Source: Gemmatimonadota bacterium (lineage in GTDB: Bacteria > Gemmatimonadota > Gemmatimonadetes > Gemmatimonadales > GWC2-71-9). Taken from it: 40,273 bases of DNA. Every line of letters starts with the position of its first letter. Positions within the stretch are counted from its first letter, which is position 1. Location of the stretch: positions 1 through 40,273 of the forward strand of contig JBDHDE010000024.1 of the NCBI GenBank assembly GCA_039591655.1. The letters are read 5' to 3'. Of this stretch, positions 1-40,273 are shown in pieces. The notes under the pieces are model-generated. The model made no database searches. It saw only the letters and a list, made by a program, of their open reading frames with translations, and was not told the origin of the DNA. Both the position numbers and the translations under genes were made by a program.

Positions 1-619
1 GCCCTCACCATGGGCCTCGACCGCGACGACGGGGTCGTGCGGCGCCGCATGGTGCAGAAGCTCGAGCTCCTCACGGAGGCCGTGCTGGCGCCACCCACCG
101 AGGAGCAGCTGCGGTCCTACTTCCAGGAGAACCTGGAGCGGTATCGCATTCCCGAGGGACGCAGCTTCTCTCACGTCTACTTCAACCTGGACCAGCGTGG
201 CGAGGGCGCAGTAGCCGATGCAGAGAGCCTGCTGGATGAGTTGCGCAATGCGCGCCAGCCGGTGACCCGCGCGCCTGATGCAGTACGACTACCGGTTGCA
301 CACGCAGGTCGAAGTCGAGCGGCTCTTCGGGCGCCGCTTCGCAGCGAGCCTGTTCGAGGTTGAGCCGCAGTCGTGGCAGGGCCCGATCCAGTCGGGGTAC
401 GGCTTGCACCTGGTTTACGTGTCGGAGGTGAGCCCGGAGGCCGTGCCGGACTTCGAGGCGGTCCGTAGTCGGGTTCAGGTGGACTACGAGGCCAACCAGC
501 GCTACGAGGCCAAGGAGGCGCTGTACCGCAGCTTGGCCAGTGGGTACGAGGTGGTCATCGACCAGGAGGCGGTCCGCGCGGCGTCGATGCAGCCCGAGTC
601 CAGCGGAGCGAGCCGCTGA
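1..619 (+). pseudogene. PpiC/parvulin-like (Rotamase_2-type) protein, 5' end outside the window, frameshifted near 273-277
   Basis: Frame 1 gives ...GLDRDDGVVRRRMVQKL...SFSHVYF...; frame 2 from ~275 continues LMQYDY...LFGRRFAASLF...WQGPIQSGYGLHLV...FEAVR..V..D. Both halves fit one family. The break may be an assembly error. Confidence 0.75.
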
Positions 620-621
620 GC

Positions 622-2859
622 GTGCGCGTTCGCCTGATCGGGCTCGCCGTCGCCGTCGCGCTTGCCGTCGCGCTGGCTGTCACTCTCACCACGGCACCCG
701 CGTGGGCCGACGACGTGCGGCCGGTGCAGGTGCACATCACCGAGCGGGAGCCGGACAACTTCCTGGTCCAGTGGTTGGTGCCGCAGGTGCTTCCGATCCG
801 GGCCATGCCGAGCCCCGTGCTGCCTGCCCACTGCCGGCCCGAGGGCGAGCGCGTCGTCCTGGAGCGGCCGGGAGCGTGGCTCAACCGGCAGGCCTATCGC
901 TGCTCCGGCGGACTGTTCGGGCACTCGCTGGGCATCAGCTATCCGATCTCGAACCCCGGGCTCGCCACCGTCATCCGCGTTGACCTGTTGTCCGGCGCGC
1001 GCTTCGCCCACGCGCTGGCCCCCACGGAGGAGAGCTGGCAGGTGCCGGAGGAGGACGTGGGGGCCGTCGAGTCCTGGCTCCGCGGCGCTCGCGGCGCCGT
1101 AGTTTCAGGCTGGGAGCACGTGGTAGGCCACTGGGTGCACATCGCGTTCTTGCTGGCGCTGATTCTCGTGGGAGGGGCTGTCGGTCCGATCCGGCTGGTG
1201 ACCGCCTTCGCGGTGGGACAGGTCGCTGCCGTCGCGATCACCACGGTGGTTGGCAGCCAGTTCGACGCCACCGTAGCCGAGATCTGTGTCGCCATCGCGG
1301 TGGTGCTGCTCGCACGCGAGGCATTGCGGACCACACCCGACCGGCGGCGCGTCACCGGGCTCGGTGCCGGCGCCGGCGTGTTCCACGGGGTCGCACTCGC
1401 CGGGCTGCTCCCCGCAGTTCCGGTATCGGGGGGGACGCCATCGTGGTGGACCCTTCTCGTGCTGGTGCTGGGGATGGATGCCGCACTCTTGGTGTTGGCC
1501 GCAGTCGCGCAGGCCGTCGAGCGGCTTGTTACACGCCGGTGGCCTACGGAACGAGCGCGCACAGCGCTCACGTATGTCGTGGCGGTCACGGCAGTCACCG
1601 CTGCGCTGGCACTTGCCTTTGGCGAACCTGCCACCGAGACGCCTGTGGCGGTGCCGAGCGCGCGACTCCCCGGTATGACTGGAGCCACATCAGCCGCAGG
1701 CCCGCGGGCCTCGCGACGGTTGGCACCCCAAGCGCCGAGCGCCCCCATTCAGAGCTATCTCGCGGTGGAGCCGTTCGAGGTGCGGCAGGAGGTGCTGGTT
1801 CGGGTGCAGGACGTGGCACACCAAATCGGTATGCGTGCAGGCGCAGGTGGTAACATCGAGATTGGCGTACAGGAAGAAGTGACGAGCAGCGTCGCGGAGT
1901 ATGTCAGCTCGCACGCCACCGTGGAGATCGACGGTGAGGCGGCGAGCGGCATCGTGGATCGGGTGAGCTTCATGACCGTCGACGCGCAGGGCGTACTGCC
2001 GCGGCAGTCACCGGTGCGCGAGCCGATCGGCGAAGCGTTCGTTGGGGTGACCCTGGTGTACCTGACCCCGGGCGTACCGAATGAGGTGACACTCAGCTGG
2101 GACGTGCTGGCCGACGGGGCGCCGCCGATTCCGGCAACGGTGATAGACCCCGAGTCATCCCGCTCCACGACGCTGACGTCCGAGCAGCCAGTGCTGCGGT
2201 GGCGCAACGAGCTGCTCGAGGACCCCATCCCGACCGTAGCCGCTGTGGCCGTCGAGCCGGCGGCGCTTCCCATCCCCCTGCTCTCGCTGGCTCTGCTGGC
2301 CCTCGCCTTCCTGCTGGTCGCCACGGGAGTGCGCGGCCGGCGGCAGACGACGTCGTTCGCCGCCGCCCGGGTAGCGCTCGCCCTGGCACTCGCCGTCGGG
2401 ACGTTCGCCCAGGTCGCGATCGCGCTGCCGGCGTCCGTGGCACGGGCCACTTCGGCCGAGCAGGCCCAGCGGATTCTGGCGAGCGTCCTCCCCAACGTGT
2501 ATCGCGCCCTCGAGTTCCGCGACGAGGGCGCGGCCTACGACCGTCTCGCGATGAGCGTGACGGGCGAGACGCTCACCGACATCTATCTCGAGCACCGCCG
2601 CTCGCTCGAGCTGGAGGAGCGCGGCGGTGCCCGGGCCCGAGTGGACGCCGTCGAGGTCAAGGAGGTCGGCAACGTTCGCCCCAGAGAGGACGGGGGCTTC
2701 GATGCCGAGGCGTCATGGATCGTGGGCGGCAACGTGACGCATTTCGGGCACCGGCACTTTCGGCAGAACCGCTACGACACGCGGGTAACGGTGGTGCCGG
2801 TCGACGGGACGTGGAAGATCCGCTCAATCGATATCCTGGAGCAGGAGCGGGTCAGGTAA
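622..2859 (+). CDS. HupE/UreJ-like membrane protein fused to a large C-terminal domain
   Basis: Signal peptide (AWA-DD), extracytoplasmic domain, TM bundle with GWEH..H..H and GVFHG (HupE/UreJ_2-like), then a second soluble domain, 2 TM and a C-terminal VTHFGHRHFRQN domain. Confidence 0.65.
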   Translation: MRVRLIGLAVAVALAVALAVTLTTAPAWADDVRPVQVHITEREPDNFLVQWLVPQVLPIRAMPSPVLPAHCRPEGERVVLERPGAWLNRQAYRCSGGLFGHSLGISYPISNPGLATVIRVDLLSGARFAHALAPTEESWQVPEEDVGAVESWLRGARGAVVSGWEHVVGHWVHIAFLLALILVGGAVGPIRLVTAFAVGQVAAVAITTVVGSQFDATVAEICVAIAVVLLAREALRTTPDRRRVTGLGAGAGVFHGVALAGLLPAVPVSGGTPSWWTLLVLVLGMDAALLVLAAVAQAVERLVTRRWPTERARTALTYVVAVTAVTAALALAFGEPATETPVAVPSARLPGMTGATSAAGPRASRRLAPQAPSAPIQSYLAVEPFEVRQEVLVRVQDVAHQIGMRAGAGGNIEIGVQEEVTSSVAEYVSSHATVEIDGEAASGIVDRVSFMTVDAQGVLPRQSPVREPIGEAFVGVTLVYLTPGVPNEVTLSWDVLADGAPPIPATVIDPESSRSTTLTSEQPVLRWRNELLEDPIPTVAAVAVEPAALPIPLLSLALLALAFLLVATGVRGRRQTTSFAAARVALALALAVGTFAQVAIALPASVARATSAEQAQRILASVLPNVYRALEFRDEGAAYDRLAMSVTGETLTDIYLEHRRSLELEERGGARARVDAVEVKEVGNVRPREDGGFDAEASWIVGGNVTHFGHRHFRQNRYDTRVTVVPVDGTWKIRSIDILEQERVR

Positions 2860-2890
2860 CAGCAGATCGTTTGCAGTGAGGACATCGCCC

Positions 2891-3409
2891 ATGACCGGTA
2901 GCGACTCCCCAGCACAGGCGCCCGCCCCCGCCGGCCGGCTCGTCGTCGGCGGCATCATATTCGTCTCCGGATTCCTCGCCCCGGCGTTGATTCCGCTCGT
3001 CGCAGCCTCTTCCTTGCCCACCGGCTGGAAGGCAACGCTATCCGGCCTATTGGCACTGGGAATCCCCGAGCTGGGCATGCTGGTGGCCGTGGCGGTGATG
3101 GGAAAGCCGGGGTTCGAATCCCTGAAGGCGCGGCTGCGCCGGTTCTTCAGGCGGTACGGTCCGCCGGCCGCGGTGAGTCGCACACGATATCGTGTAGGGC
3201 TCGTGATGTTCACGCTCCCGCTGCTCCTCGCGTGGGTAACGCCGTACGCGTCGTACCTACTGCACGGACTCGATCTCAACCGGCCCGGCGTAGCCGTAGC
3301 TGGTGACATCATGCTGGTCACGAGCCTGTTCGTGCTGGGCGGCGATTTCTGGGACAAGCTGCGGTCGCTGTTCGTGTACGGATCCAGGGTGCAGTTCGCG
3401 GAGGGCTGA
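2891..3409 (+). CDS. 'Transporter suffix domain'-type small membrane protein
   Basis: 4 TM with GIPE..M..AVAVMGKPGF and SLFVLGGDFWDKLRSLF motifs; GAGGA RBS upstream of ATG 2891. Confidence 0.65.
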   Translation: MTGSDSPAQAPAPAGRLVVGGIIFVSGFLAPALIPLVAASSLPTGWKATLSGLLALGIPELGMLVAVAVMGKPGFESLKARLRRFFRRYGPPAAVSRTRYRVGLVMFTLPLLLAWVTPYASYLLHGLDLNRPGVAVAGDIMLVTSLFVLGGDFWDKLRSLFVYGSRVQFAEG

Positions 3410-3464
3410 CCGCCGGTCACCCATCAGACTCGCAGCTCGACTCGCTTTCTTGGAGGCTCAGTAA

Positions 3465-4112
3465 ATGGCGACTCCACCGAGCGATCCCTCACGCCATCAC
3501 AAGGAGGAGCGGGCCATCCTGCAACTCAGCCGCCTCGAGCGGGTGAGCGACGTGGTCTACGCCCTCGTGATCCTGCGCATCTTCTTGTTCGTCCCCAGGC
3601 CCGGCCAGGAGGACTGGAGGTGGGACGCCATCGGCCCCTTCGTGACGGACAACCTGCTGATCTTCGCCGTGGTCGGCATCGCGGTGGCGATCACGATCAT
3701 ATACTGGCTGCAGAACAACGCACTGCTGGGCCATCTGGAGCAAACCGACGGTCGCCATACGGCGCTCATGATCCTGCAGCTCTTCTTCCTGCTGATGTTC
3801 CTCTACGCCATCGGCATTGGCATCAACCTGGGCGCGTCCAGCGGGACGAGGGCGCTCGAGAGCATCACCGCGGCACTGCTCGGCATCTCAGGCGGCTGGG
3901 CGTGGCAGTACGCCATCAGGCGGCGCCGCTTGCTGCGGCCGGACGTCACCGATGAGGACGCCCGGGCCCTGGCGCACCGGATCACCGCCGAGCCCCTCAC
4001 CGCCCTGGTGACGGTCCCGCTGGCATTCGTCGGCCCGATCGTGTGGGAACTGTCGTGGCTGAGCTACCCACTGTGGGTGTCACTGCTAAGGCGCCGCGGG
4101 CGGGGAAGATGA
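3465..4112 (+). CDS. TMEM175/DUF1211 family membrane protein (putative K+ channel)
   Basis: RLERVSDVVYALVI resembles the RLEAFSDGVFAIA signature; YW..N motif; ~6 TM; GGAGG RBS. Confidence 0.75.
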   Translation: MATPPSDPSRHHKEERAILQLSRLERVSDVVYALVILRIFLFVPRPGQEDWRWDAIGPFVTDNLLIFAVVGIAVAITIIYWLQNNALLGHLEQTDGRHTALMILQLFFLLMFLYAIGIGINLGASSGTRALESITAALLGISGGWAWQYAIRRRRLLRPDVTDEDARALAHRITAEPLTALVTVPLAFVGPIVWELSWLSYPLWVSLLRRRGRGR

Positions 4113-4258
4113 GACACACCGCCTGTGCCGCGCTGGCCGCTGCCGCGCTCTCCTGCGCCCCGTCCCCCGACCGAACTGCGGACACCGCGCACCAGCGCAC
4201 CACACACTCGAGCTACAAGGGGGAGGACGGGCCCGCACGCTGGGCGGAAGACGCCTAG
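4109..4258 (+). pseudogene. Truncated lipoprotein resembling the N-terminus of an alpha-carbonic anhydrase
   Basis: ATGA overlap with the upstream stop; lipobox AAALSC; HSSYKGEDGPARWAE resembles HWSYxGxxGPxxW; stop after 49 aa. Confidence 0.45.
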
Positions 4259-5088
4259 CTCTCCAGCGCCCGCTCCACTGCGGCCCGCCGCTCCGGCGCT
4301 AGCTCCGCGAGGTCCAGAGCCGCCCTGGCTAGCTCGCGGTACAGTACTGCCGCCTCCGGCGGCAGCGCGGCCAGGTGCCGGCCGATGGTCTCCACATCTC
4401 CCCGGGCCACGGGTCCCGTGAGGGCCTCCTCCGGTCCCACCGACCGGACGTTGTCCAGCGCCGCCGCCATGAGGGGAGCGAGGGCCTTGCGGGCGTCTGC
4501 GGTGCTCATGCCCGCCTCTACGAGCAACCGCTCCGCGACACCCTCCAGGACCACCAGGTAGTTAGAGGCGAACACCGCCGCGGCGTGGTACAGAACCTTC
4601 TGCTCCGCCGCGACACTGACTGGAGTGAGACCCACGGAGCGGGCCAGCTCGGAGGCGACAGCGACCGCCTCGTCCGAGCCGCCGACGCCGGCGACGGCGC
4701 CCGGTAGTCGCTCCACCGCGGCTTCGACCGGATGGGCCAGGGTCTGGTAGGGGTGCAGTGAACCCAAGGCCGCGCCACTGGCGGCGAGGGGGGCCAGCGC
4801 CTCGTCACCCAGGACGCCGGAGAGGTGGAGCACGGTGTGGCGTTTCCCGATCGTCCCGACTGCGGCAATGCGCCGGGCCACGGGCGTCACGGCGTCGTCG
4901 GGAACGGCGAGGAGGAGCACCTCCACTTCGGCCAGCCAGGGTGGCTCGCCACCGGAGGTGAGTGTGAGTGGTGCAGGAACCTCGCGCGCCTGCCGGCCAT
5001 GAAGGAAGACGCTATGACCGGCCCGGGACAGCGCGAGGCCGAGCGCGATTCCTGCGCGTCCCGGCCCCACGATCCCGACGCTGCTCAC
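4255..5088 (-). CDS. Rossmann-like / DUF2520 oxidoreductase (PanG-like ketopantoate reductase family)
   Basis: GIVGPGRAG, HLSG, HPYQT, YHAAAVFASN, LTGPVARGD; GTG start overlaps the ctpA stop (GTGA). Confidence 0.85.
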   Translation of the reverse strand: MSSVGIVGPGRAGIALGLALSRAGHSVFLHGRQAREVPAPLTLTSGGEPPWLAEVEVLLLAVPDDAVTPVARRIAAVGTIGKRHTVLHLSGVLGDEALAPLAASGAALGSLHPYQTLAHPVEAAVERLPGAVAGVGGSDEAVAVASELARSVGLTPVSVAAEQKVLYHAAAVFASNYLVVLEGVAERLLVEAGMSTADARKALAPLMAAALDNVRSVGPEEALTGPVARGDVETIGRHLAALPPEAAVLYRELARAALDLAELAPERRAAVERALES

Positions 5089-6710
5089 GGAGTGCGGCTG
5101 GGCTCCGTCCGGGCTTCGGCGAGGGCCAGGAGCTCGGGGACGGTGCGCGCCTCCTCGAGGAGCGCCAGGGCCTGCTGCACCTGGACATCGTCCCGGATGC
5201 GGCGCCGCGACTCCGACTCCCGACCGAACACGTAGCGCTGCACCTCGTAGCTGAGGTGCTGGTCCATGAGGAGCTGGGCGCCGCGCAGCACGCCCTCCGG
5301 AAGCTCGACGCCGCGCTGGGCGAGCCGGCGGTGCAGCTCGGCACGCATCACAGGGGTCACCGCGAAGTCCGGATCGGTGATCGTCTCTTGCGCCTTGAGC
5401 TCCAGCGCATAGGTCGTCATGACGTCGCGATACACTTGCAGCTGGGAGCCCAGGGCCTGGAGGAACTCCTTCTCCGGGTCGGTGAGGGTGTCGGGCCGCA
5501 CCAGCAGGTCGGGCCGGATACCGCCTCCGCCAACCACGATCCGGCCGGCGTCGGTCTGATACACCTGGCTCGAGTCCGGCTCGGGGGCTGCCTCCGGCTC
5601 CTCCACCCTGGTGACCATCAACGCCTCCGCCGGGGTGCGGGCCCGCGGCCTCTGAATGGTCCGGCCGCTGGGCGTGTACCACCGGGCCGTGGTGAGCCTG
5701 AGCGCCTGAACGTGACCCAGGCGGAACACCGTCTGCACCTGGCCCTTGCCGAACGTAGGGGTGCCGATGATGAGCGCCCGGTCGTGATCCTGCCACGCCC
5801 CCGCGATGATCTCCGAGGCACTGGCCGTGCCGCCGTCCACCAGCACCACCACTGCCAGGCCGGGCCACCGCTGCCGGTCCTCGGCGCGATACAGCTCCGA
5901 CATGCCGCGGGCCCGCCCCCTGGTGGAGACGATGCTCTGACCCGGATCGAGGAAGAGATCGGAGACATCCACGCCGGCGTCCAACAGGCCGCCGGGGTTT
6001 CTCCGGACATCCAGGATGAGGGCCGACGCGCCCTCGTCCACCAGGCGCTCGACCTCCGCTTCCAACTCGCGGGCCAGGGCCTCGCTGACGCTGGACCCCA
6101 CGAGGGAGACGTATCCCACGTCATCCTCGAGCAGGGTGGCGAGCTGGATGGCGTTGACGTGGATCAGGGCCCGCTCGATGGTGAACTCCAGGTTCTCGCG
6201 GAAGCCGGGACGCGCCACCGTGATCTGCACTTCAGTCCCCGGGGGACCCCGCAGCTCCGAGACCGCCTGGTCACTCTTCCAGCCGAAGGTCGACTCACCG
6301 TCCACACCGACGATGCGATCGCCCGTCTCGAGCCCGGCGTCCTCCGCCGGGGTGCCCACGATCGGGGCGATGATCGTGATCCAGCCGTCCCGCACGTCGA
6401 TCCGGATTCCCAGCCCGCCGTAGTTCCCCGTCGTGCTCTCGGTGAGCTCCTCGAAGTCCTCCGCGCGCAGGAACCGCGCGTAGGGATCGTCCAATTGCTC
6501 CAGCAGGCCGTCGATCGCCAGGTCGTACAGCTGGGTCACCCCGATCGAGTCCACGTAGTAGTCCGCCACGTAGCCCAACACGTCGTCGAACAGGCGCGCC
6601 TGCTCGTAAACGTTGCCGGCTCGGGACGCACCCCGCTGGAGCAGCCACCCGCCCGACAGGAACGAGACGAACCCGACCAACGTGAGCAGCAGAATCCGTC
6701 GACCTTGCAT
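5085..6710 (-). CDS. ctpA: S41 family C-terminal processing peptidase
   Basis: N-terminal TM, PDZ (GLGI), LDVRRNPGG, TASASE (Ser), TFGKG (Lys), LTTARWYTPSGR. Confidence 0.93.
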   Translation of the reverse strand: MQGRRILLLTLVGFVSFLSGGWLLQRGASRAGNVYEQARLFDDVLGYVADYYVDSIGVTQLYDLAIDGLLEQLDDPYARFLRAEDFEELTESTTGNYGGLGIRIDVRDGWITIIAPIVGTPAEDAGLETGDRIVGVDGESTFGWKSDQAVSELRGPPGTEVQITVARPGFRENLEFTIERALIHVNAIQLATLLEDDVGYVSLVGSSVSEALARELEAEVERLVDEGASALILDVRRNPGGLLDAGVDVSDLFLDPGQSIVSTRGRARGMSELYRAEDRQRWPGLAVVVLVDGGTASASEIIAGAWQDHDRALIIGTPTFGKGQVQTVFRLGHVQALRLTTARWYTPSGRTIQRPRARTPAEALMVTRVEEPEAAPEPDSSQVYQTDAGRIVVGGGGIRPDLLVRPDTLTDPEKEFLQALGSQLQVYRDVMTTYALELKAQETITDPDFAVTPVMRAELHRRLAQRGVELPEGVLRGAQLLMDQHLSYEVQRYVFGRESESRRRIRDDVQVQQALALLEEARTVPELLALAEARTEPSRTP

Positions 6711-6766
6711 CAAGATCCTCCGATCGATCTCACGACCCGCCCTGCCCAGTTCAACCCACCTCCCGC

Positions 6767-7390
6767 CTATGGTGTTCCGTCCAGCCGGGCCTGGAGTACC
6801 TCCCACGCGGCCCGCTCCAGCTCCTCCGGCGGCGCCGTGGCGTCCAGATGTACCACGCCCGGCCCCCCGGCCTCCCGGAATGCCTGCGCCACCCGCTCGT
6901 GGAGCTCCGGGTCCTCCTGCTCCATTCGGTCCGGCGCCTTGCCCTGTGCGGCCTGGCGCCGCCGCCCGACCTCGGGCGGGACATCCAACACCAGCGTCAC
7001 GTCCGGCCTGAGCCCTCCGGTGGCCAGCCGGTTCGCCGCCAGGACCTCGTCCCGGGGGAGCCCCCGGCCGACGATCTGGTACGCCTCGGTGGACAGGTCG
7101 AACCGGTCGCTGATGACCACGGCACGCCCGTCGGCCAGCCGCGGCACGATGACCTGCTCCACCAGCTCTGCCCGGGCGGCCAGGATCAGGAACAGCTCAC
7201 CCGCCGGCCCCCAGCGCTGCTCGGGGTCCAGCACCAGCGCCCTGGCGGCCTCCGCGGCGGGCGTCCCGCCCGGCTCGCGGACCTCGAGGACCTCGAGCCC
7301 GGCTTCCCGCAGCCGCTTCGCCAGGCGCTCCACCAGTGTGGTCTTTCCCGCGCCCTCGGCTCCCTCCACGACGACGAACAGGCCGGCCAC
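6767..7390 (-). CDS. tmk: Thymidylate kinase
   Basis: VEGAEGAGKTT P-loop, REPGG, SDRF..ST.AYQ, PD..LVLD. Confidence 0.95.
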   Translation of the reverse strand: MAGLFVVVEGAEGAGKTTLVERLAKRLREAGLEVLEVREPGGTPAAEAARALVLDPEQRWGPAGELFLILAARAELVEQVIVPRLADGRAVVISDRFDLSTEAYQIVGRGLPRDEVLAANRLATGGLRPDVTLVLDVPPEVGRRRQAAQGKAPDRMEQEDPELHERVAQAFREAGGPGVVHLDATAPPEELERAAWEVLQARLDGTP

Positions 7391-7398
7391 GCGCCCGC

Positions 7399-7752
7399 CT
7401 ACCCCAGGGTGATGATGGGGCTGGCGGCGCCCTTCTGCATCCCGTCCAGGATCTGGTCCTGCACCTGGAGCATCAGCTTGTCGAAGTTGGACTGGGCCGC
7501 CACCAGCTGCTGATAGCGGGGGTGAGCCTGGATCTCGCTCAGCAGGCCGTTGTACTCCTCGGCGTCGCTCGACTCCGGCTCGTTCCCCTCCGCAACTCGC
7601 TGCTCCAACTCCGCCGCGAGGGTCTGCAGTCGCTCGGACTTCACCTTCAGCTCCTGCTCCCCATCCAGGGCCTCCCGGGCGCGGTGGAGTGCCTTGAACT
7701 CCTCGCTCTGGCCCACCAGACGCCCGAGCTCCTGCGCTTTCTCCATGATCAC
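7399..7752 (-). CDS. YlbF/YmcA (Com_YlbF) family protein
   Basis: Helical 117 aa, EKAQELGRLVGQSEEF...AQSNFDKLM; GTG overlaps the prmC stop. Confidence 0.75.
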   Translation of the reverse strand: MIMEKAQELGRLVGQSEEFKALHRAREALDGEQELKVKSERLQTLAAELEQRVAEGNEPESSDAEEYNGLLSEIQAHPRYQQLVAAQSNFDKLMLQVQDQILDGMQKGAASPIITLG

Positions 7753-8630
7753 GGCGATGTCTCCCTGCTCGCGAGTAGGTAACGATCCCGCCCAAATAGG
7801 TCCTGCTCGACCCGCACGCTGTGCCAGCCGGCGCTCCGGGCCAGGCTTTCCGCCTCCTGGGCCCTGCTGCAATCTATCTCCACAACGAGCAGGCCGTCCG
7901 CGCGGAGGTGGGGTGCTGCCTGCTCGAGCAGCCGTCGGGTGTGCTCCAGCCCGCCTTCGCCGCTCACCAGTGCGTCCCTGGGCTCGAACCGGCGGACCCC
8001 AATATCCAGACCCTCGAACTCCTCGGCTGTGACGTACGGCGGGTTGGCCACGATCACCTCGAACGCCTCCCCGGCAACGGCCTCCAGTAGGTCTCCCTCC
8101 CGGAACTCCACCGGCACGGGCGGCGCCACGCGCCGAAGGTTCTCCCGGGCCAGGGCCAGCACCTCGGTAGAGGCGTCCGCGGCCACCACCCGGCGGAACC
8201 GGCCCTCCACGGCGAGGCTGAGCGCGATGCAGCCGCTCCCGGTACCCACGTCGAGGGCATCGCCCCAGGCGCCGGCTCCCCGCCCCCGGGCCCTCCGGCC
8301 CCAGGCCAGCACCCGCTCCACCAGACCCTCGGTCTCGGGCCGGGGAATGAGCACGCGGGAGTCGATCTGGAGCTCCAGAGTGCGGAACCCTCCAACCCCG
8401 GTGGCGTAGGCCGCCGGCTCGCCCTCGGCCCGCCGCTCCACCGCATCCAGGAACCGCGCCCTGCGTTCCCGGGGGGCCTCGACCTCCCGGGCGAGCCACA
8501 CGTCACCCACGGTCGCTCCCGCCAGGCGGGCCCAGAGCCGCGCGGCCTCCCGCCGGGGGTGCTCGAGCCCCACCGCCGCCAGACGACCGGCGCCCTCCTC
8601 CAGAGCCTGGGCTACCGTGGGGTGTTCCAC
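7749..8630 (-). CDS. prmC: Release factor glutamine methyltransferase
   Basis: GEP.AY..G, VLIPRPETE, DVGTGSG, NPPY; follows prfA. Confidence 0.96.
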   Translation of the reverse strand: MEHPTVAQALEEGAGRLAAVGLEHPRREAARLWARLAGATVGDVWLAREVEAPRERRARFLDAVERRAEGEPAAYATGVGGFRTLELQIDSRVLIPRPETEGLVERVLAWGRRARGRGAGAWGDALDVGTGSGCIALSLAVEGRFRRVVAADASTEVLALARENLRRVAPPVPVEFREGDLLEAVAGEAFEVIVANPPYVTAEEFEGLDIGVRRFEPRDALVSGEGGLEHTRRLLEQAAPHLRADGLLVVEIDCSRAQEAESLARSAGWHSVRVEQDLFGRDRYLLASRETSP

Positions 8631-8634
8631 CCGA

Positions 8635-9693
8635 TCAGGTCGCGGCCCGCTCTCCGCGGTGTGCGAGGGCCAGCGCCTCGACCACCTCGTCCAGTTCCCC
8701 TTCCAGGATCTCGTCCAGGCGGTGCACCGTCAGGCTTATGCGATGGTCGGTTACGCGGTTCTGCGGGAAGTTGTAGGTGCGGATCTTGGCCGACCGGTCG
8801 CCCGTTCCCACCATGGCCCGCCGCTCCCGGCTACGCCCGGCCTCCTGCTCGGCGAGCATCCGGTCCAGCAGCCGGGCCCGCAGCACCTCCAGGGCCCTGA
8901 CCTTGTTCTGCAGTTGCGACTTCTGGTCCTGACACTGCACCACGAGCCCGGTGGGCAGATGGGTCACGCGCACGGCGCTATCGGTGGTGTTGACGCTCTG
9001 GCCGCCGGGCCCGGAGGAGCGGAACACGTCGATCTTGAGCTCCTTCTCCTCCAGCCGGACGTCCACTTCCTCCGCCTCGGGAAGCACGGCGACGGTGGCC
9101 GCCGAGGTGTGGATCCGCCCCTGGGCCTCGGTCACCGGAACGCGTTGCACCCGATGCACGCCCGACTCATAGCGCAGCCGGCCATAGGCATGGTCACCCC
9201 GGACGTGGAAGATCGCTTCCTTGACCCCCCCGACGTTGCCCTCGGAGAGGGATACCATCTCCACCGTCCAGCCCTGGCGCTCCGCGTAGCGGTTGTACAT
9301 CCGCAACAGGTCCGCCGCGAACAGCGCGGCCTCGTCGCCGCCCGTGCCTGCGCGGACCTCGACGATGGTGTCCCGATCGTCCATGGGATCCGGCGGCACC
9401 AGGAGGTCCTGCAGCTCCACCTCGAGCGCCTCGACCTCGGGCGCGAGCTTGTCGAGATCCGCCTGCGCCAGCTCCGCCAGGGCAGGATCGTCATCCCGGG
9501 CCAGCTCCTCTGCCTGGCCCAGGTCACCCACCAGCTTGTCATATTGGGCTGCGACCCTGCGAATGCGCTCGAGCCGGGCGTGCTCCCGACCCAGGGACTT
9601 CAGCTTGGAGGGGTCCTTCGCGGTGGCCGGATCGGCGAGCTCGCGTTCGACCTCAGCCGCGCGGGTAAGCGCGGCCTCGAGCCGCGCTTTCAT
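8635..9693 (-). CDS. prfA: Peptide chain release factor 1
   Basis: GGDEA, ESGVHRVQRVPVTE (PxT), GGQ, RTYNFPQNRVTDHR. Confidence 0.98.
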   Translation of the reverse strand: MKARLEAALTRAAEVERELADPATAKDPSKLKSLGREHARLERIRRVAAQYDKLVGDLGQAEELARDDDPALAELAQADLDKLAPEVEALEVELQDLLVPPDPMDDRDTIVEVRAGTGGDEAALFAADLLRMYNRYAERQGWTVEMVSLSEGNVGGVKEAIFHVRGDHAYGRLRYESGVHRVQRVPVTEAQGRIHTSAATVAVLPEAEEVDVRLEEKELKIDVFRSSGPGGQSVNTTDSAVRVTHLPTGLVVQCQDQKSQLQNKVRALEVLRARLLDRMLAEQEAGRSRERRAMVGTGDRSAKIRTYNFPQNRVTDHRISLTVHRLDEILEGELDEVVEALALAHRGERAAT

Positions 9694-9699
9694 GGCAGG

Positions 9700-9918
9700 C
9701 TACTCCGCCTCCGCCTTGGCGCCACCGGCATAGCGCTGCCGGAAGCGCTCCACGCGGCCAGCCGTGTCCACGAGCCTCTGCTTGCCGGTGAAGAACGGAT
9801 GGCAGCGCGCGCAGATCTCTACGTGGATCGAGGGCAGGGTGGAGCGCGTCTCGAACGTGTTCCCGCAGGCGCACTGCACCACCGCGCGCTGATACGTGGG
9901 ATGGATATCCGCTTTCAC
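9700..9918 (-). CDS. rpmE: 50S ribosomal protein L31, zinc-binding (C+) type
   Basis: [35 protein letters not shown] upstream of GTG 9918. Confidence 0.96.
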
Positions 9919-9969
9919 CTCATACACTCCCTGAGAATCAACCGTCTACATCTGGTCCGAAGAGGCGGA

Positions 9970-9999
9970 AATATAACGGCGGCATGGACTTGGGGGCAA
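9970..9999 (-). promoter_or_regulatory. Sigma70-type promoter for the rpmE operon
   Basis: Minus strand TTGCCC-N18-TATATT. Confidence 0.55.
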
Positions 10000-10019
10000 G
10001 GCGCCGGGCGCCATTTCAT

Positions 10020-10048
10020 TTGACAGCGACGCGGCCGACACATAAGCT
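10020..10048 (+). promoter_or_regulatory. Sigma70-type promoter for the crp-family gene
   Basis: TTGACA-N17-TAAGCT, back-to-back with the rpmE promoter. Confidence 0.75.
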
Positions 10049-10058
10049 AGGCCTCACT

Positions 10059-10757
10059 ATGCCCGGCGCGTCCCCCACCGGCCCACGCACCTCGGCAATG
10101 GAGCGGCTGCGGCAGGTTCCCCTGTTCGCGCACCTCTCCGACGAGGACATCGCCGGCTTCTCTACGGCCGCCCGCGAGCGGATGTACCCCAAGAACAGCG
10201 TCATCCTGTTCGAGGACGACCCCGGCGACGCGCTCTACGTGGTGCTGAAGGGGGAGGTGAAGGTCGTCCTGGTGGGCGAGGACGGGCGGGAGGTCATCCT
10301 CTCCATCCTGCGGGCCGGCGATTTCTTCGGTGAGATGGCGCTGATCGACGACCAGCCGCGCTCGGCCCACGTCATCGCCACCGAGGATGCCAACCTCCTG
10401 GTCCTGCGCCGCGAACAGTTCCGCCAGTGCTTGGCGGACACACCCCACGTCGCTCTGGGGCTGCTCCAGGCGCTCTCACGCCGGCTGCGCCGGGCGGACG
10501 ACAAGATCGGCGGGCTGGTGCTGCTGGACGTGAACGGGCGGGTGGCTCGCGTGCTCCTCGAGCTGGCGGACGAGCACGACGGCGAGCACGTCCCCCGCAA
10601 GATCACCCACCACATGCTCGCCCAGATGATCGGGTCCAGCCGAGAGACCGTCTCCCGCACCATCCGCGACCTGACGGATCAGGGCCTCATCGAGGTCTCT
10701 CGCAAGGACATCATCATTCGTAACCGCTCGCAGCTGGAACAGCTGGCGGGCCTCTAG
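10059..10757 (+). CDS. Crp/Fnr family transcriptional regulator (cNMP-binding)
   Basis: Phosphate-binding cassette FFGEMALIDDQPRSA; HTH recognition helix SRETVSR; alternative start ATG 10098. Confidence 0.93.
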   Translation: MPGASPTGPRTSAMERLRQVPLFAHLSDEDIAGFSTAARERMYPKNSVILFEDDPGDALYVVLKGEVKVVLVGEDGREVILSILRAGDFFGEMALIDDQPRSAHVIATEDANLLVLRREQFRQCLADTPHVALGLLQALSRRLRRADDKIGGLVLLDVNGRVARVLLELADEHDGEHVPRKITHHMLAQMIGSSRETVSRTIRDLTDQGLIEVSRKDIIIRNRSQLEQLAGL

Positions 10758-10771
10758 TGACCCATGTCACC
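10756..10771. promoter_or_regulatory. Putative Crp-family operator
   Basis: AGTGA-CCCATG-TCACC contains the GTGA-N6-TCAC core (8/10 to TGTGA-N6-TCACA). Confidence 0.6.
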
Positions 10772-10792
10772 GAGCCGGCGTGACTGCATGCC

Positions 10793-10822
10793 TTGTTTGA
10801 GTCTGAGCGCCGCCTGTAGCTT
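10793..10822 (+). promoter_or_regulatory. Putative sigma70-type promoter for the MBL-to-HD-GYP operon
   Basis: TTGTTT-N18-TAGCTT downstream of the Crp box. Confidence 0.45.
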
Positions 10823-10849
10823 GCCGCCTATGGCGGCACAGTCGGGCCA

Positions 10850-11725
10850 ATGGCTTACAGCGTAACGATCTGGGGCGCGCGCGGGTCGATCCCCACGCCC
10901 GGGGCGGAGACCACGCGCTACGGTGGCAATACGCCCTGCGTGGCGCTGGAGCAGGCCGCCGCGGACGGGGATCGGCTCGTGATCCTCGATGCCGGAACCG
11001 GTATCCGCCTCCTCGGCCAGCAGCTGGTGGACCAGGGCAACGGCCCACTACAGGTGGACCTGATCCTGAGCCACACGCACTGGGATCACATCCAGGGCAT
11101 CCCGTTCTTCGCGCCGTTCTTCGGTGAGGGGAACGAGGTCCGCATCTGGGGGTCCAAGCAGGCGGAGGTCGGTCTGGACGTCATACTCCACCAGCTGATG
11201 CACCCGGTCGTGTTCCCGGTGCCGCTCGATCGCCTGGCCGCCGAGCTCAAGGTGGAGCACGTGGAGCCGGGCAAATTCGAGGTCGATGGCTTCCGGGTCG
11301 CGGCGGTGCGGCTGCGCCACCCCGGCAACACGCTGGGGTACCGGCTCACGCCCACGAGCGGTGGAGCCACCATGGCGTACGTGACCGACAACGAGCTGGG
11401 ATCCGGCGGCGACTACGAGGTCGGACCCCGGTGGCGCTCCGAGCTCGTGGCGTTTCTGGAGGGGGTGGACGTGCTGATCCACGACGCGATGTATGCGCCC
11501 GGCGACCTGGGACAGCATCGCGGCTGGGGCCACTCCTCCACCTCCGAGGCCGTGCAGCTCGCGGCCGAGGCGCAGGTGGAACAGCTGGTGCTGTTCCACC
11601 ACCGCCCGGAGCACGACGATGCGAAGATGGACATCCTGGTCGAGGCCGCTCGGGCCGAGGCCGACGATACGGGGCGGGCAGTGGAAGTGATTGCTGCAAC
11701 GGAGGGGATGCGACTGATCCTCTGA
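10850..11725 (+). CDS. MBL-fold metallo-hydrolase (putative phosphodiesterase)
   Basis: WGARGSIP, YGGNT.CV, DAGTG, HTHWDH, TDNE, HDAMY, GWGHS, LFHH.P. Confidence 0.88.
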   Translation: MAYSVTIWGARGSIPTPGAETTRYGGNTPCVALEQAAADGDRLVILDAGTGIRLLGQQLVDQGNGPLQVDLILSHTHWDHIQGIPFFAPFFGEGNEVRIWGSKQAEVGLDVILHQLMHPVVFPVPLDRLAAELKVEHVEPGKFEVDGFRVAAVRLRHPGNTLGYRLTPTSGGATMAYVTDNELGSGGDYEVGPRWRSELVAFLEGVDVLIHDAMYAPGDLGQHRGWGHSSTSEAVQLAAEAQVEQLVLFHHRPEHDDAKMDILVEAARAEADDTGRAVEVIAATEGMRLIL

Positions 11726-11741
11726 GCTGGAGGAAGAGCCT

Positions 11742-12443
11742 ATGCGCTGGCGTTCGATACCTGCCCTGTCTCTGGCCGCGATACTCGTCGCGCCCACCGC
11801 CCTGCCCGCACAAGACACGCGGCCCGGAGTGGCGGTCATGCCGTTCGAGGACGGCGGCTCGTACGGTCAGGACCAGGAGGACTTCGAGGCCCTCACCGTG
11901 GGGCTGCAACAGATGCTGCTCACCGAGCTGGCCGCCAACGACCAGCTTCGAGTCGTGGAGCGCGGCCGGATTCGGGACCTCCTGGCCGAGATGGAGCTGG
12001 GCGCCACGGGGAACGTCGACCCGAGCACCGCCGCCGAGATCGGCAAGCTGGTCGGCGCCCGGTACATGGTGTTCGGCAGCTTCATCGATTGGTACGGCGA
12101 TTTCCGACTGAACGCCCGAGTGGTGAGCGTCGAGACCAGCGAGATCGTAAAGGTGGAGCGCGCTCGCGACGAGCGCGAGAACCTGTTCTCGATGCTCGTG
12201 GAGATGGCCGACAACCTCACCAGGGACCTCGATCTGCCGGAGTTGTCTCGTCAGGCCTTCGAGGACCGGCGGGAGCGCTCCGAGCAGATCCCGCAAGAGG
12301 CGCTGCGCCTCTACAGCAAGGCACTCCTCTATGCGGACCGCGGTGACACCGATCGCGCCGTTGAGCTGTTCAATCAGGTGACACGCGAGTTCCCGGAGTA
12401 CACCGAAGCGCAGGAGGCCTTGAGGCAGCTCCAGCAGGGGTAG
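11742..12443 (+). CDS. Exported CsgG/HfaB-like protein with C-terminal TPR
   Basis: Signal peptide ALPA-Q; VAVMPF, VVER..I..LL.E..L, TAAEIGKLVGARYMVFGS, VETSEI; TPR-like helix pair at the C-terminus. Confidence 0.75.
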   Translation: MRWRSIPALSLAAILVAPTALPAQDTRPGVAVMPFEDGGSYGQDQEDFEALTVGLQQMLLTELAANDQLRVVERGRIRDLLAEMELGATGNVDPSTAAEIGKLVGARYMVFGSFIDWYGDFRLNARVVSVETSEIVKVERARDERENLFSMLVEMADNLTRDLDLPELSRQAFEDRRERSEQIPQEALRLYSKALLYADRGDTDRAVELFNQVTREFPEYTEAQEALRQLQQG

Positions 12444-12444
12444 C

Positions 12445-13224
12445 GTGGTAGGCGTTGCAGCACTCGGACAGGGAGTAGCGCGCTCGATCGCCTGGGTAGG
12501 GGCGCTGGCGCGCTTCTTCTTTCACACGTTGGAAGCGGCGCGCTGGCTCCCCAGAGCCGGGCGCCGCGTCGCCTTCCGCGTGCTGCTCAGGCAGATTTGG
12601 TTCACCGCACTTCAGGCCCTCCCCCTGATCGTGGTTCTCTCCTCCATCCTGAGCTTCCTGGTGATCTCCCAGGCCGTGCGCGAGCTCGGACGGCTGGGGG
12701 CCACCGAGCTCATCGGGCGCCTCATGGTGGTCGCCATCGTGCGGGAGTTGGGTCCGCTCATAACGGCACTTGCCATCGCCGGTCGGTCGGGCACCGCCAT
12801 CGCCGCGGAACTCGCCACGAACAAGGTGATGGGCGAGGTAAACGCGCTGGAGGGCATGGGTATCGATCCCCTGCACTATCACGTCCTGCCCAGGTTCGGG
12901 GCGGCGCTCCTATCGGTGTTCGGCCTCATCGTGGTCTTCGACGTAGTGGCGATCCTCTCCGGCCTCTTGGCGGCCAACGCCAACGGCATGACCAGCGCGC
13001 ACTACTTCAACATCGTCCTGGCGTCCCTCACCCTGCGGGACGTCGGACTGACGGTCGCCAAGGCGCTGGTGTTCGGTGTTATCGTCGGGATGATCCCGAG
13101 CTTCCACGGGCTAGCCGTGCGTGGCTCGCCCACGGAGATCCCGGTGGCGTCCAGTCAGGCAGCGGTGGGAAGCATCCTCGCAATCTTTCTCTGTTCCGGA
13201 CTGTTCGTGGTATTGCTCGCATGA
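12445..13224 (+). CDS. MlaE-family ABC permease
   Basis: VRELGPLITALAIAGRSGTAIAAEL, E..ALE.MGIDP..Y.V.PR. Confidence 0.9.
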   Translation: MVGVAALGQGVARSIAWVGALARFFFHTLEAARWLPRAGRRVAFRVLLRQIWFTALQALPLIVVLSSILSFLVISQAVRELGRLGATELIGRLMVVAIVRELGPLITALAIAGRSGTAIAAELATNKVMGEVNALEGMGIDPLHYHVLPRFGAALLSVFGLIVVFDVVAILSGLLAANANGMTSAHYFNIVLASLTLRDVGLTVAKALVFGVIVGMIPSFHGLAVRGSPTEIPVASSQAAVGSILAIFLCSGLFVVLLA

Positions 13225-13892
13225 CGACGCTGCCACTGCGCTTCGAGGCGCTCACGCTTCCCGGCTACCCGGCGCCCATCTCCTTCGATGTGCCGGCACA
13301 CCACGCGGTGGCGGTGATCGGATCCGAGGCCAGTGGGGTGGACGCACTCCCCGCCTACGCCCTCGCCCTCAAGCGACCGCGGGCCGGGCGCGTGTTGGTA
13401 TTCGACGAGGACGTGGAGCAACTGCCGCGGCGCGCCGTGCTCGCCTTCCGCCGCCGAGTGGGCTACCTTCCTGCCGGCGACGGCCTGCTCCACAACCTCT
13501 CGCTGAAGGAGAACGTGGCCCTGCCGCTGCGGTACGGCAGCGACCTCGGCGAGCGCGAGATCACCGGTCGGATCCGCATCATGCTCACCCTGGTGGGCAT
13601 TTCCGATGTCGCGGACCTCCGACCCGCAGACGCCACCGACGAACAGCGCCGCCGGGCAGCGCTAGCTCGGGCGTTGGCGTTCGATCCGGACCTGCTGGTT
13701 CTCGCCGATCCCTTCGACGGGCTGACCACACGCGCAGCCACGGAACTGCTGGAGCTTGCGCGCGGCGGCGAGAGCGGCGCAGGTTCGAGACGTACCTTGT
13801 TCATGACGGGCCAGTCGGTTCCCATGCGGCTTGAGCCGCGGATCGAGGTCCGCTACCGTCTCGCCAAGGGCGAGTTGCGCCGCGAGAGTTGA
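13221..13892 (+). CDS. MlaF-like ABC ATP-binding-fold protein with degenerate catalytic motifs
   Basis: MlaF scaffold (P.AGRV.V, RRRVGYL, LSLKENVALPL, RAALARALAFDP) but altered Walker A/B, Q-loop, signature and H-loop; ATGA overlap with mlaE. Confidence 0.85.
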   Translation: MTTLPLRFEALTLPGYPAPISFDVPAHHAVAVIGSEASGVDALPAYALALKRPRAGRVLVFDEDVEQLPRRAVLAFRRRVGYLPAGDGLLHNLSLKENVALPLRYGSDLGEREITGRIRIMLTLVGISDVADLRPADATDEQRRRAALARALAFDPDLLVLADPFDGLTTRAATELLELARGGESGAGSRRTLFMTGQSVPMRLEPRIEVRYRLAKGELRRES

Positions 13893-13904
13893 CCGGGAGG
13901 GGTT

Positions 13905-14801
13905 ACGGGACGCACGGATTTTCTGGTCGGGCTGTTCATCCTCGTGAGCGTGGGGATCATCGTCGGCACGGCCGTGCTGACGAGCGACCTACTGGAAGGA
14001 CGCTACGAGCTGCACATGCGCGCTGCGGAAGCCGAGGGCCTCACCCAGGACACGCGCGTGGAGCTCCAGGGGCTGGCCATCGGCCGGGTCACGCAGGTGA
14101 ACCCGCACCTCGACACCGCCACCAACGCCCTGAGCTTCATTGCCACCTTGTCGATTCGGGAACGATTCCCGGACGGCACCCGGCTGCGGCTCCCCGCGGG
14201 GACGCGGGCGTTCATCGCGCCGCCGCCCACGGTGGTGGGGGCAGCCGTGGTCGACCTGGCCATGCCCCAGGCATCGCCGGCCGGGGCGTTTCTCCAGCCG
14301 GGCGACACGCTCGAGTCGGAGCGCAGAGCCGGCGTGATGCAGTCGCTATCCGAAATCGCCGCCGGGATGCACGAGGACGCCTTGGCCATGGTGACCGAGA
14401 CGCGGCAGCTCTTGACCCATACGACCCGCGCGGTGGACCAGACCAACACGCTCCTGGCCAGCGCACGCCCCCGGGTGGAGGATGTGCTGGAACGCCTGAG
14501 CGGCAGCCTCGAGCGAACCGATCGAATCCTGGCCGAGGTGGAGCCCCGGGTCGGACCGGTGACCGACAGCATCATGGCGACGCTGGCGCACACGCACGAG
14601 GTACTGGCGGGGCTGGACAGCCTGGCCAGCACCGCGCACGATGTCGCCACGGAGAACCGTGAGGCCGTGGCCGAGATGGTAGCCAAGCTCAGCCGCTCCG
14701 CCGAGATTCTGGAGTACTTCGCCGAGCAGATCAGCCGGCGTCCGCTCCGGATGCTATGGGGCGTGACGCCGCCGCCCGACACCGCCGACGAGCAGCAATG
14801 A
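13905..14801 (+). CDS. MlaD/MCE family protein with helical C-terminal extension
   Basis: RTDFLVGLFIL TM, AEGL...TRVELQGLAIGRV MCE motif, C-terminal I.RRPLRMLWG. Start uncertain: ACG 13905 behind GGAGG, first canonical start GTG 13944. Confidence 0.85.
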   Translation, partial: TGRTDFLVGLFILVSVGIIVGTAVLTSDLLEGRYELHMRAAEAEGLTQDTRVELQGLAIGRVTQVNPHLDTATNALSFIATLSIRERFPDGTRLRLPAGTRAFIAPPPTVVGAAVVDLAMPQASPAGAFLQPGDTLESERRAGVMQSLSEIAAGMHEDALAMVTETRQLLTHTTRAVDQTNTLLASARPRVEDVLERLSGSLERTDRILAEVEPRVGPVTDSIMATLAHTHEVLAGLDSLASTAHDVATENREAVAEMVAKLSRSAEILEYFAEQISRRPLRMLWGVTPPPDTADEQQ

Positions 14802-16738
14802 AGTACCAGCTACTGCACTCCACCACGTTCCAGACGGACACCATCGCCCAAGCGCTGGCGACGGAGGGGGTCGCCGTATCCACGCTCGACTCCGCCAGGG
14901 AACTGGCCGTCACCGGGGTCCCGACCGCCCTGATCCTCGACCCCCGCAGCCGCAGCGGATACACCACCGAGCAGCTGAGCACCTTCGTGACAGGCGGCGG
15001 CGCCGTGGTCGCCATCGGCGCCCCCGGGGAGCAGGATGTGCCCGACTCGCTGTCGAGCAGTCTGGTCTCCGTCTTCGTGCCCCACGATCACGGGCCGCGC
15101 CAGCTGTTGGTTGCTCTCCGCACGGCGTACCGCGAAGCGGCTGCTCGGGGCGAGACGCGGCGGGCACGTCAGGAGACGGCGTTCCGGACCAGGGAGATCA
15201 AGGAGCTCACGCGTATCGGGATGGCTCTCGCCACCGAGCGGGACCTGAATACCCTGTTGGAGCTGATCCTGGTGCAGGCGCTCCAGATCACGCAGTCCGA
15301 CGCCGGCAGCCTCTACCTGGTGGAGAAGCCCGAGGGCGAGCCCCGCCGCCTGCGCTTCAAGCTCACGCAGAACGCCTCACGGCCGGACATTCCATTCGTG
15401 GGAATCCCACCTGCGCCAGTCGATACCGCGAGCATCTCCGGGTACGCGGCCGCGACCGGGGAGCCGCTGGTCATCGACGACGTGTACTTCCTCCCGCCGG
15501 ACGTTGACTACACGTTCAATCGCTCCTTCGACGAGAGGTACGGCTACCGCTCGAAATCGATGCTCACCCTCCCTATGAAGGACCATCGGGAGGAAGTGAT
15601 CGGCGTGCTCCAGCTCATCAACCGCAAGCGAGACGCGAATGCAAAGCTCGAGGCGCCGGAGGACTTCGACGCCCAGGTGATCCCGTATACGCACCGGCTC
15701 GTGGAACTCGTCTCCGCCATGGCGGGCCAGGCTGCCGTGGCCATCGAGAACAGCATACTCTACGCGGACATCGAGCGGTTGTTCGAAGGCTTCGTGCGGG
15801 CCTCCGTGTTTGCCATCGAGCAGCGAGACCCTACGACGTTCGGTCACTCGGGCCGAGTGGCGTCCATGACCGTAGCGCTGGCCAAGACGGTGGACCGCTG
15901 CGACGACGGTACGTACGGCGCCATAGGCTTCTCGCGGCAGGAGATCAGGGAGATCCGCTACGCGGGGCTGCTACACGACTTCGGCAAGGTCGGCGTACGC
16001 GAGCAGGTTCTGGTCAAGGCGAAGAAGCTCTACCCGCCCGACCTGGCGCTCATCAGGCAGCGGTTCGCCTTCATCCGCCGCTCGGCCGAGAGCGATTTCC
16101 ACCGCGCACGAGCCGAGTTCCTCGAGAAGAACGGCCGCGCGGGCTACGATGAGTACGTCGGCGCGTTGCAGGCGGAGCACGAGCGACAGCTCGAGGAGCT
16201 GGACCAGTTCATGCACCTGGTGCTCGACTCCAACGAGCCCACGCTGCTGCCGGAAGGGAGCTTCGAGAGTCTGATCCGCTACGCCGACCGGTTCTACCTG
16301 GACCTCGAGGGGCGCCAGCTGCCGTACCTCACGGACGACGAGGTGCGCTTCCTGAGCATCCGCAAGGGCAGCCTGGATGAGGCCGAGCGCCTGGAGATCG
16401 AGAGCCACGTCACGCACACCTACAAGTTCCTGCTGCAGATCCCGTGGACGAAGGAGCTCCAGTCGGTGCCGACCATCGCCTACGGCCACCACGAGAAGAT
16501 GGACGGTACGGGCTACCCCCGCCAAGTCCGGGGGAAGCACATCCCGATCCAGACCCGCATGATGACCATCGCCGACATCTTCGACGCGCTGACTGCGGCG
16601 GATCGTCCCTACAAGCGCGCCGTCCCGGCACCCCGCGCCCTCGACATCCTCTCGGACGAGACGGGGGCCGGACAGTTGGACAAGGAGTTGTTCAGGCTGT
16701 TCGTCGAAGGGAAGGTCTACGAGCGGTCGTCCGACTGA
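14798..16738 (+). CDS. GAF + HD-GYP metal-dependent phosphodiesterase with degenerate REC-like N-terminus
   Basis: GAF (DAGSLYL, SML..PM, GVLQLIN), RDPTT.GHS.RVA, LLHDFGK, HHEKMDGTGYP, ADIFDALT..DRPYK; ATGA overlap with mlaD. Confidence 0.92.
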   Translation: MKYQLLHSTTFQTDTIAQALATEGVAVSTLDSARELAVTGVPTALILDPRSRSGYTTEQLSTFVTGGGAVVAIGAPGEQDVPDSLSSSLVSVFVPHDHGPRQLLVALRTAYREAAARGETRRARQETAFRTREIKELTRIGMALATERDLNTLLELILVQALQITQSDAGSLYLVEKPEGEPRRLRFKLTQNASRPDIPFVGIPPAPVDTASISGYAAATGEPLVIDDVYFLPPDVDYTFNRSFDERYGYRSKSMLTLPMKDHREEVIGVLQLINRKRDANAKLEAPEDFDAQVIPYTHRLVELVSAMAGQAAVAIENSILYADIERLFEGFVRASVFAIEQRDPTTFGHSGRVASMTVALAKTVDRCDDGTYGAIGFSRQEIREIRYAGLLHDFGKVGVREQVLVKAKKLYPPDLALIRQRFAFIRRSAESDFHRARAEFLEKNGRAGYDEYVGALQAEHERQLEELDQFMHLVLDSNEPTLLPEGSFESLIRYADRFYLDLEGRQLPYLTDDEVRFLSIRKGSLDEAERLEIESHVTHTYKFLLQIPWTKELQSVPTIAYGHHEKMDGTGYPRQVRGKHIPIQTRMMTIADIFDALTAADRPYKRAVPAPRALDILSDETGAGQLDKELFRLFVEGKVYERSSD

Positions 16739-18300
16739 GACGTGCGACGGTCAGGCGGGAGCGCCGCGCTTCGCCGCCCGCGCCACCACCCGAAGCCGCC
16801 AAGACTGGCCGTCAGCACCAGCACGAGCGTTCCGACCCAGTCTCCCCACCGCGTGTAGAGGGTCACGGCGTCAGTGGTAACGAGCTCGTGTGCAACGAAG
16901 GTCCTCGTGTCGAGGGCCGTCCGCCGGTGCCGGCGGCCGAGGGGATCCACGAACTCGGAGATCCCGCTGTTCGCCGCCCGGGCAATTCCAACTCGGTTCT
17001 CGATGGCCCGCATGACCAGGTGCGCCGCGTGCTGATACACCGCGCTCGTGCCGCCGAACCAGGCGTCGTTGGTGATATTCACCAGGAAGTCCGCTCCCTC
17101 CCGGCGGTAGCGGCGGGACACGTCCTCGAACGCGGATTCGTAACAGATCAAAACGCCGAAGCGCCCGGCCGGAACCGCATACACGGGTCCCGGCTCACCG
17201 AAGCCGTAGCCCTCGAAGAACCGCACCTTGAACCAGCGCGGGTTGAGAAACGGGACGCGCTCGGTGATGGGCACCAGGTACTGCTTGTGGTACACTGGTT
17301 GGCCAGCGTCACGGCCCAGTGAATCGAAGAGGAACGCCGCGTTGTAGTACTCGTACGAGCCGCCCTCTCCCGGAACGTAGTGGAACCCACCCACGAGCTG
17401 CGGAGTCGCGGTGGCGCGGGACAGCTCGGCGATGCGCCGGCGCCACTGCGGATGGCGGTGGAAGTACCCCGGGACCGCGGCCTCGGGCCACACCACCAGC
17501 CCGGGCCTCGACTCGTACAGCGCGCGCGCTGAGAGGTTGAGCAAACCCTCCACGATCGAGTCCTGTAGCGCCGGCTCCCACTTCTCCGACCAACCGACGT
17601 TGGGCTGCAACACGGCGATGCGGCCCACCGGTCGCACGGCGAGCCCACGCTCGCGCGCTACGCCGTAACCCCAGGCCAGCACGAGGCCGACCACGACGCC
17701 GCCGGCGAGCAGCGCCCCTCGTTTGCGATCGCTCCGCCTGAGCCAGGCCATGGCGAGCGCCGCGTTGGCCAGGGCGAGGAGGTAGGTGATCCCCCGAGCC
17801 CCGACGATGTCGGCTAGCTGCACCACGGTGGGGTAGCCGGTGAGCGAGGTGCCGAGCCCCAGCCAGGGGAACCCCACCTGGGGCAGATGCCCGATCGCCC
17901 ACTCCACCGTCGTCCACACAATGGGGAACACCACGACCGGGCCCACTCGCGTGCGGCGCACCACCCATCCCGTCACCGCGAACGCTGCCGCACAGGACAC
18001 CCCGAGAACGACGATCGTCACCAGGTAGCCAAGGGCCGAGAGGCGGGAGAACCGCCACAGGGCGACCGTGATCCAGTACAGCACCAGCCCGTTCCCGAGG
18101 AGGCCGAACCAGAAGCCCTGGACCAGATGCCGCCTCACCGGCCGCGGATCCTCGGCCCCTGCCATGATCAGCCAGACCGCTGGAACGAGACACAGGAACG
18201 ACGGGAGGAAAAGGTGGAACGGCGGGTAGGCGGCACACAGCAATACGGCACCGCCGACGATCAACCGCCAGTCGTCGCGCGGCAGCGCGAGCGCCCTCAC
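16717..18300 (-). CDS. lnt: Apolipoprotein N-acyltransferase
   Basis: GFPW..LG, QPN, WPE, YNAA, K..LVP..E, ICYES, NITNDAWF, RAIEN, ANSGIS. Confidence 0.95.
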   Translation of the reverse strand: MRALALPRDDWRLIVGGAVLLCAAYPPFHLFLPSFLCLVPAVWLIMAGAEDPRPVRRHLVQGFWFGLLGNGLVLYWITVALWRFSRLSALGYLVTIVVLGVSCAAAFAVTGWVVRRTRVGPVVVFPIVWTTVEWAIGHLPQVGFPWLGLGTSLTGYPTVVQLADIVGARGITYLLALANAALAMAWLRRSDRKRGALLAGGVVVGLVLAWGYGVARERGLAVRPVGRIAVLQPNVGWSEKWEPALQDSIVEGLLNLSARALYESRPGLVVWPEAAVPGYFHRHPQWRRRIAELSRATATPQLVGGFHYVPGEGGSYEYYNAAFLFDSLGRDAGQPVYHKQYLVPITERVPFLNPRWFKVRFFEGYGFGEPGPVYAVPAGRFGVLICYESAFEDVSRRYRREGADFLVNITNDAWFGGTSAVYQHAAHLVMRAIENRVGIARAANSGISEFVDPLGRRHRRTALDTRTFVAHELVTTDAVTLYTRWGDWVGTLVLVLTASLGGFGWWRGRRSAALPPDRRTSQSDDRS

Positions 18301-19307
18301 AGCGCGACTTCGCAGCCTTCGGCGGCCGAGCGGTAGATGGCCTCCATGACGCGGTGGAGCAGAATCTGGTCCTCCAGCTCTGGGGCGGGCACCGCCCCGC
18401 GCACCGCGTCGAGGAAGTACGCCCACTCCGCCCGATAGGAAAGGCTGAACGCGGACTCACGCACGCCTTCCCGCGGGGGCGTCACGTTGACCGGGGCACC
18501 GTGCATCTCCTTGAAGACTGCCAGCGGCGGCATGCTGGCAGAACCCCCGTCGCCCAGCACCTCGAGGGCGACCTTTTCCTCGCGGCCAACGTACCGCCAG
18601 GACACATCCACGAATATGGAGTGATGGCGATCGCAGCGGATCAAGGCGCAGGCCGAGTCCTCGACGTCGCCGTTCCCTTCCCGGGCGCTGAACACCGCCG
18701 TGACGCGCTTGGCGCCGGGACACCCCGAGAGCCACAACCCCAGATCGACGAGGGGCAAACCCAGATCGAACATCGCCCCACCGCCCGACTGAGCGCGTCG
18801 CTCACGCCAGCCGGCCACGGGTCCCACCGGTCGGTGGATGTGCCAGCGGGCCCGCAGGGCCCGCAGGGCCCCCAGCTCTCCGCCGGTGAGAAAGCGCCGC
18901 ACCGCTTCCACGTCGCTGCGGAAGCGATGGTTCATGCCCACCATGACGATCCTGTCAGCCCGATCGCGCGCCGCGACGACCCGCTCCACCCCGGCAGTGT
19001 TGAGGGCCAGGGGACGCTCGCACAGCACGTGCATCCCGGCCGACAGAGCCGTTTCGACGTGCACCTCGTGGAGATGGTTCGGCGTGCACACCACGACCGC
19101 ATCGGGCTCGGCGTAGCGCAACAGGTCCTCGATGTCGTCGAAGACATTGGGTATCCCGAACCGGTCCGCGATGGCCTGGGCCTTGGGGAGGTCGGTGTCG
19201 CAAACACCGACCACCTCGGCGTCCTCGGTCCTGTCGAGCGTGACGAGGTGGGCGACCTGCGCGATCGCCCCGGCACCGATCACCCCGATCCGCACGGCGT
19301 CGGTCAT
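18297..19307 (-). CDS. Gfo/Idh/MocA family oxidoreductase
   Basis: IGVIGAGAIA, CTPNHLH, HVLCERP, GGG..FDLG. Confidence 0.9.
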   Translation of the reverse strand: MTDAVRIGVIGAGAIAQVAHLVTLDRTEDAEVVGVCDTDLPKAQAIADRFGIPNVFDDIEDLLRYAEPDAVVVCTPNHLHEVHVETALSAGMHVLCERPLALNTAGVERVVAARDRADRIVMVGMNHRFRSDVEAVRRFLTGGELGALRALRARWHIHRPVGPVAGWRERRAQSGGGAMFDLGLPLVDLGLWLSGCPGAKRVTAVFSAREGNGDVEDSACALIRCDRHHSIFVDVSWRYVGREEKVALEVLGDGGSASMPPLAVFKEMHGAPVNVTPPREGVRESAFSLSYRAEWAYFLDAVRGAVPAPELEDQILLHRVMEAIYRSAAEGCEVAL

Positions 19308-19948
19308 GAGCCGCCTCCAGGCGGGATGCGGTAGGTAATGCCCCCGCGGATGGACGCAGTCAGGAGCTCGGTCGTGGCCTCACCGCGGACGTCGGCCGTG
19401 AGCGCCAGCGCCCGCGTGAGCAGAAACTCCAGGCCTGCGGACCCGATGAGCCCCACATCGACCATGTCGAGCGCGCCTTCCACGAAGGTGCCGTTGATGG
19501 CTTCCCCCGCACCGTTGCGGAAATGGATCCCGAGACCCAGTCCCACGTACGGCCGGAACCGCCGCGCCGGCTGGAACAGATAGTGGAAGTCCAGCGTCGC
19601 CCCGAAGTCCGCCCACGTGATGCTGCCCAGATCGATCGTCACGTCGAGGGTGTCGGGCAGGATGCTCTCGAGCTGGCGCTCGAACTCCGCGATCTCCTCG
19701 TCGCGGAAGCTGCGCTTGAAGTACGAGGCACTGACCAACACCCGCACCTTCGGCGCGAACTGACCGAAGTCGACGCGCACGGCTCCTACCGGTCCCGTGG
19801 TGAGTCGATTGGAGAACACGGGACCGACCTCGACGCCGATGCCGGAGAACCGCAATCCCTCGTAGCTGAACTGTTCCCAAAAGCTCTGCGCCAACAGCGG
19901 ACCCGGCGCGAAGAGCAACACCAACCCCAGTCTAATACCAGCGCTCAA
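19304..19948 (-). CDS. Outer-membrane beta-barrel protein (OmpA/OmpW-like)
   Basis: Signal peptide (LLA-Q), amphipathic strands, RPYVGLGLG, terminal GGITY; TTG start is a best guess. Confidence 0.65.
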   Translation of the reverse strand: MSAGIRLGLVLLFAPGPLLAQSFWEQFSYEGLRFSGIGVEVGPVFSNRLTTGPVGAVRVDFGQFAPKVRVLVSASYFKRSFRDEEIAEFERQLESILPDTLDVTIDLGSITWADFGATLDFHYLFQPARRFRPYVGLGLGIHFRNGAGEAINGTFVEGALDMVDVGLIGSAGLEFLLTRALALTADVRGEATTELLTASIRGGITYRIPPGGGS

Positions 19949-21173
19949 GTTTCGTACCCGGGAAATAGGTGGAGAGAATGGTGCGGGCGTCCTGCCCCGC
20001 GCGGGCTCGGCCGACCGCACCCCACTGGCACATGCCGACGCCATGGCCCCATCCGGCCCCGGCAGCCCTCACCCGCCGGACCCGCTCTCCCTGCTTGTCC
20101 ACGTCGAGCTGGAAGGCGGTACTGCCGAGGGAGCGACCGTCGGGCCTGGTGAACACGGAGCGCAAGTCGGGTCCGAACACCGGCACCTCACCCCGACTCA
20201 CGGTGATCCGAACCTCCATCACCCGTCCGGACGGTCCGGTCCGCTGGACACGCACGTCCCGCAGCTCGTCGATGGCGGCGTCTGCCACCCCAATCACACT
20301 CGGCACGGTCCCGCGTAATATACGTGCCAGCGTTTCGCCGTCCCACTCAACGGACCACCGGAAGTGCGGCGATATGTCGCAGTAGTGGCCGCCGCCGCGG
20401 CGGTCCGACACCGGCTTCAGGTAGGGTAGTTGCCGGCCGAACCGGAACGCCTCTTCAGGCGCGGCCGTCGAGTAGCCGCAGGTCGAGTGATAGAAGGTCG
20501 TGATCGGCTCGCCGCCGTACGTCAGGACGAAACCCGCCGTGCGTCGCACCGCGCTCCAGCCCTGATCGCTCTCGACGGCCACTCCGCCGTAGGCCTGGTC
20601 CGCCACCGTGCCGCGCAGATCGTAGCCCTCGGAGGCATACTTGCCACGGTTCTTCAGCGCGTACGTTCGCGCGACGATCGCCTGTGCCTCCAGCGCCGCC
20701 TGCTCGTTTTGCGCCCGCCGGCCCATTTCCGCATTCACGACGCCGGCGACGTACGCCTCGAGAGGCACCTCGTTGACGACCATGAGCCTGCCGCCCGCCG
20801 AGTATGCCTCGACGACCCCCCGATAGGACTTGCCATCGACCTCGACGAAGCCGGACCGGTCCAGGCTCACGAAGGTGAGGCGCTCGTAGCGCCCCGTTTC
20901 GGCCCCGCTCACGCTCACCGCGTGACCGTCGGGGATCACCCGAACCTCCTGACCGCGGGACAGGCGGAACTGCACGGAGCCCCCGGCCACCCCGCCGACC
21001 GTGCCGGTGCCGCCGACGCGGACCTCCGAGCCGCGCGCCACGAGCCCGATCCGGAGATCGGGCTCCGCTCCGTCGGGCGTCCTCCTCCCCGACGGCTTCG
21101 CGCAGGTCGCGAGGCCGACGATCGCGCCGCCGGCAGACAGCAGCGCGAGGCCGCGGAGCAGTCTAGGCCTCAC
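19932..21173 (-). CDS. SpoIID/LytB domain lipoprotein (lytic transglycosylase)
   Basis: Lipobox LATC; YRG, VN.V.LE.YV.GVV..E, AQAIVARTYA, DQ.Y.G, GWGHGVGMCQWGA. Confidence 0.92.
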   Translation of the reverse strand: MRPRLLRGLALLSAGGAIVGLATCAKPSGRRTPDGAEPDLRIGLVARGSEVRVGGTGTVGGVAGGSVQFRLSRGQEVRVIPDGHAVSVSGAETGRYERLTFVSLDRSGFVEVDGKSYRGVVEAYSAGGRLMVVNEVPLEAYVAGVVNAEMGRRAQNEQAALEAQAIVARTYALKNRGKYASEGYDLRGTVADQAYGGVAVESDQGWSAVRRTAGFVLTYGGEPITTFYHSTCGYSTAAPEEAFRFGRQLPYLKPVSDRRGGGHYCDISPHFRWSVEWDGETLARILRGTVPSVIGVADAAIDELRDVRVQRTGPSGRVMEVRITVSRGEVPVFGPDLRSVFTRPDGRSLGSTAFQLDVDKQGERVRRVRAAGAGWGHGVGMCQWGAVGRARAGQDARTILSTYFPGTKLERWY

Positions 21174-22500
21174 GCGCCGGCGCTTCAGGCACGCTCGTCG
21201 CGCGGAAGTCGTAGTCGACATTGTCCTCGAGCCTCACGGGGACGAAATCCCCGGGCTTCGCCCAGCCGCCTCGGGCCAGGAGGGTCACGCCGTCAACGTC
21301 GTCGGCCTGCCATGGTACCCGCCCCACGTGGGTCGCACCGCCGTCGTCCGGATCCGCGAGGCGGTCCACCAACAGCTCGGTCTCCCGGCCCACATAGCGC
21401 CCCAGCCGGTCCTGCGAGATGGCCCGCTGCAGCTCGAGCAGCTCCTCCTGGCGCGCCCGTTTCACCTCGTCGGGCACGTCGTCCGCATAGCCAGCGGCGC
21501 GGGTGCCCTCCTGCGCCGAGTAGGTAAACACGCCGAGCCGTTCGAACTCCATCTCCTCGGCGAAGTCACACAGAATCCGGAAGTCGTCGTCCGTCTCCCC
21601 CGGGAATCCCACGATGGTGGTGGTGCGGATCGTGATGTCGGGAATCGTCGAGCGGAGCCGCGCCACCGTCTCCCCGATGGTATCCCGGCGCTCGGGGCGG
21701 CGCATCCGTTCGAGCACCCGATCCGAGGCGTGCTGGATCGGGATATCGAGGTACGGCACGATCCTGGGCTCGCGGGCCATCAGTTCCAGGACGCGATCGG
21801 TGAGCCCGGCCGAGTAGACGTAGAGCAGTCTGAGCCACGGCACCGCCGTCTCCCGCAACAGCGCATCCAGGAGATCGGCGAGCTTGGGGCCGTCCCTTCC
21901 CAGGTCCCGCCCGTAGTGCCCCAGATCCTGTGCCACGAGGTTGATCTCCCTGGCGCCGGTCTCCTCGAGCTGCTGTGCCTCCAATACCAGCCGCTCCAGC
22001 GGTTCGGAGCGATGCTTGCCGCGCATCAGTGGGATGGCGCAGAACGCGCATCCGTGGTCGCAGCCCTCGGAGATCTTGAGGTAGCGCACGTGCGGCTGGT
22101 CGCCCAGGTACTGGCGTACCCCGGGGTGCGCCGCTACCGGGTCCGCAATCAGCCCCCGCTCCGCCAGGGCCGGTACGAGTGTGTGGAGGTCGTGGAACCC
22201 CAGGAGCAGATCCACCTCGGGCATCTCCTGCCTCAGCTCGTCCTGGTACCGCTGCACCAGACAGCCCACCGCCACCACCGCCTTCACGCTCCCCGATTCC
22301 TTCAGGGCCGCTGCGTGCAGTATGGCCTCAATGGACTCGCGCTTGGCGGCGTCGATAAACCCGCAGGTGTTGACGAGCACCACCTCGGCCTGCTCGGGAT
22401 GGCGGACGATCTGCGCGCCGTGCCCCACCAACTCGCCCACCAGCCGCTCCGAATCCACGGTGGCCTTGTCACAGCCGAGAGAGATCACGCCGAGCTTCAT
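21163..22500 (-). CDS. rimO: Ribosomal protein S12 methylthiotransferase
   Basis: SLGC.K..VDSE, NTCGFI..AK.ES, GCL.QRY, YLKISEGCDHGCAFC, TRAM with DVDG. Confidence 0.95.
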   Translation of the reverse strand: MKLGVISLGCDKATVDSERLVGELVGHGAQIVRHPEQAEVVLVNTCGFIDAAKRESIEAILHAAALKESGSVKAVVAVGCLVQRYQDELRQEMPEVDLLLGFHDLHTLVPALAERGLIADPVAAHPGVRQYLGDQPHVRYLKISEGCDHGCAFCAIPLMRGKHRSEPLERLVLEAQQLEETGAREINLVAQDLGHYGRDLGRDGPKLADLLDALLRETAVPWLRLLYVYSAGLTDRVLELMAREPRIVPYLDIPIQHASDRVLERMRRPERRDTIGETVARLRSTIPDITIRTTTIVGFPGETDDDFRILCDFAEEMEFERLGVFTYSAQEGTRAAGYADDVPDEVKRARQEELLELQRAISQDRLGRYVGRETELLVDRLADPDDGGATHVGRVPWQADDVDGVTLLARGGWAKPGDFVPVRLEDNVDYDFRATSVPEAPAREA

Positions 22501-22507
22501 GGGGAGG

Positions 22508-22513
22508 AAGCTA
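22508..22513 (-). promoter_or_regulatory. -10 element of a probable leaderless rimO transcript
   Basis: TAGCTT-N7-ATG with no Shine-Dalgarno. Confidence 0.45.
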
Positions 22514-22596
22514 CTAGCGAGGAGGCAAACGGGAAGCGGTCAGGGCCAGGATGAGGGGAGGCACCGGGGCCAACGTCACGTGGACGAAGCGAGTGG

Positions 22597-22735
22597 GAGA
22601 GGGGCTCACCAGAGCGAACGTCAGAAGGCCGCATTGCGAGGCTGAGGTGACTTCAGAGGCGTGGGCAACGCTGAGTTGTGCCGAGGGACGACTACAGCCG
22701 GGGCGTTCTGCAGGGCGCGGCGGTGAGCCCCTCTC
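22597..22735. ncRNA. Candidate structured RNA or MITE-like element
   Basis: Perfect 14-bp terminal inverted repeat GAGAGGGGCTCACC/GGTGAGCCCCTCTC enclosing nested complementary segments. Confidence 0.4.
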
Positions 22736-22758
22736 ACGAGCGCCGAGTCGCGGAGGCT

Positions 22759-23616
22759 CTACGAAAGGAAGCTCTCCAGGGCCCGGGCCCGGCTCACGTG
22801 GCGCAGCCGCGCCAGTGCCTTCTCCTTGATCTGGCGCACGCGCTCCCGGGTGATCCCCATCATGCTCCCGATCTCCTCGAGCGTCATGGGCTCCTGGCCG
22901 TCCAGCCCGAAGTAGAGGCGCAGGATCTTGGCCTCCCGCTCCTTGAGCGTGCTCAGGACCTCCTCGATGGAGTCGGTCAGCGCCCGCTCGAACGTCTCCT
23001 GATCGGGACCTGCGTTCTGGGTGTCGGGGAGATAGTCGAGGAGCTTGTTGTCTTCACCGGGGGTGAGGGGAGCGTCGAGGGAGAGGTGGCTCTGGGAGAT
23101 CGATAGAGTCTTGGCCACCTCTTCCTCGGAGATGTCCATGCCCTCGGCGATCTCCTCCACCGTCGGCTCCCGCCCCAACTCCTGCTGCAGCGCGGAGGAG
23201 CGCTTGCCGATCCGATGCAACGTCCCAGCCCGGTTGAGCGGCACCCGGACTATGCGGCTCTGCTCGGCCAGGGCCTGGAGGATGGCCTGCCGGATCCACC
23301 ACACCGCGTAGGAGATGAACTTGATGCCCTTGGTCTCGTCGAACTTGTGCGCCGCGCGGATCAGCCCGAGGTTCCCCTCGTTGATGAGGTCACTGAGGCT
23401 CACCCCCTGGTTCTGATACTTCTTCGCGACGGAAACAACGAAGCGGAGATTACTGCGGACCAGCTTGTCGAGTGACTCTTCGTCGCCGGTCCTGATCCTC
23501 TTGGCGAGGGAGACTTCCTCTTCCCGCGTGATGAGCGGGTACTGACTGATCTCCCGGAGGTACTGATCCAGGGAGCCTTCGTCGACCGAGGTCTTCCGGG
23601 CAGTGCTGAGTCGCAT
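22759..23616 (-). CDS. RpoD/SigA-family sigma factor, short form (regions 1.2-4)
   Basis: SLDQYLREI, NLRFVVSVAKKY, DLINEGN.GL, KFISYAVWWIRQ, TRERVRQI; GGAGG RBS. Confidence 0.93.
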   Translation of the reverse strand: MRLSTARKTSVDEGSLDQYLREISQYPLITREEEVSLAKRIRTGDEESLDKLVRSNLRFVVSVAKKYQNQGVSLSDLINEGNLGLIRAAHKFDETKGIKFISYAVWWIRQAILQALAEQSRIVRVPLNRAGTLHRIGKRSSALQQELGREPTVEEIAEGMDISEEEVAKTLSISQSHLSLDAPLTPGEDNKLLDYLPDTQNAGPDQETFERALTDSIEEVLSTLKEREAKILRLYFGLDGQEPMTLEEIGSMMGITRERVRQIKEKALARLRHVSRARALESFLS

Positions 23617-23879
23617 GCGTGCAGTTCCTCCGCTGAATCCTAGTAGGAGCCTGCGTGATACGACAACGGGCGGGCGCACCTGCCCGGGCCCGTGGAATGA
23701 TGAGTCCGGTCAACGCAACGCGTCGTGATCACAGAGGGGATACAAGAGATGCCCACCGGCGGATACAGCCGATCGACCGACGTTGACACGCGCGAACTGC
23801 AAGCGGCGGCAAATCTGGATGCCGCCGGCCCAGAAAGGTACTGCAGCGTGGTGGTCCCCCCAAAACGCGCTCTTGAAGC

Positions 23880-24131
23880 TTAGTAGGGTCTGGGAAGCGG
23901 CGCAACCGTTATGGACCATCCCCGGCCCGCCGCCCAGGGTCGGAGCGCGGCCAGCAGCTCGGCCTGATCACAGTGATGCTCGAGGGTCGCCGTGGCGCAC
24001 GCCGCCCGTTCCCCCCACGCGAACTCCGCCCGCACCACCGTTGCAGCCGGAAGGTCATGCAACGCCGCCAGGTCGAGCGCCGCGCCACCGGCGCTGAGGA
24101 TGACGGCTACGGAAGACTGCTTGATCGCCAC
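23880..24131 (-). CDS. Small hypothetical protein
   Basis: 83-aa alpha/beta-patterned ORF with TACCCT-N6-GTG upstream. Confidence 0.5.
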   Translation of the reverse strand: MAIKQSSVAVILSAGGAALDLAALHDLPAATVVRAEFAWGERAACATATLEHHCDQAELLAALRPWAAGRGWSITVAPLPRPY

Positions 24132-24206
24132 GCTCGGAGGGTACGGCGGGGCCAACCATCCCGCCAACGAATGTGGCGCGGCGGGGGGCGCATTGTTGCG
24201 AAGGAC

Positions 24207-24286
24207 GGGGAAAGGGGGAGGGGGGAAGGGGGAACCAGGAGGGGGGAGCCTCTGCCCTTCCCTCTTCCCCCCCTTCCCCCTTCCCC
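24207..24286. repeat. Polypurine/polypyrimidine imperfect inverted repeat
   Basis: G4-6 runs separated by A1-3 (24207-24246), then C3-7 runs separated by T (24255-24286), just after the response-regulator stop. Confidence 0.7.
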
Positions 24287-24287
24287 A

Positions 24288-25643
24288 TCAGTCCCGCGCC
24301 AGCCCGTACCTCTCGATCTTCTTGTAGAGGTTGCTGCGCGGCATGTCGAGCTGGCGGGCCGTCTCGCTCACGTTCCAACCGTTCTCCTGGAGCTTCGCCT
24401 CGAGGAACGCGCGCTCGGCCGCCTGCTTGAACTCGTCGAACGTCTCGCAGTGGATCAAGTGCCCAACCGTGGCCTCCCCGGCGGCACCAGAGAAGCGATC
24501 CACGTCGGTGGCCGTCACCGTGTCGCCTGCAGTGAGGATGAGGAGCCGCTCTACGGCATTGCGCAGCTCCCGCACGTTGCCGGGCCAATCCCGGGTCTCC
24601 AGGGCACGCATGGCCTCGTCGGCAAACGGCTTGGGCTTGACCCCACTGTCCCTCACGAGATCCGCGGCGAACTTGGCGACCAGCAGCTTCACGTCCTCGC
24701 GGTGTTCCCGCAGCGGTGGGACCTCGATGGGCACCACGTTGAGACGGTAGTACAGGTCCTCGCGAAACCGTCCGGCGGCGATCTCCTCCTCGACGTTCTT
24801 GTTGGTGGCCGCGATCACCCGCACATCCACGGAGATCGCCCGCGTGGCCCCGATGCGGGTGACCATGCCCTCCTCGAGCGCCCGCAGGACCTTCGACTGC
24901 GCCGCCGCGCTCATGTCCCCGACCTCGTCGAGGAACAGCGTCCCGCCATCCGCCTGCTCGAACTTGCCCGGGCGATCCGCGAAGGCGCCGGTGAACGAGC
25001 CTTTCATGTGTCCGAAGAGCTCGCTCTCGATGAGCTCACTGGGGATGGCGGCGCAGTTCACCTCGACAAACGGCTGGTCGGTACGGGGCGAGCTCCGATG
25101 AATCGCTCGGGCGACCAGCTCCTTGCCGCTGCCGTTGGGGCCCGTGATGAGCACCCGCGCCCCGGTGGGCGCCACCTTGTCGATTACCGAGTTGAGGTGG
25201 CGGATCGCCGCGCTCTCCCCGACGATGGCATAGCGGTCGCCGAAGGACTCCCTGAGGCGCTGGTTCTCAGATTCGAGGGTGGCGTGCTCCATCGCGTGCC
25301 GCAGGGTGAGCAGGATGCGGTCGGTATCCAGCGGCTTCTCGAGGAAGTCGTAGGCCCCGAGTTGGGTGGCCTCGACCGCCGTCTGGATCGTGCCGTGGCC
25401 CGAGATCATCACCACCTCGGCCTGCCAGTCCTGTTGCCGGATCCGCTGCAACGCCTCGAGCCCGTCCATGCCGGCCATCTTGACGTCGAGCAGCACGAGA
25501 TGGGGACGGAAATCCTGATACTCCTTGAGCGCCGCCGCCCCAGAGTCCACGGCGTGGACCTTGAAGCCCTCGTCCTCCAGGATATTGCGCAGCGCTTCCC
25601 GGATGCCTTTCTCGTCGTCGACGACCAGCACACGCTTCGCCAT
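24288..25643 (-). CDS. Sigma54-dependent response regulator (REC-AAA+-Fis HTH; NtrX/NtrC-like)
   Basis: VVDDE, LLDVKM, GPNGSGKE, ESELFGH.KGSFTGA, LFLDEV, WPGNVREL, HTH. Confidence 0.95.
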   Translation of the reverse strand: MAKRVLVVDDEKGIREALRNILEDEGFKVHAVDSGAAALKEYQDFRPHLVLLDVKMAGMDGLEALQRIRQQDWQAEVVMISGHGTIQTAVEATQLGAYDFLEKPLDTDRILLTLRHAMEHATLESENQRLRESFGDRYAIVGESAAIRHLNSVIDKVAPTGARVLITGPNGSGKELVARAIHRSSPRTDQPFVEVNCAAIPSELIESELFGHMKGSFTGAFADRPGKFEQADGGTLFLDEVGDMSAAAQSKVLRALEEGMVTRIGATRAISVDVRVIAATNKNVEEEIAAGRFREDLYYRLNVVPIEVPPLREHREDVKLLVAKFAADLVRDSGVKPKPFADEAMRALETRDWPGNVRELRNAVERLLILTAGDTVTATDVDRFSGAAGEATVGHLIHCETFDEFKQAAERAFLEAKLQENGWNVSETARQLDMPRSNLYKKIERYGLARD

Positions 25644-26302
25644 CACTCGCCTCGGCGATAGAAGGTGACGCCGTCGGTCCCCACGTGAACCTCCCCCACT
25701 GTGTCGGGAATCGGAATCAGGAACGCCCCGTCGTCGCCTCCGGTAAGCTGGTCAATCAGCCGCGGAATCGCCGACTGCGGGAAGGGGAAGGACGCGATCA
25801 CGAACTCGTCACACGCCCAAGCCACGACTCCGGGCTCCCGCAGCGCCACCGGACCGCCGACGCGCAAAGGCTGACGGGTGTCGAGGATCTGCGCTATGGG
25901 TCCCAGCAGGTCGCGGCTGAATACATCCAGCAGGATCTGTCCCTCGAGCGTGAAGCGCTCGTGGTCCAGCGTGACACGTAGGGAGTCCAGGGCGCGCCGG
26001 GCCACGGGATCGAGGCGGTCTTCGATGAGGGACGCCATCTCGTCCGCGGTCAGACGCACGGTCCGCGAGCCGCCCGCCCGGGCGATCGAACGCTCCTTGC
26101 GCTCGGCGGAAACCAGATCGGTGAGCGATGGGACCCCCACTGCAGGTCTGCTCGCCTCGGCATTGCTGTCGTCCCCGGCCACGACCGAGCGGTACGCCCG
26201 CGCTACCTGTCCGCGGTACTCCCAGGCAACGAAGCCCACGAGCACGAGCACCGTGAGGCACCCGACGGACGCCAAGACGTTCTTGAGGCAGCCGCCCCTC
26301 AT
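25643..26302 (-). CDS. Membrane-anchored hypothetical protein
   Basis: N-terminal TM; start/stop overlaps with both neighbours. Confidence 0.7.
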   Translation of the reverse strand: MRGGCLKNVLASVGCLTVLVLVGFVAWEYRGQVARAYRSVVAGDDSNAEASRPAVGVPSLTDLVSAERKERSIARAGGSRTVRLTADEMASLIEDRLDPVARRALDSLRVTLDHERFTLEGQILLDVFSRDLLGPIAQILDTRQPLRVGGPVALREPGVVAWACDEFVIASFPFPQSAIPRLIDQLTGGDDGAFLIPIPDTVGEVHVGTDGVTFYRRGE

Positions 26303-26859
26303 GCGACGAACTCCACCGCACGCAGCACCGTGTAGCGGGCACCCTCGCGTGACAGAGTGCTCTGCATGAGATCCAGCGAGGTCGCGGTCACCTCTGTCCC
26401 ATAGACCAGCGGCTCGAGAGCGGCGGCGAACCCCTCGAGGTCCGAGCGCTTCGCGTTCCGCTTCACCCGACCCAGGGTGAGGTGAGGGTGGAACGGCCTC
26501 CCCTCGATGGGGAACCCCAGGCCCTCCATCTGCTGCTCCAGCCGGTGCTGCAGCAGCTCCAGCGGCGGCACTCCCTCACACCCTGACCACACCACGCGGG
26601 GTCGCTCCGTGGTCGGGAACGCGCCGAACCCCTCGATGCCCACCGTGAACGGCTTGGTGCCTTCCGCCGCCCGTTCCAACGCCGCGCCGATCTCCGTCTC
26701 GCGCTCGGGCGCGACCTCGCCCAGGAACTTGAGCGTGAGGTGAATGGACTCGGGCGCCACCCAGCGAATCGGATAGGACACCGCGCGCAGGGGCTGGGTC
26801 GCCTCCCAGAGACCCTGTCGGACTTCCTCGGGGAGGTTGATCGCCACGAAGAGTCGCAT
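26299..26859 (-). CDS. thpR: RNA 2',3'-cyclic phosphodiesterase (2H family)
   Basis: MRLFVA, HLTLKFLG, G.FP...PRVVW, PHLTLGR. Confidence 0.94.
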   Translation of the reverse strand: MRLFVAINLPEEVRQGLWEATQPLRAVSYPIRWVAPESIHLTLKFLGEVAPERETEIGAALERAAEGTKPFTVGIEGFGAFPTTERPRVVWSGCEGVPPLELLQHRLEQQMEGLGFPIEGRPFHPHLTLGRVKRNAKRSDLEGFAAALEPLVYGTEVTATSLDLMQSTLSREGARYTVLRAVEFVA

Positions 26860-26863
26860 GGCG

Positions 26864-27691
26864 TCAGACCCGTTCGGCGAGGAGCTCGGTTTGCGGCTCG
26901 CCGGCGAGCAGGAAGCTGCCGCGCCGATAACCCCGGAGGTCCAGGGTCACCCGCATGAACCCCAAGGCCAGGAGCTCCCGGGTGACAACGTCACGATGCT
27001 GCCGCACCCGGGGAAGTTCCGACGCGGAAACCTCGATGCGCGCCTCCTCGCCGTGGTGCCGCACCCGGAGATCTCCCGTGACACCGATCGCCCGCAGGCA
27101 GGCTTCGCCCTCCTCCACCTGGCGCAGCCGGCCCGGCGTGACCGAGAGCCCGTACATGACGCGGCTCGAGAGGCACGGGGCGGCTGGCGCATCCCACACT
27201 GGGATGTCCAGCGCCCGCGCTTCATGTCGCACGTCCTCCTTGGTGTACCCGGCCTCGGCCAGCGGAGAGCGGACGTCTAGCTCGGCCGCCGCCTTCATAC
27301 CCGGACGGTGATCCACCAGGTCGTCGGCGTTCGTGCCGTCTGCCACTACCGCCAGTCCCCGCTCCCGGGCCAGTCGCGCCAGCTTGGTCCACAACTCACG
27401 CTTGCAGAAGTAGCAGCGGTCGGGATCGTTGGCGACGTAGTCGGGGTCGCTCAGCTCGTCGGTGGAGATCTCCACGAGGTCCAGGTCGAACCGTCGCGCC
27501 ACGTCGATCGCCTGCCGGTACTGGACCGCCGGATAGGAGGCGCTCACCCCCATCGCCGCCACGGCGCGGTCGCGCCCCAGCACCTGCCGGGACACGACGG
27601 CGAGCAACGCGGAGTCCACACCACCCGAGTACCCGACCAGCAGCGACGGGTAGTCGGCGAGCAGTCCTGCGAGCTTCGATGCGGCCGGCAT
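26864..27691 (-). CDS. larE: LarE-family ATP-dependent sulfur transferase
   Basis: PP-loop SGGVDS, RCYFCK, DGTNADD..DHRPG, PCLSSR, RVRHHG. Confidence 0.9.
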   Translation of the reverse strand: MPAASKLAGLLADYPSLLVGYSGGVDSALLAVVSRQVLGRDRAVAAMGVSASYPAVQYRQAIDVARRFDLDLVEISTDELSDPDYVANDPDRCYFCKRELWTKLARLARERGLAVVADGTNADDLVDHRPGMKAAAELDVRSPLAEAGYTKEDVRHEARALDIPVWDAPAAPCLSSRVMYGLSVTPGRLRQVEEGEACLRAIGVTGDLRVRHHGEEARIEVSASELPRVRQHRDVVTRELLALGFMRVTLDLRGYRRGSFLLAGEPQTELLAERV

Positions 27692-27696
27692 GCGCG

Positions 27697-27702
27697 AATG
27701 TA
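27697..27702 (-). promoter_or_regulatory. -10 element of a probable leaderless larE transcript
   Basis: TACATT-N5-ATG with no Shine-Dalgarno. Confidence 0.45.
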
Positions 27703-27756
27703 TAACCGAGGGTGTAGGGCGACGAAAGGTGACACGCCGAGACCGTGGCTTCTTTC

Positions 27757-30408
27757 CTAGGTGTCGAGCAATTGCCGCGCGGGACCGCGGAAGACCAACT
27801 CATACGGTGAGCGCTGGCCCAACCCCTCGATCCAGCCCCGCGCATCGTCGCTGCGCCCCAGCGTCATTAGAACCTGCCCACGTAGGAAGCGCTCCGGCGC
27901 GAGGGCGTAGAACGGAGAGGCCAGCGCCCGCTGGAACAATCCCCCGAAGCGCGTCTGCTCGAGCAGCGACAGCGCCTTCTCCGGTTCACCTTGCTCCACG
28001 GCTACCCTGGCGCCCACGCCGAGAGACAGGTTTCGGGACATCGCAGGCGCCTCCGCCGGCGGCGGCAGCTCGGCGCACCCGCTGGCGTACTGCAGCCCCG
28101 CGTCGGCATCTCCCAGGCGCGCAGACACGAGTCCCAAAAGGTAGAGCCGCAGGTGCGGGTGCAGGGTGTCGTGCACCGCAAGTGCCAGGTTCGCCCGGGC
28201 CGGAGGCCGGTCGCTGGATGGCCGCCACGCGACGAGACCGTCGTGCAATCGACGCAACTCGTCCGGGCTCGTCTCGATGAACGGCTGGGTCAGGAGGAGC
28301 GCCCGGTGCTCCAGCGCCGCTGCGCGGTCTGCCTTCTCCGCGGTTGCCAGGTGCTGCATCGCCGCTGCACGATCCCCGCGGGCTGCCGCGAGATGCCCCA
28401 GGATGATCTGCCCCAGGGCTCCCAACGCTCCGGCTGGAACGATGCGCGCGATGTACTCGGCGAGCTCGCCTGCGGCCCGCAGGTCGCCGGCGTACAACGC
28501 GATGTCCGCAAAGGCCGTGGCGACGGCCACCGGTCGCGCACTCCGTAGGCCCGCCAGTACCTCCGCCTTTGCCTCTTCGTCGTTCGACCTGAACGCGCCA
28601 ATCCCCCGCATCGCGAGTGACTGATCGCCCGCCGGACTCAGCGTGACAACGCGCTCCACCATCCGGTTCACGTCGTCATGGCGCTGCTCGAGTGCGGCGA
28701 TCCTCACGAGGTGAGCGAGCGCCGCCACGTGCGTGGGATCGAGCGACACCGCCCGCTCGAGGGCCGGGCGGGCCTCGGTCACCGACCGACCCCGGTGGGG
28801 GTTGTAGTCGAACTGCAGGCTGCCGAGGAGAAACCACGCCTCGACGGTATCCGGGCGATCGCCAGCCACCCGTACGTAGAGTGCCTCCACGTCGTCTGCC
28901 GCGCCGCGGAACCAGGCCTGCTGCGCCTCGAGCAACAAGCTGGCATGGGGCGCGAGCCGCTGCCGGTGCTCCCAAGCACTGGCGGACGCCTCCGCGGCCC
29001 CCTCCCGCATGGCGCAGGCCAGCCGGGCGGCCGCCAGCCGGTAGTGACCGAGGGCGAAGGTGGGGTCCGCGGCGACAGCCCGTTCGTAGGAACTCACCGC
29101 TTCGAAGTACTCGCCCTTGCGGAACGCCCGCTCGCCGCCGAGGTGGGCCTTGAGCGCCGGCAGCGAGTCGGTGGTCAGCGCCGCCAGCCGGGTGATCTGC
29201 CCACCCAACGAGGTGATGCGCTCGGCGAGGAGGCGAAGCACCAGACCGTCGACGATGGCGAAGACGCCGGTCTCATGCTCGGCCTCGAAGTCCGCGCGGA
29301 TCTCCGCCGTGCCGCGCGTCTCGTAGATCGTCGCCGAGACATGGAGCCGCCGCTCGGACACGACGATGCTGCCCAACAGGAACATCCCCGCTCGGAAATG
29401 CTCCGCGACGGACCGGCCCCGATCCGGATCGATCTCCGTCAGGCCGCGAGACTGCACGTGCTGCAGCAGGGCGTGCGGGTCGACGGTGCGGAACTCCCCC
29501 GCGCCATCGAGCTTGGCGCTCAACAGATCGACGATCCCTTCGCGCAAGTACGCGAACTCGGCGCTCCCCCGCACGGCGACCGGCAATACGGCGATGACGT
29601 TTGGCTTGGGCTTGCGGGACGGCTCTGCTCGTTGCGCTTCGGTCGCCGGACCCGCTCCGCGTCGTTCGCGGACCGTCTGCATGACCGCCTGCGTCTCGGG
29701 GGACGGCTCCAGGTCGAATTCCTGCGCCATGCGGCGCGCGAATTCCTCGTAGGCCTGGAGCGCCGAGGCACGGTCGCCGAGGCGGTCCAACAGTGTGATC
29801 AGCCGGCGCAGTGCCGCCTCGTCGGTCGGCACCAGGCCGGCCGCGCGCTGGGCCCAGCGGACGGCTGCTCTCCCGTTTCCAGCCGCCTCTTCCCGCTCGG
29901 CCACCGTCCAGGCGGCCCCGGCGGCCGCAGCGCGTAGCTCCCGGCGCTCTTCGTCCAGCCAGTGCTCGAACTCCGGCGCTGACGGCACGAAGAATCCCTC
30001 CAACAGGTCACCGTGATAGAGCTCCAGCGCCTCCTCCGGGCGGCCGCTGCCGAGCGCGTCGCGGAACGCGACGACGTCGCACCACAGCGTGTCGGGCTCG
30101 ACACCCAGCTCGTCACCCCGACTCACGATCACTTCCTCACCGAGAGCCCGCCGCAGGAAGTGCACGGCACGGCGCAGCGCCGCCCGGGCATGGCTGTCGT
30201 CGAGCTCGGGCCAGAAGAGGGCGAGCAGGGAGTCACGGCGGTGGAAGCGATGGGGGAAGAACGCAGCGAGGTAGGCCAGCAGCGCTAGCCGCTTCTGCTG
30301 CTTCAGCACCTCGGCGTGCTCGTCTCCGTCAGCCGCCCGAAGATCCGCCGCGCCGAGCAGCCGGAGCCGAATCACGCCCTGAGGGACACTCAGGTCACGG
30401 CTGGGCAT
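27757..30408 (-). CDS. SARP/BTAD transcriptional regulator with TolB-N-like domain and TPRs
   Basis: LRLLG, KRLALLAYL, RRDSLLALFWPE, WCD..AF, LY.GDLLEGF, FEHWLD.ER, IAVLP, multiple TPRs; start may be GTG 30375. Confidence 0.88.
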   Translation of the reverse strand: MPSRDLSVPQGVIRLRLLGAADLRAADGDEHAEVLKQQKRLALLAYLAAFFPHRFHRRDSLLALFWPELDDSHARAALRRAVHFLRRALGEEVIVSRGDELGVEPDTLWCDVVAFRDALGSGRPEEALELYHGDLLEGFFVPSAPEFEHWLDEERRELRAAAAGAAWTVAEREEAAGNGRAAVRWAQRAAGLVPTDEAALRRLITLLDRLGDRASALQAYEEFARRMAQEFDLEPSPETQAVMQTVRERRGAGPATEAQRAEPSRKPKPNVIAVLPVAVRGSAEFAYLREGIVDLLSAKLDGAGEFRTVDPHALLQHVQSRGLTEIDPDRGRSVAEHFRAGMFLLGSIVVSERRLHVSATIYETRGTAEIRADFEAEHETGVFAIVDGLVLRLLAERITSLGGQITRLAALTTDSLPALKAHLGGERAFRKGEYFEAVSSYERAVAADPTFALGHYRLAAARLACAMREGAAEASASAWEHRQRLAPHASLLLEAQQAWFRGAADDVEALYVRVAGDRPDTVEAWFLLGSLQFDYNPHRGRSVTEARPALERAVSLDPTHVAALAHLVRIAALEQRHDDVNRMVERVVTLSPAGDQSLAMRGIGAFRSNDEEAKAEVLAGLRSARPVAVATAFADIALYAGDLRAAGELAEYIARIVPAGALGALGQIILGHLAAARGDRAAAMQHLATAEKADRAAALEHRALLLTQPFIETSPDELRRLHDGLVAWRPSSDRPPARANLALAVHDTLHPHLRLYLLGLVSARLGDADAGLQYASGCAELPPPAEAPAMSRNLSLGVGARVAVEQGEPEKALSLLEQTRFGGLFQRALASPFYALAPERFLRGQVLMTLGRSDDARGWIEGLGQRSPYELVFRGPARQLLDT

Positions 30409-30517
30409 ACGAGCCGGCAACGGGTCCGCCGCACCATGGGAACGTAGCGCGCCGGGCACACCGGTCAACCGGGATCCCACAGGCGCCCACACCGCCAACT
30501 CGACGAGGTGCGGACCC

Positions 30518-32170
30518 ATGATTGTGCGTGATGGCGCTCCACCAGATGCCGCGACCGACCCGTACGACGCCGCCGTCGTCGGCAGCGGCCTCAGCGGCGC
30601 GATGTTCGCGCAACCTCTGGTCCATGCCGGCCTCCGCGTCCTCATGCTCGAGCGCGGCGACTGGGTCCCGAGGGACTTGCGCAACCGGGACCCTGCCGGA
30701 TCGCTGGAGCTCACGCCGTTCTTCTCCGCCGATCAGACGTACCGCGCGGCCAACGGCCGGCGGGAGGCCACCGTGCGAAGCTGCTCGTGCGTCGGCGGCG
30801 CAGCGGTGTTCTTCGGGGGAGCCGTGCTCCGGTACCGCGAGGCGGATTTCGAGCCGGACCCGGAGATCATTGGTGACTCCGGCGCGCGCTGGCCCATCAG
30901 GTACCGGGACCTCGAGCCTTACTACAGTCTGACGGAGCACGCCCTGGGGGTCGCCGGCGTGAGCCGGTCGGACCCCACCGAGCCGCCGCGCGGCATGCCC
31001 TACCCGCAGCAGCCCCGGCCCCTCAGCGCCGTCTCCCTGCGGATCGCCGCTGCAGCCCGCGCACTGTCGTTGCATCCCTCGATGCTTCCCCTGGCAATCA
31101 ACTACCAGGCGGGCCCGCGCTCTTGTGCAGGCTGCGATCGGTGCGACAGCTACGCCTGTGCGGTAGGGGCCAAGAACGACCCGGCGTCCAGCGTGCTGCC
31201 CGACCTGCTGCGCCGCGGGTTGGAGCTCAGGCCCAACACGGTGGCCGTGCGATTCGAGACGCGAGGGGGCGAGGTCACCGAACTGACCTGCTACGACCGC
31301 GCCCGTGGTCAGTGGGTCACGTATCGCGCTCGGATCTTCGCCCTCGCCGCAGGGTCCCTCGCAACGCCGCACCTGCTTCTAGCCTCGGGTCTGGACCGTC
31401 TGAACCCCGGGGGGCACACGGTGGGGCGCTACCTGATGCGACACTGCAACGCCGTCGTGTTCGGCGTGTTTCCCCGTCCACTGGACGGCGCCGCCGAGTT
31501 CCACAAGCAGCTCTGCTTCTTCGACTACTACTTCGGACACCCGGGGGTCACGCACCCACGGGGCAAGCTGGGCGTGCTCCAGCAGATCCACCCGCCGCCG
31601 CCGGGGCTTGTGCAGGCGATGCTGCCGCCGCCCATCAATCGGCTGGCCTGCACCGTGATCCCGCACATGACGGGTCTGGTGGTAATCGCGGAGGATCAGC
31701 CCCGGGCCGAGAACCGCGTCACCCTCGATCACCGGGTCCACGACCGGTACGGCCTCCCCCAGGCTCTGATCATGCACCACTACACCCGGCGCGACGTCGA
31801 TGCCCGCCGAGTGCTCATCCGCGCCGCGAAGCGGATTCTGCGTCGCGCGGGCGCCGCGCTCTTCTACGTACACCCCATCCATACGTTCTCCCACGCGCTG
31901 GGCACCGTTCGCATGGGAGACGACCCCGCGACCTCGGCACTCGACGCAGACTGCCGGTTTCGCGGCATCGAGAACCTCTACGTGGTGGACGGCAGCGCCC
32001 TGCCGACCTCCGCCGGCGTCAACCCTAGTCTCACCCTCAGCGCAAACGCGCTGCGCGTCGGTGAGCACGTCGCCGGAATCCTGCACATGGGAGCTCACAG
32101 TGACCAGGCAACCGGAAGCGCCCCTCTCGCTGGCGTTCTTGGGCTGCGGGTGGGCAACGCGCATCCATAG
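30518..32170 (+). CDS. GMC family FAD oxidoreductase
   Basis: VVGSGLSG, LERG, VGG, C..CDRC...AC, H.LGT.RMG, NLYVVDGS..P...GVNPSLT. Confidence 0.9.
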   Translation: MIVRDGAPPDAATDPYDAAVVGSGLSGAMFAQPLVHAGLRVLMLERGDWVPRDLRNRDPAGSLELTPFFSADQTYRAANGRREATVRSCSCVGGAAVFFGGAVLRYREADFEPDPEIIGDSGARWPIRYRDLEPYYSLTEHALGVAGVSRSDPTEPPRGMPYPQQPRPLSAVSLRIAAAARALSLHPSMLPLAINYQAGPRSCAGCDRCDSYACAVGAKNDPASSVLPDLLRRGLELRPNTVAVRFETRGGEVTELTCYDRARGQWVTYRARIFALAAGSLATPHLLLASGLDRLNPGGHTVGRYLMRHCNAVVFGVFPRPLDGAAEFHKQLCFFDYYFGHPGVTHPRGKLGVLQQIHPPPPGLVQAMLPPPINRLACTVIPHMTGLVVIAEDQPRAENRVTLDHRVHDRYGLPQALIMHHYTRRDVDARRVLIRAAKRILRRAGAALFYVHPIHTFSHALGTVRMGDDPATSALDADCRFRGIENLYVVDGSALPTSAGVNPSLTLSANALRVGEHVAGILHMGAHSDQATGSAPLAGVLGLRVGNAHP

Positions 32171-33068
32171 CAAGACGCTCGCGGCATTCAACGGAAGGGT
32201 ACGGCGCCGCTACGCCAGTCGCGACGCCGCCAAGGCCGACACCTTCAACGCCGAGTTCGAGGGGAGCGGCGCGTACGGTTCGTACGAGGCTGCGATCACC
32301 GACCGGTCGATTCACGCGATCGTGGTCGCCACTCCTCCCGCAGAGCATCTGGAACTCGCTGTCCGGGCCCTCCGGGCCGACAAGGACGTGATCGTCGAGA
32401 AGCCCGCGTTCCTGCGTGCGTCCGATTTCGATGCCGTCCGGCGCGTGTGCGACGAGACCGGGCGGCGCGTGTTCATTGCCGAGAACTACTTCTACAAGCC
32501 GCTGCTCCACAGCCTGCGGAAGCTGCTCGAGGACGAAGCCGTGGGGCAGCCCCTGTTCCTCCAGGTGAACGCGGTTCGGTCGCAGCGAGTCGGGGGTTGG
32601 CGCGACGACCCCACGGTAGCGGGCGGCGGTGCGCTGTTCGAGGGCGCCGTGCACTGGATCGACTTCCTGGCCAACCTCGGGCTCTCCATCGAGTCGGTGC
32701 GGGGCTTCGAGCCGGTTCGGACCGGCAAGGTCGACCGCAGCATGCTCGTGGTCATCGAGTACGGCGAGGGTGCAATCGCGACGCTGCACTACTCCTGGGA
32801 GGTCCCATCGCTCCTGCGGGGCTTGAGACTCTCTCGGATCTGGGGCACCGCCGGCTCCATCACGTTCGAGACCAACGGGCTGTTCATCGCGGTCAGCGGG
32901 ACGCAACGCCGCCTCATCATCCCCTCGCTCACGGACATCGCAGGCTACCGCGGCATGTGGCGCGATTTCCTGGAGGCGCTGTCGACCAACGGCACCCCCG
33001 AGATGACGCTCGACCTGGCTGAGCGGGACCTCAAGCTCGTGGAGGCGATCTATGCCACTGTGGACTGA
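32100..33068 (+). CDS. Gfo/Idh/MocA family oxidoreductase
   Basis: AFLGCG, ATPP..H, VEKP, AENY, GGG.L.E..VHW; GGGAG upstream of GTG 32100. Confidence 0.88.
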   Translation: MTRQPEAPLSLAFLGCGWATRIHSKTLAAFNGRVRRRYASRDAAKADTFNAEFEGSGAYGSYEAAITDRSIHAIVVATPPAEHLELAVRALRADKDVIVEKPAFLRASDFDAVRRVCDETGRRVFIAENYFYKPLLHSLRKLLEDEAVGQPLFLQVNAVRSQRVGGWRDDPTVAGGGALFEGAVHWIDFLANLGLSIESVRGFEPVRTGKVDRSMLVVIEYGEGAIATLHYSWEVPSLLRGLRLSRIWGTAGSITFETNGLFIAVSGTQRRLIIPSLTDIAGYRGMWRDFLEALSTNGTPEMTLDLAERDLKLVEAIYATVD

Positions 33069-33888
33069 GCCCCTAGTCGCCGTTGCTGTCGGCCTGCTGG
33101 CCGGCGCGCATGCATCCACGTGGGGCATGTACAAGGACGCTCCGCACGAGGGCTTCACCTGGCCCAAGTACCTCCGCAGCATCGTGGCCGCCGGCGTCCT
33201 CGCGCCGCTGGTGCAGAACCTGTTCCGGCTGGATCTCCATACCGCCGCCGGGCTGGTGCAGCTTTTCGCGCTCACGTACACGGCGGAGCGCTTCGTTCAC
33301 GAGTTCTACAAGACGTTCCTCCGACGTGAGGACCAGTCGAAGTACTTCATTCCGATGGCGCTGCACGTCGACGGGGTGGTCGTTGACAACCCTGCGCTGC
33401 GCGTGGTCGTGGGTCTGCTTTACCTAGCCGGCATCATGCTCATCGGCGCCGCCGTGCGGGTCTTCGAGCTACTGACCGCCTCGGGTGGCAGCGCCGTGCT
33501 CTCCATTCTCCTCGTCGGCAGCGCCGGGGGGTGGCTCTCGGCCTTCGGCGGCGCGTGGAAGGACGCTCCCCTGGAAGGCTTCGACCTGCGCAAGTTCTTC
33601 CGCAGCCCGCTGCTCGCTCTGGCTTATGCAGCCGCACTCGCCGGGCTGACCCGCAACTACCTCGTCATCACCGTCGCGGCCCTCGGGCTCACGATAGCGA
33701 CCATCGAGACATACAAGACGTTCTTCTTCCCGTCGGTCCCCCGAGGGAAGTTCGCCGGCAAGCCGGTGCTCTTTCCGGCGATGCTGCGTCGCCGCAAGCG
33801 GTTCGTGCCGCTCTACATCGCGATCTGGCTCGCCGTGCTGGCCACCGCGGTGGCCGCGTTCCTCTCACCTCGGGAGGGACTGTGGTAG
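33052..33888 (+). CDS. Integral membrane protein made of two homologous halves
   Basis: Repeated motifs G.(Y/W)KDAP.EGF...K(Y/F).RS and E.YKTF. Confidence 0.8.
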   Translation: MPLWTEPLVAVAVGLLAGAHASTWGMYKDAPHEGFTWPKYLRSIVAAGVLAPLVQNLFRLDLHTAAGLVQLFALTYTAERFVHEFYKTFLRREDQSKYFIPMALHVDGVVVDNPALRVVVGLLYLAGIMLIGAAVRVFELLTASGGSAVLSILLVGSAGGWLSAFGGAWKDAPLEGFDLRKFFRSPLLALAYAAALAGLTRNYLVITVAALGLTIATIETYKTFFFPSVPRGKFAGKPVLFPAMLRRRKRFVPLYIAIWLAVLATAVAAFLSPREGLW

Positions 33889-34580
33889 CGGCCGCGCTCA
33901 CGCGCCGCTACGGCGGCCGCGAGACCGACCTTCTGGTGCGCGTGTCGGCGGCACTGGCCGCGCTCGCGATTCCTGTGTCGCTCCTGGCGCCGGACGCCAT
34001 GGCGCTGGTCCCCTTCCTGCTCTTCACAGTGTGGACCAACGGTCCCCTCTCCCCGGTGCTCCCGGCATCCTACGAGCCCGTGCTGATGCTGTACGGCAAG
34101 CTGTACCCGCCGCTGCTGATCGGGGCGCTCGGCACTACCGGTGTCGTCTTCATCGAATACGTGAACTACCGCGTCTATGCCGCCGCTTCTGACCTGCGCG
34201 CGTTCCGGGGACTGCGTGACAGCAAGAGTGTGGTGCGACTCACGCGGATGTTCGAGCGCAACGCGTTTCTCACGATCGTCGTTTGCGCGGTGGCGCCGTT
34301 CCCCTACTGGGTCGCCCGCGTTCTCTCCGTATTGGCGCGCTACCCGCTCTCCCGACACCTCGCCGCGACCGCGCTGGGCAGGTTCCCACGCCTCTGCTTC
34401 TTCGCCGCCCTCAGCGCGCCCCTGGCGATCTCGAACGGCATGCTCATCGGGATCACGGCGGGCTCGATGGCGGCGGCAGGGCTGCTCTATGCGATCAAGC
34501 ATGCTCACGCGGGCCGGCCGCGGCCAACTCGCGTCCCCCGCTCCACCCTCGATCCGTTGGAGGCACCATGTGGCTCCTGA
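33882..34580 (+). CDS. VTT/DedA (SNARE-associated) family membrane protein
   Basis: Hydrophobic; ..E..NY.., APFPY...R, TALGRFPR; GGGAGG upstream. Confidence 0.75.
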   Translation: MVAAALTRRYGGRETDLLVRVSAALAALAIPVSLLAPDAMALVPFLLFTVWTNGPLSPVLPASYEPVLMLYGKLYPPLLIGALGTTGVVFIEYVNYRVYAAASDLRAFRGLRDSKSVVRLTRMFERNAFLTIVVCAVAPFPYWVARVLSVLARYPLSRHLAATALGRFPRLCFFAALSAPLAISNGMLIGITAGSMAAAGLLYAIKHAHAGRPRPTRVPRSTLDPLEAPCGS

Positions 34581-35482
34581 CCTTCTTCCTGCTCGCCGAC
34601 AGCGTCGCCGTGCTCAGCGTGCCCGTCGCGCCCGCCGAGACCGTGTCCGTGTCAGTGGTGGGACGCGGCGACGCGATCGTCTTGTTGCCAGGCATGGCCG
34701 GATCGGCGTTCGGCTTCCGGCGCCTCACTCCTCTGCTGACCGCCGAAGGCTTCCAGGTCATCGTGGTGGAGCCGCTCGGTATCGGTCGCTCGGGACGTCC
34801 CCGGGAGGCGGACTACTCGCTCACCGCCCAGGCGGTCCGCGTCGCCGCCGTACTCGACACGCTGGAGCTCCGCCGCGTGACTGTCGTGGCCCATTCACTG
34901 GGAGCTTCCATCGCGTATCGGCTCGCCGTGGAGCGGCCTGACCTCGTGGCGGGCATCCTGTCCATCGAGGGCGGTCCCGCCGAGGCGGCGGCCACACGGG
35001 GCTTCCGCCGCGCCATGCGGTTCGCACCGCTGTTCCGGGTCATCGGCGGCGAGGCGCTGGTACGCAGCAAGCTGTCTCGCGACCTCCGGGCCTCATCGGG
35101 GGACGAGTCGTGGGTGACCGATGCGGTCGTGGAGGGCTACGCAGCCGACGCGCTACGGGACTTCAACGCCTCCCTCGACGCCTTCGTCGGGATGGCGGAG
35201 TCGCAAGAGCCGTGGGCGCTGGCGCCGGTCTTGAGAGACATCCACTGCCCCGTCCGCCTGGTGTTGGGGACCGCGCGGCACCGGGGAGCGGTGCCGCCTG
35301 AGCAGATCACCCTGCTCGCGGACTCACTCCCGGCATTCGCGATCGACTCAGTATCGGGTGCCGGGCACTTCGTGTTCGAGGAGCAGCCGAGCGCCGTCGC
35401 TGAGGCACTGGAGCGGTTGCAGCTCCAGCAGGCCGTGGCGCAGGCTGGCCCACCTCAGGCAGAAGAAGGGATCACGCCATGA
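34568..35482 (+). CDS. Alpha/beta hydrolase
   Basis: LLPG..G oxyanion loop, G.GRS.RP, nucleophile AHSLG, GAGHFVFEEQP; GGAGG RBS. Confidence 0.88.
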   Translation: MWLLTFFLLADSVAVLSVPVAPAETVSVSVVGRGDAIVLLPGMAGSAFGFRRLTPLLTAEGFQVIVVEPLGIGRSGRPREADYSLTAQAVRVAAVLDTLELRRVTVVAHSLGASIAYRLAVERPDLVAGILSIEGGPAEAAATRGFRRAMRFAPLFRVIGGEALVRSKLSRDLRASSGDESWVTDAVVEGYAADALRDFNASLDAFVGMAESQEPWALAPVLRDIHCPVRLVLGTARHRGAVPPEQITLLADSLPAFAIDSVSGAGHFVFEEQPSAVAEALERLQLQQAVAQAGPPQAEEGITP

Positions 35483-36051
35483 CTAGGGACTACCCACAGC
35501 GGGGCGCACCGGCGGGAGCCGCCTGCGTGGCGATTGGCCTGCTACTGCTCCCCCTCTCTGCCGCGGCCCAGGACCCACCGCCGCCACTGGAAAGCGGCGA
35601 CCGCGTGCGGATCACCGCACCGGCCCTGGGTGTCAACCAGCAGGTCGGGGTGCTCCATGCAGCGCGCCACGACTCGCTGATAGTCGTCACCGACTCGACT
35701 GTGGCCTATCCGCTGTGGGCCGTGAGCCGCATCGACGTGTATCGCGGCCGCAAGTCCGCGTCCGGCATCGGCGCCATAGTGGGGGGCGCCTTGGGCACGA
35801 CGATCGGCGTCCTCGGCGGTGTCTTCGTCGCCAACATCTGCGGCATAGATGGAGGAAGCGACTGCCCGGACCCGCTGGTCGTCGGGACTGCAGGGGGCAT
35901 CCTGTTGGGCGCCATGGGCGCCCTGCTCGGCGCCGGCGTCGGCTCGCTGTTCCGCTCCGACCGTTGGGAGGAGGCCTCGATCGACCACGTGCGGGTGAGA
36001 GTCGTACGGCTACAGGGAGGGGTGGGGCTAGGCGTGTCGCTGGGGTTCTGA
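35479..36051 (+). CDS. Exported protein with SH3/Sm-like N-domain and glycine-rich hydrophobic hairpin
   Basis: Signal peptide (AAA-Q), GDRVRI, GxxxG repeats, C-terminal GVSLGF. Confidence 0.65.
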   Translation: MTRDYPQRGAPAGAACVAIGLLLLPLSAAAQDPPPPLESGDRVRITAPALGVNQQVGVLHAARHDSLIVVTDSTVAYPLWAVSRIDVYRGRKSASGIGAIVGGALGTTIGVLGGVFVANICGIDGGSDCPDPLVVGTAGGILLGAMGALLGAGVGSLFRSDRWEEASIDHVRVRVVRLQGGVGLGVSLGF

Positions 36052-36062
36052 CGGAGAGGCGC

Positions 36063-37637
36063 TCATCCCCGGGGGCGGTCCAGACTGCGGTACTGTACCG
36101 CTTCGCTCACATGTGTGGGGAGGATGGCGGCGCTCTCGGCGAGATCGGCGATCGTGCGGGCGATCTTGAGCACCCGGTGATAGGCTCGGGCCGAGAGCCT
36201 GAGCCGGGCGATGGCGGTCTTCAACAGCGCGTCGGCCTGCTGGCTCACCCGGCAGAACCGCCGGATGTCCCTGGGAGTCATGTGGGCGTTGGCGAACAGG
36301 GACCTGCCGGCGAACCGCTCGACCTGGCGGCGCCGGGCATGGTTCACCCGCTCGCGTATGGTCGCGCTGGACTCGCCGCTCCGCTCGCACGAGAGGTCCT
36401 TGTAGGGTACGGCCGGCACCTCGATGTGGAGATCGATCCGATCTAGCAGTGGGCCGGAGATGCGGGACAGGTAGCGCTCGATGGCGAACGGCTCGCACGT
36501 GCACCCGCGGCTGGGATCGCCGAAGTAGCCACAGGGGCAGGGATTCATGGCGGCGGCGAGCATGAACCGCGCCGGGTAGCACAGCGAGTGGGCCGCCCGG
36601 GAGATCGTCACGAAGCCGTCTTCCAGCGGTTGCCGCAACACCTCCAGCACGCTCCTGCGGAACTCTGGCAACTCGTCGAGGAACAAGACGCCGCCGTGTG
36701 CGAGGCTCACCTCTCCGGGACGCGGATGCGAACCGCCTCCGATGAGTCCGGCATCACTGATGGTGTGGTGCGGGGCACGAAAGGGCCGCTGCGTGACGAG
36801 CGAGGCGCCGGGAGGGAGCAGCCCGGCTACGCTGTGGATCTTCGTGGTCTCCAGGGCTTCCTCGAGGATCGTCTCGGGGAGGATTGTGGATAGGCGCCGG
36901 GCGAGCATGGTCTTGCCCGAGCCAGGCGGGCCGATCATGAGCAGGTTGTGAGACCCTGCCGCAGCGACCTCGAGGGCCCGCTTGGTGTGCTCCTGCCCCC
37001 GGACTTCGGCAAGGTCCACATCGTCCCGGGTGCAGCGGGCGAACAGGGTGTGTCGGTCCACATGCGCTGGGGCGAGTGCTGCGGCTCCTGCGAAGTACCG
37101 GACTACATCGGCGAGCGATGCGGCACCGAGCACCGTGACGCCGTCGACCACCCCGGCCTCCGGGAGGTTCTGGACCGGCACGATAACGCCCTTGAATCCC
37201 CCAAGCTTGGCCGCAAGCGCAATCGGCAGCGCGCCGCGCACCGGTCGCACCGCGCCCTCGAGGCTGAGCTCGCCTACCACGACGTAGTCCTCGAGGGCGG
37301 GGCATCCGCTTCGCTCTGCTTCGGTCCGCTCGGGCCGGCCTCCGGTGGGAGACAGTTGGTCGGTCGCCGCTAGGATCCCCAGCGCGATTGGCAGGTCGAA
37401 TGCCGACCCTTCCTTGCGCACGTCCGCCGGGGCGAGGTTCACGGTGATCCTCTTGAGCGGGAAGGCAAACCCAGAGTTGGCCACCGCGGCCCCCACCCGC
37501 TCGCGCCCCTCCTTCACCGCGCCCTGTGGCAGGCCCACCGTGCTGAACGACGGCAGGCCGTTGGCGATGTCGGCTTCGACATCCACCAGGTAGGCATCGA
37601 TGCCGAGGACGGCGGCCGAGCGAACGCGGGCAAGCAT
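36063..37637 (-). CDS. comM: YifB/ComM family Mg-chelatase-like AAA+ ATPase
   Basis: VGLP...[58 protein letters not shown]. Confidence 0.93.
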
Positions 37638-37817
37638 GCCACACGGTGGGCTAGCCGCCGGAACGACCGGCATCGCAACGCTGCTGCGGGGATTGGAACA
37701 ACGCAGCAGCCCCCGCCGCCTTCGCCTGCGCAGCTCCTCGCTAAGCGGCGGTGCTCAACCGTGTCTCAACGGCTTTCTTGTGAGCGTCAACCGCAGCCGT
37801 GAGAACGAGATCGCCTC

Positions 37818-37853
37818 ACAAACGAACAGCGCCCGGCACAAAGCCGGGCGCTG
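37818..37853 (-). terminator. Intrinsic terminator after the MFS gene
   Basis: 11-bp perfect stem CAGCGCCCGGC/GCCGGGCGCTG with 5-nt loop, followed by TTCGTTTGT on the minus strand. Confidence 0.7.
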
Positions 37854-37875
37854 CCACTCCCGAGCGGCGCTCGCC

Positions 37876-39143
37876 CTACCCCTCCGCCTGCCGCTCCGCC
37901 TCCTGCGTCGCCTTCACCGTGATCGTCTCTAGCCCGTGGGCGTCGGGCCCGGTCTCCTGCTTCCGCAGCAGATGCCGGCGGCGTAGCCCTCGGGGTTAGC
38001 GGGGCTGGCCCCGAAGGCATCGTTGGTTCTCCCGATGCCCCAGTTCATCCCCGCTACACCGAGCTGCTGCACCAGCGTCATTAGGGCGTACCCCGTGCCG
38101 AGGCGGCGCTCCGGCACGATGTACGCGACCGCCGGCCACATCACAGCGGGAATGAGCGAGAACGCGATGCCCATCATTACAACGGGAATGCCCAGCGGTA
38201 CCAGCTTGTAGGCCATCATCAGGTAGACGGGCATGAGCAGGAAGGAGCCCACCGCCATGAACAGGGCGCGCTTCCCGAACCGGTCCACCAGCAAGCCGAA
38301 CAGCGGAGTGGCGATCATGGCCGCCAGGGGCAGGATGCTGTTCATGGCGCCGGCGGCCTCCCGCGTGAGGCCGTGGCCCTCGATGAAGAATTTGATGGCG
38401 AAGCTGCGGAACGGGAAGATCGCCGAGTAGAACGTGACGCACAGGGCGACCACCAGCCAGAACGACCGATCGAAGCGGAACAGGTCGGACACAACGAGCC
38501 GGTCGATCTCGCCCCGCTCACCGAGCTTGTAGCGACGCCGCGCCCCCACCTCGAGCATGCCGTAGCCGACGGCGGGGACGACGCACAGCAGGCTCAACAC
38601 CGCCGCCACCACGAGCGGCCCCTGCCAACCCGTGTAGGCGAAACTGGCCCAGGTGGGCGAGTTGTCGGCCGCCACCTGACCGAGCCGGGCGAACGTCAGG
38701 TTGAGCCCGAACGCGAAGCTCAGCTCCTTCCCCTTGAACCACTTCGCCAGCGCCGTCGTGACCGCCACGATGAGCGGCTCGGACCCGAAGCCCAGGAGGA
38801 ACCGCGCTACCAGCATGACCGTGAAATCGGCGGACAGCGCGTTGACGATCGCCGCGACCATGCACACGGCGCCGAAGAAGATGATGGAGATGACGGTGCC
38901 GAAGCGGTCGATTACGATGCCGCCGACGAGCAGCACGATCACGGCGGCGATGCTGTACACCGAGTAGAGCTGACCGATGTTCTCGTCGCTGAACCCCAGG
39001 TCGGCTTTGAGGATGTCTGCAATCGGCGCGATGGAGTCGTAGACGTAGTAGTTCCCGAACATCACGAGGCTTACCACGACAAGCGCCGCCCAACGGTACA
39101 GCGTCGGCGGCGGCCTCAGCGTAGCGGCCTGGGTGTCGTTCAT
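37876..39143 (-). pseudogene. MFS transporter (MFSD1-like) with frameshifting deletion at ~37972
   Basis: MFS motif A (GIVIDRFG; GLLVDRFGKR), ARF.LG.G.E, WFKGKE. Main frame turns to non-TM sequence after GYAAG; the alternative frame gives LLRKQETGPDAHGLETIT..* at 37876. Confidence 0.75.
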
Positions 39144-39259
39144 GGGTGTGGTCCTCGGCTGGAGCTCGTTAGAGAGGGCTGGCAGGTACCCGTCCGGCAC
39201 CCCACACGACGGCTGAGAAGATGCGGCGCGGGCCCGGGGAGGGCAAACGCCCGGCAGTC

Positions 39260-39290
39260 AAATGACAAGCGCGGCCCTTGCGGGCCGCGC
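39260..39290 (-). terminator. Intrinsic terminator after the ECF sigma gene
   Basis: 9-bp stem GCGCGGCCC/GGGCCGCGC, GCAA (GNRA) loop on the minus strand, then TTGTCATTT. Confidence 0.7.
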
Positions 39291-39347
39291 CCTCACCTGA
39301 GGATCGTATGGGTGAGGAGTGGACGGGGGCCGGCCACCCCCGCCCGC

Positions 39348-39995
39348 TTAAGAAGCCAGCGCCAGCTGGGGCCGTATGTAGCCCATCTCCGTGGCGTAGG
39401 CGTAGAGCTTGCGCTGCAACGCCTGACGCGCCCGGTGCACCCGGGACTTCACCGTGCCGAGGGGTGCGCCGACCCTGCGGGCGATCGTGGCATACGGCAG
39501 GCCGTGTATGTCGCTCAGCAGGATCGCTTCCTTGTACTCCCGGGGAAGCGCATCGATGGCCTCCACGACCTCGTCGTCCACGATCTGGTCGAAGAAGTCC
39601 CCCTCGGGATCCACGTCCTGACCCTCTCCCAGTATGGCAAAGCGCTCCAGCGTCTCGACGCTGAGGCTATCCACCTCCCGCCGGCGCCGGCGGTACTCGT
39701 TGATGAACGTGTTGCGCAGGATCGTGGCGAGCCATGCCCGCACGTTGGACGTGGGATCGAACCGCTCCCAGGAGCGGCAGGCCTTGAGCATGGTCTCCTG
39801 CACCAGGTCCTCGGCCACGGCCGGCTCGCCGCTCAACCGCAGGCCGAAGCGATACAGGAAGTCCACGTGCTGGAGCGCCGCCTCCTCGAACGCCTGCCGC
39901 CTGTCCCTCTCGGGTGCGGAATCCGTTTCATTCACCGTACACGGGCGATTCACCGTCCCCGCGGTCGGCTGGTTATCGGTAGCGAAGGCGATCAT
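39348..39995 (-). CDS. ECF sigma-70 factor
   Basis: AEDLVQET..KA...W..F, WL.TILRN.FIN.YR, LSDI.GL.Y..IA, GTVKSRVHRAR; ATGA overlap with the STAS gene. Confidence 0.92.
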   Translation of the reverse strand: MIAFATDNQPTAGTVNRPCTVNETDSAPERDRRQAFEEAALQHVDFLYRFGLRLSGEPAVAEDLVQETMLKACRSWERFDPTSNVRAWLATILRNTFINEYRRRRREVDSLSVETLERFAILGEGQDVDPEGDFFDQIVDDEVVEAIDALPREYKEAILLSDIHGLPYATIARRVGAPLGTVKSRVHRARQALQRKLYAYATEMGYIRPQLALAS

Positions 39996-40255
39996 GAGGG
40001 CTCCTTGTCTCCCAGGAGGGCGGCGATGAAGGGAGGCGCGTGCACGATCCGCACACAGGCGGCGACCAAGCGCCGCAGCATCGCCAGCCCCCGCCGGTCG
40101 ACGGAGTCCACGTCCGCGAAATCCAACTGGACGCAGTTCCCGCCATCGATGCGGGTGAGGCACTCCTGCTCCAGGACCGCCACCGCCTCACCGGCGATGC
40201 GGCCCTCGATCTTCAGGGTGATCTCTGGAGGGGCTGTTTGCGTTATGCGAAACAC
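39992..40255 (-). CDS. STAS-like (anti-sigma antagonist-like) small protein
   Basis: RIT...TLKIEGRI, LDFADVDSVD..GL..L..L, PPFI..LL. Confidence 0.75.
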   Translation of the reverse strand: MFRITQTAPPEITLKIEGRIAGEAVAVLEQECLTRIDGGNCVQLDFADVDSVDRRGLAMLRRLVAACVRIVHAPPFIAALLGDKEPS

Positions 40256-40273
40256 GACTGCCTCGGACCTCGA

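Follow-up and report, generated by a model that had tools for sequence, protein, structure and literature searches.

The ABC transporters are defined by their use of ATP and, to our knowledge, the degenerate members described so far keep one working site. The locus described here raises the question of what an ABC transporter can be when the only NBD gene of its operon has lost its catalytic motifs, and of whether such a gene is maintained or is simply decaying. The gene, called here pseudoF (for pseudo-MlaF), lies in the window, that is, the whole 40,273-nt stretch of Gemmatimonadota DNA that was analysed, in an operon of seven genes with the following features:

10059..10757, plus strand: Crp/Fnr cyclic-nucleotide-binding regulator, crp (PF00027, PF13545)
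10756..10771, no strand assigned: palindrome GTGA-N6-TCAC resembling a Crp box, some 94 nt ahead of the MBL gene and adjoining the crp stop (consensus score)
10850..11725, plus strand: MBL-fold metallo-hydrolase (PF12706)
11742..12443, plus strand: exported CsgG/TolB-N-like and TPR protein (PF03783; structural matches of its model: LpoB, TolB-N, periplasmic domain of CadC)
12445..13224, plus strand: mlaE permease of a distinct clade (PF02405, E 1e-54; SH-aLRT 99)
13221..13892, plus strand: pseudo-MlaF (pseudoF), ABC NBD fold without catalytic motifs, 223 aa (PF00005, AlphaFold, Foldseek)
13320..13343, plus strand: degenerate Walker A GSEASGVD (residues 34–41; Lys to Val, Ser/Thr to Asp; alignment, n=120)
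13461..13541, plus strand: Q-loop YLPA (residues 82–85; Gln to Ala85) and start of the helical subdomain (alignment, n=120)
13632..13646, plus strand: degenerate signature ATDEQ (residues 138–142; canonical LSGGM; alignment, n=120)
13692..13727, plus strand: degenerate Walker B and D-loop LLVLADPFDGLT (alignment, n=120)
13761..13793, plus strand: insertion RGGExxxG[SA]RR (residues 181–191), conserved in Gemmatimonadales (7/11 positions at least 90% identical)
13803..13814, plus strand: degenerate switch MTGQ (residues 195–198; His to Gln198; alignment, n=120)
13905..14801, plus strand: long mlaD/MCE gene, about 300 aa (PF02470, E 3e-8; start probably ACG at 13905)
14798..16738, plus strand: GAF and HD-GYP phosphodiesterase-type protein (PF01590, PF13487; ATGA overlap with mlaD)

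The original prediction held that five catalytic motifs of this protein are replaced (GSEASGVD, YLPA, ATDEQ, LLVLADP and MTGQ), that the segments NVALPL, ALARAL and P..GL are retained, and that the reading frame is intact and coupled to mlaE. This description was borne out throughout: alignment to the MlaF of A. baumannii and to the canonical MlaF of the same genome, by which the motifs were placed, puts each replaced segment at the motif position; the retained segments are present, the last as PFDGL; and the start of the uninterrupted 223-aa frame overlaps the mlaE stop (ATGA), while the mlaD frame begins 3 nt after pseudoF. The Walker B segment reads LLVLADP (residues 158–164) and is devoid of the Asp-Glu pair, and the Asp of the D-loop is also replaced, by Thr169. 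The general definitions of the ABC motifs were checked here against 20 canonical references, and the Gln of the Q-loop is present in all of them (20/20).

The protein is recognized by the Pfam model PF00005 (ABC_tran; E 7e-11, 43.3 bits, cut-off 25), its best NCBIfam match is MlaF (NF008809; 69.9 bits, below the cut-off of 441), and its best sequence match in the PDB is the MlaF of A. baumannii (7D06), with 28% identity. The structure prediction that had been suggested as a check gave a confident ABC fold (AlphaFold pLDDT 93.9, with an input alignment of 113 sequences that included canonical MlaF), for which Foldseek reports TM scores of 0.82–0.87 to LolD, MetN and MlaF, the value for the MlaF structures 6xbd and 7d06 being 0.87; the ESM Atlas leads to ABC_tran-type clusters only. 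The chain ends directly after the last strand, with no C-terminal extension. Among the 33 NBD domains of the genome, 31 keep three or four of the four scored motifs and only pseudoF keeps none, so that its motif loss is not a matter of chance; the two other mlaE operons of the genome hold fully canonical MlaF.

The loss of these residues is common to a whole clade. A protein search returned 902 matches among 8000 scored candidates, of which the best 120 were aligned: the query and 119 homologues with 57–78% identity to it, the named relatives belonging to the Gemmatimonadota/Gemmatimonadales. In this alignment, Lys40 and Ser/Thr41 of Walker A are kept in 0/120 proteins and Gln85 of the Q-loop in 1/120; of the signature, Ser139 is kept in 20/120, Gly140 in 2/120 and Gly141 in 0/120; of Walker B and the D-loop, Asp162 in 21/120, Glu163 in 1/120 and Asp169 in 0/120; and His198 of the switch in 6/120. 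None of the ten canonical residues is kept in 78 of the 120 proteins, and no protein keeps more than three. The replacement residues are themselves conserved (Glu36 in 100/120, Ser38 in 112/120, Gly39 in 118/120, Glu141 in 118/120 and Gln198 in 104/120). In a sample of the phylum, a single pseudoF match each was found in 42 of 301 Gemmatimonadota genomes (E ≤1e-30), none of the 42 with an internal stop; the 301-genome tallies include three unpublished genomes (G181, G156 and G056).

Purifying selection on pseudoF is evident from a GY94 codon model of 40 sequences, in which omega is 0.072 (0.035 for MlaE), and from eight chosen close pairs, with dN/dS of 0.07–0.27 (0.06–0.31 for MlaD). These measures were used in place of the all-pairs NG86 estimate, which was set aside as saturated (median 0.41 for pseudoF, from 323 of 780 pairs) and which gives 0.27 for release factor 1 (RF1) and 0.83 for MlaD as controls. 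It could be argued that pseudoF is a pseudogene in the making or an assembly artefact, since the trio of mlaE, pseudoF and mlaD is patchy and often lost, one genome (G141) is frameshifted in mlaE and pseudoF, and the saturated median is 0.41; however, that same measure gives 0.27 even for the release factor, the 42 genome matches are free of internal stops, and the decay reading is refuted by the omega of 0.072 together with a motif loss common to all 120 proteins, which makes it extremely improbable. The expectation of a maintained pseudo-ATPase, with comparison of orthologues as its check, thus stands, on a clade-wide loss in which the canonical motif set occurs in 0/120 proteins, a dN/dS below 1 and a confident ABC fold. 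These observations support the view that pseudoF is a conserved pseudo-ATPase, in which ATPase activity would be absent, and not a product of decay. The frameshifts of G141 (L066:7227–8661) may reflect decay or sequencing error.

An mlaE gene and an MCE gene flank the NBD gene, as in the Mla/MCE core, this order is repeated in the loci of relatives, and no canonical NBD was found in the operon among the loci read. A close mlaE orthologue is present in 43 of the 301 genomes, namely the 42 with pseudoF and G263, whose contig stops inside mlaE; the wider MlaE clade, as detected by profile, is present in 49/301. This strict co-occurrence extends to co-loss: in one complete genome (L309:5170–5872) a deletion fuses the end of csgG to the middle of mlaD, and mlaE and pseudoF are both gone. 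The core unit is mlaE-pseudoF-long mlaD, and pseudoF travels with MlaE and MlaD and not with the HD-GYP protein, because the trio and the HD-GYP gene occur without each other. The mlaD remnant of L309 is without its membrane anchor.

As for mlaD itself, there is no ATG, GTG or TTG before its membrane anchor (13896–13907), but there is an ACG with a GGAGG 4 nt upstream of it; this ACG is kept in the close relatives L036, L038 and L002, and a GTG or ATG is found nearby in L039, L040 and L042. Its start is probably the non-canonical ACG. At the other end, alignment of the C-termini reveals a conserved RRPxRxxTGV-like tail.

The best-conserved stretches of pseudoF are the Q-loop/helical groove, residues 81–107, where 20 of 27 positions are at least 90% identical (mean 0.90, n=120), and the helix after the signature, where 12 of 14 positions are (mean conservation 0.95, n=120). 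In ABC proteins the groove between the Q-loop and the helical subdomain receives the coupling helix of the permease and, by analogy, residues 81–107 of pseudoF are likely to be the docking groove for the coupling helix of MlaE. In the Mla system, binding of MlaF is mediated by this helix, according to the accessible part of PMC7790496. The RGGExxxG[SA]RR insertion is a possible candidate for a partner surface, and the last strands of pseudoF are rich in Arg.

Motif loss is not confined to the Gemmatimonadales. A search of 50%-identity clusters brought up numerous MlaF-like proteins in which part of the motifs is lost. An alignment spanning the degenerate NBDs at large (A2) was too poorly conserved in all of its stretches to serve in a locus scan and, when turned into a profile, failed to tell pseudoF apart from ordinary ABC ATPases. 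Its place was taken by three subgroup alignments, which together gave 187 loci: the best 80 of 574 in one set, and the complete sets of 76 and 31 in the others. A caveat to all counts from these locus sets is that they were seeded from degenerate proteins, although the search patterns contained no catalytic residue. The loci belong mainly to Verrucomicrobiota, Bdellovibrionota, Geobacteraceae and Nitrospirota, with single records from Spirochaetota, Myxococcota and Planctomycetota, and the cultured carriers include Bdellovibrio bacteriovorus and, among the Geobacteraceae, Geomonas and Geomesophilobacter. The gene order is the same, with mlaE detected in 172/187 loci, mlaD in 176/187 and no second NBD in the unit. 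A full-length NBD adjoins such an mlaE in 213 cases, and in none of these do Gln, SGG, Glu and His occur together. The loss is graded: the Lys of Walker A is kept in 68/74 Verrucomicrobiota, 47/61 Bdellovibrionota, 0/8 Thermodesulfobacteriota and 0/43 Gemmatimonadota, and the Asp of Walker B in 70/74 Verrucomicrobiota and 61/61 Bdellovibrionota.

In an MlaE tree of 78 rows (a quick search only, on a hand-chosen subset of loci), all 52 pseudoF-linked MlaE proteins and that of L263 form one branch (SH-aLRT 99), outside of which lie 23 canonical-linked and two NBD-less MlaE proteins. The coupling helix carries Glu131 in 52/52 of the pseudoF-linked proteins, versus Gln in 19/23 of the canonical ones, and the Gly-rich loop GAxGVG carries Pro233 in 41/52, versus Gly in 22/23; by sequence, then, the pseudoF-linked MlaE would be altered where an NBD would act. 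The NBDs themselves do not form one clade in a FastTree (three changes), with subgroups that mirror those of MlaE, and the NBD of L263 is nearly canonical, with the signature alone changed, though its MlaE belongs to the pseudoF clade. A plausible reading, which we consider as apt to prove right as wrong, is that an old multi-phylum Mla/MCE lineage lost its ATP cycle stepwise and kept the dead motor as a frame, the machine now working as a passive lipid conduit or envelope sensor; the residues for hydrolysis and for closing the dimer would have been lost at a first step (Verrucomicrobiota, Bdellovibrionota), and ATP binding itself at a second (Geobacteraceae, Gemmatimonadota). The existence of graded degenerate versions in several phyla makes it likely that this type of transporter works without an ATP cycle of its own.

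Several features of these loci were recorded along the way. Of the 176 loci that lie outside the Gemmatimonadota set, 35 encode a TPR protein right after mlaD (e.g., L234:6608–7570), and in most cases its N-terminus is lipobox-like; its carriers are Geobacteraceae, Nitrospirota, some Verrucomicrobiota and Spirochaetota, and it is a candidate outer-membrane anchor. Of the Bdellovibrio-type loci, 56 have a DUF218 gene ahead of mlaE (e.g., L192:3450–4034) and 34 have a LolC/E-type gene behind mlaD. Eight loci (L103, L106, L123, L126, L131, L139, L149 and L158) are of the Verrucomicrobiota type; the titles of their records (Klebsiella, Bifidobacterium, Akkermansia) look unreliable, and no taxa are claimed for them.

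The role that we favour for pseudoF, with a probability that we judge to be evenly poised, is that of a structural component in an MCE conduit that works independently of ATP. The protein would dock on the coupling helices of MlaE and hold together a complex of MlaE, pseudoF and long MlaD, possibly with a 2:2:6 stoichiometry (MlaE2-pseudoF2-MlaD6), through which lipids or similar hydrophobic cargo would move passively, without an ATP cycle. Precedents for this proposal come from three reports: the complex with MlaF K47A still transfers lipid spontaneously (in the available part of bioRxiv 10.1101/2021.05.25.445566), lipid flow through PqiABC is reported as passive (bioRxiv 10.64898/2026.09.15.751761), and MlaE mutants with reduced MlaFB binding are described (in the excerpt of PMC7790496). 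Some observations sit uneasily with such a conduit. All 11 genomes checked also carry canonical mlaEF operons elsewhere; the Gemmatimonadales retain the order of seven genes, two of them of phosphodiesterase type, in all loci that do not run off a contig (37 of 40); the conserved surface insertion RGGExxxG[SA]RR is left unexplained; the NBD tree has no single pseudoF clade, and the nearly canonical NBD of L263 belongs with the MlaE clade; and neither the MlaC nor the PqiC family (PF03886) was found in this 95%-complete genome.

The surroundings of the trio in the Gemmatimonadales bear on a different role. The order crp-MBL-csgG-mlaE-pseudoF-mlaD-GAF/HD-GYP is found in 37 of 40 loci, the other three running off contig ends, with overlaps or gaps of at most 16 nt from mbl through hd-gyp. 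A Crp-box-like site, scored against the general Crp consensus with a threshold of 8/10, precedes the MBL gene in 42/53 loci, versus 1/53 upstream of crp, and it is likely that the trio lies inside a Crp-controlled cyclic-nucleotide operon. The MBL protein has a weak match, far below the cut-off, to a cyclic-nucleotide phosphodiesterase model. The csgG-like gene is present in 157 of 301 genomes, versus 42–43 for the trio, and 20 csgG-positive, pseudoF-negative loci were picked by hand for comparison: ten are crp-mbl-csgG-HD-GYP without a trace of the trio, five are crp-mbl-csgG without HD-GYP, four are csgG alone and one is the L309 deletion. Conversely, five other Gemmatimonadota loci have mlaE-pseudoF-mlaD among unrelated genes, with no HD-GYP gene of the operon's type. 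The Crp-box-like palindrome is also kept in most loci without the trio. The only class III nucleotide cyclase match of the genome lies on another contig (G000:C9:22554–23075) and could supply the ligand of Crp, and a group II intron reverse transcriptase/maturase lies near the trio in genome G166 (L076:12132–13586). An Rfam scan of positions 8500–18500 returned no match, a sigma-70 scan gave no promoter-like site on the plus strand, and no extra gene is shared after HD-GYP, the extras of relatives being mostly on the opposite strand and the three annotated ones unrelated.

The CsgG-annotated protein (11742–12443) was considered as a candidate for capping the MCE needle in the manner of PqiC. 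It combines a TolB-N domain with TPR, its best whole-chain likeness is the periplasmic sensor domain of CadC (TM 0.55), no cysteine lipobox was seen in it, and PqiC/PA3214 is absent among the matches listed for its model; the idea is weakened by a fold that matches LpoB, TolB-N and CadC and by the persistence of the gene without the trio.

Three other roles for pseudoF were weighed. The complex could be a sensor (a “transceptor”), in which MlaD and MlaE would read the lipid state of the envelope and pseudoF would relay its conformation to a cytoplasmic partner, the candidates in the Gemmatimonadales being the GAF/HD-GYP protein, the MBL hydrolase or Crp. The constant gene order with its tight spacing, the Crp-box-like sites, the conserved insertion and the Arg-rich last strands all agree with this idea, which is nevertheless rather unlikely given that half of the 20 loci picked have crp-mbl-csgG-HD-GYP but not the trio, that the csgG-like gene is far more widespread, and that the trio occurs without an HD-GYP gene of this type in the five other Gemmatimonadota loci and in other phyla. 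The original prediction had spoken of a “scaffold or signal output”: the scaffold is the likelier half, while the case for a signal passed to the HD-GYP protein loses strength through this separable distribution, and the placement of the trio in the Crp/cyclic-nucleotide operon is taken to mean that the genes are co-regulated, not that their products signal by contact.

It is known that MceG powers the mycobacterial Mce permeases in trans and, in the same manner, a canonical MlaF from another operon could power the MlaE of the trio, with pseudoF as a placeholder, inhibitor or heterodimer partner. A motor in trans is supported by the canonical mlaEF operons present in every one of the 11 genomes checked, and mlaE-mlaD operons without an NBD do exist in two Geobacteraceae loci (L270 and L274); it is quite unlikely, however, as each canonical MlaF adjoins its own MlaE, the coupling helix of the pseudoF-linked MlaE clade carries residues not shared with canonical MlaE and, by the rules of ABC proteins, the absence of the Walker residues and of the signature from pseudoF would leave neither heterodimer site complete. 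Finally, the remodelled pocket might gate the conduit allosterically, on binding either another ligand or ATP that it does not hydrolyse. The conserved replacements (E36, S38, G39, E141 and Q198) and the retention of the Walker A Lys and the Walker B Asp in most Verrucomicrobiota and Bdellovibrionota speak for such a pocket, but the Lys is gone in Gemmatimonadota and Thermodesulfobacteriota, phosphates would presumably be repelled by the acidic side chains of the P-loop and signature, and helix capping and packing could account for the conservation, all of which renders it very unlikely. The two NBD-less loci of Geobacteraceae have no NBD gene within the 3.6 kb read, and their MlaE is of the canonical type in the tree.

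Compared with known systems, the trio shares with MlaFEDB (E. coli 6XBD, A. baumannii 7D06) an MlaE permease, an MCE-domain MlaD and the NBD fold (TM 0.87), and differs from it in an NBD without the scored catalytic motifs, in an operon without an MlaB gene and in the length of MlaD (about 300 aa versus 183 aa). Unlike the MlaF of E. coli, pseudoF is devoid of the C-terminal handshake extension described in the accessible text of PMC7367683. The minimal MlaEFD of Veillonella parvula has the same order (mlaE-F-D), overlapping stop and start codons and a long MCE protein, which has been proposed to act as a bridge, whereas its MlaF closely resembles model MlaF (PMC10665443, in the part available). 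PA3211–PA3214 of P. aeruginosa and PqiABC of E. coli have a long MCE needle with a C-terminal peptide, which the long MlaD with its conserved tail may resemble; PA3212 is called an ATPase there (PMC13631591, in excerpt). PqiABC has no ABC subunit, whereas the trio has pseudoF, and its lipid flow is reported as passive (bioRxiv 10.64898/2026.09.15.751761, in the portion accessible); other lineages of the MlaE clade carry the TPR lipoprotein after mlaD rather than PqiC.

A related case of motif loss is provided by the ABC transporters with one degenerate site, such as TM287/288 and CydDC. In these transporters, as in the ABCB11 type (PMC7544095), non-canonical motifs are kept by selection, but they keep one working, ATP-binding site, whereas the only NBD of the trio operon is without the residues for binding and hydrolysis. 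If the favoured reading is true, pseudoF would belong to an ABC transporter without any working ATP site, and a Mla-type complex with a dead sole motor would be a natural control for two questions: can MCE systems pass phospholipid passively, and what does ATP add.

No published Mla/MCE system with a fully degenerate NBD was found in the full-text literature, as judged from titles and the starts of abstracts, with subscription papers mostly missing. The lineage is hidden in surveys because databases label pseudoF proteins as ordinary MlaF ATPases. One such survey identified MlaF by synteny, and the available part of its text makes no mention of degenerate copies (PMC10665443); supplementary tables of this kind might list pseudoF genes as plain MlaF. 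Since the same MlaE clade occurs in the cultured Bdellovibrio bacteriovorus and Geomonas, the proposal can be tested without culturing Gemmatimonadales.
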